Assembly: GCA_963804645.1 (NCBI GenBank)
Contig: CAWDRG010000019.1
Coordinates: 160,001 to 224,000, forward strand
Source: an uncultured Bacillota bacterium
GTDB taxonomy: Bacteria > Sysuimicrobiota > Sysuimicrobiia > Sysuimicrobiales > Segetimicrobiaceae
Direction of reading: 5' to 3'
DNA: 64,000 nucleotides
Below are positions 1 to 64,000 of this stretch, piece by piece (the first letter of the stretch is position 1; every line of letters starts with the position of its first letter). The position numbers and the translations under genes were made by a program. The notes under the pieces are model-generated. The model had not been told where the DNA came from and searched no databases. It was given only the letters and a program-made list of their open reading frames with translations.

Positions 1-1262
1 ATCGGAAACACGGCGGTCGCGGGAACCGACGCCGCGATCTGCGCCAGCGGTTGGGCCGCGCGCGCGAGCCTCGGGTGCAGGCCGATCGCGACGCCGGCCG
101 GGACCGTCCACGCGAACGAGATTGCCAGCGCGACGGCGATCCGCAGCACCGACGCTCCCGTGCCTTCCGAGATCTCGAGCCATTTCTCGAGCGGGAGCGC
201 CCAGACCAGCTGGACGAGGGAGATGAAACCCCACCCCGCCACCGCGAGCGCCGCGAGGCCGAGCAGCCGCAGCAGTCCCGTCTCCACGCCGGAGACGTCT
301 CGGTTCGCGGGCGCAAGTGCGGCCGGCGCGTGCGCGGGGTGCCGCCGCAAGCGCGCCAGCGCCGTCTGAATCTGGCGAGCGGTCTGCGGCAGCAGCCGGG
401 ACTGGTTCAAGAGGTCGAGCATCCAGGAGGTCGGCACGTCCTGGCTCTCCGACTGTTCCACCTTAAACCGCTCGCTCCATGCGATCAGCGGCCGCCACAC
501 CAGCTGATCCAGCGCGACGATGAGAGCGATCAGCGTGCCGAGGCCCCACAGGATCGAAGGGACGTCGCCGTTATTCGCGGCGGCGAAGAGGTAGCTGCCG
601 AGACCGGGGAGCGTGAAGGACTCCTTCCCGAGCGTGAACGCCTCCGTGGCCATCAGGAAGAACCAGCCGCCGGCCCACGACATCATGCTGTTCCAGACGA
701 GGCCGATGACGGCGGCGGGCAGGTCGAGCGAGATGAACCGCTGCCACCACGACAGGCGGAAGGCGCGCGCCGCTTCGGTCAGTTCTTCCGGGATGGTCAA
801 CAGCGAGTGGTAGAAGCTGAACGCCATGTTCCAGACCATGCCCGTGAAGATCAGCAGCACGCTGCCGAATTCGATCCCGATCGAGCTCCCGGGGAACAGC
901 GCGATCATCGCGAGCAGCACGGCGGGGAGAAACGACAGCACCGGGATCGACTGGAGGATGTCGAGCATCGGCACCAGGATGCGTCCCGCCGCACGGTTGC
1001 GTGCCGCCGCGTACCCGACCACGAGCGTAAACGTGAGCGACAGCAGGTACGCCGCGATCATTCGCAGGAGCGAGAGGAGGGCGTAGCGCGGCAGGGCCGC
1101 GGGATGGAGGTCGATCGTGACCGACGGGGTCGCCCGGACAAACCCCCGGGAGGCGACCGCCAGCAGCAGGTACAGGCCGGCGGCGATCACGGCGAGCAGC
1201 ACCGCGTCGACGGTCCAGCCGCGCTGAGCCTGCAGCAGTTTGGTGTTGGGGTGTCGAAACAT
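1..1262 (-). CDS. NitT/TauT-family ABC transporter permease (3' part outside the window)
   Basis: My minus-strand translation (not in the ORF track because it runs off the edge): multiple TM segments, 'LDILQSIPVLSFLP', 'FTGMVWNMAFSFYHSL', EAA loop 'EAARAFRLSWWQRF', 'WNSMMSWAGGWFFL'. Start ATG 1262 (alternative 1274). Confidence 0.85.
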   Translation of the reverse strand, partial: MFRHPNTKLLQAQRGWTVDAVLLAVIAAGLYLLLAVASRGFVRATPSVTIDLHPAALPRYALLSLLRMIAAYLLSLTFTLVVGYAAARNRAAGRILVPMLDILQSIPVLSFLPAVLLAMIALFPGSSIGIEFGSVLLIFTGMVWNMAFSFYHSLLTIPEELTEAARAFRLSWWQRFISLDLPAAVIGLVWNSMMSWAGGWFFLMATEAFTLGKESFTLPGLGSYLFAAANNGDVPSILWGLGTLIALIVALDQLVWRPLIAWSERFKVEQSESQDVPTSWMLDLLNQSRLLPQTARQIQTALARLRRHPAHAPAALAPANRDVSGVETGLLRLLGLAALAVAGWGFISLVQLVWALPLEKWLEISEGTGASVLRIAVALAISFAWTVPAGVAIGLHPRLARAAQPLAQIAASVPATAVFP

Positions 1263-1272
1263 CGGTGCGCCC

Positions 1273-1302
1273 ATCGTATCCCGGCCGCGGCGACCCCGTC
1301 AA
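1273..1302 (-). promoter_or_regulatory. sigma70-type promoter for the ABC permease
   Basis: Minus strand TTGACG-N18-TACGAT, ending 10 nt before ATG 1262. Confidence 0.55.
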
Positions 1303-1466
1303 TGCAGGCACGGCCGCCGGGGCGACGCGGCGCGACCCGACGCCAAGTGTTCGCCGTCGCTTAACGCAATCCGGCCGGTGATCGGGGCGGGCGCGGGGCG
1401 CCCGCCGACCGATCGCCCGGTGGGGCCGCGGGCACGGAGGGCACGGTGGGACGGTGGGCCGCCGGT

Positions 1467-1496
1467 TTGACACCGCGTCGGGTGGGTCGATATAAT
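1467..1496 (+). promoter_or_regulatory. sigma70-type promoter of the secDF operon
   Basis: Exact consensus TTGACA-N18-TATAAT in a GC-rich background. Confidence 0.85.
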
Positions 1497-1545
1497 GAGC
1501 GATGGTTCGGAAGGCTTTTTTTGTTTGTGCCGGAGGATGGCGCGC

Positions 1546-2928
1546 GTGAAGCTGAGCCACACGGTCCGTTTGTTCATCGTCGTGCTGATCGCGCTGGTGG
1601 CGTGTGGGGTCGCGTTTCAGCCGATCCGCTTTGAGGGCGCGGTTCCGGTCTGGCAGGGGCCGCGGTCCAGCCTGAACCTGGGCCTGGATCTGCAGGGCGG
1701 GAGCCACATCCAGCTCCAGGCGGTGCCGACGGCCCAGACCGCGGTCACCGACGACGCGATGAACGGGGTCCTGAGTGTCATCCGGAACCGCGTCGACCAG
1801 CTCGGCGTATCCGAGCCGAACATCGTGCGGCAGGGCCGGGACCGGATCGTGATCGAGCTGCCCGGCATCAAGGATCCGGCGCGCGCGCTCAACATCATCG
1901 GCAAGACCGCGCTCCTCGAGTTCGTCGACACCGGGAGCGTCTCGCTGCCCGAGAATGCGACGTGGATCAACCCGGACACCGTCCAGGAGCCGCCCACCAA
2001 CACGACGGTCAAGGTGCCGAAGAACGTGCTGCTGACTGGCGCGGATCTCGCGGGGGCGGCCGAGCAGTACGATCCGACCTACGGGACACCGGAGGTCGCG
2101 TTTACGTTCAAGAGCTCTGCCGCGAGGAAGTTTGAGGACTATACCGCCAAGAACATCGGGAAGTACCTCACGATCGTCCTCGACAACAAAGTGATCAGCT
2201 CCCCGGTGATCCAGTCCGCGATCCCCGGGGGCAAGGGCGTCATCAACGGCAGCTTCACGCTGGAGTCGGCGAGCGAGCTGGCGGTGCTGCTGCGGGCCGG
2301 CGCGCTGCCGATCCCGGTCAAGGTCGTTGAGAACCAGACGATCGGGCCGCTGCTCGGCAAAGATTCGATCGACCGCAGCGTGCGCGCCGGCGAAGTCGCG
2401 ATGGTGATGGTCGCGCTTTTCATGTTCCTCTACTATCGGTTCTCCGGCTTCCTGGCCGACATCGCGCTCGTCGTGTACACGCTGATCGTCTTCGCGCTGA
2501 TGACGGGCATCGGGGCGGCCCTGAGCCTCCCCGGGATCGCCGGCTTCATTCTGTCGCTCGGCGTCGCGGTCGACGCGAACGTGATCATTTTCGAGAAGGT
2601 CAAGGAAGAGCTGCGCGCGCAGAAGAGCCTCCGGGCGTCGGTGGCGGCCGGATGGAGCCGGGCGATCGTGACGATCCTCGACTCCAACGCGACGACGCTG
2701 ATCGGGGCGTTCGTGCTGCTGTGGCTCGGCACCGGACCGGTGCGCGGGTTCGCGGTGACCCTGATCCTCGGCATCCTGACCAGCATCTTCACGGCGATCG
2801 TTGTGACCCGCGTGTTCGTCGACGTCGCCCTCGATACGCCGACGGGATCCCGGTGGATCCAGCATCTCGGGGATCTGCCGCACAAGACGCCGGCGACCGC
2901 CCCGGGCACTGCCGGGGCGGGGGAGTAG
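1546..2928 (+). CDS. secD: protein translocase subunit SecD
   Basis: 'LNLGLDLQGG', 'RVDQLGVSEP', 'LRAGALP', 'GVAVDANVIIFE', 'ILDSNATT'; GTG 1546 with GGAGG upstream. Confidence 0.97.
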   Translation: MKLSHTVRLFIVVLIALVACGVAFQPIRFEGAVPVWQGPRSSLNLGLDLQGGSHIQLQAVPTAQTAVTDDAMNGVLSVIRNRVDQLGVSEPNIVRQGRDRIVIELPGIKDPARALNIIGKTALLEFVDTGSVSLPENATWINPDTVQEPPTNTTVKVPKNVLLTGADLAGAAEQYDPTYGTPEVAFTFKSSAARKFEDYTAKNIGKYLTIVLDNKVISSPVIQSAIPGGKGVINGSFTLESASELAVLLRAGALPIPVKVVENQTIGPLLGKDSIDRSVRAGEVAMVMVALFMFLYYRFSGFLADIALVVYTLIVFALMTGIGAALSLPGIAGFILSLGVAVDANVIIFEKVKEELRAQKSLRASVAAGWSRAIVTILDSNATTLIGAFVLLWLGTGPVRGFAVTLILGILTSIFTAIVVTRVFVDVALDTPTGSRWIQHLGDLPHKTPATAPGTAGAGE

Positions 2929-2932
2929 GCGC

Positions 2933-3997
2933 GTGGACAAGACGTTCAATCTGATCAAGCACCGGCGCTGGTACTACGCGCTGTCGCTGGCCGTGATCCT
3001 CCCCGGGCTGTTCGCGCTGTACTTCCACCACGTGCACGATCACCACGCGCTCAACTGGGGCGTGGACTTCACCGGCGGCGACTCGATCGAGCTCCAGATC
3101 ACCGATCCGTTCACGACGGGCGACGTGCGGCAGGTGCTGCAGGGGTTCGGCCTCGGCGACGCGGTCATCCAGACGTCCGGGCAGAACAACCTGTTCATCC
3201 GTACGCGGCTGCTGACGCAGGACCAGACCAATCAGATCATCGCGGCGATGAAGAACAAGTTCCCCCATTCCGAGATGCTGCAGGAGGACACGGTCGGGCC
3301 CGAGATCGGGGCCGAGCTGCAGAGCAAGGCGATCATGGGGGTCGTGGTCGGCCTCATCCTCCAGGTGATCTTCATCTCCGTGCGGTTCCGGTCGATCCGC
3401 TTCGCGATCGCGGCGGACGTCGCCCTGCTGCACGACCTGCTCGTGGTCATCGGGGCGTTCGCGATCACGCAGATCGAGGTCGACAGCTCGTTCCTGGCCG
3501 TCCTGCTGACGGTCGCCGGCTACTCGATCAACGACACGATCGTGATCTTCGACCGCATCCGCGAGAACCTCAACATGCGGACGCGGGAGCCGTTCGAGCC
3601 CCTCGTCAACCGCAGCGTCCTCGAGGCATTGGTACGGTCGATCAACACCGCCATGACCGCGGTGCTGGCGATCGGGGCCGTCTACCTGTTCGGCGGGGAG
3701 ACGATTCGGCCGGTCGCGTTCGGACTGATGGTCTCGATCATCACCGGCGGGTATTCCTCGATCTTCAACGCGAGCCCGATCCTGGTCGACTGGTACAACT
3801 GGGACGAGCGGCGCAAGGCGCGGACCGCGGGCACCGGCGCGGGCGCGCGTCCCGTGCGCGCCGCCAGCGCGCCCGAGCCGGCGCTGCCGTCAGGTGACGG
3901 GGCCGCGCGCGGCGACGGCGGGATGGTGCCCGTGCTGAACGCGCCGGTGCGGTCCGGGGCGAGTCGCCGCCGGCGCGGCGGGCGGCGGAGGCGGTAG
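2933..3997 (+). CDS. secF: protein translocase subunit SecF
   Basis: 'WGVDFTGG', 'VGPEIGAEL', 'GYSINDTIVIFDRIREN'; follows secD. Confidence 0.97.
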   Translation: MDKTFNLIKHRRWYYALSLAVILPGLFALYFHHVHDHHALNWGVDFTGGDSIELQITDPFTTGDVRQVLQGFGLGDAVIQTSGQNNLFIRTRLLTQDQTNQIIAAMKNKFPHSEMLQEDTVGPEIGAELQSKAIMGVVVGLILQVIFISVRFRSIRFAIAADVALLHDLLVVIGAFAITQIEVDSSFLAVLLTVAGYSINDTIVIFDRIRENLNMRTREPFEPLVNRSVLEALVRSINTAMTAVLAIGAVYLFGGETIRPVAFGLMVSIITGGYSSIFNASPILVDWYNWDERRKARTAGTGAGARPVRAASAPEPALPSGDGAARGDGGMVPVLNAPVRSGASRRRRGGRRRR

Positions 3998-4005
3998 CCG
4001 GCCGA

Positions 4006-4314
4006 ATGCGGTTCGGGGTCGTGGTCCTGTTGCTCGTCCTCGTCGTCGTGGCGGCGTTTACCGCGAGCAATCTGGGCAGCACCACCCTGTTGTTCTGGCG
4101 GTGGCCCGTGCTCGTCGCACCGCTGTCGTACATCGTGGTGGGCGCGGCTGTGCTCGGGGCGCTGTTGGTGCTGCTCGTGTCCTGGCCGCGCCACCGGCAC
4201 CTGGGGGCGCGGATCCGCGAGCTCGAGGGGCGGTTGCGGATCCTTGAGGCGCCGCCGCGCGAGTCTCCCGCGACGTTCGGAGCGCGGTCGGACGAGACGC
4301 GCCGCTTCCCCTAG
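4006..4314 (+). CDS. LapA/DUF1049-family small membrane protein
   Basis: TM, then 'F..SN....L.FW', second TM and a basic coiled C-terminus. Confidence 0.7.
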   Translation: MRFGVVVLLLVLVVVAAFTASNLGSTTLLFWRWPVLVAPLSYIVVGAAVLGALLVLLVSWPRHRHLGARIRELEGRLRILEAPPRESPATFGARSDETRRFP

Positions 4315-4359
4315 CCCGTTCCCTCCTCCGCGCGGCGCCGGCCGCGGCACGCCGGCCGG

Positions 4360-5100
4360 CTACATCAGGGCGACAAGGAACAGGAATCCGCACACTCCGA
4401 ACACTTTGATGGACACCACGTACAGCGTTGTAAACCCCACAAGGACGATCGCGGTCGCGAACATCCACGAGGACCGATCGAGGACCGGTGGTGTTGCCGC
4501 GCGTGTCCGCGGGGCGGTTCGCGGGGCCGCCGCGGGGGACTGCACCTGCTGGTAGGCGCGGATGATGCTCCGCAGCTTGGCCGCGGCGCGCTCCTGCGCG
4601 GCGGGATCCGCCGCGAACCGGTCGGGATGCCACTGCTTGACGAGCCGGCGGTAGGCGGCCTTGACCTCCGACCGGGGCGTCCCAGGTGAGAGATTCAGCA
4701 CCCGGTAGCTCGCGGCCACGCTCTCGGCGATCACCGGGCGCTTCTCGACGGGTGTCTCCTCCGCTGGCGTCCACGAGTTCCACGCGTTCCACAGTGGATC
4801 GAACCGCGGGCGCGTCTCACGGGTCATCTCACGATACCAATCCGCGCAGAACAGGATGAGGGGGAGGGCCCCGGCCACGTACCAAAAGCCCTCCGGCAGC
4901 CGGCTCGCGACGGCGGCCTGGGCCGCCAGCGCCAGCGCGAGCACCACGATGCTCGCGCCGATCCACGCCATCGTCGGCCGGACGCCCTCGGCGAGGGCGC
5001 GGGACACGGCGACGATCAGCCGCCATCCCGGCTTCAGCCCCTTCCGCAGCAGGAGGGGGACCTGCTCCAGCTCCCGGAACGGTGATCGGGAGGCGATCAT
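4360..5100 (-). CDS. membrane-bound J-domain protein
   Basis: 'YRVLNLSPG...EVKAAYRRLVKQWHPDRF' (HPD motif) flanked by TM segments; start uncertain (5100 or 5154). Confidence 0.8.
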   Translation of the reverse strand: MIASRSPFRELEQVPLLLRKGLKPGWRLIVAVSRALAEGVRPTMAWIGASIVVLALALAAQAAVASRLPEGFWYVAGALPLILFCADWYREMTRETRPRFDPLWNAWNSWTPAEETPVEKRPVIAESVAASYRVLNLSPGTPRSEVKAAYRRLVKQWHPDRFAADPAAQERAAAKLRSIIRAYQQVQSPAAAPRTAPRTRAATPPVLDRSSWMFATAIVLVGFTTLYVVSIKVFGVCGFLFLVALM

Positions 5101-5272
5101 GGTGCCGGCACCCTCGATCCTCGGATCCCCACTCGCATGGAACCGATCTTCCATCGCGGCGCGCCAGCTCCTTCCTGGTGGCGGGCGTCCGGGCCGGCCG
5201 CCGGCTGCGCCGGACGGTCCGGTGCGGCCGGGGAACGCGCCGCGCGCTCCCGGCACGTTATAATTGAGCGTG

Positions 5273-8200
5273 ATGGCCGTGCTCGAGAGACCTACGTGGG
5301 TGGTGGCGCCGTCCGACCCGGAGGCGCAGGCGCTGGCGCTCGCACTCGACGTTCCCCTGGCGGTCGCCGGGGTGCTGCGCCGCCGGGGTGCGACCACCCT
5401 CGAGGCCGCCCGGATCTTTCTGCACCCGTCGCTTGACGATCTCGCCGACCCCTCGGAGATTCCCGGCATGCCAGACGCGGTGGCGCGGCTCGCCCGCGCG
5501 CTCGACGCCGGGGAGCGCATCGCGGTGCACGGCGACTACGACGCGGATGGGATTACCGCGACGGCGATGCTGGTGCGCGCGCTGCGCGCGCTCGGCGCGG
5601 ACCCGCTCTGGTACCTGCCCCACCGCGTGCACGACGGGTACGGGCTCGGGGTGCGGGCGGTCGAGGGGCTGGCCGCGCGCGGGGCGCGCGTGCTCGTCGC
5701 GGTGGACTGCGGCATCACCGCGTTTGATGCGGTGTCGCGGGCCCGCGCGCTCGGCCTCGACGTCGTCGTCGTCGATCACCACACGCCCTCGTCCGAACTG
5801 CCGTCCGCTGTGGTCGTCGCCCCGGTCGGCGCCGCGGACGGCGCCGATCCGTGCGCGGCGGGGCTCGCGTTTTCTCTCGTGTGGGCGCTGCGGCGCCACC
5901 TCGGACGCACCCCGGCGGTGCCCGCCGACCTGGTCGCGCTCGCGGCCCTCGGCACCGTCACGGATGTTGTCCCGCTGCTCGGCGACAACCGCCGCCTCGT
6001 CGCCGCGGGCCTCGCCCAGCTGCGCGGCAGCCCGATCGCCGGGCTGCGGGCGCTGGTGGACGAGTCGACGGGAGAAGGCCCCGTCGAGGCGTGGCACCTC
6101 GGCTGGCAGCTCGGGCCGCGCCTCAACTCGGCCGGCCGCCTCGGCGATCCTTCACCGGCCCTGCACCTCCTCCTGACGGACGATCCGGTCGAAGCCCGGG
6201 ACCTCGCCCGCACGCTCAGCGACCTCAACCGCGAGCGGCAGACCGTGCTGGAGGCCGTGCTCGCGGAAGCGGCCGAGCAGGCGGCGGAGACCCCCGACGC
6301 GCCGGCGCTGGTGGTGGCTGGGGAGGCGTGGCATCCGGGCGTCGTTGGCCTGGTTGCGAGCCGCCTTGTCGAGCTGTACCGGCGTCCCGCGATCGCCGTG
6401 GCCCTGGCCGAGGGCGCCGGCCGCGGCTCGGCGCGGAGCGTCGAGGGGTTCAATCTGGTGGACGCGCTCGCGGCGTGCGGGCAGCACCTGACCGGTTTCG
6501 GCGGCCACGCGATGGCGGCGGGGCTGTCGATTGACGCGCAGGCGATCCCGGAGTTTCGCCGGGCCTTTCAGGCCGTGGCGGCCGCCGCGGTGCCGCCCTC
6601 GGCCGCCCGGCTTCACGTGGACGCGGAGCTTACCCTCGCCGAGGTGACCGTGCCGCTCGTCGCGGCGCTGGACCGGCTGGCGCCGTTCGGCGCGGGCAAT
6701 CCCCAGCCCGTGTTCGCGGTCCGGGGCGTGCGCGCGGTGACCCGGCGCCTCGTCGGCGGCGGCGTCCATCTCCGGATGGGCGTCACGGACGGCACGGTAT
6801 TCATGGAGACGATCGGATTTGCGATGGCGGGGTGGGGCGAGGTGCTGACCTTCACCGACGCCCTCGTCGATCTCGCATTCGTGCCCGAGTTCGATCGGTA
6901 CGAGGCCGGACGCGTCCGGCTCCGGCTGCGCGCGTTGGAGACACCGGGCGTGGACCCGCAGGCGCTGCTGGCCGACACCGGTTTGTTGGTCGACCGGTTG
7001 TTCCACCACGCGGACGAGTACGTCGCGGACGACCGCGACGCGCGCGGCGACGCGGCGGAGTTCTACACGAAAGTCGCCGGGGTGACGTTCGACGACCGCC
7101 AGGCGGTGCTCGCCACGCTGCGCGACGGCGACGCGCTCGTCCTGCGGCGCGAGCCCGCGAACACGCACGATCCGCACGCGGTGCGCGTGACGGCGGGGGA
7201 CGGCCGGATGGTGGGCTACTTGAGCGCGCGGCTCGCGGGGCGCGTCGCCCCGGCGATGGACGCCGGAGGGCGGTATCGCGCGACCGTCTCTCGGGTTACC
7301 GGCGGCGGAGATCGCACGCTCGGCCTCAACATCTTCGTCGAGCGCGCGGACGATGAGCCGGCGCGCCTCGGTGCCGCGGCGCGGGCAGCGTGGCGTGCGC
7401 TGGATCAGGACGGCGTCGCCGCGCGGCTGCCGATCTACGTCAACGGCGGACGGACGCTGCGGCCCGCGCTCGCGGAGGCGCTCGCGGAGGCCCGCCGTGG
7501 AGGGTCGCCCGTGCTGAGCCTGCCGCCCGCACGCGGGTGGGCTGCGGCGCTCGCCGGGGCCGCCGCCCAGGCGTCGACGGGAGACCGGGGCGCGCTCGTG
7601 ATCTGTCCGACGTGGCCGGACGTCGCGCACCGCACCGAGCAGCTGCGCGACCGGCTGGCGGCGATCGGCTTCCGCGTCGTGCCGGTGCACGGCATGATGG
7701 GCGTGGGTGAGCGGGACCACGCCGCGGCGGCGCTGCGGGCGGGGGACGCGGACGTGGTCGTCGCGAGCCTCGAGGCGGTGTGTGATGGGACGCTCGTGGG
7801 GCCATGGTCTGCCCGGGCGGGCATGATCGTGCTGGACGGCCTCTCCGCCGCGGATGCCGCGCTGCTGCCCGCGGACACGGCTGCGCGGCCGAGCTTCGCG
7901 GTCGCGGAGGCCGCGGAGGCGGCGGCGCTGGCGCGCGCGCGGCGTGGGGTGGTGCTGCTGCGGGACGATCCGCCGCGGCCGCTGATCCGGATCGACGACC
8001 GGCGGAACTCCGCGGGCCTGGACGCCGTGTTGGAGGAAGTGGCTCAGGCAGGCGAGAAAACCGTCGTTTATACTGCGACGGCCGACGCATGTGTGCGCGC
8101 GGCGGTGCGGCTTCGAGATCGTGCCGGCTCGCTCCGAGTCGGCTATCTGCATGCGGGGCTGCCGGCCCGGCTTCGGCAGGTCGTGGCGGGAGCGTTCCAG

Positions 8201-8770
8201 GAGGGACGGCTCGGGATGCTGGTGACGACGGCGCTGGACGAGGAGGCCCTGCCGGCGGATCTGCGCCGGGCGGTGCTGGCGTCGTTCCCGGCGGACCGGC
8301 GGGCGCTGTTCGCGGCCTGCGGCACCGTGGGGCTCGACCGGCGTCCGTCGACCGTTACGCTCGCGTTTGGCGCGGAGGACGGCGCGGCGCGCCGCCGCGA
8401 GATGGAAGGGCGCGCGCCCAGCCGGGACCTGCTGGTGCAGCTCTACCGCGCGCTCAAGGCGTGGCGGGGGGAGCTGCCGTTCCCGTGGCCGGACGACGAA
8501 ACCTGGACGCGCGTGCGGGCCGCGGCGCCGGGCGCGACGGTACCGTCCGTGGACGCGGCGTGCGCGATCTTCGAGGAAGTCGGGCTGGCGGCGCGGGAGG
8601 GCACCGCGGGCGGGTGGCAGGTGCGCCTCGTCCCGGCCGATGGGCGGCGGGACCTGCGCGCCTCGCTGCGGTTTCGCGAGGGCGTGCGGGAGCGGGACGC
8701 GTTCGAGGCATGCGCGGGGTGGGTCGAGCGCGCGCCGGCCGCGGAGATCCAGCGGGCGGTGTCGTCGTGA
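5273..8770 (+). CDS. recJ: ssDNA exonuclease RecJ fused to a HIRAN domain and a degenerate SF2/RecQ-like helicase region
   Basis: 'GDYDADG', 'VDCG', 'VDHH', 'PRLNSAGRL', 'GSARS', 'GGHAMAAG', 'PFGAGNPQP'; then 'TKVAGVTF...LRREPANTHDPHAVRV...VGYL'; then RecA-like folds with 'YLHAGL'. Confidence 0.92.
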   Translation: MAVLERPTWVVAPSDPEAQALALALDVPLAVAGVLRRRGATTLEAARIFLHPSLDDLADPSEIPGMPDAVARLARALDAGERIAVHGDYDADGITATAMLVRALRALGADPLWYLPHRVHDGYGLGVRAVEGLAARGARVLVAVDCGITAFDAVSRARALGLDVVVVDHHTPSSELPSAVVVAPVGAADGADPCAAGLAFSLVWALRRHLGRTPAVPADLVALAALGTVTDVVPLLGDNRRLVAAGLAQLRGSPIAGLRALVDESTGEGPVEAWHLGWQLGPRLNSAGRLGDPSPALHLLLTDDPVEARDLARTLSDLNRERQTVLEAVLAEAAEQAAETPDAPALVVAGEAWHPGVVGLVASRLVELYRRPAIAVALAEGAGRGSARSVEGFNLVDALAACGQHLTGFGGHAMAAGLSIDAQAIPEFRRAFQAVAAAAVPPSAARLHVDAELTLAEVTVPLVAALDRLAPFGAGNPQPVFAVRGVRAVTRRLVGGGVHLRMGVTDGTVFMETIGFAMAGWGEVLTFTDALVDLAFVPEFDRYEAGRVRLRLRALETPGVDPQALLADTGLLVDRLFHHADEYVADDRDARGDAAEFYTKVAGVTFDDRQAVLATLRDGDALVLRREPANTHDPHAVRVTAGDGRMVGYLSARLAGRVAPAMDAGGRYRATVSRVTGGGDRTLGLNIFVERADDEPARLGAAARAAWRALDQDGVAARLPIYVNGGRTLRPALAEALAEARRGGSPVLSLPPARGWAAALAGAAAQASTGDRGALVICPTWPDVAHRTEQLRDRLAAIGFRVVPVHGMMGVGERDHAAAALRAGDADVVVASLEAVCDGTLVGPWSARAGMIVLDGLSAADAALLPADTAARPSFAVAEAAEAAALARARRGVVLLRDDPPRPLIRIDDRRNSAGLDAVLEEVAQAGEKTVVYTATADACVRAAVRLRDRAGSLRVGYLHAGLPARLRQVVAGAFQEGRLGMLVTTALDEEALPADLRRAVLASFPADRRALFAACGTVGLDRRPSTVTLAFGAEDGAARRREMEGRAPSRDLLVQLYRALKAWRGELPFPWPDDETWTRVRAAAPGATVPSVDAACAIFEEVGLAAREGTAGGWQVRLVPADGRRDLRASLRFREGVRERDAFEACAGWVERAPAAEIQRAVSS

Positions 8771-8789
8771 CGCCGCATCAGGAGAGGCG

Positions 8790-11060
8790 ATGAGCGTCGA
8801 GCAGCCGGGCGGAGTCAAGCCGGGAAAGGCCGCGGAGATGGTCGGCGGCGCGATGAAGCGGCTGCACCTGGTGCGCCCAAGCGCCGAGGCGCCGCTCGCG
8901 CCGGAGGCCGGCGCCCTGCTCGAGCACGTCCGCGAGCTGATCCCCACCGCCGATCGGGACCTGATTCGCCGCGCGTATCTGTTTGCCGAGGAGGCGCACG
9001 CGGGACAGACGCGCGCGTCCGGCGAGCCGTACGTCAACCACAGCGTCGCGGTCGCCGACGTCCTGGTCGGGCTGCGCCTCGACGCGGCGACGATCGCGGC
9101 CGCGCTGCTGCACGACGTCCCGGAGGACACGTCGCACACGATCGACGAGGTCCGCGACAAGTTTGGTGCCGAGATCGCGGGGCTGGTCGACGGGGTGACG
9201 AAGCTCGGCCGCATCGAATGGAAGTCCCGGGAGGAGCGCCAGGCGGAGAACCTCCGGAAGATGTTCCTCGCGATGGCGAGCGATATCCGGATCATCCTGA
9301 TCAAGCTCGCCGACCGCGTGCACAACATGCGGACGATCGAAGCGCTCCCCGAGTGGAAGCAGAAGCGCACGGCCCGCGAGACCCTCGAGATCTACGCCCC
9401 CCTGACCGAGCGGCTCGGCATCGGCAGCATCAAGCGCGAACTCGAGGACCTGTCGTTTCGCGTGCTGGAGCCGGCGGCGTACCAGGAGATCGCCGGGGAG
9501 ATCGAGCGCGACAACCAGGAGCAGCAGGCGCTGCTGGCGCGGGCCGCCGACGCCCTCCACGCCGAACTGAACCGGTCCGGCATCAAGGTCGACCGTGGGG
9601 CGATCACCGGGCGTCCGAAGCACGTCTACAGCATCTATCAGAAGATGCAGCGCCCGAAGTACCAGGGCCAGGGCGTCGGACGCATCTACGACCGGCTGGC
9701 GGTGCGCGTCATCGTCAACGACGTTGGGGAGTGCTACCAGGCGTTTGGGATCGTGCACGCGCTGTGGAAGCCAATCCCCGGCGAGGTCGACGACTACATC
9801 GCGAACCCGAAGACGAGTGGCTACCAGTCGCTGCACACCGCGGTGCTCTACGAGGGGCAGCCGCTCGAGATTCAGATTCGAACCCAGCCCATGCACCGGG
9901 TCGCCGAGCACGGGATCGCCGCCCACTGGCGCTACAAGGAGGGCGGTCCGAAGACCGAGGCCGCGTTCGAGCAGAAGCTGTCGTGGCTGCGCCAGCTCCT
10001 GGAGTGGCACCAGGAGGTGCAGGACGCGCGGGAGTTCATGCACTCGGTCAAGATCGATCTGTTCCAGAACGAGGTCTTCGTGTTTACGCCGAAGGGCGAC
10101 ATCGTCGACCTGCCGGCCGGCGCGACGCCGGTGGACTTCGCGTTTCGGATCCACACCGACGTCGGCTACCACACGACCGGGGCGCGCGTGAACGGGCGGC
10201 TCGTGCCGCTCAGCCACGTGCTGCATTCGGGGGACATCGTCGAGGTCCAGACGAGCAAGCAGAGCGCCGGCCCGAGCCGCGACTGGGTCGCGTTCGTCCA
10301 GACCAGCAACGCGCGGACGAAGATCCGGCAGTGGTTCAAGCGGGAGCGGCGGGACGAGAACATCACGCGCGGCAAGGAGTTGCTCGAACGGGAGCTGCGG
10401 CGCGGCGGCAGCGTTGCGGCGTTCATGAAGCCGGAGCGACTGCGGGAGATCGCGCCGCGGTTCGGCCTCCCGAACGAGGACGAGCTGTACGCGGCGCTCG
10501 GCAACGGCGACGTCTCGCTGCTGCAGGTCGTGCAGGGCCTCCGCGGCGAGCCGGCCGCGGCGGAGCCCGAGCCCGTCCCGCCGCCGACGACGCCGGCGCC
10601 GCCGTCGGCGGCCCGGGGCATCCACGTCCGCGGCGTTGAAAATGTCCTGATGCGGCTCGGCCGGTGCTGCAGCCCGCTGCCGGGCGACCGCGTCGTGGGC
10701 TACATCACCCGGGGCCGGGGCGTCAGCATCCACCGCGCGGACTGTCCGAACATCCAGTTCCTGCGCGCCCAGCCCGAGCGCATGCTCGACGTCGAGTGGG
10801 ACGCGTCGCCGGACGGCACGTATCAGGTCGAACTGGAGGTCGAGGCGCTCGACCGCGTCGGGATGCTTAAGGACATCCTCGCGGCGATCAGCGAGACCAA
10901 GACCAACCTCGTGTCGCTCAACGCGCGCGTACGGAAGGACAAGGTCGCCGTGATCGACATCATCGCCGACATCGCGAACGTGGCGCAGTTGACGGGATTG
11001 ATGCACCGCATCGGACGGGTGAAAGACGTCTACAACGTCGAACGCGTCGTGCCGCACTGA
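8790..11060 (+). CDS. rel: bifunctional (p)ppGpp synthetase/hydrolase (long RSH)
   Basis: HD domain 'HAGQTRASGEPY...LLHDVPEDT', 'IKLADRVHNMRT', synthetase 'DYIANPK.SGYQSLHT', TGS 'TPVDFAF', 'RCCSPLPGD', C-terminal ACT. Confidence 0.97.
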   Translation: MSVEQPGGVKPGKAAEMVGGAMKRLHLVRPSAEAPLAPEAGALLEHVRELIPTADRDLIRRAYLFAEEAHAGQTRASGEPYVNHSVAVADVLVGLRLDAATIAAALLHDVPEDTSHTIDEVRDKFGAEIAGLVDGVTKLGRIEWKSREERQAENLRKMFLAMASDIRIILIKLADRVHNMRTIEALPEWKQKRTARETLEIYAPLTERLGIGSIKRELEDLSFRVLEPAAYQEIAGEIERDNQEQQALLARAADALHAELNRSGIKVDRGAITGRPKHVYSIYQKMQRPKYQGQGVGRIYDRLAVRVIVNDVGECYQAFGIVHALWKPIPGEVDDYIANPKTSGYQSLHTAVLYEGQPLEIQIRTQPMHRVAEHGIAAHWRYKEGGPKTEAAFEQKLSWLRQLLEWHQEVQDAREFMHSVKIDLFQNEVFVFTPKGDIVDLPAGATPVDFAFRIHTDVGYHTTGARVNGRLVPLSHVLHSGDIVEVQTSKQSAGPSRDWVAFVQTSNARTKIRQWFKRERRDENITRGKELLERELRRGGSVAAFMKPERLREIAPRFGLPNEDELYAALGNGDVSLLQVVQGLRGEPAAAEPEPVPPPTTPAPPSAARGIHVRGVENVLMRLGRCCSPLPGDRVVGYITRGRGVSIHRADCPNIQFLRAQPERMLDVEWDASPDGTYQVELEVEALDRVGMLKDILAAISETKTNLVSLNARVRKDKVAVIDIIADIANVAQLTGLMHRIGRVKDVYNVERVVPH

Positions 11061-11100
11061 CGCGCGGCGCGGCACACACGACCAACTAAGGGGGACCACG

Positions 11101-12303
11101 ATGATCCGAACGGCCTCGCGGGTGTCGCTGTTTACCGAATCGGTGATCCGGGAGATGACGCGCCTCGCGATGGAGCACGACGCCGTCAATTTGGCCCAGG
11201 GGTTTCCAGACTTTCCGGCCCCCGCCGAGCTGCTGGAGGCGGCCTCCCGTGCGCTCAGGGAAGGGTACAACCAGTACGCGATCACGTGGGGCTCGCCGAA
11301 CCTGCGTCAGGCGATCGCGGAGAAGGTCCGGTGGTTCAATGGCATCGAGGCCGACCCGGAGAAGAACATCACCGTGACCTGCGGGGCGACCGAGGCGATG
11401 ATCGCGACGCTGCTCGCGACCGTGGACCCCGGCGACGAGGTGATCGTGTTCGAGCCGTTCTACGAGAACTACGGGGTGGACACGCTCATGTCCGGCGCGG
11501 TGCCGCGGTACATCCCGCTGCGCCTCGAGCCGGGGTTTCCGTTCGACGCGGACGCGCTGCGGGACGCGGTCGGGCCGCGGACGAAGGCGATCATCGTGAC
11601 GACCCCGCACAATCCCACCGGGAAGGTGTTCACGCGGGCGGAGCTCGAGCTGATCGCCGACCTCTGCCGGCGCCACAACCTGCTCGCGGTCACGGACGAG
11701 GTCTATGAGCACATCATCTACGACGGGTGCGAGCATCTGAGCATTGCCTCGCTGCCGGGTATGGCCGAGCGCACGGTGACCGTGAACAGCTCGTCCAAGA
11801 GCTACGGCGTGACCGGCTGGCGTGTCGGGTGGACGATCGCCCCCGCGGAGATCGCGAACGGCATTCGCAAGGTCCATGACTTCCTGACCGTCGGGGCGGC
11901 CGCGCCCCTGCAGGAAGCGGTGGCGACCGCGCTGCGCTTTTCCCGCGCCTACTACACGGAACTCGGGGCGATGTATCAGCAGAAGCGCAACACGCTCCTC
12001 GAGATGCTGCGCACCGCCGGCTTCAAGTGTGTCACCCCGTCCGGGGCGTACTATATTATGTGCGATATCACCCCGTTCGGCTTCGCGAACGACGTGGAGT
12101 TTACCACCCACATGATCGAGCACGTCGGGGTGGCCCCGGTGCCCGGGTCGTCGTTCTACAGCGAGCCCGCTGACGGCCGGCGCTACGTGCGGTTCGCATT
12201 TCCGAAGCGCGACGAAACGTTTGCCGAGGTCCGCACCCGGCTCGCGCGGCTGCGGGTCTCGCCGCGCGCCGGCACCACGTCGGGCCGCCCGCCCGCCCGA
12301 TGA
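11101..12303 (+). CDS. PLP-dependent aminotransferase class I/II (methionine/kynurenine transaminase-like)
   Basis: 'NLAQGFPDF', 'PHNPTGKV', 'DEVYEH', 'SKSYGVTGWRVG'. Confidence 0.92.
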   Translation: MIRTASRVSLFTESVIREMTRLAMEHDAVNLAQGFPDFPAPAELLEAASRALREGYNQYAITWGSPNLRQAIAEKVRWFNGIEADPEKNITVTCGATEAMIATLLATVDPGDEVIVFEPFYENYGVDTLMSGAVPRYIPLRLEPGFPFDADALRDAVGPRTKAIIVTTPHNPTGKVFTRAELELIADLCRRHNLLAVTDEVYEHIIYDGCEHLSIASLPGMAERTVTVNSSSKSYGVTGWRVGWTIAPAEIANGIRKVHDFLTVGAAAPLQEAVATALRFSRAYYTELGAMYQQKRNTLLEMLRTAGFKCVTPSGAYYIMCDITPFGFANDVEFTTHMIEHVGVAPVPGSSFYSEPADGRRYVRFAFPKRDETFAEVRTRLARLRVSPRAGTTSGRPPAR

Positions 12304-13475
12304 GCGTCCCGGTCCGGCCCGACGTGCGGGCGGAGGTCCGGTCCTGGGAATCCTACCGGGCCGAGTTCCCGGTGTTCCAGCGGGCGACGTACTTCAACAC
12401 CTGCTCCCTCGGTGCGCTCGGGACCCGGGTCCGGCGGGCGGTGACCCAGTTCTTGGAGTTGTGGGACGAACGCGGGGCGTCGGCCTGGTACGGTCCGTGG
12501 GGGCAGGAGCTCGATGCGCTGCGCGCCTCGGTGGCGCGCCTCTTCGGCGCGGAGGAGTCCGAGATCGCGCTCGCGCCGTCCGTCAGCGGGGCGCTCGCGG
12601 CCGTCGCGAGCTGCTTCGACTACCGGCAGCGCCCGCGCATCGTGGTTGCGGAGATCGATTTCCCCACGATCGCCTACCAGTGGCTGGCGCGCGCGGCGGA
12701 GGGCGCGGAAGTCGTGTTCGTGCGCAGTCCGGACGGGCTGGGCGTCCCCCTCGAGGCGTTCGAGGCGGCGATCGACGAGCGGACCCAGCTCGTCGCCACG
12801 TCGCACGTCTTTTTTCAGAGCGGCGTCGTGCAGGATCTCGGGGCGCTCGCGCGCCTCGCCCACGCGCGGGGTGCGCATCTCTTGGTGGACGCGTACCAGG
12901 GCGCGGGCCAGGTGCCGATCGACGTGCACGCCGTCGGCGCGGACTTTGTGATCGCCGGGGGCCTCAAGTGGCTGCTCGGCGGTCCGGGGATCGCCTACCT
13001 CTACGCCCGCGGGGACCTCGTGCCCGGGCTGCGCCCGGCGGTGTCCGGCTGGTTTGCGCACCGCCGCCAGTTCGCGTTCGATACCACGCACTTCGAGTTG
13101 GCCGACGGCGCGCGGCGGCTGGAATCCGGGACGCCGTCGGTCGCGGCCGTCTACGCCGCCCGGGCCGGGCTCGAGTACGTGCACGAGATCGGCGTCGAGC
13201 GGATCCGCACGCGCCAAGTCGAGCTGGTCACGGCCCTCGCCGACGGGCTCGCGGCGTCGGGGCTACGTCCCCGCGTGCGCGGAAGGGCCCAGGACCACGC
13301 CGGGATTGTGACGGTCCCGGTCCCGGACCCGCCGGCCGCGGTCGCGGCGCTCGCGCGGGACGGCATCATCATCGACTCGCGGCCCGGCGTCATCCGGCTT
13401 TCCCCGTACTTCTATAACACGACCGAGGATATCGACCGGACGCTGGCCGCCCTGCGGCGCCACCTCCGGCCGTAG
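12300..13475 (+). CDS. class V PLP enzyme (kynureninase/cysteine desulfurase-like)
   Basis: 'YFNTCSLG', 'DFPT', 'VDAYQ', 'GGLKWLLGGPG', 'ESGTP', 'RLSPYFYN'; ATGA overlap with the previous gene. Confidence 0.85.
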   Translation: MSVPVRPDVRAEVRSWESYRAEFPVFQRATYFNTCSLGALGTRVRRAVTQFLELWDERGASAWYGPWGQELDALRASVARLFGAEESEIALAPSVSGALAAVASCFDYRQRPRIVVAEIDFPTIAYQWLARAAEGAEVVFVRSPDGLGVPLEAFEAAIDERTQLVATSHVFFQSGVVQDLGALARLAHARGAHLLVDAYQGAGQVPIDVHAVGADFVIAGGLKWLLGGPGIAYLYARGDLVPGLRPAVSGWFAHRRQFAFDTTHFELADGARRLESGTPSVAAVYAARAGLEYVHEIGVERIRTRQVELVTALADGLAASGLRPRVRGRAQDHAGIVTVPVPDPPAAVAALARDGIIIDSRPGVIRLSPYFYNTTEDIDRTLAALRRHLRP

Positions 13476-13604
13476 CGTCGACAGGGCCGAACTCGGAGCC
13501 GGGTGGCGCTTCCGGGGCCCGCGTTGCGTTTGCCGCGGGCGCGGTTCTCTTGGTACGCTCTAGCCGGTCCAGTGCCTCGATTCGTCGGAGGTGTCGGCGC
13601 CGCG

Positions 13605-14081
13605 ATGCGGGCCCTCGTGCAGCGCGTTCGCCGTGCCGCGGTCTATCTCGTCGATGAGGCCGGCGGTGGGGAGCCCGCGGCCGCGCCGCTCGGGCGGGTG
13701 GACGGCGGTCTCGTGGTGTTGCTCGGCGTGCGGCTCGGCGACGCCCCGCAGGACGCCGACGCGCTGGCCGACCGGGTCGTCGGGCTGCGCATCTTCGCGG
13801 ATGACGCCGGGCGGATGAACCGGTCGATTCAGGATGTGGGAGGCGCGGTGCTGAGCATTCCCCAGTTCACGCTGTACGCGGACACTGCGCGGGGACGGCG
13901 GCCGAGCTTCACCGACGCGGCGCCCCCGGAGATCGCGGAGCCGCTGTACCGTCGGTTCAACGCGCGGATCGCGTCCGCCGGGGTGCCGGTCGTGCCCGGG
14001 CGCTTTCGCGCGCACATGGTCGTCGAGATCCACAACGACGGCCCGGTGACGGTCCTGCTTGAGGCGCCGGGACCGCCATGA
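13605..14081 (+). CDS. dtd: D-aminoacyl-tRNA deacylase
   Basis: 'MRALVQRV', 'LRIF.D..GRMN.S', 'PQFTL', 'GRRPSF', 'NDGPVT'. Confidence 0.96.
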   Translation: MRALVQRVRRAAVYLVDEAGGGEPAAAPLGRVDGGLVVLLGVRLGDAPQDADALADRVVGLRIFADDAGRMNRSIQDVGGAVLSIPQFTLYADTARGRRPSFTDAAPPEIAEPLYRRFNARIASAGVPVVPGRFRAHMVVEIHNDGPVTVLLEAPGPP

Positions 14082-14716
14082 GCGGGCAGCCCGGATTCTG
14101 GGAGCTCGTGGTGGCGGGGATCGCGGTCGGCGGGACGGCGGTGTGGGGCGTGGCGGCGGCCGCCCGCGTCGGTCTGCTCCGCATGCTGCTGGACGTGTTC
14201 CCCCCATCGACGTGGGACACGGTGACGTGGGGGCTGATTCCGCTCGTTCTGCTGGTGCCGCCGCTCCTGCAGGGCGGGGTGCTCGCCTGGCTCTCTGGCC
14301 GCCGGCCAAGGCCGGTCTGGCGGGCGGTCGTCGGCAGCGTGCTCGGGACGCTCGTGGCCATGGCCGTGTTTGGCGCCACGCTGCTGGTCGGGCTGCATCA
14401 CCTGCCGCCCCGCACGCTCGCGGTGGTGGTCAAAACGGCCCCCGACGTGCTGATCATTCTCTTCATCCTGCTGATCGTCGCGGGATGGCTGCTGGTGATT
14501 GCGCGCGCGGCCCGGCGGGCCGACCTGGGCCGCGTCGCCGTCCTGGCGGTGGCGGTCGCGGTGGCGGTCGCGTGGCAGCGCGACCACGGCCAGATCGTGG
14601 CGCTGAGCTACGTGCTCGACCGGCCGGAGGCGAACGGATTCTTCGCGTCGGTCGCGGTCGGCGGAGCGCTCGGCACCGTGTGGGCGGTCCGGCGGGTGCG
14701 CGGGGAGGCGGTGTAG
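14078..14716 (+). CDS. hypothetical multi-pass membrane protein
   Basis: About 6 hydrophobic segments; ATGA overlap with dtd and abuts hisS. Confidence 0.7.
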   Translation: MSGQPGFWELVVAGIAVGGTAVWGVAAAARVGLLRMLLDVFPPSTWDTVTWGLIPLVLLVPPLLQGGVLAWLSGRRPRPVWRAVVGSVLGTLVAMAVFGATLLVGLHHLPPRTLAVVVKTAPDVLIILFILLIVAGWLLVIARAARRADLGRVAVLAVAVAVAVAWQRDHGQIVALSYVLDRPEANGFFASVAVGGALGTVWAVRRVRGEAV

Positions 14717-14719
14717 GGC

Positions 14720-16045
14720 GTGGAGATCAAAGCGCCGCGCGGCATGCAGGACATCCTGCCCGGGGAGACGGCCCGGTGGCAGCATCTCGAGCGCGTCCTG
14801 CGGGACCTCGTGCGCCGGTATGGCTACCGTGAGATCCGCACGCCGGTCGTGGAGCATACCGAGGTGTTCCAGCGGGGCATCGGCGAGGGGACCGACATCG
14901 TCGACAAGGAGATGTACACGTTTCGCGACCGCGCCGACCGCAGTCTGTCGCTTCGGGCGGAGGGGACGGCGCCGGTCATGCGCGCCTTCCTGGAGCACAA
15001 CATTGGGGCGGCCGGACTGCCGGTCCGGGTGTACTACATCTGTCCGATCTTCCGGTACGATCGGCCGCAGGCCGGCCGGTACCGGCAGCACACGCAGTTC
15101 GGGGCCGAGGTGATCGGCAGCCCGGACCCCGCCGCGGACGCGGAGGTCCTCGGCCTCGCCGTGCGGACCCTCGAGACCCTCGGCCTGACCGACGTCGAGC
15201 TGCACCTCAACAGCGTCGGGGACGAGGTGTGCCGTCCCCGGTACCTCGAAGCGCTGCGGGACTACTACCGCCCGTACCTCGGGGAGATGTGCGACGACTG
15301 CCGGCGCCGCTTCGAGATCGCGCCGCTTCGCCTCCTCGACTGCAAGCGCGACCACGACCGGCGTCTCGCGGAAGGCGCTCCGCGGATGCTGGATTACCTC
15401 TGCGACGCGTGCAAGGAACACTTCGAGGGCGTGCAGGCGTATTTCCGGGCGATGGGGGTCTCCTACCGAATCGACCCGGGCATCGTCCGAGGCTTGGACT
15501 ACTATACGCGGACCGCGGCGGAGGTGTTCTCGGGCAAGCTCGGCGCGCAGAGCGCGATGTTCGGGGGCGGGCGGTACGACGGCCTCGCCGCGCAGCTCGG
15601 CGGCAAGCCGGTCCCGGGGGTCGGCTTCGGCATGGGACTGGAGCGGGTGCTGCGGGTCCTCGAGCAGGAGCACATCGCGCTGCCGGGCGAGCCGCCGCCG
15701 GACCTCTTTATCGCGGCGGCGGACGATGTGGGGGCCCGCGATCTGCACACGGCGGCCACTGCGATGGCCGACCGCCTCCGGCGGGCCGGCCTCAGCGTGG
15801 AGGTCGACGTGATGGGGCGCAGCCTCAACGCCCAGATGCGGCAGGCGAACCGCGTGGGCGCGCGGTTCGCGCTGATCCTCGAGGGCGACCGGCTGCGGCT
15901 GCGCGAGATGGCCACGGGGCAGGAGGCGGACCTCACCTCCGAGCCCGGGGACGCGGCGGCGCTGGCGCACGCGGACGCGCCGGTCCTGGTGCGGCTCACG
16001 CAGGCGGTGGCGGCGCGGGTGGGGTCTCGAAAGGAGCACGCATGA
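14720..16045 (+). CDS. hisS: histidine--tRNA ligase
   Basis: 'PRGMQDILP', 'DIVDKEMY', 'LRAEGTA', 'FRYDRPQAGRYRQ', 'RGLDYY', 'GGGRYD'. Confidence 0.98.
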   Translation: MEIKAPRGMQDILPGETARWQHLERVLRDLVRRYGYREIRTPVVEHTEVFQRGIGEGTDIVDKEMYTFRDRADRSLSLRAEGTAPVMRAFLEHNIGAAGLPVRVYYICPIFRYDRPQAGRYRQHTQFGAEVIGSPDPAADAEVLGLAVRTLETLGLTDVELHLNSVGDEVCRPRYLEALRDYYRPYLGEMCDDCRRRFEIAPLRLLDCKRDHDRRLAEGAPRMLDYLCDACKEHFEGVQAYFRAMGVSYRIDPGIVRGLDYYTRTAAEVFSGKLGAQSAMFGGGRYDGLAAQLGGKPVPGVGFGMGLERVLRVLEQEHIALPGEPPPDLFIAAADDVGARDLHTAATAMADRLRRAGLSVEVDVMGRSLNAQMRQANRVGARFALILEGDRLRLREMATGQEADLTSEPGDAAALAHADAPVLVRLTQAVAARVGSRKEHA

Positions 16046-17838
16046 GCAGCGACCTGGGTACGTGGCGGCGCACGCACGACAACGGCAGTCTCCGGGCGGG
16101 CGACGTCGGCGCCGCGGTGACCCTGATGGGCTGGGTGCACAACCGGCGCGACCTCGGGGGGTTGATCTTCATCGACCTGCGGGACCGCGCCGGGATCACG
16201 CAGGTAGTCTGCAACCCGCAGGAGGCGGAGGCGCCGGCGCTCGCCGCCGCGCAGGTGCGCAACGAGTATGTGATCGCGGTGTCGGGCGTGGTCGCCGCGC
16301 GCCCCGCCGGGACGGACAACGCCAAGCTGCCGACCGGACAGATCGAAGTCCGCGCGCGCGAGCTGCGCGTCCTCAACGCCGCCGAGACGCCGCCGTTTCC
16401 GATCGCGGACGCGATCGAGGTGGACGAGGCGGTGCGCCTCAAGTACCGCTACCTCGATCTCAGACGGCCGGCGATGTATGACCACCTCGCGCTGCGGCAC
16501 CGCGCCGCGAAGGCGTTCCGGGATTTTCTCTCCTCGGACGGGTTCCTCGAGGTCGAGACCCCAATGCTGATCAAGGGCACGCCCGAGGGGGCGCGCGATT
16601 TCCTGGTCCCGAGCCGCGTCCAGCCGGGGAAGTTCTTCGTGCTGCCGCAGTCGCCGCAGCTGTTCAAGCAGATCCTGATGGTCGCCGGGGTCGAGCGGTA
16701 CTTCCAGATCGTGCGGTGCTTCCGCGATGAGGACCTCCGGGCCGACCGCCAGCCCGAGTTCACGCAGATCGACATCGAATGCGCGTTCGTCGGCCGCGAT
16801 GACGTGCTGGCGCTCGGGGAGCGCATGATGGAGGCGGTCCTCCGCGACACGGTCGGCCGAGGGGTCTCGCTCCCGCTGCCCCGTCTGACCTACGCCGACG
16901 CGATGGACCGCTACGGCAGCGACAAGCCGGATCTCCGGTTCGGCATGGAGATCGTCGACTGCACGGAGGCCGTCGGGAGCACCGGGTTCCGCACGTTCGA
17001 CGCGGTGGTCTCGGGCGGCGGCGCGGTCCGCGGCCTCCGCGTCCCGGGGGCGTCGGGCTACAGCCGCCGGGAGATACAGGAACTGGAAGCGCTCGCCACC
17101 GCCGCCGGGGCGGCCGGCCTCCTGCCGGTGCACCTGGAAGACGGGGGGAAGGTGCGCGGCCCGCTCGCCAAGTTCCTGTCTTCCGCGGCCACGGCCGCGC
17201 TGGCGGCGCGCTTCGGCGCCGCTCCGGGAGATCTGCTGCTGCTCGTGGCCGGGCCCGCGCGCGAGGCGAGTACGGTGCTCGGTCGGCTCCGCCTCGATCT
17301 CGTGCGTCTGCGCCCCGATCTGCACGCGCGGGTGGGATACGATCCGGACCGGCTCGCGATGCTGTGGGTCGTCGACTTTCCGCTGTTTGAGCGGAGCTCG
17401 GACGGGGCGGTGACCGCCGTGCACCATCCGTTCACATCCCCGCTCGACGCGGATCTCCCGCGGCTCGACGCCGACCCGCTCGGCGTCCGCGCGAATGCGT
17501 ACGACCTGGTGCTGAATGGGGTCGAGCTCGGCGGGGGCAGCATCCGGATCCACCGCCGGGAACTGCAGGAGCGCATCTTCTCGATCCTCGGCATCTCCCC
17601 GGAGGTGGGCCGAGAGCGATTCGGCTTCTTGCTCGACGCCTTTCGCTACGGCGCGCCCCCGCACGGCGGCATTGCGCTTGGGTTCGACCGGTTCGTGATG
17701 CTGCTCGCGGGCGAGGAGTCGATTCGCGAGGTGATCGCGTTTCCGAAGACCGCGAGCGCGACTGATCTCATGACCGGCGCCCCCGCCGAGGTGGAGCCCT
17801 CGCAGCTCGAAGAGGCCCACATCCAGATTCGGTTGTAA
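16042..17838 (+). CDS. aspS: aspartate--tRNA ligase
   Basis: 'GWVHNRRDLGG', 'RLKYRYLDLR', 'LPQSPQLFKQ', 'FRDEDLRADRQPEFTQ', 'PPHGGIALG'. Confidence 0.98.
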   Translation: MSSDLGTWRRTHDNGSLRAGDVGAAVTLMGWVHNRRDLGGLIFIDLRDRAGITQVVCNPQEAEAPALAAAQVRNEYVIAVSGVVAARPAGTDNAKLPTGQIEVRARELRVLNAAETPPFPIADAIEVDEAVRLKYRYLDLRRPAMYDHLALRHRAAKAFRDFLSSDGFLEVETPMLIKGTPEGARDFLVPSRVQPGKFFVLPQSPQLFKQILMVAGVERYFQIVRCFRDEDLRADRQPEFTQIDIECAFVGRDDVLALGERMMEAVLRDTVGRGVSLPLPRLTYADAMDRYGSDKPDLRFGMEIVDCTEAVGSTGFRTFDAVVSGGGAVRGLRVPGASGYSRREIQELEALATAAGAAGLLPVHLEDGGKVRGPLAKFLSSAATAALAARFGAAPGDLLLLVAGPAREASTVLGRLRLDLVRLRPDLHARVGYDPDRLAMLWVVDFPLFERSSDGAVTAVHHPFTSPLDADLPRLDADPLGVRANAYDLVLNGVELGGGSIRIHRRELQERIFSILGISPEVGRERFGFLLDAFRYGAPPHGGIALGFDRFVMLLAGEESIREVIAFPKTASATDLMTGAPAEVEPSQLEEAHIQIRL

Positions 17839-17877
17839 GCGGGGCGTCGAAGCCCGACCACCGGGAGGCGTCGGCTA

Positions 17878-18299
17878 GTGCAACACGAGCGCGTCCCGCT
17901 CGTCGATCCAGACCGGTGCCTTCACTTGGCAAGAACATGCAGCGTGTTCCCGATCGACTGTTCGCGCTGCACGGCGGCGCAGCGGGGGTGCGCGACGACG
18001 CGCGGTTGAAGTCGGCGCTGGCCCGGCCGCATCAGCTCGGCGCCTACGCCGAACATCATGACATCATTGACCTGGCCACCGTCTATACCGCTGGGATCGT
18101 GCGTAACCACCCATTCGTGGATGGCAACAAACGCACCGGATTTATGCTCGGCATTCTGTTTCTCGAGCTCAATGGCTACGCCGTCACCGCCAGCGAGGAA
18201 GACGCGGCGCGAGCGGTCATGGAGCTGGCGTCGGGGCGTCTCGATGATTCAGGCTACTGCGCGTTTCTTCGCGCGAACGCAGCACGGGCGAAGCGGTAG
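17878..18299 (+). pseudogene. doc: Fic/Doc death-on-curing toxin whose 5' end, with the 3' tip of its antitoxin, is inverted
   Basis: Plus strand from 17952: 'DRLFALHGGAAGVRD...HPFVDGNKRTG'. Minus strand 17925-17878 encodes the missing N-terminus 'VKAPVWIDERDALVLH'. Confidence 0.85.
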
Positions 18300-18411
18300 C
18301 GTTGGTTGCGCGACGTGACGGCGTCTGGCTCCGCCTCGGCGCGTCCCTCGTGGGCGTGACAATTCTGGCCGTGCCAGGGCGTTCGCTGTGTGGCCGGTTT
18401 GACCGGTCGGA

Positions 18412-18441
18412 TTGAAGGGCGGCACACCACGATGCTATGAT
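18412..18441 (+). promoter_or_regulatory. possible promoter of the dehydrogenase gene
   Basis: TTGAAG-N18-TATGAT with an extended -10 TG. Confidence 0.45.
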
Positions 18442-18546
18442 GGGAAAGTGTCGCGCCGCAGAGCCGTTGTAAGGCGGTGCGGCGCGACGGTACGTGCCGC
18501 TACGAAGGGAGGAGAGCGCGGGCGAGGGTGGCCCGAGCACCGGACG

Positions 18547-19827
18547 ATGCAGACGCGCAGCCCGGCTGACTCCTCGGTTCGTCCGCAGGACGATCCGTGG
18601 GACATGGCGCTCCGGCAGTTCGCTCACGCCGCGGATCGACTCTCCCTCAAGCGCGGGATCCGGGAGTACCTCGCCCGGCCCCACCGCGAGTTCACCGTGT
18701 GCTTTCCCGTCAGCATGGACGACGGGTCGGTGCAGATGTTCACCGGCTACCGGACCCTGCATAACGGCGTGCTCGGCCCCGCAAAGGGCGGGCTCCGCTA
18801 CAGTCCGCAGGTGCGCGTCAGCGAGGTGCGCGCGCTCGCGATGTGGATGACCTGGAAATGCGCGCTGAACCACCTGCCGTACGGCGGCGCGAAGGGCGGC
18901 GTCAGGTGCGATCCTCAGACGCTGTCGGCCGGGGAGTTGGAGCGCCTGACGCGGCGCTACGCGACCGAGATCAGCGTGGTGATCGGGCCCCACCAAGACA
19001 TTCCGGCGCCGGACGTGGGGACCAACGCCCAGGTCATGGCCTGGTTCATGGACACCTACAGCATGCACCGCGGCTACTCGATTCCGACCGTGGTCACCGG
19101 CAAGCCGGTGGTCATCGGCGGCTCGGCCGGCCGGCTGGAGGCGACGGGGCGGGGCGTGATGATCGCGGCGCGCGAAGCGGCGCGGTTCCGCGGTCTGCCG
19201 TTCGAAGGCGCCCGCGTCGTCGTACAGGGCAGCGGCAACGTGGGCGGCGTGGCGGCGCACCTGCTGCACGCCGCGGGGTGCACGGTGGTCGGGCTGAGCG
19301 ACGTACGCGGCGGCATCCATGCGCCCGAGGGATTCGATCCCGACGCGGCACTCCGGTACGCGCGCGACACTGGGGGCCTCGCCGGGTTTCCCGGGACCGA
19401 CTCGGTGTCGAATTCGGAGCTGCTGGAGCTGCCGTGCGACCTGCTCGTCCCGGCCGCGATCGAAGGGCAGATCACCTCGTCGAACGCCGACCGGATTCAG
19501 GCCCAGGTGATCGTGGAGGGCGCGAACGGCCCGACTACGCCGGACGCCGACGATATTCTCGAGCGCCGCGGGGTGCTGGTCGTGCCCGATATCCTCGCCA
19601 ACGCCGGCGGCGTGATCGTGTCGTACTTCGAGTGGGTGCAGGATCTCCAGTCCTACTTTTGGAGCGAGGACGAGATCAACGCGAACCTCGAGCGCCTCAT
19701 GGTGCGGAGCTTCGACGCGGTGACGCACTTCGCGGCGGAGCAGGGCGTGTCGCTGCGCACCGGCGCCCTCATCTTCGCGGTGAAGCGCGTCGCCGACGCG
19801 CTGATGATCCGCGGCATCTATCCCTAG
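18547..19827 (+). CDS. gdhA: Glu/Leu/Phe/Val dehydrogenase (glutamate dehydrogenase)
   Basis: 'GPAKGGLRY', 'MTWKCA', 'GGAKGG', 'DIPAPD', 'VTGKP', 'GSGNVG', 'EGANGP', 'SYFEWVQ'. Confidence 0.93.
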   Translation: MQTRSPADSSVRPQDDPWDMALRQFAHAADRLSLKRGIREYLARPHREFTVCFPVSMDDGSVQMFTGYRTLHNGVLGPAKGGLRYSPQVRVSEVRALAMWMTWKCALNHLPYGGAKGGVRCDPQTLSAGELERLTRRYATEISVVIGPHQDIPAPDVGTNAQVMAWFMDTYSMHRGYSIPTVVTGKPVVIGGSAGRLEATGRGVMIAAREAARFRGLPFEGARVVVQGSGNVGGVAAHLLHAAGCTVVGLSDVRGGIHAPEGFDPDAALRYARDTGGLAGFPGTDSVSNSELLELPCDLLVPAAIEGQITSSNADRIQAQVIVEGANGPTTPDADDILERRGVLVVPDILANAGGVIVSYFEWVQDLQSYFWSEDEINANLERLMVRSFDAVTHFAAEQGVSLRTGALIFAVKRVADALMIRGIYP

Positions 19828-19860
19828 GACCGGCCGGCCCGGCCGCGCCGGGAGCCTTGC

Positions 19861-19889
19861 TTGACACGGTCCGGGGGCGGGCGCATCAT
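19861..19889 (+). promoter_or_regulatory. promoter of rarA, probably giving a leaderless transcript
   Basis: TTGACA-N17-CATCAT, 6 nt before GTG 19896; no SD. Confidence 0.55.
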
Positions 19890-19895
19890 GGATGT

Positions 19896-21230
19896 GTGGA
19901 TCTGTTCACGCCGCCCGACGCGCCCGGGCGCGACCGCGGGGCCCCGCTGGCGGCGCGCATGCGCCCCCGCACGCTCGATGAGGTCGTCGGCCAGTCGCAC
20001 CTGCTCGGTCCCGATCGGCTGCTGCGGCGTGCGATCGAGACCGACACCCTGACCTCCGCGATCCTCTTCGGGCCGCCCGGCACGGGCAAGACGTCCTTGG
20101 CGCACGTCGTCGCGCAGGCCACGCGCGCGTACTTCGAGCCGGTGAACGCCGTCACGACCGGCGTCGCGGAAATTCGGCGGCTGATCGAGGAGGCGCGCGA
20201 CCGGCGGCGGTTTCATCAGGTGCCCACGATCCTGTTCGTGGACGAGATCCACCGCCTGAACAAGGCGCAGCAGGACGTGCTGCTGCCGCATGTGGAGGAC
20301 GGAACCGTGGTGCTGATTGGGGCCACCACTGGGAACCCGTTTCACGACGTCACGCCCACGCTCGTGTCGCGGTCGCGCCTGTTCGCGCTCGAACCGCTCA
20401 CCGCCGACGAGCTCGTCACGATTCTGCGCCGCGCGCTCGACGAGCCGCGCGGCCTCGGCGGACAGGGCGTGAGCGCGGAGGACGATGCGCTGGGCCACAT
20501 CGCCCGCATCGCCAACGGGGATGCGCGCGTCGCCCTCGGCGTGCTCGAACTGGCCGCGGCGACCGCCGCGGCGGGGCCGGACGGGGCTCGCGTGGTGACG
20601 CGCGACGCCGCCGAGCAGGCCGGGAAGCAGGTCCTGCTCTACGGCCGCGACGGCGACCAGCATTTCGACATGATCTCCGCGTTCATCAAGAGCATGCGGG
20701 GCTCCGATCCGGACGCGGCGGTGTACTGGCTCGCGCGGATGCTCGCCGGGGGCGAGGATCCGCGGTACCTCGCGCGGCGCATGGTCGTGCACGCCGCCGA
20801 GGACGTGGGCCTCGCGGATCCGCAGGCGCTGGTCGTCGCGGTCGCCGCGGCCCACGCGGTGGAACTTGTCGGGCTGCCCGAGGCGCGGATCCCGATGGCC
20901 GAGGCCGCGATCTACATCGCCACGGCCCCGAAGAGCAACGCGACGGTCCGGGCGATCTCCGACGCCGCGGGCGACGTGGCGCGCGAGGAGGCCCAGCCTG
21001 TGCCGCGTCCGCTGCGGGACGCGTCGGCCGCGGGATCGCGGCGGCTCGGGCACGGCGAGGGCTATGAGTATCCCCACGATCATCCGGGGGGCTTCGTGGC
21101 CCAGCAGTACGTCCCTGACAACGTCAAGAATCGGGTATATTATGAGCCCACGGCGTCGGGGTTCGAGGCGGAAGTGGCCCGCCGGCTCCGGGCGTGGTGG
21201 GCGGGGATCAAGCGCTACCGAGGCGGCTAG
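19896..21230 (+). CDS. rarA: replication-associated recombination protein A (RarA/MgsA)
   Basis: 'PLAARMRP', 'GPPGTGKT', 'DEIHR.NKAQQD', 'ISAFIKS.RGSD', 'EDVGLADP', 'PKSN', 'Y.YPHD'. Confidence 0.96.
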   Translation: MDLFTPPDAPGRDRGAPLAARMRPRTLDEVVGQSHLLGPDRLLRRAIETDTLTSAILFGPPGTGKTSLAHVVAQATRAYFEPVNAVTTGVAEIRRLIEEARDRRRFHQVPTILFVDEIHRLNKAQQDVLLPHVEDGTVVLIGATTGNPFHDVTPTLVSRSRLFALEPLTADELVTILRRALDEPRGLGGQGVSAEDDALGHIARIANGDARVALGVLELAAATAAAGPDGARVVTRDAAEQAGKQVLLYGRDGDQHFDMISAFIKSMRGSDPDAAVYWLARMLAGGEDPRYLARRMVVHAAEDVGLADPQALVVAVAAAHAVELVGLPEARIPMAEAAIYIATAPKSNATVRAISDAAGDVAREEAQPVPRPLRDASAAGSRRLGHGEGYEYPHDHPGGFVAQQYVPDNVKNRVYYEPTASGFEAEVARRLRAWWAGIKRYRGG

Positions 21231-21260
21231 CGCCGCGGGCCGGGACAGCGGGAGGTGCGT

Positions 21261-22361
21261 ATGGCTCGGGTGGCCGTCGCGATGAGCGGCGGGGTGGACA
21301 GCGCGGTCGCGGCCGCGCTGCTCGTCGACGAGGGGCACGAGGTCGTTGGGTTCACGATGAACCTGTGGCCGGCGTGGGTGCCCCAGACCGAGGGCGGCGC
21401 GGGATGCTGTGGCGTGGGCGCGATCGACGACGCGCGCGCGGCGGCGCGGACCCTCGGGATCCCGCATTACGTCCTGAACCTCCGCGACGCGTTTGAGCGC
21501 GAGGTGATCGGCTACTTCACGGGCGAGTACGCGCGCGGACGCACCCCGAACCCGTGCATCGCGTGCAACCGCGCGATCAAGTTTCGGCTGCTCTTGGATC
21601 GCGTGCTCGGCCTCGAAATGGACCTGCTCGCGACGGGGCACTACGCGCGCGTGCTTCACGGCGCCGACGGGCGTCACCGGCTCCTGCGTGCGGTCGACCG
21701 GCGGAAGGATCAATCGTACGTGCTGGCGAGCCTGGATCAAGCGCAGCTCGGCCGCGTCCGCTTCCCGGTCGGCGCGTACACGAAGCCCGAGATCCGCGAG
21801 ATCGCGAGGGCGCACCGCCTCGGCGTGGCGGAGAAGCCCGACAGCCAGGAGATCTGCTTCGTGCCGAGCGGGGACTACGGGGATGTGGTGGCCCGCTTGG
21901 AGCCCGCGGCGGTGCGGCCCGGGCCGATCTACGATCTCGCGGGGGACCGCGTCGGAGACCACCGCGGCGTGGGCCGCTACACCGTCGGGCAGCGGCGGGG
22001 GCTCGGGCTGCCCGGCAGCGTGCCGCGGTACGTGGTGTCGATCGACGCCGAGCGGAACGCGCTCGTCGTGGGCGACGCCGCCGACGTCCGGTGCGAAGAA
22101 CTGTGGGCCGCCGACGTGAACTGGATCGGCGTCCCCGCGCTCGACGGCGAGCGCGACGTGACGGTGCGGGTCCGCCACGCCGGAGCCGACGTGCCGGCGA
22201 CGATCTCGGACGGCCCCGAGGGCCGCGTCCGCGTCCGGTTCGCCGCGGCGCCGCGCGCGGCGGCGCCCGGGCAGGCGATCGTCTTTTATGCGGGGGACGT
22301 CGTGTTGGGAGGCGGGGTGATCGATGGGGTAAAGTACGGGGGGAGGGACGTGCATGCCTAG
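21261..22361 (+). CDS. mnmA: tRNA 2-thiouridine(34) synthase
   Basis: 'AMSGGVDS', 'TPNPCIACN', 'ATGHY', 'KDQSY', 'DSQEICF', 'YTVGQRRG', 'PGQA.V.Y'. Confidence 0.98.
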   Translation: MARVAVAMSGGVDSAVAAALLVDEGHEVVGFTMNLWPAWVPQTEGGAGCCGVGAIDDARAAARTLGIPHYVLNLRDAFEREVIGYFTGEYARGRTPNPCIACNRAIKFRLLLDRVLGLEMDLLATGHYARVLHGADGRHRLLRAVDRRKDQSYVLASLDQAQLGRVRFPVGAYTKPEIREIARAHRLGVAEKPDSQEICFVPSGDYGDVVARLEPAAVRPGPIYDLAGDRVGDHRGVGRYTVGQRRGLGLPGSVPRYVVSIDAERNALVVGDAADVRCEELWAADVNWIGVPALDGERDVTVRVRHAGADVPATISDGPEGRVRVRFAAAPRAAAPGQAIVFYAGDVVLGGGVIDGVKYGGRDVHA

Positions 22362-22782
22362 CGGCGGGGTCGCGGAGATGAGCCTGGCCGTGATCGCGGT
22401 GGCGGTCGTGGTTGCGGTGATCTTCTTGGTGCCCGCCTTGATTGAGGTCCGGCGGGCCGCCGCGCGCGCCTCGCGGACGATCGAAACCGTGGACGCCGCG
22501 CTGCCGAGCCTGCTCACCGAGTTGACCGAGGCGGTCGGCACGATGAGTCGGACGGCCGACACCGTGGGCAGCCTGGCCGCGTCGGTGGAGCGATTGGACC
22601 GGCTGTCCGCGGCCGCGGTGCGGACCGCCGGAGCCCTGGTGGGGGTGATGGGGATGATGGGACAGACCACCCGCGGCGTGATGATGCCGTCTCTCGCCAA
22701 CGTGGTCGGCGTGCTGTCGGCCGTGCGGGAGGGCATCGAGTGGGTGCGACCGAGACGCGACAAGAGGAGGGACGGAACATGA
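22354..22782 (+). CDS. DUF948/YoxC (YtxG-like) protein
   Basis: N-terminal TM followed by a long amphipathic helix; adjacent to a YtxH gene. Confidence 0.7.
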   Translation: MPSGGVAEMSLAVIAVAVVVAVIFLVPALIEVRRAAARASRTIETVDAALPSLLTELTEAVGTMSRTADTVGSLAASVERLDRLSAAAVRTAGALVGVMGMMGQTTRGVMMPSLANVVGVLSAVREGIEWVRPRRDKRRDGT

Positions 22783-23132
22783 GCGAGCGACGGGATTTCG
22801 CGGGTGGACTGCTGCTGGGGGTACTGGTGGGGGCGGCGCTCGGCGTGCTGTTCGCGCCGGCGGCCGGCAACGAGACGCGGGAGCGGCTGCGGCGCGAGGG
22901 CGAGCAGCTGCGGGACCGGGCGCGGGAGCAGGCCGAGCGCGTCACCGAGCAGGCGCGCCGGAAGGCGGACGAGGTGGCGTCGCGCGTGCGGTCGACCGCG
23001 GGCGACGTGCTCGAGCGCGGCCGATCGGCGATTGAGGAGCGCGCCGAGCGGTTGCGCGACGCGTACCAGGCGGGGCGGGACTCCGCGTTTGGGCGGGAAG
23101 GGGGAGAGCGTCGGGACGACGACGCCGACTGA
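22779..23132 (+). CDS. YtxH-domain protein
   Basis: 'F.GGLLLG.LVGAALGVLFAP..G.ETR..L' plus a charged coiled coil. Confidence 0.88.
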   Translation: MSERRDFAGGLLLGVLVGAALGVLFAPAAGNETRERLRREGEQLRDRAREQAERVTEQARRKADEVASRVRSTAGDVLERGRSAIEERAERLRDAYQAGRDSAFGREGGERRDDDAD

Positions 23133-23133
23133 G

Positions 23134-23562
23134 ATGGCGGGAGCGACTCGGGTGGGGGCGACAGAGCGCGTTGACGTCACGATTCCCAAGCGCCCGGAGT
23201 TTGTGAGCGTCGCTCGGCTGACCGCGGCGGCGGTCGCCGGGCGCCAGGGGTTCGCGTTCGACGAGATCGAGGATCTCAAGATCGCGGTGAGCGAGGCGTG
23301 CACGTTGCTGATCCGGGCCGCGACTGACACGAGCGCGCCCCTGCGCATCGCCTTCGTGCTGCGCGGGGACGAGCTGGCGGTGTCTGTGGAGACCCGGGAG
23401 CCGGGCGTAGTGTTTGAGGCGGCGCCGGCCGACGACGCGGCGATGGACGAAGGGCAGCTCGGCATGTTCTTGCTGCGGTGTCTGGTCGACGAGGTCGAGG
23501 TGGCCCAGGACCCCACGGTGGGAACGGCCACGCTGCGGCTCGTGAAGCGCCGCGGGGTGTAA
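23134..23562 (+). CDS. rsbW: RsbW/SpoIIAB-like anti-sigma factor
   Basis: 'IPKRPEFVSVARL', 'IEDLKIAVSEAC', 'LGMFLLRCLVDEV'; directly upstream of the sigma gene. Confidence 0.85.
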   Translation: MAGATRVGATERVDVTIPKRPEFVSVARLTAAAVAGRQGFAFDEIEDLKIAVSEACTLLIRAATDTSAPLRIAFVLRGDELAVSVETREPGVVFEAAPADDAAMDEGQLGMFLLRCLVDEVEVAQDPTVGTATLRLVKRRGV

Positions 23563-23566
23563 GGCG

Positions 23567-24355
23567 ATGGCGCCGCGCGGGCCCGCTCGTCCGCTGCCCT
23601 CGAAGGCCGAGGTGTGGGACCTATTCGATCGCTATGTGGCCACCCGCGACACGCGGGTGCGGGATGAACTGGTACGCGCCCATGAGAATCTCGCGATCTA
23701 CCTCGCGCGGAAGTTCGGCGACCGCGGCGAGCCGCTCGAGGACGTCATCCAGGTCGCGCAAATCGGCCTGCTGAAGGCGATCGCCCGGTACGAGCCGTCG
23801 CGGGGCATTGAGTTTACCACGTACGCCACGCCGACGATCGTCGGGGAGATCAAGCGCCACTTCCGCGACAAGCTGTGGGCGATTCGCGTGCCGCGGCGCC
23901 TGCGGGAGTTGAACTACACGCTGATGCGCGCGGTCGAGGGGCTGTCGCAGACGCTGGGGCGGTCGCCGACGATCCCCGAGGTGGCGGAAGCCACCGGGGT
24001 CGGGTTCGACGACGTGCTCGAGGCGATGGAAGTCGGGAAGGCGTACAGCCTCGTGTCCCTGGACGCGGAAGCGTCGGAGGGCGAGGACGACCACGGGGCG
24101 CCGTTCGGGGAGTCCGTCGGCGCCCACGATCCGGAGTTTGAGACCCTGGAAGACCGGGCCACCCTGGACTGGGCCCTCAGCCGCCTTCCGGAGCGCTCGC
24201 AGGAAGTCGTGCGGCTGCGGTTTTACGAGGATCTCTCGCAGGCCGAGATCGCCCGGCGCCTCGGCATCTCGCAGATGCACGTGTCCCGGGTGCTGCGCCA
24301 GTCGCTCCTGCGGCTTCGGGCTCTGGTCGCGGGCCGCGCGACGTCATCGACCTGA
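23567..24355 (+). CDS. sigB: SigB/SigF/SigG-family sigma factor
   Basis: 'GLLKAI.RYEP.RG.EF.TYA.PTI.GEIKRHFRD', 'VPRRL', 'SQAEIA.RLGISQMHVSR'. Confidence 0.93.
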   Translation: MAPRGPARPLPSKAEVWDLFDRYVATRDTRVRDELVRAHENLAIYLARKFGDRGEPLEDVIQVAQIGLLKAIARYEPSRGIEFTTYATPTIVGEIKRHFRDKLWAIRVPRRLRELNYTLMRAVEGLSQTLGRSPTIPEVAEATGVGFDDVLEAMEVGKAYSLVSLDAEASEGEDDHGAPFGESVGAHDPEFETLEDRATLDWALSRLPERSQEVVRLRFYEDLSQAEIARRLGISQMHVSRVLRQSLLRLRALVAGRATSST

Positions 24356-25692
24356 GCGGCGCGCCGGGCCCGCGCGCGCCCACCCTGGCCGCCGCCTCCC
24401 GGATCGTCGCCCGCCTGCGCGGCGCCGGGTTCGAGGCGTACCTCGCGGGCGGCTGCGTGCGGGACATGCTCCTCGGCCGTGCCCCGGCGGACTACGACAT
24501 CGCGACCGGCGCAACGCCCCCCGAGGTCACCGCGCTGTTTCCCGAGACCGTCCAGGTCGGTGCGGCGTTCGGGGTGGTCCAGGTGCTCGCCGGCGGCGCG
24601 GCGTACGAGGTCGCGACGTTTCGGTCGGAGGGCCCGTATCTCGACCGGCGCCACCCCTCATCGGTGCACTACGCCACGGTGCGCGACGACGCCCAGCGCC
24701 GCGACTTCACGATCAACGGGCTGTTCTGGGATCCCGAGACCCACGCGGTGCTGGACTTCGTCGGCGGGCAGGCGGATCTGGCGGCGCGGGTGGTGCGCAC
24801 GATCGGCGATCCGTCGGCGCGGTTCGCCGAGGACGCGCTGCGGATGCTGCGGGCGGTGCGGCAGGCCGCCGAGCTGGGGTATGCGATCGCGCCGGACACG
24901 AGCGAGGCGATCCGGCGCATGGCCGCCGGGCTCGAGGCCGTCAGCGCCGAGCGGGTGCGCGACGAACTCGTGCGGATCGTGACCGGGCCGGATCCGGCGC
25001 GCGGGCTCGTCCTGCTGCGCGAGACGGGACTCCTCGAGATTGTGCTGCCCGAGGTCGCGGCGGAATTCGGCGTGCCGCAGCCCGCGGAGTTTCACCCGGA
25101 AGGCGACGTGTTCGAGCACACCCGCCTCGTGCTGAAGAGCCTGCGGGCGCCCACGGTCGCGCTCGCCATGGCGGCGCTGCTCCACGACGTCGGGAAGCCG
25201 TCGACGCTCGTGCACGCCGACCGCATCCGGTTCAACGGGCACGACGAGGTCGGTGCCGAGCTCGCCCGGGAGGTGATGACGCGCCTCAGGTTCCCCCGCC
25301 GGGAGATCGACCGGGTGACCGCGCTCGTCCGCCAGCACATGATTTTCAAGGACGTGCCCCGGATGCGTGAGGCGCGCCTCCGGCGTTTGCTCGACGAGCC
25401 GGAGTTTCCCGAGCTGGTGGAGCTGCACCGTGCCGACTGCGCGGCGAGCCACGGGGATCTGTCGACGTACGAGTGGGTGCGGGCCAGGCAGGCGGAGATC
25501 GCCGCCCATCCGCCGGCCCCGCGGTACGTCACGGGGGACAACCTGCTCGCGCTCGGCGTGCCGCCGGGCCCGCGGATCGGTGAGATCCTCCGGGCGGTCG
25601 ACGACGCGCGGCTCGAGGGACGCGTCCGGACGCCGGAGGAGGCGATCGCGCTGGCGCGCACGCTGGCGGCCGACACGCCCGGAGACGGGTAG
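24352..25692 (+). CDS. cca: CCA tRNA nucleotidyltransferase with HD domain
   Basis: 'AYLAGGCVRD...DYDIAT', 'EVATFR', 'RRDFTIN', 'EDALRMLRAVR', 'HPEGDVFEH', 'LLHDVGKP'; start inferred at CTG 24352. Confidence 0.92.
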   Translation: MSGAPGPRAPTLAAASRIVARLRGAGFEAYLAGGCVRDMLLGRAPADYDIATGATPPEVTALFPETVQVGAAFGVVQVLAGGAAYEVATFRSEGPYLDRRHPSSVHYATVRDDAQRRDFTINGLFWDPETHAVLDFVGGQADLAARVVRTIGDPSARFAEDALRMLRAVRQAAELGYAIAPDTSEAIRRMAAGLEAVSAERVRDELVRIVTGPDPARGLVLLRETGLLEIVLPEVAAEFGVPQPAEFHPEGDVFEHTRLVLKSLRAPTVALAMAALLHDVGKPSTLVHADRIRFNGHDEVGAELAREVMTRLRFPRREIDRVTALVRQHMIFKDVPRMREARLRRLLDEPEFPELVELHRADCAASHGDLSTYEWVRARQAEIAAHPPAPRYVTGDNLLALGVPPGPRIGEILRAVDDARLEGRVRTPEEAIALARTLAADTPGDG

Positions 25693-25777
25693 CGCCGGCG
25701 CATGCCGGAGGAGATGCGGCGCGCCTGGTCGAACTGACGTACGTTCGGGCACGGCCCCGAACGCGGAGGGCATCGGA

Positions 25778-26611
25778 CTGCAAGCACGATCGCGCACGAC
25801 GACGCGTGTCATCGCCCTCGTCAACCAGAAGGGCGGATGCGGCAAGACGACGACCGCGGTGAACCTGGCCGCGTGCCTCGCCGTCAACAAGCGTCGGGTG
25901 CTGCTGGTCGACTTCGATCCCCAGGCGAACGCGACTGTCAGCCTCGGGGTGGATCCCGGAGAGTTGTCGCGGACGGTGTACCAGGTGATCGTCGCGGATC
26001 CGGGGGAGGACGGCGAAGGCGTCGAGCTGGCCAGCGTCATCACGCCTTCCAGCATCGAGCACCTCGACCTCGTGCCGTCGTCGATCGATCTGGCCGCCGC
26101 CGAGCTCGAGCTGTCGGCCCGCATCGGCCGGGAGAACACGCTCCGCAAGAAGCTCGCCCCGGTGCGGGATCAGTACGACTACGTCCTGATCGACACGCCG
26201 CCGTCGCTCGGCCTCCTGACCCTTAACGCCCTCGTGGCGTGCGATGAGGTCATCATTCCGATCCAGACCCACTACTACGCGCTGCTCGGAATGCGGCAGC
26301 TGCTGCGCACGATCAAGGTCGTGCGCGAGGAGGTCGGACACGAGATCGAGATCGCCGGGGTCGTGCCGACGATGTACGACGCCCGGACGAGCATCAGCAA
26401 GGAGATCCTCGAGGGCATCAAGGACTACTTCGGCGATCGGATGTTCAAGAGCGCGATTCACCAGAATATCAAGCTGGTGGAGTCCAGCATGGTGGGCGTG
26501 CCAGTGTTTGTCCACGACTCTTCCTCACGCGGCGCCCAGGAGTACATGGCGCTCGCGAAGGAGGTGATGGCCCTTGAGCAAGCGCCGCGACGCGCTCCGG
26601 CGGGGCATTAG
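25778..26611 (+). CDS. ParA/Soj-family ATPase
   Basis: 'NQKGGCGKTTT', 'DFDPQAN', 'IDTPPSLG'; start inferred at CTG 25778 after GGAGG. Confidence 0.93.
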   Translation: MQARSRTTTRVIALVNQKGGCGKTTTAVNLAACLAVNKRRVLLVDFDPQANATVSLGVDPGELSRTVYQVIVADPGEDGEGVELASVITPSSIEHLDLVPSSIDLAAAELELSARIGRENTLRKKLAPVRDQYDYVLIDTPPSLGLLTLNALVACDEVIIPIQTHYYALLGMRQLLRTIKVVREEVGHEIEIAGVVPTMYDARTSISKEILEGIKDYFGDRMFKSAIHQNIKLVESSMVGVPVFVHDSSSRGAQEYMALAKEVMALEQAPRRAPAGH

Positions 26612-27410
26612 GTCCCTGATTCACGACACCTCCCGCGAGCTCGCGGACCTGGACAGCCGCGAGACGCCGCGCGGGGGTGCCGACGAGCACGGCACGGCCG
26701 CGCCGATCGACGACGCGACGGCCGAGCGCGACGCCCGGCCGTCGGCGGATGCCGTGCCGGGTCCGTTCGGGGAGGACGTCGGCGGGCCCTCAATCGACGC
26801 CGAAAGCGACGGGCTCCTGAACGCGGAAGTCATGGCGGTCGAGGTGCGCGAGATCAGCCGCGGACCGGCGACCCAGCCCGCCCGTGAGCCGCGAGAGACG
26901 GCTGACCCCGAGCGGCACGTCGCGGAGCCGGCGGAGGTGGCGGCGGCCGAACCCGTCGAGGCGGCCCCACAGGCCGATGGGCCGGCCGCGCCTGTGCAGG
27001 AGGCGCTCACGATCGCGCCCCCGGTCCCTGGCGCGGCACCCGAGCAGCCCGTGACGCTCGGCCTCGAGGGGATGGCCGAGGCGGCGCCGGCCGGCGAGCA
27101 GGACACCGGGGCGCCGTCCCGCAAGCGCCCGACGCGCGCCGCGTCCAAGAAGGCGGCGAAGCGGGCGGGTGCGCGCCAGGCGGTCCGCATGCCGGCCGGC
27201 GAGGCGCTGGATGGGGTCGACCCGGCGCAGGCGCAGTCTCGGCGGGGTGTATGCGTGGCCTATTTCGTGGACCACGCGTGCTGGCACGTGACGAACGCCT
27301 ACTGCAACACGGCGCTGCATGTCTGCGTCATGCGCGACTGCCCCGTGTACCATCTCCACCGGGACGCCCTCGAGAAGCGGTTCGCCGGCAAATACAAGCA
27401 CTTTTGGTGA
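26574..27410 (+). CDS. hypothetical ParA partner: ParB-like N-terminal peptide, acidic linker, Cys/His-rich C-terminal domain
   Basis: TTG start after GGAGG, overlaps the parA 3' end; 'MSKRRDALRRGIRSLI'; C-terminal 'CVAYFVDHACW..TNAYC..ALHVC..RDCPVY'. Confidence 0.75.
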   Translation: MSKRRDALRRGIRSLIHDTSRELADLDSRETPRGGADEHGTAAPIDDATAERDARPSADAVPGPFGEDVGGPSIDAESDGLLNAEVMAVEVREISRGPATQPAREPRETADPERHVAEPAEVAAAEPVEAAPQADGPAAPVQEALTIAPPVPGAAPEQPVTLGLEGMAEAAPAGEQDTGAPSRKRPTRAASKKAAKRAGARQAVRMPAGEALDGVDPAQAQSRRGVCVAYFVDHACWHVTNAYCNTALHVCVMRDCPVYHLHRDALEKRFAGKYKHFW

Positions 27411-27417
27411 TCGGCGC

Positions 27418-28080
27418 TTATCCGGAGAGGTCGAGCTCCAGGAGTTCGCGGAGGTGCTGGACCGTCCGCCAGGGCGTGACCCCGCGCTGGCGCAGTTCCT
27501 CGGCGGGCCGGCGGTACGCGATGAAGCGCGCGCCGGCGTCCGCCGCCGCGGCCCCGTCGATCCATGAGTCGCCGATCACGTAGGCGCGCTCGCCGGCACT
27601 CCCGAGACGCCGGAGCACCTCGCGCACGCCGTCGCCGGCCGGTTTGAGCGTGCTGACGTCGCCGCGGGCCACGAGCGTCTGTGCGTACTCCAGGAGGCGC
27701 GTCGCGCGCAGCGCCTCGAGGGCGGCGGCGCGGCTGTTGTTCGTGAGGATCGCGACCGGGTGCCCGCGCGCGCCGAGCGCACGCAGCACCGCGGGGGCGT
27801 CGTCGAGCACGTCGACCTCGACGAGCCCGGCGCGCTCATACGCGTCGATGATCCGCCACATCTCCTCGGCCGTCGCCGTGCCGTGCGCGCGGTCGTGGTC
27901 CGTCCCGCACGTCACGAGCTCGGGGATCGCGCGGCGCGTTAGGGCCTCGTCGGTCGCGTCCGTCGCGCCCGCGCTCCGCAGCAGGGCGATTAGGGCCCGG
28001 CGGATCGCCAAGAAGTCGATCCGCGACCCGATCAAGGTGTTGTCCATGTCGAAGATCAGCGCCGAGGCGGTCGGCATCAT
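27418..28080 (-). CDS. HAD-family hydrolase
   Basis: 'FDMDNTL', 'LTNN', 'KP', 'IGDSWID'; TACAAT 6 nt upstream of the ATG. Confidence 0.92.
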   Translation of the reverse strand: MMPTASALIFDMDNTLIGSRIDFLAIRRALIALLRSAGATDATDEALTRRAIPELVTCGTDHDRAHGTATAEEMWRIIDAYERAGLVEVDVLDDAPAVLRALGARGHPVAILTNNSRAAALEALRATRLLEYAQTLVARGDVSTLKPAGDGVREVLRRLGSAGERAYVIGDSWIDGAAAADAGARFIAYRRPAEELRQRGVTPWRTVQHLRELLELDLSG

Positions 28081-28183
28081 ACGGGGATTGTACGATGCCG
28101 TCGCGCGGCGCCGCAACGGTGTGCCGCGCCACGCGTCGACGGGCGGCGGAGGAGACGCGCCCCCGGCCGGCGTACCCCGCGGC

Positions 28184-28708
28184 ATGACCGTCCGGCGCAC
28201 GCTCGCGCTGGCGCTCGCGGGCGCCGTCCTCGCGACGGCGTGCGCCGGTGGACCCCAAGCGGCGCGCCCGCAGGGCGGGGCGCCTGTTCCGTCATCCCGG
28301 GTCGGGCTCAGCACCGACACCGCGTTTGTGACCGTGGTGCGCGCGACCGCGGTGGGCAGCACGTCGGCGCGCCTCGGGACACGGGAGGGGGCGTCCGTCC
28401 TCGAGGCGGCGTGGCGCCTGATCGGGACGGCCCCGTCGGTGGCCCCCGAGCCGGGCGGGCCGCGCTTCCTCGTGAATTTACGCCTCAACGCGTCGCTCGT
28501 GGACGTGTCGATCTGGGACCCGCAGACGCTGGTGATCGCCGGACGCAGATTCGCGAACGTGTCCGGCATCGTCATCCCGCTGACCGGGAGCTGGGAGGGG
28601 CGCGTGTTCATTGTGCGAGAAGGAGTGGTGGACGTGTCCCCGGCGCTCGCGCCCGCCGACGTGGCGAGCTTCGAGACGGCGGTGGAGGCGGCCGGTGGCC
28701 ATTCATGA
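28184..28708 (+). CDS. hypothetical lipoprotein
   Basis: Signal peptide 'MTVRRTLALALAGAVLATAC' ending in a lipobox-like Cys. Confidence 0.65.
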   Translation: MTVRRTLALALAGAVLATACAGGPQAARPQGGAPVPSSRVGLSTDTAFVTVVRATAVGSTSARLGTREGASVLEAAWRLIGTAPSVAPEPGGPRFLVNLRLNASLVDVSIWDPQTLVIAGRRFANVSGIVIPLTGSWEGRVFIVREGVVDVSPALAPADVASFETAVEAAGGHS

Positions 28709-28726
28709 GGGTGAGGTGACGACCGG

Positions 28727-30019
28727 ATGACGGCGACGACGATCGAACGCATCGGGGAGCATGCCGGGGAAGAGGTCGAGATCCGGGGCTGGCTCTATCA
28801 CCTGCGCAGCAGCGGTGCGCTGCACTTCCTGCTGGTCCGCGACGGCACCGGGATCGTGCAGGCCGTCGCGGTGCGGGCGGAGCTCCCGCCCGAGGTGTTC
28901 GCGGCGGCGGGCGATCTCACCCAGGAGTCCGCGGTCGTGATCGCCGGCCTCGCCCGGGAAGACCGCCGGGCGCCGGGGGGATATGAAGTGGCGCTCCGGC
29001 GCCTCGAGGTGGTGCAGCGGGCCGAGCCGTATCCGATCACGCCCAAGGAGCACGGCGTCGAGTTCCTGATGGACCACCGGCACCTGTGGCTCAGGAGTCA
29101 GCGGCAGTGGGCGATCATGCGCGTTCGGGCGGAGGTCGAGCGGGCGATGTGCGACTATCTCGACGACCTCGGCTACCTCCGGATGGACACGCCGATCCTG
29201 ACCCCGTCCGCGTGCGAGGGGACCTCAAACCTGTTCGAGACCCCGTACTTCGAGCGCCAGGCGTACCTCACGCAGAGCGGCCAGCTGTACAACGAGGCGA
29301 CCGCCATGGCGTTCGGACGGGTCTACTGCTTCGGCCCGACGTTTCGCGCCGAGAAGTCCAAGACCCGGCGGCATCTCACGGAGTTCTGGATGCTCGAGCC
29401 GGAAGCGGCCTTTCTCGATCTCGACGGGTATATGGACCTGGCGGAGGGCTTGGTCGTCGCGGTCGTGCGCCGTGTGCTCGAGCGGCGGCGGCGGGAGCTC
29501 GTGCTGCTGGAGCGCGACCTCGCGCCCCTCGAGCGCGTCGCGTCGCCGTTCCCGCGGATCACCTACGACGACGCGGTCGAGCGCCTGCGGGCGCAGGGCG
29601 CCGCGGTCGCGTGGGGCGACGACTTCGGCGGCGACGAGGAGACGGTGCTGAGCCGGCAGTTCGACCGTCCGGTGTTCGTCCACCGGTATCCGGCTCAGTG
29701 CAAGGCGTTCTACATGCAGCCGGATCCGGCCCGCCCGGAGGTGGTGCTCGGCGCGGATCTCCTGGCCCCCGAGGGGTACGGCGAGATCGTCGGCGGCGGC
29801 GAGCGCATCCATGACCTCGCGCTGATGGAGCGGCGCCTCGATGAGATGAAGCTGCCGCGCGCGGAGTACGCGTGGTACGTGGATCTGCGTCGGTTCGGGT
29901 CCGTGCCCCACAGCGGATTCGGCATCGGGATCGAACGGACCGTGGCGTGGGTGTGCGGCCTGGAGCACGTGCGGGAGACCATTCCGTTCCCGCGGCTGAT
30001 CAACCGCCTGTATCCGTGA
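28727..30019 (+). CDS. asnS: asparagine--tRNA ligase
   Basis: '[13 protein letters not shown]', 'YLTQSGQLY', '[17 protein letters not shown]', '[10 protein letters not shown]'. Confidence 0.97.
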
Positions 30020-30026
30020 TGCGCCG

Positions 30027-30728
30027 CTACGGCGCCGGCTGGACCTCTCCCGATCCGGTGATGTGCTGGATGATCTCGCGGGGCTGCCCGACGTAGCTGA
30101 CCTGGCCGGTGCCGGAGATGGTCGCCGTGAGCTGATCGCGCGCGTCGACCGCGACCTGGCCCACCCCCGCGATCACGACGTCGACGAGATCGGCCGGGAG
30201 CCGACGCGCATCGACGTCGGCGACGCCCGTGACTTCGATCGTCAGATGGCGGACCGCGCCCGAGAGCGTGGCGCGCCCCGCGCCCGCGAACCGCGCCGTG
30301 AACGCGTCGCCGGAGATCTGCGAGGCCGCGAGCGTCCCGGTGCCGGTCGCCGAGAGGTCCGCGAGCCGCCAGGTGAAGATGTCGAGGCGGGGCGGCCGCG
30401 AGGGCTGCAGGGTGGTGCCGCGCTGCGTACCGATCGAGAGCGTGTCCTTCGTGATCGAGGTTTCAATGTAGGGGAGGAGGCTGGCATCGGTGTACAGGGT
30501 CACGTCGGGGGTCGACCCGGCCAGTACCTGGACATCGTATGCGCCACCCACGTGCAGTTCGGTGAAGTAGGGCATCGCGCGCGCCTCGGCGACGATGCCG
30601 CCCGCTCCGGCGACGATCGCGGGGGACGTGGCGCACCCCCCGGCGACGAGCCCGAGCGCGGCGACCGCGGTCGCGGTCCAGCGCCGGAGCCGGTCTGGGC
30701 GTCGCGCCGGTGCCGTGAGACGGCTCAT
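30027..30728 (-). CDS. DUF2807 (head GIN domain) lipoprotein
   Basis: Lipobox 'VAGGC'; repeated beta-helix units '(I/V)xG.G.(V/A)'; terminal 'SY.G.P......GSG.V'. Confidence 0.8.
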   Translation of the reverse strand: MSRLTAPARRPDRLRRWTATAVAALGLVAGGCATSPAIVAGAGGIVAEARAMPYFTELHVGGAYDVQVLAGSTPDVTLYTDASLLPYIETSITKDTLSIGTQRGTTLQPSRPPRLDIFTWRLADLSATGTGTLAASQISGDAFTARFAGAGRATLSGAVRHLTIEVTGVADVDARRLPADLVDVVIAGVGQVAVDARDQLTATISGTGQVSYVGQPREIIQHITGSGEVQPAP

Positions 30729-30784
30729 CGTGCCTCCCCCTCGGTCGCTGTTGCGGACTCGATTCGCCGCGGCCGTCCGCGGCC

Positions 30785-31501
30785 CTACGAGTAGAACTCG
30801 GGCGCTTTCTTGAGCTTCTTCCATTCCTCCGCATCGTGGCCGTAGATGATGAGGCTCACATGCTCGCGGGCGGCGAGGTCCACGAGTTTGCGCGTACTCG
30901 CGCGCACGCCGTCCTCGTCGAGGTCGTACGGGCCGATCGGGCGGGTCTCCGGCGTGTGGTCCCGCAGGGCCTGGGGCATCGCGTCGATCGCGAGCAGCAC
31001 GGGGCCGGTCTCTGGCAGGCGCACCAGCACCGATTGATGCCCGGGGACGTGGCCGCTCGTTTCGATCAGCTCGATGCCCGGCAGCAGCGTGGTATCGCCG
31101 TGGATCAGATTGTAGCGCAGCTGCGGGTTGCCCCACTGGTCCCGCGTCCCGGCGAACCGGGGGTGGCCGCCGCGCGCCGCCTGGTACTGCCGGCGCTGCG
31201 CGACGATCTCCGATGCGGTGAAGGCTCCGAGCGAGCCCGCGTGGTCCCCATCGAAATGCGTCGCGATGACGTACTTGATGTCAGCGGGAGGCACACCGAG
31301 GCGCATCAGCTGGCTGAGGACGAGGTCCTCCTTGTTGACGATGAAGCCTTTGTGATCGGGACGGTGGCTGGTCTCCACCATCTTGGGGCCGAACCCGGTG
31401 TCCACGAGGACGTTCGTCCCGTCGTCCGTGCGAATGAGATACCCCGGCGCCGGCGCTCCCGTGGTTGGGTTGAAGGCGAGCTGCATGACGTAGAGCTTCA
31501 T
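30785..31501 (-). CDS. metallo-beta-lactamase-fold hydrolase, AHL-lactonase-like
   Basis: 'LVDTG', 'THFDGDHAG', 'TSGHVPGHQS', 'IDA', 'YGHD'. Confidence 0.85.
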   Translation of the reverse strand: MKLYVMQLAFNPTTGAPAPGYLIRTDDGTNVLVDTGFGPKMVETSHRPDHKGFIVNKEDLVLSQLMRLGVPPADIKYVIATHFDGDHAGSLGAFTASEIVAQRRQYQAARGGHPRFAGTRDQWGNPQLRYNLIHGDTTLLPGIELIETSGHVPGHQSVLVRLPETGPVLLAIDAMPQALRDHTPETRPIGPYDLDEDGVRASTRKLVDLAAREHVSLIIYGHDAEEWKKLKKAPEFYS

Positions 31502-31757
31502 CGGTGGTCCCCCCGTCGTATGCTAGATGCCGCGGCGTCCCGTGCCGCGTTTTGCAGGCATGCAATCGAGCCGGGCAGCGCCGTGCCGCCCAACTCCACT
31601 CGGCGTATCTTCCACGCGGCGCCGCCGACACCTTGCGTTGACGCTAATATCATGTGCCCCAGATCACGTCTACCCGGTCGTCGAGACGGGTATAACGATT
31701 CTTGATAGCTGGTTGAGACCGATCCGCAGCCGTGTCAGCCAAAGTCGAACCGGGAGG

Positions 31758-33254
31758 ATGACGGCGGTGCTGTCACCAGGCGGGCCGGGAAAGATCGTCG
31801 GCTTTCTCGATCGACTGGCCGGGGAGTTCACGGCCGTCGTCAACCTGTCCGACTTCCTCCAGTGGATCGTGAGCGTGTTGGGCGAGGATCTGGGCTACGA
31901 CTCGTGTGCCGCGGCGCTGGTGAACGACCGCGACCCCGACGTGATGGTGGTGGGGGCCGCGTCAGGATTACTGCTCGGTCTGCTGGGCACCACGATCTCT
32001 GCGCGACGTGGCGTGTGCGGGGCCGTCCTGCGGTCCGGCAAGCCGGTGTTTGTGCCCGTCCCGAAGCGTCCGACGGCCGCCGGGGCCGCGGCGTGCGCGG
32101 CCGGCGGTGCCGCGTATATTCCGCTCGCGATCCGCGAGCGCGTCATCGGCGTCCTGCGCGTGTGCCGGCGTCCGCCGGGGACGCTGACCGACCACGACCT
32201 GGCCCTGCTCACCGCGATCGTGCGGTACCTCGGCAGCGCGCTCGAGGTCGCCTATCTGCACCAGCAGGCGAAGGACATCTCCGGGACCGACGCGCTGACG
32301 GGACTGGCGAATCGTCGGGCGTTCCTGGATCGCATCGAGGCGGAGATGGCCCGGGCCCGGCGGAGCGGCGGGCGCGTGACGATTGTGCTGCTGGACACCA
32401 ACGAGTTCAAAGCGGTGAACGACGCGTACGGCCATTATATGGGGGACCGCGCGCTCATCCGCGTCGCGGAGGCCCTCGTGCGCAACATCCGCCGGTCCGA
32501 TCTGGCCGTGCGGTACGGGGGCGACGAGTTCCTCGTGGTGATGCCGGACACCGCGATGGCGCAGGCGCGGCGGGTCATCGCGCGGATCGGCGTCGAGGCC
32601 CTGCACGTCGACGTCAAGGACCTTCCGCGAGTGACCCTCAGCATGTCCTGGGGCGCCGCGACGTGGCCGGACGACGCGGCAACGACGGACGGCCTGCTGC
32701 GGGTCGCCGACGCGCGCCTCTACGCGATGAAGCGCGGACGTCGGAGCATTCCCGAGGCGCCGCCCGAGCTGCCGGCGCCGGTCCGCGCATCCACGGTGCG
32801 GCGCTGGGCGCGGGCGGTGCCGCTCGCCGTGTCCGCAGCGGCGGCGGCGCTCACGCTCGTCGCGGCGGGGGCGCTGTTCAGCGGCGCCGCCGGTGTCCGC
32901 CACGCGGTGCTGGCCTACCGGTCGGGGCCGGCGCCTGCGGTGGAACACGCCGCGGTGCCGAGCCGTCCCGTCGCGACCCCGCGAGCGTCGCTCGTGCCAG
33001 CGCGGGGCGTCCCGCCGGCCGCGGGAAGCGGGCGGCGCGTCGTCGTGGTCTCCGGGCTGCTGTCGGTCCCGGCCGCCGCGCGGGCGCGGGCAGCGCTCGC
33101 CGAGATCGGCCTGATCCCAGGGTTTCGCCACATGGCGTTCGCACCCGACGTCGCGCGGCTCTTCTACGGGACGTTCACGTCGGTCGCGCAGGCGCGCGTC
33201 TTGGCAGGGCGGGTGCGGGCCGCGGGCTATCCCGCGTTCGTGATCGTGCTGTGA
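31758..33254 (+). CDS. GAF-GGDEF diguanylate cyclase with C-terminal TM and SPOR-like domain
   Basis: GAF region, 'DALTGLANRR', 'FKAVNDAYGH..GD', 'RRSD...RYGGDEF'; TM at ~32815-32890; 'RLFYGTFTS..QA..LA..VRAAGYPAFV'. Confidence 0.85.
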   Translation: MTAVLSPGGPGKIVGFLDRLAGEFTAVVNLSDFLQWIVSVLGEDLGYDSCAAALVNDRDPDVMVVGAASGLLLGLLGTTISARRGVCGAVLRSGKPVFVPVPKRPTAAGAAACAAGGAAYIPLAIRERVIGVLRVCRRPPGTLTDHDLALLTAIVRYLGSALEVAYLHQQAKDISGTDALTGLANRRAFLDRIEAEMARARRSGGRVTIVLLDTNEFKAVNDAYGHYMGDRALIRVAEALVRNIRRSDLAVRYGGDEFLVVMPDTAMAQARRVIARIGVEALHVDVKDLPRVTLSMSWGAATWPDDAATTDGLLRVADARLYAMKRGRRSIPEAPPELPAPVRASTVRRWARAVPLAVSAAAAALTLVAAGALFSGAAGVRHAVLAYRSGPAPAVEHAAVPSRPVATPRASLVPARGVPPAAGSGRRVVVVSGLLSVPAAARARAALAEIGLIPGFRHMAFAPDVARLFYGTFTSVAQARVLAGRVRAAGYPAFVIVL

Positions 33255-33319
33255 TCCCGGCGCGCTGAGCGCCGCGTCGCCGCAGACTGCGGCACGTTCC
33301 CCGGGTCGCGGCAGCGCCG

Positions 33320-34825
33320 ATGCGCAGAGGGCAACTCGCGGTGCGGTGGCGCGATTTTGCCGCCGGGGCGGCGGCCGGGGCGGCGGGGACGCTCGCCGCG
33401 TTCGCGCTGCGCATTGTCGGCGGTGCGCCGACACCGGACGAGATCCTGGCGCAGTGGTTCGTGGGACGCCTTCCATTTCCCGTCTTCGCATGGCTGCTCG
33501 CTGCGCTGCAGCACGCCGCCAAACCCCTCGCGTTCGCGCTGACTGTCGCCGCGACGCTCATGGGATGCGGGCTCGGCGGCCTGGCGTACGGCCGGGGCAT
33601 CCGGGCGCCTCGGCACCGCTCGCGCTTCGCTCAGGCCTCGGCCGCGGCCGTCGGGGCTGCGGCGCTCGGCGCCGTCGTCGTGCTGTCTCTCCGCGGCGTG
33701 CTCAGCGCGGCCGTCGTGGCGCCGGCGCTGCCGCTCGCCGTCGGCGCGGCGCTCTATGGGCTGCTGCTGGCCCGGTGGATCCCGGGGACGGCGCCCGCCC
33801 GCATACCCGGCACCGGGACACTGTCCGGAGAGCCGGTCGGCGCCGCACGGGTCGCGCGCCGGCGCCTGCTACGCCACTCCGCGCTGCTCGTCACCGGGCT
33901 CGCCGCGGCCGTGTTGATCGTGCGCCGGATCGCCCGGGCGCCCGCCGCCGCGCGCGGGCTGCCGCCGGAAGTCACCCCGAACGACCAATTCTATCAGGTC
34001 TCGAAAAACTATCCGTTCGATCCGACCGTGGACCGGGCCACATGGTCGCTCGAGGTTGGGGGGCTCGTGGCCGCGCCGCTCACGCTGTCGTACGCCGAGT
34101 TCCTGCGCGCCGCCCCGCCCGTGGAGTGCTACCGCACCCTTGAATGCATCAGCAATGAGGTGGGCGGCGACCTGATCGGGAACGCGAAGTGGAAGGGGAT
34201 CCGGGTGCGCGATGTCCTGGCGCTCGCCGGGGTGCGTCCGACCGCGACCACGGTGGTGTGGCGGAGCGCGGACGGGTACCGCGAGTCGGTGCCGCTGGCG
34301 GCGGCGATGGATCCGGACGCGCTGCTCGTCTACGAGATGAACGGTGCCGCTCTTCCACAGAAGCACGGCGCGCCCGTCCGGGTGCTGCTTCCGAACCGCT
34401 ACGGTATGAAGCAGCCCAAGTGGCTGACCGCGATCGAGGTCTCCCGGCTCGACATCATGGGGTACTGGGAGCGGCAGGGGTTGAGCAAGGCGGCCATCGT
34501 GAAGACGCAGAGCGCCTTCCTGGAGGCCGCGCCGGGCGCGCTCGTGTCCCTCGGCGGCTGGGCGTTCGCCGGGCGCCGCGGCATCGCTCGGGTCGAGATC
34601 AGTGCGGACGGCGGGACCTCGTGGATCCCGGCGTCGGTCAGCGCACCGCTGGACACGAACTGCTGGCAGTTTTGGACCGCGGCGTGGCGCGCGCCGGGGC
34701 CGGGCGAGTACACGCTCACGGTGCGGGCCGCCGACGCCGCGGGCGTCTATCAGGCCGGCAGATTCAGACGCCTTCCCGACGGCGCCGAGGGCTACGACGC
34801 CGTGCGCGTGCACGTCTCGGGGTAG
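33320..34825 (+). CDS. membrane-bound molybdopterin oxidoreductase (sulfite oxidase family)
   Basis: N-terminal TMs, 'TPNDQFY.VSKN', 'TLECISN..GG.LIGNA.W.G', 'HGAPVR', 'YGMKQPKW', C-terminal dimerisation domain. Confidence 0.9.
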   Translation: MRRGQLAVRWRDFAAGAAAGAAGTLAAFALRIVGGAPTPDEILAQWFVGRLPFPVFAWLLAALQHAAKPLAFALTVAATLMGCGLGGLAYGRGIRAPRHRSRFAQASAAAVGAAALGAVVVLSLRGVLSAAVVAPALPLAVGAALYGLLLARWIPGTAPARIPGTGTLSGEPVGAARVARRRLLRHSALLVTGLAAAVLIVRRIARAPAAARGLPPEVTPNDQFYQVSKNYPFDPTVDRATWSLEVGGLVAAPLTLSYAEFLRAAPPVECYRTLECISNEVGGDLIGNAKWKGIRVRDVLALAGVRPTATTVVWRSADGYRESVPLAAAMDPDALLVYEMNGAALPQKHGAPVRVLLPNRYGMKQPKWLTAIEVSRLDIMGYWERQGLSKAAIVKTQSAFLEAAPGALVSLGGWAFAGRRGIARVEISADGGTSWIPASVSAPLDTNCWQFWTAAWRAPGPGEYTLTVRAADAAGVYQAGRFRRLPDGAEGYDAVRVHVSG

Positions 34826-34945
34826 CGGCCCGGGGCCAAGGCGGGCGGCAGGCCCGCGAGACGAGGACCTCGAGTTCCCCGTGACGGTGCGCGCACAGTA
34901 TGATGTGATGGTCTGCGCCGGCGACCAGTTCGTGGAGGTGCGTGC

Positions 34946-35242
34946 ATGGGCCAGCTCCTTGCCGTCTTCCGGTCACGAGGCGACGCGTGGAATCACGCGC
35001 GTCCGATGGAGGGACAGGAAGACTGGCCGGCTCACGCCGCGTTCATGAACGTGCTCCAGGCAGACGGGTTCGTGGTGCTGGGTGGGCCGCTCGAGGGAAC
35101 GCCCGACACGCTCCTGATCATCCGCGCGAACGATGCGCAGGAGGTCGCGTCACGCCTGGCCGGCGACCCGTGGACGCGCAGCGGCTTGCTGCGAATGACG
35201 CGGGTCGCTCCTTGGACACTCCGCCTCGGCTCCCTCGGGTGA
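34946..35242 (+). CDS. YciI-like protein
   Basis: 'W.AHAAFM......GFVVLGGPL', 'DPW'. Confidence 0.75.
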   Translation: MGQLLAVFRSRGDAWNHARPMEGQEDWPAHAAFMNVLQADGFVVLGGPLEGTPDTLLIIRANDAQEVASRLAGDPWTRSGLLRMTRVAPWTLRLGSLG

Positions 35243-35353
35243 CGCCTGGAGCGCGACGCGGCCGCGCGATGTTCTAGACGGCGGCGTGGCCGAGGCTCCC
35301 CGCTCGGGTGCCGACGGCAGGAGTTCGAACCACCCACCGGAACCCCATCACAC

Positions 35354-35662
35354 ATGGCCGCGTACATCGTGATCATGCGATTGCACACCCGCAATCCCGC
35401 AGAACTCGGCGCGTACGCGAAGGACGCGCCGGCGTTTCTCGCCGGACACGCGGTGAAGTTCCTCGCACGCTTTGGCCCCTGCGAGGTGGTCGAGGGACCG
35501 GCGGTCGAAGGCGTCGCCATCCTCGAGTTCCCGACGGCCGCGGAGGCCCGGGCCTGGTATCGGAGCCCCGCGTACCAGGCGGCGAGCCAGCATCGTTTTC
35601 TCGGCGGCGATTACAGCGCCGTGATCGTGGAGGGCGCCGACGCGGACAGCACCCATCGCTAG
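35354..35662 (+). CDS. DUF1330 protein
   Basis: 'MAAYIV', 'VEG', 'ILEFP..AEARAWY.SPAYQ'. Confidence 0.88.
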   Translation: MAAYIVIMRLHTRNPAELGAYAKDAPAFLAGHAVKFLARFGPCEVVEGPAVEGVAILEFPTAAEARAWYRSPAYQAASQHRFLGGDYSAVIVEGADADSTHR

Positions 35663-35704
35663 AGAGGTGCCGCTCCCGCGCCGCGGCCGCCTGGCGCCTT
35701 TTTG

Positions 35705-35718
35705 GGAACATCTGTTCG
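35705..35718. promoter_or_regulatory. candidate LexA (GAAC-N4-GTTC) operator
   Basis: GGAACATCTGTTCG, with degenerate copies at 35724-35737 and 35740-35748. Confidence 0.45.
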
Positions 35719-35921
35719 CCAGGCGAAGAATTGTCCGTTCGAACAGATAGGGGATCGCCCCGTCGGCGCGAACCCTCAAGCTTTGTGTCCGGCATCTCTG
35801 AGGGGTCACGGGAGGAGCCGCGGGTGATGATCGCTCACGACCTCACGGCGGTGGCAACTCTGCTTCGGGCGGCGCGGCGCCCCGACGTGGGCCGCCCCAT
35901 GCACCGGGACGGTCTTTCCTG

Positions 35922-36314
35922 ATGGTGGTGCCGGCCGTGTGCCGACCGCTGCTCAGCAGGCGCGGTCTCGGCATACCCGTCGTCGGCACGTTGGTGCTGT
36001 TGCTCTGCGCTGGCGCGGCGCCCGCGTGGGTCGCGACCTCGGACGTGCCGACGGTCGAGCGCTTCCAGGGGATCTACCTGCAGCAGGCGGTCGAGATCGC
36101 GACGGTCGGCGACCGCATGGTGCTCGAGACTCGGTATACGCGGTTCGAGAAGTGCGGCGGGAAGCGAGGCCTCGCCGAGGAGTACAACGACCACACCGTG
36201 GAGATCCTGGGCCGCGAGACCGTCGGGGTCGGATTCGTGGCCGGGGTCGTCAATCTGATCGAGGGGTGTCCGTCCCCCTCCGCCCCGGCGCCCCAGCCGG
36301 CCGGCGGCGGCTGA
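35922..36314 (+). CDS. hypothetical secreted protein
   Basis: Signal-like N-terminus, two Cys in the mature part, coding-like codon usage. Confidence 0.55.
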   Translation: MVVPAVCRPLLSRRGLGIPVVGTLVLLLCAGAAPAWVATSDVPTVERFQGIYLQQAVEIATVGDRMVLETRYTRFEKCGGKRGLAEEYNDHTVEILGRETVGVGFVAGVVNLIEGCPSPSAPAPQPAGGG

Positions 36315-36387
36315 CCGGATCGACCCCACCCTGGGGGAGCGAGGGTGCGATGCCGGCCGCCGCGCCGCCAGCGGTTCCCGCCGCGCG

Positions 36388-37320
36388 TCAGCGCAGCGAG
36401 GAGACGATCAGATCGGTGTTGTGCCGCATCATCCTCAGGTAGGTGTCGCCGTCGGACCCCGCAGGGCCAAGCGTGTCCCCGTAGAGATTGGTGACGACCC
36501 GCACGCCGGTTTCCTGGCCGATCTGCTCTTCGACCTTGGGGTTGACCGAGGTCTCGAGGAAGATCGCCTTGACGTGCTCGCTGCGGATGACCCCGACGAG
36601 CTGCGCGAGGTGCTGCGCGGAGACCTCGGCCTCCGTGTTGGTGCTCGGAATCACGGCCCCGACGAGGGTGAGTCCGTAGCGCGTCACGTAGTAGCTGAAC
36701 GCGTCGTGGCTCGTCACGAGCTTTCGCTCGGCCCGCCGCAGGGTGGCGATCTGCGCGAAGATGTACTTGTCGAGCGCGTCGAGCTGCGGGACATAGCGCG
36801 CCGCGTTGGCCCGATAGTAGGCGGCGTTGGCCGGGTCGGCCTGCGCCATCGCGTCGCGAATGTTGGCGACCATCTGCGCGGCGTTCGGGACGGCAAACCA
36901 GATGTGCGGATCGCCCCGCGGAGACTCGCGGCTTCCCGGCAGCAGCGAGATGCCCCGGCTGGTATCCACGACCCGGACGCGCCGGTGCACGCTCTGTAAC
37001 AGATTGACCATCCACGCGTCTTCCATGCCCGCGCCATTTTCCACGAGCAGGTCGGCGGCTGAGAGCTTTTGCAGATCCCCCGGCACGGCCTCGTAGTCAT
37101 GCGGGTCGACGTTGGCCGGCAGAATCCCCACCACCTGCGCCGCGTTGCCGGCGACGATGCGCGCGAAATCGGTGACCTGCGTCGTGGTCGCCACCACCCG
37201 GAGCGGCCGCGCTGCGCTGGCGCTCGACCCGGCGCCCGTCCATGCGAGCCCGATCACAAGCAGGGCGGTCACCCCTGCGAGGGCCCCGCGCTGCCACAAC
37301 CTGAAGCGCGTCATCTGCAT
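36388..37320 (-). CDS. Zn/Mn ABC transporter substrate-binding protein (cluster A-I)
   Basis: 'VVATTT', 'DPHDYE', 'NGAGME', 'DPHIW', 'HDAFSY', 'YGDTLG'; GGGAGG SD. Confidence 0.93.
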   Translation of the reverse strand: MQMTRFRLWQRGALAGVTALLVIGLAWTGAGSSASAARPLRVVATTTQVTDFARIVAGNAAQVVGILPANVDPHDYEAVPGDLQKLSAADLLVENGAGMEDAWMVNLLQSVHRRVRVVDTSRGISLLPGSRESPRGDPHIWFAVPNAAQMVANIRDAMAQADPANAAYYRANAARYVPQLDALDKYIFAQIATLRRAERKLVTSHDAFSYYVTRYGLTLVGAVIPSTNTEAEVSAQHLAQLVGVIRSEHVKAIFLETSVNPKVEEQIGQETGVRVVTNLYGDTLGPAGSDGDTYLRMMRHNTDLIVSSLR

Positions 37321-37364
37321 CGTGCGTGTCCTCCCTCCCGTACGTGAGTCGCGGTAGTCAGGGT

Positions 37365-37387
37365 AAACGACATCAATTGTCATTATG
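37365..37387 (-). promoter_or_regulatory. internal -10 element plus a Fur/Zur-like palindrome upstream of the binding protein
   Basis: Minus strand CATAATGACAATTGATGTCGTTT: AT-rich imperfect palindrome AAYGACA-N5-TGTCRTT overlapping CATAAT. Confidence 0.5.
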
Positions 37388-37450
37388 CCCACTGGTCGAT
37401 GCGGTCGGACGGCCGTGGGGGGTCGGAGGCGCATCGCGTCGGAGCCGCCG

Positions 37451-38308
37451 TCAGGGCGTGGCGCGCCGCGGGATGCGGAGGCGCCAGACGCCGTAGCGGG
37501 GCGCGAACAGCCAGGCCGCAAAGAACATCGCGGTCGCCATCAGCACGATCGCCCCGCCCGACGCGATGTTCAGGTAGAACGAGGCGTACAGGCCGGCGAC
37601 GCCGGAGAGCGCGCCGAGGGCGGCGGCCACCACCATCATCGGGACGACCCGGTCGGTCAAGAGGCGCGCCGTGGCCGCCGGCGTCACGAGCATCGCCAGC
37701 GCGAGCACGGTGCCCACCGCCTGCACCGAGACGATCACCACGAGCGCGAGCAGCACCAGCAGGCCGTTGTCCAAGAGGGCGATGGGGAGGCCCATCGCCT
37801 GGGCCATGTCCCGGTCGAACGACGCCAGGGTGAGCTCCTTGTGGAAGAGGCACACCGCCGCGATCACGAGGACCCCGACCGCAAGCGTCAGCCAGAGATC
37901 CTGCGAGGTCACCCCGAGGATATCGCCGAGGAGAATGGTCGCCAGGTCCCGCACGTACGAGCGGATGCTGCTGATCAGGACGACGCCCAGCGCGAACGCA
38001 CCGACGAACAGCACCCCGATCGCGCTGTCGCTGCTGACGCGGCGGTGCTGGCTCACCGCGCCGATGCCGAGCGCGGTGAGTACCCCGAACGCGAGGCCGC
38101 CGAGCAGGATGTCCACGCGCAGCAGGAAGGCGATCACGATGCCCGGGAAGACCGCGTGCGCCATCGCATCGCCGAGAAACGCCATCCCCCGCAGGACGAC
38201 GTACGTCCCGATGATCCCGCAGAGGAGGCCGATCAGCACGGCCTCCGCCAGCCCGCGCTGCAAGAACCCCAGACCGAGCGGGGCGAGCAGCGCGTCAGCG
38301 AGCGGCAT
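37451..38308 (-). CDS. Zn/Mn ABC transporter permease (ZnuB/MntB-like)
   Basis: 'GDAMAHAVFPG', 'DSAIG', 'LLGDIL', 'SFD', 'VG.VL..AML..PAA.A'. Confidence 0.93.
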   Translation of the reverse strand: MPLADALLAPLGLGFLQRGLAEAVLIGLLCGIIGTYVVLRGMAFLGDAMAHAVFPGIVIAFLLRVDILLGGLAFGVLTALGIGAVSQHRRVSSDSAIGVLFVGAFALGVVLISSIRSYVRDLATILLGDILGVTSQDLWLTLAVGVLVIAAVCLFHKELTLASFDRDMAQAMGLPIALLDNGLLVLLALVVIVSVQAVGTVLALAMLVTPAATARLLTDRVVPMMVVAAALGALSGVAGLYASFYLNIASGGAIVLMATAMFFAAWLFAPRYGVWRLRIPRRATP

Positions 38309-39083
38309 CGTACACCACCAGGCCGGCGTCGAGGACGGCGACCGTCGAGCCGTACGTGGCACGCAGCACGTCGGGGACGAACACCGCCCGGGCGGGGCCG
38401 TACGCGACGAGCCGCCGGTTGAGGCACAGCAGGCGATCGCACCGCTGGGCGGCGGCGGTGAGATCGTGGGTAGACATGATAACGAGCGCCCCCTGGTCCC
38501 GGAGGTCCCCGAGCAGGCACAGCACCGCGTCCTGCGTCGTGGTGTCGACGCCAGCCAGCGGCTCGTCGAGGATCACGACGTCCCCGCGCTGCGCGAGCGC
38601 GCGCGCCAGCAGCACGCGCTGCCGCTGGCCGCGGCTGAGCTGGCCGATCTGCCGCCGCGCGTAGCTCGCCATGCCGACCCGCTCGAGGGCGTCCATCGCG
38701 GTCCGGCGGTCGGCGGCGCGCGGCGCGGCGAGCCACCCGAGGGCCCGGACGCGGCCCATCAGCGCCACGTCGAGGACGCTGACCGGAAACTCCCAATTGA
38801 CCTGCTCGTGCTGCGGCAGGTACGAGACGTGGTGCCACGCCTCCGCGGGGGCCATGCCGTGCAGGCGGATCGCGCCGCGCGCCGGGGCGAGCACCCCAAC
38901 CAGCGCCTTGAGCAGCGTGGTTTTGCCGGCCCCGTTCGGGCCGAGCAGCCCGACGATCGTCCCCGGCTGCAGCGCCGCGGTGACCCCGTCGACGGCCACG
39001 TGGTCGCCGTAGGCGATCGAGACGTCCTCGAACTCGACGGCGGGACCGCGCGGGCGGATCTCGACGATCGGGCGCTCCGGCAT
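38295..39083 (-). CDS. Zn/Mn ABC transporter ATP-binding protein
   Basis: 'GPNGAGKTT', 'YLPQ', 'LSRGQRQR', 'LDEP', 'THDL'. Confidence 0.94.
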   Translation of the reverse strand: MPERPIVEIRPRGPAVEFEDVSIAYGDHVAVDGVTAALQPGTIVGLLGPNGAGKTTLLKALVGVLAPARGAIRLHGMAPAEAWHHVSYLPQHEQVNWEFPVSVLDVALMGRVRALGWLAAPRAADRRTAMDALERVGMASYARRQIGQLSRGQRQRVLLARALAQRGDVVILDEPLAGVDTTTQDAVLCLLGDLRDQGALVIMSTHDLTAAAQRCDRLLCLNRRLVAYGPARAVFVPDVLRATYGSTVAVLDAGLVVYDAAR

Positions 39084-39090
39084 CGTCCGG

Positions 39091-40122
39091 CTACCGCAGC
39101 GCGGTGACGATCGCGTTGGTGTCGTACTGCATCATCTTCACGTAGGTGTCGCCGTCCGAGCCCGGCAGCCCGAGCGCGTCCGCGTACCAGTCGGTGACCA
39201 CGCGCACGCCCGCGCGGCGTGCGATCTCGGCGGTCACCGCAGGGTCCGCCGAGGCCGTGACGAGCATGGCGTGGACGTGCTGCGCCCGGACCCGGGCCAC
39301 AAGCGCTGCGACGTCGACCCGTCCGGCGCCCGGGGCGGGGATGTCGAGGGACACATACGTCAGCCCGTAGCGCGCGGCGTAATAGGCGAGCCCGCCGTAC
39401 GTGGTGACGAGCGTGCGCCGCCCCCGCGGGAGGGCGGCGGTCTGCGCCTCGATCGTCCGGTCGAGCCCGGTCAACTCGCCGGTGTACCGCGCGGCGTTCC
39501 CGCGAAAGTACGACGCGTACGGCGGTGCGACCGTGCTCAGCGCGTCGCGAATGTTCGCGACCATGCGCACGGCGTTCGGCACCGCGAGCCACAACCGCGG
39601 ATCCCCGTGCGGCGCCGGCGAGGGGGCGAGCCCACGGCTGGCGATCGCGACGGGGACGATCACGCTGCCCCATCCGGGGCCGTACCGCTGGCCCTCCTCC
39701 GGGAGCGCGCGGGCGCCCCGGTCGGTCACCATGACCCGGACCCCCGGCGGGGCCCCGTGCACCACGGGGGCCATCCAGGCCGCTTCGAGCCCCGCGCCGT
39801 TTTCCACGACGAGGTCGGCGAACGCGAGGCGCTGCAGGTCACCGGGACCGAGGGTAAAGTCCGACGGGTCGACGTTCGCGGAGAGGATGGGGTCGACATG
39901 CGCGAGCATCCCACCGATGATGCGCGCGAAATCGGCCACCTGTGTCGTCGTCGCGACGACGCGGACCATCGGTTCCCCGTCGGCGTTGCGCAGATCGGGC
40001 CGAGGCAGGGGCTGGTCGGCCCACTGCGCTCCCGCCTGCCCGCTGAGGACCGCGCACAGCAACACCGCGATCGTCCCGCCGATCGCGCGCCGGCGTCCCG
40101 CGCGTCCGCCCCACGTATTCAC
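39091..40122 (-). CDS. second cluster A-I substrate-binding protein paralogue lacking the His ligands
   Basis: Aligns by eye with 36388-37320 but has DPSDFT, DPRLW and YGGL; GTG start inferred. Confidence 0.85.
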   Translation of the reverse strand: MNTWGGRAGRRRAIGGTIAVLLCAVLSGQAGAQWADQPLPRPDLRNADGEPMVRVVATTTQVADFARIIGGMLAHVDPILSANVDPSDFTLGPGDLQRLAFADLVVENGAGLEAAWMAPVVHGAPPGVRVMVTDRGARALPEEGQRYGPGWGSVIVPVAIASRGLAPSPAPHGDPRLWLAVPNAVRMVANIRDALSTVAPPYASYFRGNAARYTGELTGLDRTIEAQTAALPRGRRTLVTTYGGLAYYAARYGLTYVSLDIPAPGAGRVDVAALVARVRAQHVHAMLVTASADPAVTAEIARRAGVRVVTDWYADALGLPGSDGDTYVKMMQYDTNAIVTALR

Positions 40123-40226
40123 GCCGCGATCACTCCCCGCGATGGCACACCGAGGTCCTCGTCTGTTATGCCCCGGGGCGGTGCGGGGTAGACGCGCCAG
40201 CGCGCGCCGACCGGCCGATCCTGCGG

Positions 40227-40712
40227 CTACCGGTGGGGCGGCCACTCCAGGTCGTCGATGAGCATGTAGCCGGTCACGTTGACGAGCGAGCGGGCGGGTG
40301 CGCCCGCGGCGTTCAGCGCCGACAGCACCTGGACCCGGACGATGCGGTAGGCGTCGTTCTCGTAGGGCGCGGCGGGGAGCGACGGGTCGTCGATGACGTA
40401 GTCTCCGGTTTGCCGAAGCAGTTTGACGATGCTGCCGGTCGACAGGGCGTGACAGTCGCCCGCGCCGTGCGGATCCTGTCCGGTCCGCAGAAGCTGCCAG
40501 GTCTGCTTCAGGCTGGGGATCGCCCCGCAGAGCAGCGACGCGGTGCGCGCGCCCGTCGGCCCCGCGGGGACGACGAGCACCGACCCGGGGACCGCGCGTG
40601 CGTTGAAGGCGATCTGGTCGGGACGCTGCGGCATGGTGTCGGCCGCGGCGGCCGCGGCGGCGCCGAGCGCGACTGCGAGTGCGGCGAGGGCCGTGGGGAT
40701 CCTGGATCGCAT
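40227..40712 (-). CDS. hypothetical secreted protein
   Basis: Signal peptide 'MRSRIPTALAALAVALGAAAAAA', two Cys; follows the PilX-like gene. Confidence 0.7.
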   Translation of the reverse strand: MRSRIPTALAALAVALGAAAAAAADTMPQRPDQIAFNARAVPGSVLVVPAGPTGARTASLLCGAIPSLKQTWQLLRTGQDPHGAGDCHALSTGSIVKLLRQTGDYVIDDPSLPAAPYENDAYRIVRVQVLSALNAAGAPARSLVNVTGYMLIDDLEWPPHR

Positions 40713-40741
40713 CGTCTCCGCTCCTCGGCCGTGCGGTCCGC

Positions 40742-42727
40742 TTACGGCTGGTCGAGCGGGACGTCCTGCCAGCTGACGCCCAGGTAGTTCGTCAGGAGCG
40801 GGGTGCCGAGCGTCGGGGCCTGCCCGCCGCACAGCCCCACGAAGCCCGACTTGTTGTTGAGGTCGAGGAAGCCCTGGGCCTGCGGAGACGTCTGCTGCTT
40901 GCCCTGGAGCCCCCCGTTGAGCCACGCCCAGTTGCTCCCGCTGCCCTGCGTGATGTTGCCCTGCGCGTAGATATAGCCGCTGAACACGAAGTTGCCGTCG
41001 ATCTCGATATCGCCGGTCGCGAGAATCACGCCCCAGTTGCCCGAGCTGAACGGCGGGTTGATGCCGTTGCAGTTCGAGCCGGACGACTGGCCGTGCACCG
41101 ACCCCGTGATCGCCACGATCTGTCCCCCGCCGGTGTTGTTGCTGATGACGAGGCTCTCGGGACTGGCCTTCGTCCCGCTGAACGTGACGTTTTGGGAGTT
41201 GATCGTCGTCGTCGGCGGGCTCGAGCAGTGCTGCGAGTTGCCGTTGACGTTGTCGAAGACGTTCGTGCCCGGGTTCACGTTCTCGGTGCACGCGTACGAG
41301 AGCGCGTTGATGATCGGATAGATCGGGACGTACCGGATCCCGTTCTGGTTCCCGGTGCCGTAGAACGTCGCCGGGACCGTTCGGCTCAAGTCGTCGATCA
41401 CCAGCCCCCAATCGAAATACCGCTCGGGGAAGGTGGCCGTATCGTCCGAGGAGTTGTTCGAGCTGCCGTTGATGTTGCCGTTGTAGCCGTAGTAGTCCGA
41501 GCCGCCCGCGCACGGGTTGCCGCTGGCCAGCGTCACCGCGCCGGTGGAGGTGTTCACGCAGAACGGCGCCGTCGCGTAGACGAGCATCATCTTGCCATTC
41601 GTCGAGGGCACCGATGACCAGTAGGTCGGGGTGTACGTGCCGTTCGAGGCGTACGTGACGCCGCTCTGCGCCCCGCTCGCGTTGGTCTGCGAGGCCTGGA
41701 CGACGCCGACCCCGGCCGGCAGCGTGCCCTTGTTCCAGTCCTTGACGATGTTGGTGAAGTCGGTCGACGTCATCCCCTGGGGCGTCATCGGGTGCCAGTT
41801 GACCGGCTCCGTATAGCTCGTTCCGAGCGCGATCGTCGTCATGCCCCCGGCCGTGTTGCTCGTCGACCGGTTGCCGTCCTGTTTGCACGAGGTCGGGGCC
41901 ACCTCCCCGATCGCCGGGTACCCCGCGCCGCTCGTCGGCAGCGGGCCGGACAAGCCCTTGCCCTGCTGGATCACCTGAAAGTACGCCTGCAGGTCCTGGC
42001 ATTCGCCGAAGTACGTCCCCGCGTTCGTCGGGCTCCCGCACGGCGGGGTCGTCGCGGACCCCGCGGCCTCCCCGTACACGATCGCGCCCGCCATCACCTG
42101 GGGGCTGACGAGGTTGAGCGCCGTCGCGGTGGCCGCGCACAGGGGCGAGTACCCATAGTTCTCGAATTCGACCGTCGAGTTCGAGTAGATGTCGTTCCCG
42201 GTGGACGGCGTCGTGTCGCCGTCGAAGTTCACGCCCTGGCCGTAGATCTGATATTCCCACGGGTTGACGTTGATGTTGACGAGCAGCCGGACGCGCCGCT
42301 GCACCCCGCCGAACGTGGCGGTGGAGAGGACGGGCAGCAGCGACGGGTTGCTCTGTTCCACGGCCTGAAATTTCACGGTCCCCGTCGCCCCCGGAGTCGC
42401 GGCCGCGAGGCTGTTGGTGAACGACGACACGGTGACGCCCGCGGTGTAGCCGAAGGCCGCGAGCCGGCTGAGGGCCTCCTGGGCGCCGGCGTCCGCGAGA
42501 TCCATCGCCACCATGCTGTTGCGGTTCAGCGTGCCAAACCCGAGGTCGCCCTGGGTCTCCACCGCGAACGCGAAGAGCAGCATCCCGACCAGGAACATAA
42601 TGAAGACGGCGGAGATGAGCGCGATTCCACCCTCATCGGAGGCGGGCCGGTGCGGAGCGGAGGCCGGCAGGCTCCGAAGCCGGGACCGTCGGTGTCGCAT
42701 TGGGAATGGCCGCGGGTCGTCGTGCAT
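40742..42727 (-). CDS. large PilX-like minor pilin/adhesin
   Basis: 'EGGIALISAVFIMFLVGMLL...AMDLADAGAQEAL' PilX-type N-terminus; long N/T/G/S-rich body with about 10 Cys; GGAGG SD before ATG 42727. Confidence 0.8.
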   Translation of the reverse strand: MHDDPRPFPMRHRRSRLRSLPASAPHRPASDEGGIALISAVFIMFLVGMLLFAFAVETQGDLGFGTLNRNSMVAMDLADAGAQEALSRLAAFGYTAGVTVSSFTNSLAAATPGATGTVKFQAVEQSNPSLLPVLSTATFGGVQRRVRLLVNINVNPWEYQIYGQGVNFDGDTTPSTGNDIYSNSTVEFENYGYSPLCAATATALNLVSPQVMAGAIVYGEAAGSATTPPCGSPTNAGTYFGECQDLQAYFQVIQQGKGLSGPLPTSGAGYPAIGEVAPTSCKQDGNRSTSNTAGGMTTIALGTSYTEPVNWHPMTPQGMTSTDFTNIVKDWNKGTLPAGVGVVQASQTNASGAQSGVTYASNGTYTPTYWSSVPSTNGKMMLVYATAPFCVNTSTGAVTLASGNPCAGGSDYYGYNGNINGSSNNSSDDTATFPERYFDWGLVIDDLSRTVPATFYGTGNQNGIRYVPIYPIINALSYACTENVNPGTNVFDNVNGNSQHCSSPPTTTINSQNVTFSGTKASPESLVISNNTGGGQIVAITGSVHGQSSGSNCNGINPPFSSGNWGVILATGDIEIDGNFVFSGYIYAQGNITQGSGSNWAWLNGGLQGKQQTSPQAQGFLDLNNKSGFVGLCGGQAPTLGTPLLTNYLGVSWQDVPLDQP

Positions 42728-42768
42728 GCTCCACCTCCAACTCGCTCGCCGCGCCGCGGCGGCGGAGT

Positions 42769-43375
42769 TTAGAGACTCAGGGTCGCCCGGACCCGGTCGA
42801 TGCGGTCGCGCAGCTGCCCGAGCGCGCGGAACTCCGCCGGGCGGCGTGCGGCCGGAGGCCAGCTCCTCGCCGATCGCGCGCGCCACGGGATCGATTGCGT
42901 GCCCGATCGTCTGGGCGTCCCCGAGCAGCGTGTGCCCCCACCGGGTGTGGACGTCGCCGGGCATCGCGGCGCCGGCCGGGCTCTCCACCGACTCGCGCAC
43001 AAGGCTTACGAGGTTGGCCGACTCCTCGGCGTCGGCGACGCACGTCTCCACCGCCGGCACGGCGAGCCGTCCCGCGCCGTGCCGCTCGGCCGCCGCGCAC
43101 GCCCGCGGCAGCACCGCGAGCACGTCCACCAGATCGCCGTTTTCCTCTTCCAGAATGTCGTCGAGCCCGCCGGCGTCGGCGTCTGTCGAGGCGGAGGGGT
43201 CCGCGGGCGCAGGTGCGCCGGCCGAGGGGCCTGGTGCCGCCGTCTGCGCGGCGGCGTCCGTGGCCGGCGACGGGGCGCGGCTCCCGCCGAACGCAAGCCA
43301 TCCCGCCACCGCCGCGACCGCGGCGCAGCCCGCGGCGATCCTCAGGCGTCCTCTCAGCAGCGAACCGGTCTCCAT
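42769..43375 (-). pseudogene. hypothetical membrane-anchored protein with a +1 frameshift near 42836
   Basis: The N-terminal TM frame reads into junk after 'SGRTPP'; the adjacent frame gives 'AEFRALGQLRDRIDRVRATLSL*'. Confidence 0.55.
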
Positions 43376-43406
43376 GCGCGCGTGTGCCCTCCGGACGTCG
43401 TGGCCG

Positions 43407-43835
43407 CTACAGCAGCCGGAACCGAACGATCTCGCCGGTCGGCGAGACGAACACCAAGGCGGCGGCCTCGTGCCCCGGCTCGATTTGGAACACCGTCGCC
43501 CCTCGGACCGCGTACCCCGGCGGCATCGTCAGGACGTCGAAATGGTTCGCGAGGAAATGCGTGGACGGATCGCTCTGGTAGCGGCGCCCGGTGGAGTCCA
43601 CGAGGAGGAAGTGCTCCCGGTCGATCTGCACCGAGTCCGCGCCCACGTTCTTGATCGCGATGTCGATCGTGACGTACATCGACGTCTCGCCGACCGACCG
43701 TGAATAGTACGGGCGGCCGATCGTGATCGCGAGATGTCCGGCGGGGAACGCCCACTCCGTGACCAGGATGGTGACGGCGGCCAGCGCGAGGCCGGCCGCG
43801 ATCTGCCCGAGCCGCCGGCGCCAGCGCTCCGTCAC
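43407..43835 (-). CDS. DUF4352-like Ig-fold protein
   Basis: TM, then 'YVTIDIAIKNVG', 'FLLVDSTGRRY', 'PG..VRGATVFQI'. Confidence 0.75.
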   Translation of the reverse strand: MTERWRRRLGQIAAGLALAAVTILVTEWAFPAGHLAITIGRPYYSRSVGETSMYVTIDIAIKNVGADSVQIDREHFLLVDSTGRRYQSDPSTHFLANHFDVLTMPPGYAVRGATVFQIEPGHEAAALVFVSPTGEIVRFRLL

Positions 43836-44531
43836 TGCGCCTTCCCGCGTCCTTGGGCCAGGGTGCGCGCGATCCCGCTCTTGGACGCCTGGTCGTACCC
43901 GGGGATCTGTCCTACCTCGCGCCACGCCCTGATCGCGCCCGCCGTGTCGCCAGCGGTCATGCGGATGTGCGCGACCAGCCACAGCGATTGGAACCGCTCC
44001 AGGTCGTCGCCCGCGAGGCCGGCGGCGTCGCGCGCCAGCACGGTCGCCTCGGCCGTAGTTGTGCAGCCAGCGCCAGTACACCCACGCGGCGCCGGTGTGC
44101 AGGTCGAAGTCGTTGGGGTTGTTGCGGATGCCCTCTTCGTAGAACGCGACCGCCTGCTGCGGATGGGAGAAGTGAAACGCAAGCCACTGCCCGCCGAGCG
44201 CGTATGCATCCACGAAGTGCGGATCGAGCCAGGTGATGAGCCGCACGAGCGGCATGAGCGCCTCGTCGTCCTGCTGCAGGAGGCTGCCGCCGATGATGCG
44301 CCGCCGGTGCTGATACTCGTCCACGCGCAGCCACAGAAAGTCGGCGGCGAGGCCGCGCACTTCCCCGAGAAAGCTCCGCACCACGACGGCCGCGACCGAG
44401 AACGTCACGCCCGCCTCGTCGTTCACCGCGAGGCGGTATTGATCCACGAGCGCCTGCGAGCCGGCGACGCAGGCGAGCAGCGCGACGACGGCGGTGGCGC
44501 GGCGGAGGCGCAGCAGCGAGTCGGCCGTCAA
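43832..44531 (-). pseudogene. TPR-like membrane protein (PilG-like) with a +1 frameshift near 44052
   Basis: 'LAADFLWLR', 'LITWLDPHFVDAY', 'A.AFYEEGIRNNP'; helical C-terminus continues in the adjacent frame. Confidence 0.7.
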
Positions 44532-45294
44532 AACTCGCGCTCCTCGAACATCTGGATGCCGACGTACAGAAACAGGCAGACGAGCGCGGCGGCGTAGATC
44601 GTGGTCCGGCCGAGGTAGGCCCACGGGACGAGCTCGTCGTGCACCACCGCGGTGCGGGTGTTGAAGTTTTCGAAGTTCGGCAGCAGGTAGTACAGCGCTT
44701 GGCCGAAGTAGGCGACGACCGGGTGCGCGGAGATCAGGTCGAGGTAGGTGGTGACCGCGCCTTTGAGATAGCTCACGACAAACACGAGAATCGTCAGCGC
44801 CGCGGTGACGGTCGACGTGGCGACGGACGCGATGCCGAGGGCGACCGCCGAGAGCACCGTGAACGCGAGCCAGAGCAGGTACGCGCCCTTGACCGCTTCG
44901 AGCTCGGACCCGCCATGATCCGTGTAGATGAAGAACGTCAGGATCGCGACCATCGGCGCGATCGCCAGCCCGATCGCGACGGCCGCGCCCGCGAACTTGC
45001 CGACGACGAGCTCCCAGCGCCGGATCGGCTTGCTCAGCACGTTGTAGATGGTGCGGCTCTCGATCTCGCCGGACAGCTGCGTGCTCACGATGACGAGGGT
45101 CGCGACCGTCCCGAACAGGAAGATCACCGTCATCGCGATGTCCTTGAAGAACTTGATCTCGACGCCGAGCTGGAAGAACGAGAGGAACGCGCTGCTGAGG
45201 ATGATCCCGCAGCCGAAGATCACGAGCGCGGGCAGCGTCCGGCGGCGGGACGCCTCGCGCATCGCTTGCTGGGCGATTACCACGATGGGCGAAC

Positions 45295-45298
<4 letters not shown>
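44528..45298 (-). CDS. ABC-2 type exporter permease (PilI-like)
   Basis: 'EIESRTIYNVLSKPIRRWELVVGKF.G', 'YYLLPNF', terminal 'FEEREF'. Confidence 0.88.
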
Positions 45299-46236
<938 letters not shown>

Positions 46237-46475
46237 GGCGACGCACGCTCCTCGTTCCAGTCCTCCGGAACGTCCCCTGCGGTTATGCCCGCGCCCCGCG
46301 CGGCGTAGACCTCCCGGACTCGGGGCGGCGGGCGTTCCCGTCCGCCGTGCGCGGTGCGGGCGCACTTCTGTTCGCACGTCTAAGAACGCCACGGCACGGG
46401 CACATAGTCGGGCAAGCGCAGTGCTGCGTCGCCGCCCGCGCGGGACGCCGATGGCGGCAAAAGGGGGCGAATCGG

Positions 46476-47015
46476 ATGTTGGGCCGGGTTCTGCGGAGGA
46501 TGCACGATCGCGAGGCCGGGTTCACGCTCATCGAGTTGATGATCGTGATCCTGGTCATTCTGATTCTGGCGGCGATTCTCGTGCCGCAGTTCGGACTGGC
46601 GCAGGAGCGCGCGCGCAAGGCGAAGTGTGTCTCCAACCAGCGGACGCTTGAGACGGCCGTCGCGATGTGGTCGACGGATAACACCGGAAGCAACTACGCT
46701 GGCGGTACGATGGACGGATCCACGCCGAATTTCACCGCGCTGACGACGACCGGGCAGCCGCAGTACACGACGGTCGGGGCGTTCATCGAGCCCGACGACG
46801 GCACCGTCGCAGACCAGGACGGCGTGGACTACTACCTGTCGAACGGCAGCGCGTCCGGCACCGTGGCCAACGCGAACGCGTCGGCGCCCTCGTACGGCCA
46901 CGTCGCGTGCGCCTACGATGGCGTTACCGATCCCTGGGTCAACAACTACGACACCGCCGGCGGTGGCGGCGGAGCAGGCTTGAACCACACGCGCGGCGCG
47001 GCCGCCTCACCGTAA
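46476..47015 (+). CDS. type IV major pilin, copy 1
   Basis: Class III signal 'AG|FTLIELMIVILVILILAAILVP'; two Cys. Confidence 0.93.
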   Translation: MLGRVLRRMHDREAGFTLIELMIVILVILILAAILVPQFGLAQERARKAKCVSNQRTLETAVAMWSTDNTGSNYAGGTMDGSTPNFTALTTTGQPQYTTVGAFIEPDDGTVADQDGVDYYLSNGSASGTVANANASAPSYGHVACAYDGVTDPWVNNYDTAGGGGGAGLNHTRGAAASP

Positions 47016-47176
47016 GAACGGGCGTCCGTGCGTCCGCACGTTCGTGAGTCTGGGCACGGTGTGCGGAGGGCATGAAGCGCTACACGACACAGTGTGACCA
47101 CTATGACGGGCGGAGGGGGGGAGGCGAGCACCGGGGGGGTCGGTTGGATCAAGTCAGTGACCGAAAGGAGTCGCCA

Positions 47177-47713
47177 ATGTATCGTCGACTGATGCAGATG
47201 CTCAAGCAACGCGAGTCAGGCTTCACCCTGATCGAGCTGATGATCGTGATCCTGGTGATCCTGATCTTGGCGGCGATCCTGGTGCCGCAGTTCGGACTCG
47301 CCCAGGAGCGCGCACGCAAGGCGAAGTGCGTGTCGAACCAGCGCAACCTTGAAACCGCGGTCGCGATGTGGGCCACGGACAATACCGGCACGAACTACAC
47401 CGGCGGCACCATGGCGTCGACGTCCAACCCGAACCTCGGCAACCTGGCGCCGGCCAGCGGGACGCCGTACACGACGCCGGGAGCGTTCGTGGAGCCGGAC
47501 GATCCCAGCGTGACTAGCGGCGCGGACTACTACCTGTCGAACGGCAGCGCGTCCGGCACCCTGGCCAACGCCAACGCATCGGCTCCGTCGTACGGCCACG
47601 TGGCGTGCGCATTCGACGGCGTCTCGGATCCGTGGGTCAACAACTACGATACTGCGAGCGCCGGCAACGGCAAGTCCCTGAACCATACCCGAGGCGCGGC
47701 GGCATCGCCGTAG
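47177..47713 (+). CDS. type IV major pilin, copy 2
   Basis: 'SG|FTLIELMIVILVILILAAILVP'; AAGGAG SD; close paralogue of copy 1. Confidence 0.95.
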   Translation: MYRRLMQMLKQRESGFTLIELMIVILVILILAAILVPQFGLAQERARKAKCVSNQRNLETAVAMWATDNTGTNYTGGTMASTSNPNLGNLAPASGTPYTTPGAFVEPDDPSVTSGADYYLSNGSASGTLANANASAPSYGHVACAFDGVSDPWVNNYDTASAGNGKSLNHTRGAAASP

Positions 47714-47758
47714 CGCGCGGGCACGCAGCACTGGACGCAGAGAGCGCTCGCGGAACAC

Positions 47759-47793
47759 CCGAGGGGGCCGGGACGTTCGTCCGGCCCCCTCGG
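47759..47793 (+). terminator. strong stem-loop after the pilin genes (terminator or mRNA stabiliser)
   Basis: 13-bp perfect stem CCGAGGGGGCCGG / CCGGCCCCCTCGG; no U-tract. Confidence 0.6.
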
Positions 47794-47863
47794 CATCGCT
47801 GCCGGTCCCCACGCGGTCCGTCCGCCGGGTCGCCCGGCCGGGGACGGCGGAGGAGTGAGTGGC

Positions 47864-49210
47864 ATGTCCGCAGGGAGTAACGTCGCCGCGCCGCCGCGCG
47901 GACTGGGGGATCTCGCCGCATCGCGCTCGGATTGGGCCGCGCTGGCCGCGGTCGCCGTGATCGTCGGCGTCGTCCCGCTGGTCGTCGACCCGCACTGGTA
48001 CGATCGCTACTACTGGCCGAAGGTCGAGCTCTTCTACGCCGCGACGGCCCTGGGGGCGGTCGCGCTGTTGTGGCGAGGGCGGACCGACTGGCTCGGGCGG
48101 CTGCGGTCGCCCGTGGGCTATGCGCTCCTGGCGTGGCTTGCCGCCCTCACGGTGTCGACGCTCGCCTCGATCGATCCAGCCACCAGCCTCGTCGGCGACG
48201 ACTACCGCTACGAGGGGCTGGTGACGTGGCTGGCCTACGGCGTCGCCGCCGTGGTGACCGGGGCGGCGCTGGTCACGGCCGCCCGGGTGCGCGCGGTTAT
48301 CGGCGTCGGGCTCGGCGGGGCGGTGGTGATGTCGGTGCTGGCCCTTCTCCAATATTGGGGCGCGCGTCCGGTCGCGCTCGACTTCGAGCGTGCGGGGTCG
48401 CTGCGCGTGTTCGGCACCGTGGGCAACCCGATCGCGCTCGGCGCCTACCTCGTGCTGCTGCTCCCGATCGCGGTCAGCCTCTACGCTGCCGAGGAACGGC
48501 CCGAGTGGTGCCAGCTCTGGGGCGCGGTCGTGGTGCTGCTGTACGCCGGGCTGCTCGCGTCGCTCGCGCGGGGCGCCTGGGCGGCTCTCCCCGTCGGGCT
48601 CGCGGCGTGGGCCGCGGCCCTGGGGCCGCGCACCCTTCGGGCCGCCGCGCGGCCGCTCGCGGTGCTCGTGCTGTGCTGCGCCGCCGTGACGCCGGTCGTG
48701 CTGCTCACCGGCCCCGTATCGGGCCAACTGGATCCCGCGGCGGTCGCGAACAGTCTGCACGGCCGGATGTTTCTCTGGGAGACGTCCGGCACGCTCGTCG
48801 GGCAGCGCCCGCTGTTCGGGTGGGGCCCGGAGACCCTGGCTCAGATCTACCCCGCGTACGGGACACCTGCGTTTTACGCGGTGTACCCCTACGCGCGGAT
48901 GATGAACCTGATCGTGGACCGTCCCCACAACGACCTGCTGCAGCAGGCGATCGCCACCGGTCTCGTCGGGCTGGCGGCCTATCTCTGGCTGTGGGGCGCT
49001 CTGCTGCGCACCGGCTGGCGTGTCGCGCGCGCCGGCGCCGCCCCGTGGACGCGCACGCTCGCCGCGGGGCTGCTCGGCGGGCTGGTTGCGTACTTCGTGC
49101 AGCTCCAACTGGCGTTCAGCTACGTCAGCGTCGCCCCCGTGCTATGGGTCCTGATCGGGGTCCTGCTGGTGCTCGATCGCGGGCGCGCCGGTGGCGGTCT
49201 GGCGGGCTGA
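47864..49210 (+). CDS. O-antigen ligase (Wzy_C) family protein, probable pilin oligosaccharyltransferase
   Basis: About 12 TMs, 'GTVGNP..LGAYL', 'RGAW', 'R..LW', 'PLFGWGPE', 'PHNDLLQ'; directly after the pilins. Confidence 0.85.
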   Translation: MSAGSNVAAPPRGLGDLAASRSDWAALAAVAVIVGVVPLVVDPHWYDRYYWPKVELFYAATALGAVALLWRGRTDWLGRLRSPVGYALLAWLAALTVSTLASIDPATSLVGDDYRYEGLVTWLAYGVAAVVTGAALVTAARVRAVIGVGLGGAVVMSVLALLQYWGARPVALDFERAGSLRVFGTVGNPIALGAYLVLLLPIAVSLYAAEERPEWCQLWGAVVVLLYAGLLASLARGAWAALPVGLAAWAAALGPRTLRAAARPLAVLVLCCAAVTPVVLLTGPVSGQLDPAAVANSLHGRMFLWETSGTLVGQRPLFGWGPETLAQIYPAYGTPAFYAVYPYARMMNLIVDRPHNDLLQQAIATGLVGLAAYLWLWGALLRTGWRVARAGAAPWTRTLAAGLLGGLVAYFVQLQLAFSYVSVAPVLWVLIGVLLVLDRGRAGGGLAG

Positions 49211-49353
49211 GGCCGGTGGACCGGCTGTTCGGGACCCCGGGGACGTCTGAAACCCCTCCGCGGGCGGTATAACGGGGGGTACGAAGGCGGAGAGGGCGGC
49301 GCATGGGGCGACACGGCCGACGTGAGGAGGCGTACGTCGCGCGGGGGGCGCCC

Positions 49354-49890
49354 GTGAGCGGTGAACGCGGCTTCACCCTGATCGAGGTGATGATCGCGAT
49401 CATCATCATGACGGTGGGACTCCTCGCCGTCGCCAGTGTGTTTCCGCCGGGGCTCGTGCTCTCGATGTACGGCAAGGACCAGTCGAAGGCGGCGAATCTG
49501 GCGCAGCGTTGGGTCGAGGATCTCAAGAACGGCCCGATCGCGACGATCGCGGCGGACGTGGGGGACTTCGGCACCGTGGCGAGTCAGTACTACGACAGCA
49601 ACGGCAACGGGACCACCGCCGCCGCGGCCGTGTTCACGGTCGATCTGCAGATTGAATATTGGGTGTGGAATGCGGGGACGGGCCAGTACGTGGAGTCCGG
49701 GAGCCCGTGGACCCTGCCGGGATCCGGGCAGTACATGTACCGCGTGTCGGCCGCGACGCACTGGCTCCAGAACGGCCACACCGTGTTCACGTCCGGGCAC
49801 CTTGCCAGCCCGAACGGATGCGTGGTGGGCGGCGCCGAGGTCCCGACCGGGCCGGGGTGCATCATGATCAGCACGTTCGTGGAGCCATGA
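49354..49890 (+). CDS. minor pilin (PilV-like)
   Basis: 'RG|FTLIEVMIAIIIMTVGLLAV'. Confidence 0.85.
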   Translation: MSGERGFTLIEVMIAIIIMTVGLLAVASVFPPGLVLSMYGKDQSKAANLAQRWVEDLKNGPIATIAADVGDFGTVASQYYDSNGNGTTAAAAVFTVDLQIEYWVWNAGTGQYVESGSPWTLPGSGQYMYRVSAATHWLQNGHTVFTSGHLASPNGCVVGGAEVPTGPGCIMISTFVEP

Positions 49891-50601
49891 GGGGGAGACG
49901 GCGCCGACCGGACGTACGCCGCTGGCTGGCGGACGCCCGCGGAATGACCCTCGTGGAGCTCATGACCGTGCTCACGGTATTCTCGATCGTGATGGGCGCC
50001 GTGGCGTCGCTGCTGATCACCAGCCTGGCGGTGTATTCAAAGGGCGGCGTGAACGCGCAGGCGCAGGTCGGCAGTCAGGTCGGGATCGACCGCATCGAGC
50101 GCGATCTGCGCCAGGCGCGCCGCCTCATCACCGGGATCGTCGAGACCGTCGGTGCGTCGAGCTTCACGTTCAACACCGCAGTGTTCCCCGACGCAGATCA
50201 GCGTCGCGCTGCCGCACCTGGCCACGGTCACGCTCTCGGACTCGACGACGATCTACGCGACCGACACCAACGCGTCGAACCAGACGCCGTACGACGGCTG
50301 GTACGTCAGCTACTATCTGTCGTCGGCGCAGACCGCGGCGGCGGGATCGCTCGCGCCGGCCATCAACGCGGCGGGACCGTACCTCATTCGGGTCCAGTAC
50401 GACCTGACGGCGCTCCGGCTGATCTACGACACCGTGGAAGGTACCTCGGCGGCCCTGATGATCTCGGCCACCGGGGGCTGTCCGACGGTCGCCTCGACCG
50501 ATGTCACGGTGACCCTTAAGGGGTCGGCGAAGGCGTCCAACGAGAACGTGGCGACGACGGAGCAGGTCAGCAGCGACGTGACGCTGCGCAATCAGCAGTA
50601 G
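49887..50601 (+). pseudogene. minor pilin (PilW-like) with a +1 frameshift near 50180
   Basis: 'RG|MTLVELMTV', 'IERDLRQA'; C-terminal 'SSDVTLRN' is in the next frame. Confidence 0.8.
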
Positions 50602-50719
50602 GAGGGGGCGGGGACGTGGACCGAGAGCGCGCGGCGCACTGGGGCGTGTGGGGCAGGCCGGCGAGACCGCGGGCCTGTTGGGCCGCCGCGCGTGGCGCGG
50701 CAGACGGGAGAGGGCGCCC

Positions 50720-51902
50720 ATGCGGCTAGGGGCGACGCTCACCCGGGTTCGAGACCGCGTCGTCCGGGGCCGCCGCGCGGCCCGTCCCGCGGCGCAGCTC
50801 CGCGCCGCCGTGCCGGACGCCTCCGACCCTCGCCGGGCCGTCGCGCGCGCGGCCGCGGCCGTCGGCGTCGACATCGGGAGCGCGTGGATCAAGATCGTGG
50901 AGCTGGTCGGCGGCCGCGATGGGTTCAGCGTGCGCGCGCGGCTCACCGTGCCGACCCCGCCGGGCACGGTGCGCGGCGGCCGGATCTCGTTTCCGCCGGT
51001 GGTCGGACGGGTGCTACGCGACGCGCTCAGCCACGCCGGCATCCGGACGCGACGGGCGGTCGCGTCCGTGAGCGGGCACGTCTCGCTCGTCCGAGAGGTG
51101 CGGCTGCCGCGTCTGTCCGGGGATGAGCTCCGGGAGGCGGCCCGCTTCGAGGTGATGCGGTATCTGCCGTATCCGATCACGGAAGCGACCTACGACGCGT
51201 TCGTGCTCGGAGAGGTGCCGGACACCGGCGCGGCGCGGATGGAGGTGCTGCTCGCGGCGGCGCGCACAGACCTGCTGGCCCAGCACGTCGACACCCTGCG
51301 CGCGGCCGGTCTCGAGCCCGCCGTGATCGATGTCGAGCCGTTCGCGCTGCTGCGGGCGATGGTGCCGGCCGGCACCCCGGCGGGCCGCCCCGGCCTGTAC
51401 CTCCACCTGGGCGCCACACACACCGGCATCCTCATCGTCGACGGGACCACCCCGCGGGTCGCGCGCAGCGTGGTCGGCGGCGGAAACGTGATCACGCAGC
51501 GCATCGCCGCGCAGCGCGGGCTGTCCCTCGAGGAGGCGGAGACCTACAAGATTCGCCTGTCCGGCCAGCGACGTGCCGGAGGGCGAAGCCCGAACGATCG
51601 AGGGGCTGCTCCGGGACGCGGTCGCGGATCTCACCCTCGAGGTCCGCCGGTCCATCGACTACTTTCAGGGACAGTACCGGGGGGTGATGCCGGACCGCGC
51701 CGTGCTCACGGGCGGCGGCGCGATGCTGCCCGGACTGCCGCGGCTGCTCGGCACCGAACTGGACATGCCGGCCCAGATCGGCGATCCGTTCGGACAGCTC
51801 GCGGGGTCGGCCCAGCCTGGGGACGCCGGCCCCGCGCCAGACCACGGCGCCCCGCTCGCGGTGGCGCTGGGGCTCGCTCTGAGAGGGGTTGAGGAGCCAT
51901 GA
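50720..51902 (+). pseudogene. pilM: type IV pilus assembly protein PilM with a +1 frameshift near 51567
   Basis: 'GVDIGS..IKIV', 'YLPYP', 'IDVEPFAL', 'EEAETYK'; 'EVRRSIDYF', 'LTGGGA', 'AVALGLALR' in the next frame. Confidence 0.88.
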
Positions 51903-52481
51903 TTCGGATCAACCTGCTGCCGGCGCGGCCGCGCCGGAGTCTCATTCCCGAACCCGCGGTGTTCGGTGCGCTGGCGGCCGTCTTCGTCGCGCTCGCGCTC
52001 ACGTATCTGTACGGCGTGTGGCGCACGAACGAGCTCAATGGCGAGATTCAATACGATCACCGCGGAGACCGCCGCGCTCCACCCGCGGGTGGAAGACGTG
52101 CTGCAGCTGGAAGCGAACATCGAGGATCTGCAGGCCCGGGAGTCGCTGCTGCAGGGCCTCGAGGATCACGCGACGCCGTGGGCCGACCTCTTGACCGACC
52201 TCGCCCAGCGCACGCCCGCCGATGTCTGGCTGGCGAACGTCTCGTCCGTCGGCTCCAACAGCACGTTCACGGTGCAGGGCACCGCGCACTCCTACAATTC
52301 GGTGGCCGCGTTCATGCGGCAGCTGAAGGTCTCGCCGTTCTACGGCCGCGTGACGCTCGGGACCGCGCAGGACATCAACGACCAGTCGGAGCAGACGGAG
52401 GCCGTGCAGTTCGGACTCTCCCTGTCGATGCGGCCGCAGTCGGACGTCGCGAAACAGGAGCTGGAGGGAGTCGCGCCGTGA
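51899..52481 (+). pseudogene. pilN: PilN-domain protein with a +1 frameshift near 52050
   Basis: 'IRINLLP' plus TM; 'W..LL..L....P.DVWL', 'VAAFM..L..SPFY' in the next frame. Confidence 0.85.
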
Positions 52482-53101
52482 ATTCCCGCGAGCGCTTGAT
52501 GTTGATCATCGGGATCCTGCTCCTGGGCGGGGTCTGTCTGAAGTTCTTCGTGTACGATCCCCAGCAGGTCGCGTACGCCGACCTCGAGCAGACACGCGAC
52601 TCCGCGACCACGGATCTGCTGCGGCACCAGAAGATCATGCTGCGGTCCGGCCAGGTACGCGCGCAGTATCGCGCGCTCGCCGGACAGCTCGCCACGGTCG
52701 AGGCCAAGCTGCCGAAGGACGATGAGATTCCCGCCCTCTTGACGGAGATGGAGCAGTTCACGACGACGCGCGGGCTCCGGATCATCAGCATCAGCCCCGG
52801 TGAGCGTCAGGACCCCAAGGCCGATGATGCCAAGGCCGCTGCCGGGTCCAAAGCCGCGCAGACGGCGTCGACGACGAAAGCGGCCCCGTACGCGAAAATG
52901 CCCTTGAAGATCACCGTGCGGGGCACGTTTCCTGAGGTCGTACACTATTTCCACGACCTGGGGAACTTCCCGCGACTGATCGTGGTGGACAGCATCGCGG
53001 TCGCCCCGGAGAAGCTGCCGCAGTTGATCGTCAGCATGGACGCGGAGATCTATATTCTCGACGCGCCGACCGCGGCGCCGCCGACGAAGGCGAAGCCATA
53101 G
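52478..53101 (+). CDS. pilO: type IV pilus assembly protein PilO
   Basis: 'SRER' plus TM and coiled coil, 'LPKDDEIPALL', 'YAKMP....RGTF....YF..L..FPRLI'. Confidence 0.85.
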   Translation: MNSRERLMLIIGILLLGGVCLKFFVYDPQQVAYADLEQTRDSATTDLLRHQKIMLRSGQVRAQYRALAGQLATVEAKLPKDDEIPALLTEMEQFTTTRGLRIISISPGERQDPKADDAKAAAGSKAAQTASTTKAAPYAKMPLKITVRGTFPEVVHYFHDLGNFPRLIVVDSIAVAPEKLPQLIVSMDAEIYILDAPTAAPPTKAKP

Positions 53102-53448
53102 CGTCATCCCGGCCGCGGCGCGCGAGTCTGGCCGAACACGCGCCGGGGCATACATCAGTGAGATATGGTCACATCCCATCGTTCGGTTCCGCGTCGTGAC
53201 CGTCCGGGTGAGCCCGCTGTTCCCGGCGTCGCTCGCGCGCGCGTGTGGCGGGTGCTGGTGCGAGGCATCGGGTATGCGTCCGTCGGCTGGCTCCTCGCGG
53301 CGCTGACACCGCCGGCCGACTCGGCGCCCATCGAGGGGCCGGGTCGCGTCACGGCGGAGTGCGTCCGCGCGGACGCTGGCTCCGCGTGTCCCGCACCGGC
53401 GGAGGCGCTGGCGGTCGCCGCCGCGGGCGGTCGGTCGGAGGTCGGGAG

Positions 53449-54048
53449 ATGAACGTCGTGCGCCGCGCGGCGCGGTCGCCGCTTGGATTGACGCTGGTGC
53501 TGGTTGCGGGTCTGGCGCTGGCCCTGGTGGCGGTGCACAGCGTGTTCCTCACCGAGGCGAACGAGGTCGCCCCGCAGCAGTCGGCGGTGCCCCGGGGTCA
53601 AGTCAGCCCGGATGCCGATGCCTTGGCACCGGCGGCCGAGGCGGTCGGCTACAACGGGCAGCTCCCCGTGGGCCTCAACGAGTTTCGCGGGCACGCGGTG
53701 GTGTTGAACTTCTGGGCGTCGTGGTGTCCTCCGTGCCGCGCGGAGGTTGGCGTGTTGGAGCAGGCCTACCTGCGGTACCGCGGGCGCGGCCTCGTCGTGA
53801 TTGGCATCGACGCGGAGAGCGACAGCTGGCAGACCAGCGCGCTGTTTTTGCGGCAGCACGGCGTGACGTATCCGGCGGGCCGCGACGTGCGGGGCACGAT
53901 CGCCCGCGACTACCGGATCGGTAACCTTCCCACCACTTACTTCATCGGCGCGGACGGCCGCATCGTCGGGCCTCCCGTGATGGGGGGCTTCACCGGATCG
54001 GACGGAGAGCAGGACCTTGAGCGCGAGATCCGCACGCTGCTGCAGTAG
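53449..54048 (+). CDS. TlpA/ResA-family thiol:disulfide oxidoreductase
   Basis: N-terminal TM, 'LNFWASWCPPCRAE', 'LPTTYFI'. Confidence 0.92.
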   Translation: MNVVRRAARSPLGLTLVLVAGLALALVAVHSVFLTEANEVAPQQSAVPRGQVSPDADALAPAAEAVGYNGQLPVGLNEFRGHAVVLNFWASWCPPCRAEVGVLEQAYLRYRGRGLVVIGIDAESDSWQTSALFLRQHGVTYPAGRDVRGTIARDYRIGNLPTTYFIGADGRIVGPPVMGGFTGSDGEQDLEREIRTLLQ

Positions 54049-54112
54049 CGTCCGACGGCCCCCGGGCGGGGAGCCGCGTGCGGGGCGCATCGCGCGCGCG
54101 GACGTGGTCCGC

Positions 54113-55966
54113 ATGGTGCTGAACGCGCGCCGCCCGGACGCAGCGCCGGGCCCGTACGACCGGGAGGTCCCGCCGCCGGGCCCCCCCGACGCGGTGGAGC
54201 CGACCGCGGCGTTCCCCACCGACGACGGGGCATCCGGCGGGAGCCACCGGGCCGCCCGCCCAATCGGTGATCTCCTCGTGTCCGAGGGCCTCGTCACGCG
54301 CGAGCAGGTCGCGCGCGCGATGGAGATTCAGCACCAGAGCGGCGGGCTGCTGGGACGGATCCTCGTCGAAATGGGTGCGCTCAGCGACGCGCAACTCGCC
54401 CGCAGCCTGGCGCAGCAGTGGGGACTGCCGTACACCGATCTTCCCGAGAGCGAGATCGCTTCCGACGTCGCCCAGCTCATCCCGACCTACCTCGCCCAGC
54501 GCCACGGCGTCATCGCGATTTCTCGCAACGGCGACCGGCTGGTGGTCGCGATGTCCGACCCGTCCAACGTCGCGGCGATCGACGACGTCCGTCTCTTGAC
54601 CGGACTCGAGGTCGACATCGTCATCGCGAGCAACGACGACCTGACGCGCGCCCAGGCGCGCCTTTACGGGATCGCGGCCGACGTCGAGGAGGTGCTCAAG
54701 CAGAGCGGCCAGGCTGCCGAGCCCGACCTGATCCCCGAGATCGGGCCGCTTGAGAACGTCAGCCTCGACCGCCTGCGGACGCTTGGCGAGCAGGCGCCGA
54801 TCGTCCGGATCGTCGATCAGATCTTCCTGCAGGCCGTCCGCGCGGGCGCGAGCGACATCCACATCGAGCCGCAGCACAAGGACATGGTCGTGCGGTTCCG
54901 GATCGACGGGCTCCTCGCTGACATCATGACGCCGCCCAAAGCCTTGCAGCAGGCCCTGACGTCGCGCATCAAGATTCTCGCCAACATGGATATCGCGGAG
55001 CGGCGTCTCCCGCAGGACGGGCACATCCACCTCCGGATCGAGGGCCGCGAGCACGACCTGCGCGTCAGCACGCTCCCGACCGTGCTCGGGGAGAAGTGCG
55101 TGGTGCGAATTCTCGATCAATCGTCGACGCGGGTCTCGCTCACCAGGATCGGCCTCCCCGACGACGTGTTGGCCAAGTGGGAGAGCCTCGTCAGCAAGCC
55201 GTACGGCATGATCATCGTCACGGGCCCGACGGGCAGCGGGAAGACGACGACCCTCTACACCTCGCTGTCACGGATCAATACGCCTGAACGCAACGTCGTC
55301 AGCGTGGAAGACCCGGTCGAGTACCAAATCCCGCGGGTCAACCAGGTGCAGGTGAATGTCCGGGCCGGGCTGACGTTTGCGAGCGGGCTGCGCAGCATTC
55401 TCCGCCAGGACCCCGACGTGGTGTTGATCGGTGAGGTCCGGGACCGCGAAACGGCGGAGATCGCGATCCAGGCCTCGATGACCGGCCACCTCGTGCTGAC
55501 GACCCTGCACACGAACGACTCCGCCGGCGCGGTCACACGATTGACCGACATGGGGATCGAACGGTTCCTCATCACGTCGTCGTTGATCGGCGTGCTCGCC
55601 CAGCGGCTCGTGCGCGTGATCTGCCCGCACTGCAAGGAAGCGTACACGCCTCCGGCCGCCGCCCTGCGGCGCCTGGACCTGGACCCCGAGCAGGAGCGGA
55701 CCATCAAGCTCTACCGGGGCCGGGGTTGCGACTTTTGCCGCGGCACCGGGTACCGGGGCCGGACCGGCGCGTTCGAACTAATCACGATGAGCGACCATCT
55801 GCGCAGCCTGATCCTGTCCGGGGCCTCGACCGACGAGATCCGCTCGGCGGCGCAGGTCGAAGGGATGCGGACGCTGCGCCAGGACGGCATCGAGAAAGTG
55901 CTCTCCGGGGTGACCACGATCGAAGAGCTGCTGCGCGTGGTGTTCGTGCACGATGAGACGACGTAG
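54113..55966 (+). CDS. pilB: type IV pilus extension ATPase with an N-terminal MshEN-like domain
   Basis: 'ASDIHIEP', 'RLPQDG', 'GPTGSGKTT', 'LRQDPD', 'TGHLV.TTLHTN', CxxC..CxxC; start uncertain. Confidence 0.93.
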   Translation: MVLNARRPDAAPGPYDREVPPPGPPDAVEPTAAFPTDDGASGGSHRAARPIGDLLVSEGLVTREQVARAMEIQHQSGGLLGRILVEMGALSDAQLARSLAQQWGLPYTDLPESEIASDVAQLIPTYLAQRHGVIAISRNGDRLVVAMSDPSNVAAIDDVRLLTGLEVDIVIASNDDLTRAQARLYGIAADVEEVLKQSGQAAEPDLIPEIGPLENVSLDRLRTLGEQAPIVRIVDQIFLQAVRAGASDIHIEPQHKDMVVRFRIDGLLADIMTPPKALQQALTSRIKILANMDIAERRLPQDGHIHLRIEGREHDLRVSTLPTVLGEKCVVRILDQSSTRVSLTRIGLPDDVLAKWESLVSKPYGMIIVTGPTGSGKTTTLYTSLSRINTPERNVVSVEDPVEYQIPRVNQVQVNVRAGLTFASGLRSILRQDPDVVLIGEVRDRETAEIAIQASMTGHLVLTTLHTNDSAGAVTRLTDMGIERFLITSSLIGVLAQRLVRVICPHCKEAYTPPAAALRRLDLDPEQERTIKLYRGRGCDFCRGTGYRGRTGAFELITMSDHLRSLILSGASTDEIRSAAQVEGMRTLRQDGIEKVLSGVTTIEELLRVVFVHDETT

Positions 55967-56046
55967 CCGGGTCGACAGGCGCTGGCCGGTCCGGAGTCTG
56001 ACCGACGCTCCGGTCGGCCGCCCGGCACGCCGCGGGAGGCACTGAC

Positions 56047-57258
56047 ATGGCCACGTTTGTGTACGTCGGGCGCGATGCCGAGGGGCAGGCGATTCGCGGA
56101 GCGATCGACGGCGACACCGAGATCGCCGTCATTACCCGCCTGCAGGGCATGGGGTACGCCGTCACCGGGTTGCGGCGGCGAGCCGCGCGCCCCACGGTCG
56201 AAGATTTGCTGGCCCGGTTTCGCGGCGTCCGGCTCAAGGAACTGTCCGTGCTCACGCGTCAGCTCGCCACGATGATCAATGCGGGGTTGACGGTCGTGCA
56301 GGGTCTCGTGATCCTCGAAGCGCAGAGCATGAACCGAAAATTGGTGGAAGTCATTGCGGCCGTTCGCCGGGACGTCGAGGCCGGCACGCCGCTCTCGGAG
56401 GCGCTGAAGAATCACCCGCGCGTGTTCAGCGACCTGTTTGTGAACATGGTCAAGGCGGGGGAGACCGGCGGCGTCCTCGACGACATTCTCGCCCGGCTTG
56501 CCGCGCTGCTCGAGAAAGAGTTGGCGCTACGCCAGAAGATCAAGGCGGCGATGATCTACCCCGCGGTGATTGGAGTCTCGGCGGTCGGCATCGTGACGTT
56601 TATCGTGTTTTTCATCTTGCCCCAGTTTGTCGCGTTTTTTGCGCAGCTCAACGTCCCGCTGCCGCTGCCGACGCTGTTTCTGATCGCGGTGACGAGGATC
56701 ACGAGCCATTTCTGGTGGCTGCTTCTGTTGCTGGCCGGGCTCGGCACGTGGGGAGCCCGGTATCATATCTCGACGTCGATCGGCCGCGCGCAATTCGACT
56801 ACCTCAAGCTGCGAATGCCGTTGCTCGGCCCGGTCAACCGCAACGTGGTGATGTCGCGGTTTGCCCGCACGCTCAGCGCGCTGATGCACAGCGGCGTGCC
56901 GATTTTGGTGGCGCTGGATGTCGTCTCGCGTGCGGTCAGCAACTCCGTGATCACGCAGGCGCTGCACGCGCTCCGCGAGAGCATTCGCGAAGGCGAGAGC
57001 ATGGCCGCACCCCTGCAGGCCAGCGGGGTCTTCCCGCCCATGGTCGTGCAGATGGTCTCGGTCGGCGAGCGCACCGGGGAGCTGGATGCGATGCTGGCGA
57101 AGATCGCCGATTTTTACGACACCGAGGTCGAGTTTGCGGTCGCCGGATTGACCTCGATCCTCGAACCACTGCTGATCATTGTGATGGGCAGCGTCGTTGG
57201 GTTTATCGTGATTGCCTTCTACCTCCCATTGTTCAACATGATCGGGGCGATCAAATAG
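56047..57258 (+). CDS. pilC: type IV pilus platform protein (T2SS F family)
   Basis: 'TRQLATMINAG', 'AGETGG.LD', 'AMIYP', 'GE.TG.LD.ML', 'LEP'. Confidence 0.95.
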   Translation: MATFVYVGRDAEGQAIRGAIDGDTEIAVITRLQGMGYAVTGLRRRAARPTVEDLLARFRGVRLKELSVLTRQLATMINAGLTVVQGLVILEAQSMNRKLVEVIAAVRRDVEAGTPLSEALKNHPRVFSDLFVNMVKAGETGGVLDDILARLAALLEKELALRQKIKAAMIYPAVIGVSAVGIVTFIVFFILPQFVAFFAQLNVPLPLPTLFLIAVTRITSHFWWLLLLLAGLGTWGARYHISTSIGRAQFDYLKLRMPLLGPVNRNVVMSRFARTLSALMHSGVPILVALDVVSRAVSNSVITQALHALRESIREGESMAAPLQASGVFPPMVVQMVSVGERTGELDAMLAKIADFYDTEVEFAVAGLTSILEPLLIIVMGSVVGFIVIAFYLPLFNMIGAIK

Positions 57259-57305
57259 CGCGGCTGTAGGATCCCATTATAGTTGGCAGCATCGCGGAAT
57301 AACTG

Positions 57306-58682
57306 GAGGTACCCTCAAAGGGTGTGTAAATGCTGAAGGCGGTGTATCCTCCTGAGAGAGAGACCAACAACCAGGCCTTGTCAGAGGCCCAGGGAGGAAA
57401 CACACCGCCATGGACAAGCAGAACACGGATCACGACACGTCGTCAAGTCCCAGCTGGGACAAGTTGGAGGCCTGGGCTCGGATGCAGATCCAGACGTGGT
57501 TCCAGGATCTCCTCGAGGCGGAAGTCACGGAGCTGCTCGGGCGCCGCAAGGCGCAACGCCGACCGGCCGTGGACGCGCCGGCGGGCTATCGCAACGGCTA
57601 TGGCAAGCCGCGGCGGCTGACGCTGAGCGCCGGGACGATTACGGTGCGACGTCCGCGCACCCGCGGGCTGGAGGACCGGTTCGAGAGTCGGCTCTTGCCG
57701 TTGTTCGTCCGCCGGACGCGCGAAGTGAACGCCCTGCTGCCGGAGTTGTATCTGCATGGCCTGGCCCAGGGGGATTTGGCGCTGGCGCTGCGCGGGCTCC
57801 TGGGCGAGGCCGCGCCGCTGTCCGCGAGCACGGTGGCCCGGCTCACAGAGAAGTGGCAGGGGGAGTACGAGGCGTGGAACCAGCGCCGGGTGGACGAGCT
57901 GGAAGTGGTCTACCTCTGGGTCGATGGGGTCTATGTCAAGGCCGGTCTGGAGAAGGACAAGGCCGCGCTCCTGGTCGCGCTGGCGGGCTTGAGTGATGGC
58001 CGCAAGGTGCTCCTCGCCGTCGCGAGCGGGCCCCGGGAATCCACGGAGGCCTGGGGCACGTTCCTGCGGGCGCTGCGCGCGCGGGGGCTCTGCGCGCCGA
58101 AGCTGGTGATCGGGGATGGCCATCTGGGGATCTGGGGCGCGCTGCGCGACGTGTATCCGGAGGCGGCGGAGCAGCGGTGTTGGAATCACCGCATCGTCAA
58201 CGTGCTGGACACGCTCCCCAAGCGCGCGCAACCGCAGGCCAAGCCCCTCCTGACCGCGATCGCGTACGCGGAGACGCGGGAGGAGGCCGAGCGGCGGAAG
58301 GCCGCCTTCCAGCGCTGGGCCACCGGCCGGGGGCACGAGGACGCCGTGCGCGTACTGGATCGCGACTGGGACCGGTTCGTCACCTTCTACCAGTTCCCCC
58401 GGGAGCACTGGTCACATCTGCGGACGTCGAACCCGGTGGAGTCACCCTTTGCGGCCTTGCGGTTGCGCACGGATGCCGCGAAACGCTTCAAGAAGGTTGC
58501 CAACGCGCGCGCGATCATCTGGAAGCTGTTGCTGGTCGCGGAGCGCCGCTTCCGACGGCTCACCGCCCCGGAGCGTGCCACTGAGGTCTACCTAGGCGTG
58601 AAGTTCGTGAATGGCGTGAAAGTCACGACCAACGGTCAGGAGGTCGCCGCCTGAAGATTTACACACCTATTGACGGAACCTC
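57306..58682 (+). mobile_element. IS256-family element 1
   Basis: 26-bp imperfect IRs GAGGTACCCTCAAAGGGTGTGTAAAT / GAGGTTCCGTCAATAGGTGTGTAAAT (rc); 8-bp TSD AATAACTG at 57298-57305 and 58683-58690. Confidence 0.96.
57410..58654 (+). CDS. IS256-family transposase
   Basis: 'GYRNGY', 'LWVDG', 'IGDG', 'QRCWNH', 'RTSNPVES'. Confidence 0.96.
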   Translation: MDKQNTDHDTSSSPSWDKLEAWARMQIQTWFQDLLEAEVTELLGRRKAQRRPAVDAPAGYRNGYGKPRRLTLSAGTITVRRPRTRGLEDRFESRLLPLFVRRTREVNALLPELYLHGLAQGDLALALRGLLGEAAPLSASTVARLTEKWQGEYEAWNQRRVDELEVVYLWVDGVYVKAGLEKDKAALLVALAGLSDGRKVLLAVASGPRESTEAWGTFLRALRARGLCAPKLVIGDGHLGIWGALRDVYPEAAEQRCWNHRIVNVLDTLPKRAQPQAKPLLTAIAYAETREEAERRKAAFQRWATGRGHEDAVRVLDRDWDRFVTFYQFPREHWSHLRTSNPVESPFAALRLRTDAAKRFKKVANARAIIWKLLLVAERRFRRLTAPERATEVYLGVKFVNGVKVTTNGQEVAA

Positions 58683-58953
58683 AATAACTGGCAGCAATTT
58701 GGCAGCAGCGTCGCACGTAATAGGCACTATCCCATCGGCGCTGGTCGACATCTAGCATAATCGGTTGCCAGCGCGACCATGCCCAGGGCTGGGGTTTCGG
58801 ACAGGCCCGAACCGCCTTTCATGGGGCCGTTGGTCGGCTAACCCACCATTTCCACCTGTCCGCCGACACACCACGGAAGTAACTCCGGGGTGCGAGCGGA
58901 CCCTCGAACTCGCCAGATCTGCACGCCGGTAGTGTGTGCGCATTTGAACATCC

Positions 58954-60323
58954 GAGCTAAAGTCGAGAGGTGTGGAAATTCAAGTGGCGTACCCTTTCCG
59001 AGATCCACCCACATCGGAACCTCCCTTGCCGGGGAGGGGAAAGGAGTACGCCAGTGTCAGCATATCAGCCACAACGGGGGTTGGACAAGGAGGAAGTCCG
59101 CTCGACTTTGGACGTGCTCGCGCGTGAAGGCGCGCAGCGCATGCTGATTGGCGCCTTGGAGCAAGAAGTCGAGGAGTTCCTCGGCCGGGCTCGCTATGAG
59201 CGTGGCGGGGCTCGACGGCGTGGGTACCGGAACGGCGCGGGGAAGCCGCGCAAGATCGCGGTCGGCTGCGGGACGCTCGAGGTCCGCCCACCGCGGGTAC
59301 GGGACACTGAGGAGGGGTTTCAGTCCCAGCTGCTGCCGCGGTATCAGCGGTCGAGCAATGCGGTCCGGGCGTTGCTGCCGGAGCTCTACCTGCAAGGCTT
59401 GGCCACTGGCGACTTTGAGCCGGCCCTCCGCACCTTGCTCGGGGAGGCCGCGCCCCTGAGTCAGACGTCGATCGTCCGCTTGAAGGCGAGCTGGCAGGCC
59501 GAATACGACACCTGGGCCCACCGCCGGCTGGCCGCCCGCTACGTCTATTGTTGGGCCGACGGCCTCTACTTAAAGGCGGGGCCCGCCGATGAGAAGACGG
59601 CCGTGCTGATCATCATCGGGGTGACGGAAGACGGCCACAAAGAGCTTCTCACGATGATCGAAGGCTACCGTGAATCCCGTGAGAGCTGGCGGGATGTATT
59701 GCGGGACCTGCGCCGGCGTGGCCTCAAAGACGTCCGGGTGTTCACCGGGGACGGCGGTCTCGGGCTCTGGGCCGCGGTTGGCGAAGTCTATCCAGAGGCG
59801 CGGCAGCAGCTGTGCTGGTGCCACAAGATGCTCAACGTGTTGGACAAGCTGCCGCAGCGCCTCCAGCCGGAGGCGCGGACCTTGATGCGCGACGTTTACA
59901 CCGCGCCCACGCGCGAGGAGGCCGACGCCCGGATCAAGAAATTCGCGCTGCGGTTCGAGCGGGACTATCCGCGCGCGGTGGCATCCCTCACCGATCACCA
60001 GGCCGAGTTGCTTACGTACTACGATTTCCCGCGGGAGCACTGGAAGAGTCTCCGGACGTCCAACCCGATCGAATCGGTCTTTGATCCGGTGCGCCTGCGA
60101 ACGCGCGCGACACGCCGGATGCGCAGAGCACAAACTGGACTGCATCTGGTCTTCCAATTAATCCGTCGGGCAGAGCAGCGATGGCGTCGAATCGACGCAC
60201 CGCACTTGGTCGCCAAGGTGCTTGAGGGTGTTCAGTTCGTCGATGGTGTGGAAGTGCTTGCGTCAGCGAAGAAAAGGAAGGGCGCCGCTTGATGCAATTT
60301 CCACACCTCTTGACTATTAGCTC
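58954..60323 (+). mobile_element. IS256-family element 2
   Basis: IRs GAGCTAAAGTCGAGAGGTGTGGAAATT / GAGCTAATAGTCAAGAGGTGTGGAAATT (rc); 8-bp TSD GAACATCC at 58946-58953 and 60324-60331. Confidence 0.96.
59054..60292 (+). CDS. IS256-family transposase
   Basis: 'GYRNG', 'WADG', 'GDG', 'CWCH', 'RTSNPIES'; GTG start after AAGGAG. Confidence 0.95.
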   Translation: MSAYQPQRGLDKEEVRSTLDVLAREGAQRMLIGALEQEVEEFLGRARYERGGARRRGYRNGAGKPRKIAVGCGTLEVRPPRVRDTEEGFQSQLLPRYQRSSNAVRALLPELYLQGLATGDFEPALRTLLGEAAPLSQTSIVRLKASWQAEYDTWAHRRLAARYVYCWADGLYLKAGPADEKTAVLIIIGVTEDGHKELLTMIEGYRESRESWRDVLRDLRRRGLKDVRVFTGDGGLGLWAAVGEVYPEARQQLCWCHKMLNVLDKLPQRLQPEARTLMRDVYTAPTREEADARIKKFALRFERDYPRAVASLTDHQAELLTYYDFPREHWKSLRTSNPIESVFDPVRLRTRATRRMRRAQTGLHLVFQLIRRAEQRWRRIDAPHLVAKVLEGVQFVDGVEVLASAKKRKGAA

Positions 60324-60415
60324 GAACATCCTTTCTGGGTCGAGCCCGCTATTGTGTAGTTAGACGATCACGCACAGGCTTAGTGCAAGCGAGATGAATT
60401 GGCTTGAGCATTATG

Positions 60416-60664
60416 TAGTACTGGGTAGTACTGGGTAGTACTGGGTAGTACTGGGTAGTACTGGGTAGTACTGGGTAGTACTGGGTAGTACTGGGTAGTA
60501 CTGGGTAGTACTGGGTAGTACTGGGTAGTACTGGGAGTACTGGGTAGTACTGGGTAGTACTGGGTAGTACTGGGTAGTACTGGGTAGTACTGGGTAGTAC
60601 TGGGTAGTACTGGGTAGTACTGGGTAGTACTGGGTAGTACTGGGTAGTACTGGGTAGTACTGGG
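60416..60664. repeat. tandem array of TAGTACTGGG, 25 units
   Basis: 12 perfect units, one 9-bp unit (AGTACTGGG, 60536-60544), 12 perfect units; no spacers. Confidence 0.97.
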
Positions 60665-60674
60665 GGAGTGGATC

Positions 60675-61013
60675 ATGCACGCGACATCGAAGTTTCGGAT
60701 GGCAGTCAGCGTTGTAATAGGGATTTGCCTCGTACTATGGGGCATTCCCCTCGCGGGTCAAGCGCAGGAAGTTCGGTCAATCACGCGCACTCAGGGGATA
60801 CTTGCCTCCGTAAATCTTGCAGGCATGACGGCAACGCTCCACACGTCCGCCGGACAGCGCGTGTTCACACTGACGTCGGTGACCGTGGTGCGTGTTGGTG
60901 AGGAGTTGGAGTTCCTAGATTCACTGCCGCCGTTTGTCGGTGCTGCGGCGATTGTGCTGTCGACTGACGTTGACGGTACCCAGGTTGCAGGGCGTGTGGA
61001 TATTTTGGTCTGA
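60675..61013 (+). pseudogene. secreted protein (DUF5666-like beta domain), 5' part, truncated by IS3
   Basis: Signal peptide ending 'AGQA'; the TGA stop is the first 3 nt of the IS3 IR; the frame resumes at 63772. Confidence 0.7.
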
Positions 61014-61043
61014 AGTTGCCCCGGTTTCGTGGAGGGTACAACG

Positions 61044-61956
61044 CTAGGCTACCACGGGCTGGTTAGCGCACCTCCTTTCGTACTCCGCCGGAGAGAGGTA
61101 CTCGAGGGCAGAGTGGCGCCGATGTGGGTTGTACCAACCTTCGATGAAGTCGAACAGTGCCCGCCGCGCATCACCGCGGCTGATAAACGTGTGCCGGATG
61201 AGTAGCTCGGTCTCCAAGGTCGCGAAAAACGCTTCCGCAAGCGCATTGTCATACGCGTCGCCGGCGCTGCCCATGGAGGGGACGACGCCCGCATCCTGAC
61301 ATCGCCGTCCGAAGGCAAGGCTCGTGTACTGCGTTCCGTGGTCCGAGTGGTGCACCACGCCCGCCGCGGGGCGGCGATTCCACAGCGCCATGTTCAACGC
61401 ATCGAGCACGAGCGTGGTGTCCAGCGCGTGACTCATGGCCCATCCCACCACGCGCCGACTGAACGCATCCAGCACCACGGCAACATACAACCAGCCCAGC
61501 CCCGTCCGCACGTACGTGATATCGGCGACCCAGAGCTGGTTCGGCGCGGCCGCAGCGAACTTCCGGCGGACCAGGTCGGGCGCCAGTGTGGCCTCCCGAT
61601 CGCGGACGGTCGTCTGTGGTCGCCGACGCCGATGGGCCCCTACAAGTGTGGCCGCGCGCATCAGACGAGCGACCCGTTTGCGCCCGCAGCGTACCCCGCG
61701 CGCCCGCAGCTCGGCATGGACGCGCGGCGCGCCGTACGTGTGACGACTGAACGTGTAGATCGCCTGAATCTGGTCCTGGAGGACACCGTCCGCCTGAACC
61801 CGGGCCGATGGCGGGCGATGGTGCCAGGCGTAGAACCCGCTGGGGGAGACACCCAGGACTCGACACATAGTGGCGATAGGGGCCGTGGCCTTCTCTCGCT
61901 TTACGAATTCGAACGCTGCGACGGCGTCCGGGTCTCCTGCGCGAAGAAGGCGGCCG
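61044..61956 (-). pseudogene. IS3 transposase OrfB (DDE), separated from OrfA
   Basis: 'YGAPRV', 'WVADITY', 'LDAFSRRVVGW', 'HSDHG.QY', 'DNALAEAFF..LE.E', 'YN..RRHS'. Confidence 0.93.
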
Positions 61957-61982
61957 CTACCCTGTAATTGGTCGTCGCGTGT

Positions 61983-63203
61983 CTACGCTGGGGACTCCTC
62001 CAGTGACACCTTGTACCCGAGCGCTTCCAACCGTTTGACCGCTCGGCGAGCGATGGTGGCCCGAGGGCGCCGGTCGAAGTGGGTAGGGCCGAGGTCCTGG
62101 TAGATCGTGCCCGTTTTGAGCATGTGGTACATGCTGACCAGGATCGCATGCGCAACGGCCAGTGCCGCCCGCTTCTTCCCACGGCGTCCGGCCAGCCGAT
62201 GAAAGAGCGCGCCCAGATACGTGTTCTTCGTCCGGGCCGCCGCATGCGCGGCTTCGACGAGCGCGGTCCGGACATACGGGTTCCCATGCCGGGTCTGACC
62301 ACTCCGGCGCTTCCCGGCGCTTTCGTCGCTCCCGGGACAGACGCCGGCCCAGGACGCCAGGTGCGCTGCGTCGGGGAACCGGGTCATGTCCGTGCCGATC
62401 TCGGCCAGCACGTCTTCCGCAATCCGCCGGCCGATGCCGGGAATCATATCCACGACCTGCAGCGCCGGTTCGTCCGCCTGCATCCGCTCCGCAATCGCGA
62501 GCACGAGGCGCTCGATCATGGCCTCCAATGCCTCGAGGTGTTCCAGTTGCAGCGCGAGCAGCATCTGCTGGTGCGGGCCGACCACACCTTGGAGCGCCCC
62601 TTGGAGGGCCGCGCGCTTGCTCCGCAGCCGTCCGCGCGCCAATTCCGCGATCACCGCTGGATCCGTCTCCCCGTGAATCAGCGCCTGCAACATGGCCCGC
62701 CCTGACTTGTTGACAACGCTGCTGGTAACATCGCCCAGCTTGATGTTCGCACCCTCCAGTACCTTCTGGATGCGATTGACCTCGCGCGCGCGCTCCTCGA
62801 TCACCGCCCGACGATAGCGCACCAGTTCACGCAGTTCGCGCTGGGGCCGGGCGGGAATGAAGCTGCCGCGCAGTAGTCCATGCCGAAGCAGATCGGTGAT
62901 CCACTCGGCGTCCTTGACGTCTGTCTTCCGCCCCGGGACCGCCTTGATCGCCTGCGCATTGACCACCAGTAGCTGTAGGCCCGTGGCCTCGAGCAGGTTG
63001 TAGATGGGCTTCCAGTACACCCCGGTGCTCTCCATCGCCACGTGCGTACATCCCGTTGCCTGCACCCATTCGGCCAGCGCCACCAGCTCTGCCGTGATCG
63101 TGCCAAAGGTCCGGAGCTCCTTCCCGGTCGGTGTGATGGCACACGCCACCACGGACTTCTTGTGCACGTCCAACCCACAGCAGTGCGAGTACAAGACCTC
63201 CAT
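61983..63203 (-). CDS. IS110-family recombinase (DEDD plus Tnp domain)
   Basis: 'GLDVHK', 'MESTG.YW', 'KTDVKDA', 'IPGIG', 'ESAGK'; GGAGG SD before ATG 63203. Confidence 0.96.
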
Positions 63204-63219
63204 CCGCCCCACCTCCCTG

Positions 63220-63420
63220 GGCGCCTCGGGGCGGTAACCGTGCGGGGAAGAGTCTACCCTGCGTGCTTCCCGAATGGGAGCAACATTTTGTGGTGCCAGA
63301 CGGTTACCGGGGTCAGACTTTTTTGCGGGCTCGCGGCACCAAGCGGCGTCGGCCTCAGCTCCACCGGGGCGCTCGGGTTCCCAGTTCCCCGACGGCCACT
63401 TTCATCCTTTCGCTGGTGCC
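63220..63420 (-). ncRNA. candidate IS110 bridge RNA in the upstream non-coding end (limits approximate)
   Basis: Contains GCCGCU (63347-63342) and AAAAAAG (63324-63318) matching both target flanks plus core, and CAGGGUAG (63261-63254) matching the element end plus core. Confidence 0.75.
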
Positions 63421-63442
63421 GCACACTACGCGGCATGCCGGA

Positions 63443-63701
63443 CTTTTTTCAGGATTTCTCGCTCTTCCCGTAAGACCCGATTCTCGCGGCGGAGGCGACG
63501 GAGCTCGTCGCGTTCCTCGGTGGTCAATCCGTCCGTGCGCCGTCCGGTATCGAGATCCGCTTGCCGGACCCAGTTCCGCAACGATTGATCAGCGATCCCG
63601 AGATCTTTGGCGATCTGCCCGATCGACTTCCCCGACTCTCGGACCAGCCGCACAGCTTCCTCCCGATACGCTCGCGGGTAGGCCGGGCGAGTCTTCCCCA
63701 T
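63443..63701 (-). pseudogene. IS3 transposase OrfA (HTH), interrupted at the AAAAAAG frameshift site
   Basis: 'Y..AYREEAVRLV', 'IAKDLGI...SLRNWV', 'ELRRLRREN..LREEREILKK'. Confidence 0.93.
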
Positions 63702-63771
63702 CGTGGACCTCCTTCGTGGGGCTTCCGGCCCCAACGATAGACTGTCCACGAAACCGGGTCAACTTCAGGTC

Positions 63772-63960
63772 TTCCCTGCGGCTGGGACTGTGGGAGTGAA
63801 CGCAGGCGGGAACACCGGCCATGAGGGCGTCTCGGGTAGCGCCGGCGGGTCAGGCGGTGTCGGGCCCTGTTCGGAGTGCGGGAGCGCGGCGGGAACAGGT
63901 CCCGGTGGAGCCGGTGGCGGCGGCAACGGCGGCAGCCATGAGAGTGGCGGGCAGCGATGA
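63772..63960 (+). pseudogene. orphaned Gly-rich 3' part of the gene starting at 60675
   Basis: In frame across the GGTC TSD: '...DILV|FPAAGTVGVNAGG...GPCSECG...GGQR*'. Confidence 0.7.
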
Positions 63961-64000
63961 GGGCGGGCGGTAACGAGCGGTGCGGGTCGCTCGGGGAACG

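Follow-up and report, generated by a model that had tools for sequence, protein, structure and literature searches.

IS110-family elements are known to encode bridge RNAs, and repeats and other mobile elements are known to be among their targets (PMC11208160, PMC11208158). As far as these accounts were available to us, the bridge RNA of IS621 is built of two modules, each composed of a stem, a guide, a stem-loop and a second guide, with a 2-bp core included in the guides. The left target is matched in sense by its 5′ strand and the right target in antisense by its 3′ strand; a two-base handshake guide comes after these, and CT serves as the core (PMC11208160, PMC11208158). IS4321/IS5075 and the IS1111-attC elements, which belong to the IS1111 group and are cited in PMC11208160, have fixed targets that belong to other mobile elements (the terminal repeats of transposons and the attC sites of integrons), and IS621, ISPpu9 and ISPpu10 target REP sequences, which occur in hundreds of copies per genome (PMC11208160).

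The locus studied here is part of a 64,000-nucleotide stretch of a contig from an uncultured Bacillota bacterium (hereafter the window), in which an IS110-family element interrupts an IS3-family element at the predicted frameshift site between OrfA and OrfB. It resembles the available description of IS621 in its recombinase with DEDD and Tnp domains, its long left end encoding a putative two-module RNA, its guides, which include the 2-bp core and are assigned one per DNA flank on opposite strands, its two-base handshake-type extension reading the partner DNA, and its scarless insertion with the core at both junctions. It differs in having the two sides exchanged and an AG core on the RNA-sense strand, as judged from the papers' description rather than from the IS621 sequence; by the same description, an IS621-like layout (core CT, two-base extension) emerges only from the DNA strand opposite the recombinase gene. 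Two further differences from the published IS621 account are that the left-end terminus has no detectable complementary guide here and that the recombinase, at 406 aa, is distant from that of IS621. Like IS4321/IS5075 and the IS1111-attC elements, the element sits at a target inside another mobile element, but those elements, as cited, carry the guide RNA in the right end and have long subterminal repeats, and their targets are recombination sites or ends, whereas the target here is a translational recoding site in a transposase gene. Like the REP-targeting elements described in PMC11208160, it would be aimed at a short sequence of a kind that recurs in genomes; unlike REP sequences, the target here is found in perfect form only once in the genome. 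In the limited literature available to us, including 10.64898/2026.08.14.744561, we came across no IS110 element described as targeting the frameshift site of an IS3.

The IS110-family element proper spans positions 61959 to 63442 on the minus strand (1,484 bp, or 1,486 bp with one core) and is intact. Its junctions, given as minus-strand sequence, are CCTGAAAAA-AG|TCCGGC on the left and CAGGGT-AG|CGGCCGCC on the right. One AG core copy (63444-63443) forms the last two bases of the A6G run, and the other lies at 61957-61958 (CT on the plus strand). The first-pass annotation had placed the element at the A6G run of the IS3 with a duplicated 2-bp core; that position is exact, and its range of 61957-63444 counts both AG copies. 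Apart from the core at both junctions the insertion is scarless, which is evident from the sequence itself, from relatives and from a metagenome contig. The two halves of the IS3 abut, with neither gap nor overlap, in at least four intact IS3 relatives (L193, L195, L200 and L201); in L193 and L195 the join falls between 1768, the end of the left half, and 1769, the start of the right half. Metagenome runs were compared as assembled contigs, and in a 187-nt contig from run X12 position 61956 is followed directly by 63443, so that 1,486 bases are left out, 2 bases at the joint being assignable to either side. Since this contig has 12 differences from the IS3 of the window, it represents an empty-site relative and not an excision product of this strain.

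The recombinase gene (61983-63203, minus strand) encodes a protein of 406 aa with an N-terminal DEDD_Tnp_IS110 domain (PF01548, 4.6e-38) and a C-terminal Transposase_20 domain (PF02371, 7.7e-23), and the protein scores 276 bits against the NF033542 profile, "IS110 family RNA-guided transposase", for which the cut-off is 140. A D12, E58, D95-x-x-D98 pattern is visible, as read from this sequence on its own rather than from an alignment to IS621. The left end is long and non-coding (239 nt) and the right end is short (24 nt, 61959-61982, minus strand), with AATTAC-AGGGT just before the core, where the family consensus is ATTTTC-N5-core; the two ends carry no terminal inverted repeats. From its sequence the element is a member of the IS110 family, IS110 group, and its insertion presumably passed through a circular form. 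It is single-copy in this genome, and no further copy was found in 61 relatives or in 94 genomes of the phylum. Homologues were drawn from the best 80 genome loci and 78 metagenome loci (158 in all), which share 41-69% protein identity with it, and the search for further copies among them gave nothing above 66% protein identity.

Without the IS110 the host IS3-family element (61011-63767, minus strand) measures 1,271 bp and is otherwise complete. Its terminal inverted repeats (61011-61036 and 63742-63767) start with TG and agree in 23 of their 26 positions, and the element is bordered left and right by a direct repeat, GGTC (61007-61010 and 63768-63771). OrfA (63426-63701, minus strand) carries HTH_Tnp_1 and covers positions 2-79 of the NF033516 profile, and OrfB (61044-61958, minus strand), in the -1 frame, carries the rve integrase core and covers positions 90-369. 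These two frames (0 and -1) with an A-rich overlap, together with the inverted and direct repeats, are those of an IS3-family element with predicted frameshifting. The frameshift window is the A6G run (GAAAAAAG, 63443-63451, minus strand) at the left junction, and the same window is found in intact relatives. It had been taken for an A-AAA-AAG heptamer. The A6G string is indeed present, but the OrfA codons are CTG AAA AAA GCG, with OrfB running on in the -1 frame from the last A, so that the in-frame slippery word would be A_AAA_G or G_AAA_AAA and not A_AAA_AAG. IS3 itself slips on A_AAA_G.

The insertion parts OrfA from OrfB, as had been proposed. OrfA is native as far as 63445, continues for six codons into the IS110 (KKVRHAA, then stop) and ends there, leaving OrfB stranded; with this foreign tail on one side and a stranded frame on the other, the fused IS3 transposase can no longer be made. 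A sigma-70-like site in the left inverted repeat of the IS3 (63762-63734, minus strand; 9 of 12 positions, a match to consensus only) reads toward OrfA and onward into the IS110, and no such site was found within the IS110 left end. The only other IS3 relative in this genome, on contig C15, is broken at another place by an insertion carrying a 704-aa recombinase.

We then consider the left end as a bridge RNA. Folding it as a single sequence was uninformative (no better than shuffles, z = 0.58), and comparative folding was used. An Rfam scan of 60900-64000 at E values up to 1 gave no match. The left ends of the homologues align from the first base, and RNAalifold applied to 50 of them gave two modules, each consisting of a lower stem, a 5′ strand, a stem-loop and a 3′ strand, with four main helices in total. 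In these 50 left ends, compensatory changes support 20 of the 25 predicted pairs. Paired cells amount to 92.1%, compared with 33-42% (at most 41.7%) when partners are slid by one to three columns, and doubly changed cells number 206 versus 64 in shuffles; none of 500 shuffles reached any of the observed measures. The target-binding loop occupies 63354-63311 on the minus strand, where a lower stem (63354-63351 with 63314-63311) encloses the 5′ strand (63350-63342), the upper hairpin (63341-63326) and the 3′ strand (63325-63315). The donor-binding loop occupies 63309-63232, with a lower stem (63309-63302 with 63239-63232), 5′ strand (63301-63282), upper hairpin (63281-63265) and 3′ strand (63264-63240). 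The left end is thus a predicted bridge RNA gene, as the first-pass annotation had suggested, and covariation across the family backs both the fold and the guides. An RNA is probably made from the left end; among the sequencing runs listed with this stretch, none was an RNA run.

Three motifs had been picked out in this region, AAAAAAG (63324-63318), GCCGCU (63347-63342) and CAGGGUAG (63261-63254), and all three are present at these positions. They exceed chance because they are located at positions that covary with the flanks across homologues. Guides could be parsed in 117 of 145 aligned elements, the remaining 28 having no recognisable upper hairpin. The left-flank guide (AAAAAAGUC, 63324-63316, minus strand) comprises five left-flank bases, the AG core and two bases from the start of the left end; in this element it reads AAAAA-AG-UC, in which UC is the handshake-type extension. 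Among 57 non-redundant elements, this guide matches the element's own flank at 4.5 of 6 positions on average and the flanks of other elements at 1.5 of 6, and at least 4 of 6 positions match in 51 of the 57 homologues, compared with 4.1% of mismatched pairs. Column tests of the same guide gave 25-37 identities out of 43 (z = 4.5-7.9). Mutual information shows that both extension bases vary together with the opening two bases of the left end (numbered 3-4; z = 25 and 22).

The right-flank guide, GCCGCU (63347-63342, minus strand), is the complement of the core and the first four right-flank bases. Its signal is weaker, partly because the strand varies in length: at least four contiguous matches are found in 17 of 52 elements, versus 4.1% of mismatched pairs. 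This element has six contiguous matches, which 0.5% of mismatched pairs reach. A column-based test found one column only (z = 3.6) and missed the guide because of the length variation, whereas an anchored test detected it. Counting flank and core, the target guides of this element match 5+2 and 2+4 bases. The donor guide (CAGGGUAG, 63261-63254, minus strand) corresponds to the last six right-end bases and the core. Its 7-mer is present downstream of the stop codon in 69 of the 117 parsed elements, and in 43 of these 69 the adjoining hexamer, which was not part of the search, is ATTTTC. Two target guides and one donor guide, three of the four assignments noted earlier, were therefore right, and they track each element's own flanks or right end throughout the family.

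The fourth guide, which had been noted as missing, is absent in canonical form here and throughout the clade. No guide complementary to the core and the left-end terminus was found in 43 elements by eye or by substring search, and left-end positions 5-9 show no covariation with any RNA column (mutual information, 77 elements). The place where it would be expected, the donor loop 5′ strand (GGCACCACAAAAUG, 63297-63284, minus strand), does not match the left-end terminus. This strand instead resembles, in the same sense, a subterminal segment of the left end (GGCACCAGCGAAAGG, 63420-63406, minus strand) at left-end positions 25-39, after the terminal hairpin, and the two covary across the clade. 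In local alignments of 56 non-redundant elements, own pairs score 6.96 and others 4.96, with a reverse-complement control at 3.73; a score of at least 8 is reached in 20 of the 56 elements versus 5.0% of mismatched pairs.

Taken together, an intact IS110-group element whose left-end bridge RNA guided its recombinase into the slip site of an IS3 is, in our judgement, likely to be the correct account of this locus. The 3′ strand of the target loop (CAAAAAAG-UC) has the sequence of the left flank of the target, followed by the AG core and the element's two opening bases; GCCGCU, the 5′ strand, is complementary to the core and the right flank; and the 3′ strand of the donor loop, CAGGGUAG, has that of the right end of the element and the core. 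Read together, the two target guides give the 11-bp word AAAAA-AG-CGGC, of which there is no other exact copy in the 5.3-Mb assembly (68.6% G+C); AAAAAAG itself has only 61 occurrences on both strands of the genome. Recombination would have taken place at the genome's only copy of this word, in the A-run where ribosomes translating the IS3 are predicted to slip from OrfA to OrfB, and would have left OrfA with a short foreign tail and OrfB stranded, at the cost of the fused transposase.

Whether the IS3 is the habitual target is a separate question, and here the proposal that this IS110 is aimed at an IS3 motif fared less evenly. The 11-bp word could simply happen to occur in this IS3, in a lineage of IS110 that has no habitual relation to IS3, which we regard as a real possibility though not the reading we would choose. 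In its favor, the element is single-copy here, and the exact 11-mer is absent from the other IS3 relative in this genome and from all nine intact IS3 relatives (from all seven when the unpublished genomes G034 and G086 are left aside), because these use the Ala codon GCC rather than GCG. A search of 94 genomes of the class yielded 19 exact copies of the 11-mer, none of them in an IS3 (17 copies, again none in an IS3, without G086), and the word is no commoner than a reversed control (about 33 occurrences by a hand tally). These counts and the variation of the Ala codon indicate that the target motif is less constrained at the DNA level than the first-pass annotation had assumed. A tblastn search with the IS3 proteins found no IS3 flanking any of the 158 homologue loci (0 of 80 genome and 0 of 78 metagenome loci), and the self-multiplying safe site that had been envisaged is not visible in this genome, which has one copy and no further perfect target.

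On the other side, a 2,602-nt contig from run X7 carries a copy of the IS110 that is 97% identical (50 differences over 1,564 compared bases) and is flanked by the identical 8+2+13 bases, a 23-bp site, within a different IS3 lineage. The next 24 bases of its right flank match the IS3 of the window at 12 positions and the IS3 relative on C15 at 23, as compared by eye, and its OrfA flank has at least five differences in 63 bases (about 8%) before identity falls below 90%. A contig from run X5, from another study, has the same variant left junction as that of X7. Since the X7 flanks are far more diverged than the IS110 between them, they suggest that the IS110 inserted a second time, in another IS3 lineage, and the empty site of run X12 lies in a third IS3 variant. 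Moreover, A-rich words are rare at 68.6% G+C, and IS3 slip sites are a recurring source of them. Aligning the flanks of copies and homologues thus gave a divided answer, in which the 97% copy shares the site and the homologues are not in IS3. On the strength of that one further copy, we infer that this lineage may use IS3 slip sites repeatedly.

The X7 copy could also descend from the same event. If a single ancestral insertion had created an IS3::IS110 composite that then spread, recombination or gene conversion among IS3 copies could have altered the flanks seen in X7. The X7 contig begins just 37 bases past the right end, the 8+2+13 bases that adjoin the element are the same in both, and the comparison is drawn from contigs only, all of which would agree with such a history. 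Against it, the flank differences (at least 5 in 63, with the rest of OrfA below 90% identity) contrast with about 3% within the IS110, a disabled IS3 cannot move itself, and there is no other close IS3 copy here to help it; we therefore consider a single insertion improbable. That the motif matches are coincidental and the left end, as a leader or promoter region only, encodes no guide RNA has in its favor the lack of an RNA run containing the stretch, the lack of an Rfam match and the unremarkable single-sequence fold, but it is scarcely credible in view of the structural covariation and the tracking of flanks in dozens of homologues, and of the NCBIfam profile that names the recombinase family RNA-guided.

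Returning to the reading of a bridge RNA that directs the IS110 into the slip site, we can extend it tentatively. In this extended form, which is possible but doubtful, the lineage would be a specialist parasite of IS3 elements with a bridge RNA kept in tune with the slip-site word formed by the A-run and the Ala codon, and its clade would have a mirrored layout in which the fourth strand reads the subterminal left end. Landing downstream of the IS3 promoter and in sense with it, the IS110 may then disable its host element.

In itself this intact element, with its well-resolved predicted bridge RNA, is unexceptional within the RNA-guided IS110 family, and what sets it apart is its landing place and the clade-level departures from the IS621 layout; it is an interesting choice of target by a known mechanism rather than a new mechanism. 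Its guides can be read from natural sequence alone and predict the insertion site to the base, and the locus shows cleanly how one insertion sequence can put another out of action at a translational recoding site. If the preference for IS3 is real, the habit of IS110 elements of living in mobile DNA would extend to a new kind of target, and the locus would represent a natural case of conflict between transposons in which one is RNA-guided. If the extended reading is true, subterminal donor recognition would be a mode not described for IS621 in the accounts available to us. The swapped guide order and the odd fourth strand bear on how far the design rules of IS621 reach to other bridge recombinases that may be of interest for reprogramming.

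The two ends of the IS110 element share a short sequence in opposite orientations. The left end carries GAUGAAAG about 40 nucleotides from its terminus (63406-63399 in the window; family consensus ATGAAAAT), and its reverse complement, the conserved ATTTTC(A) motif, stands beside the right-end guide (61970-61964), so that the pair forms an asymmetric subterminal inverted repeat. Among the homologues, a column test showed complementarity between columns 46-47 of the left end and positions -10 and -11 of the right end (z = 4.5). A same-sense relationship was also observed within the left end, where the 5′ strand of the donor-binding loop (63297-63284) covaries with a subterminal segment at 63420-63406; the score of this comparison is at least 8 in 20 of 56 elements, versus 5.0% of mismatched pairs.

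In each loop of the bridge RNA (63354-63232), both in the window and in the homologous loci L033-L190, the guides are arranged in the mirror image of the order described for IS621, and the core in this clade is AG on the RNA-sense strand. When the opposite DNA strand is read, the layout of the clade and its core, then CT, become IS621-like.

The right ends of the clade share a TTTC-N5-core register, which is present at 52 of the 56 ends. The same TTTC-N5-core sequence was found as the left target flank in 10 of the 58 non-redundant homologues (e.g., loci L041, L043, L089, L154, L171, and L184). Judged by these flanking sequences, such homologues appear to lie directly behind a right-end-like sequence, belonging either to a sister element or to a tandem copy. 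At the right junction in the window (61957-61969), one contig of sequencing run X1, at a depth of 5, has 11 extra bases, TACCCTGTAAT, inserted behind 61957. They are a second copy of the bases that end the IS110 right end next to the core, and could be true heterogeneity or an assembly artefact.

Relatives of both elements can be found elsewhere in the same genome. A second IS3 relative of about 70% identity (contig C15, 237800-243200) retains the OrfA-OrfB overlap. Farther downstream it is broken by an inserted segment of about 2.8 kb, and the 704-aa protein encoded there resembles a large serine recombinase, judged by its sequence. An IS110 relative of 55-57% identity is in two pieces about 2.8 kb apart on contig C11 (12543-16566). 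Just outside the IS3 in the window, the 10-residue unit PSTTQYYPVL is perfectly repeated in tandem in minus-strand reading frames at 60380-60745, implying that the DNA itself carries a 30-bp tandem repeat.

Between 61900 and 63800, the sole sigma-70-like site is at 63734-63762 on the minus strand, and corresponds to the IS3 promoter in the left inverted repeat. Because the IS110 element lies downstream of this predicted promoter and in the same orientation, read-through from it could provide both the IS110 RNA and the recombinase.
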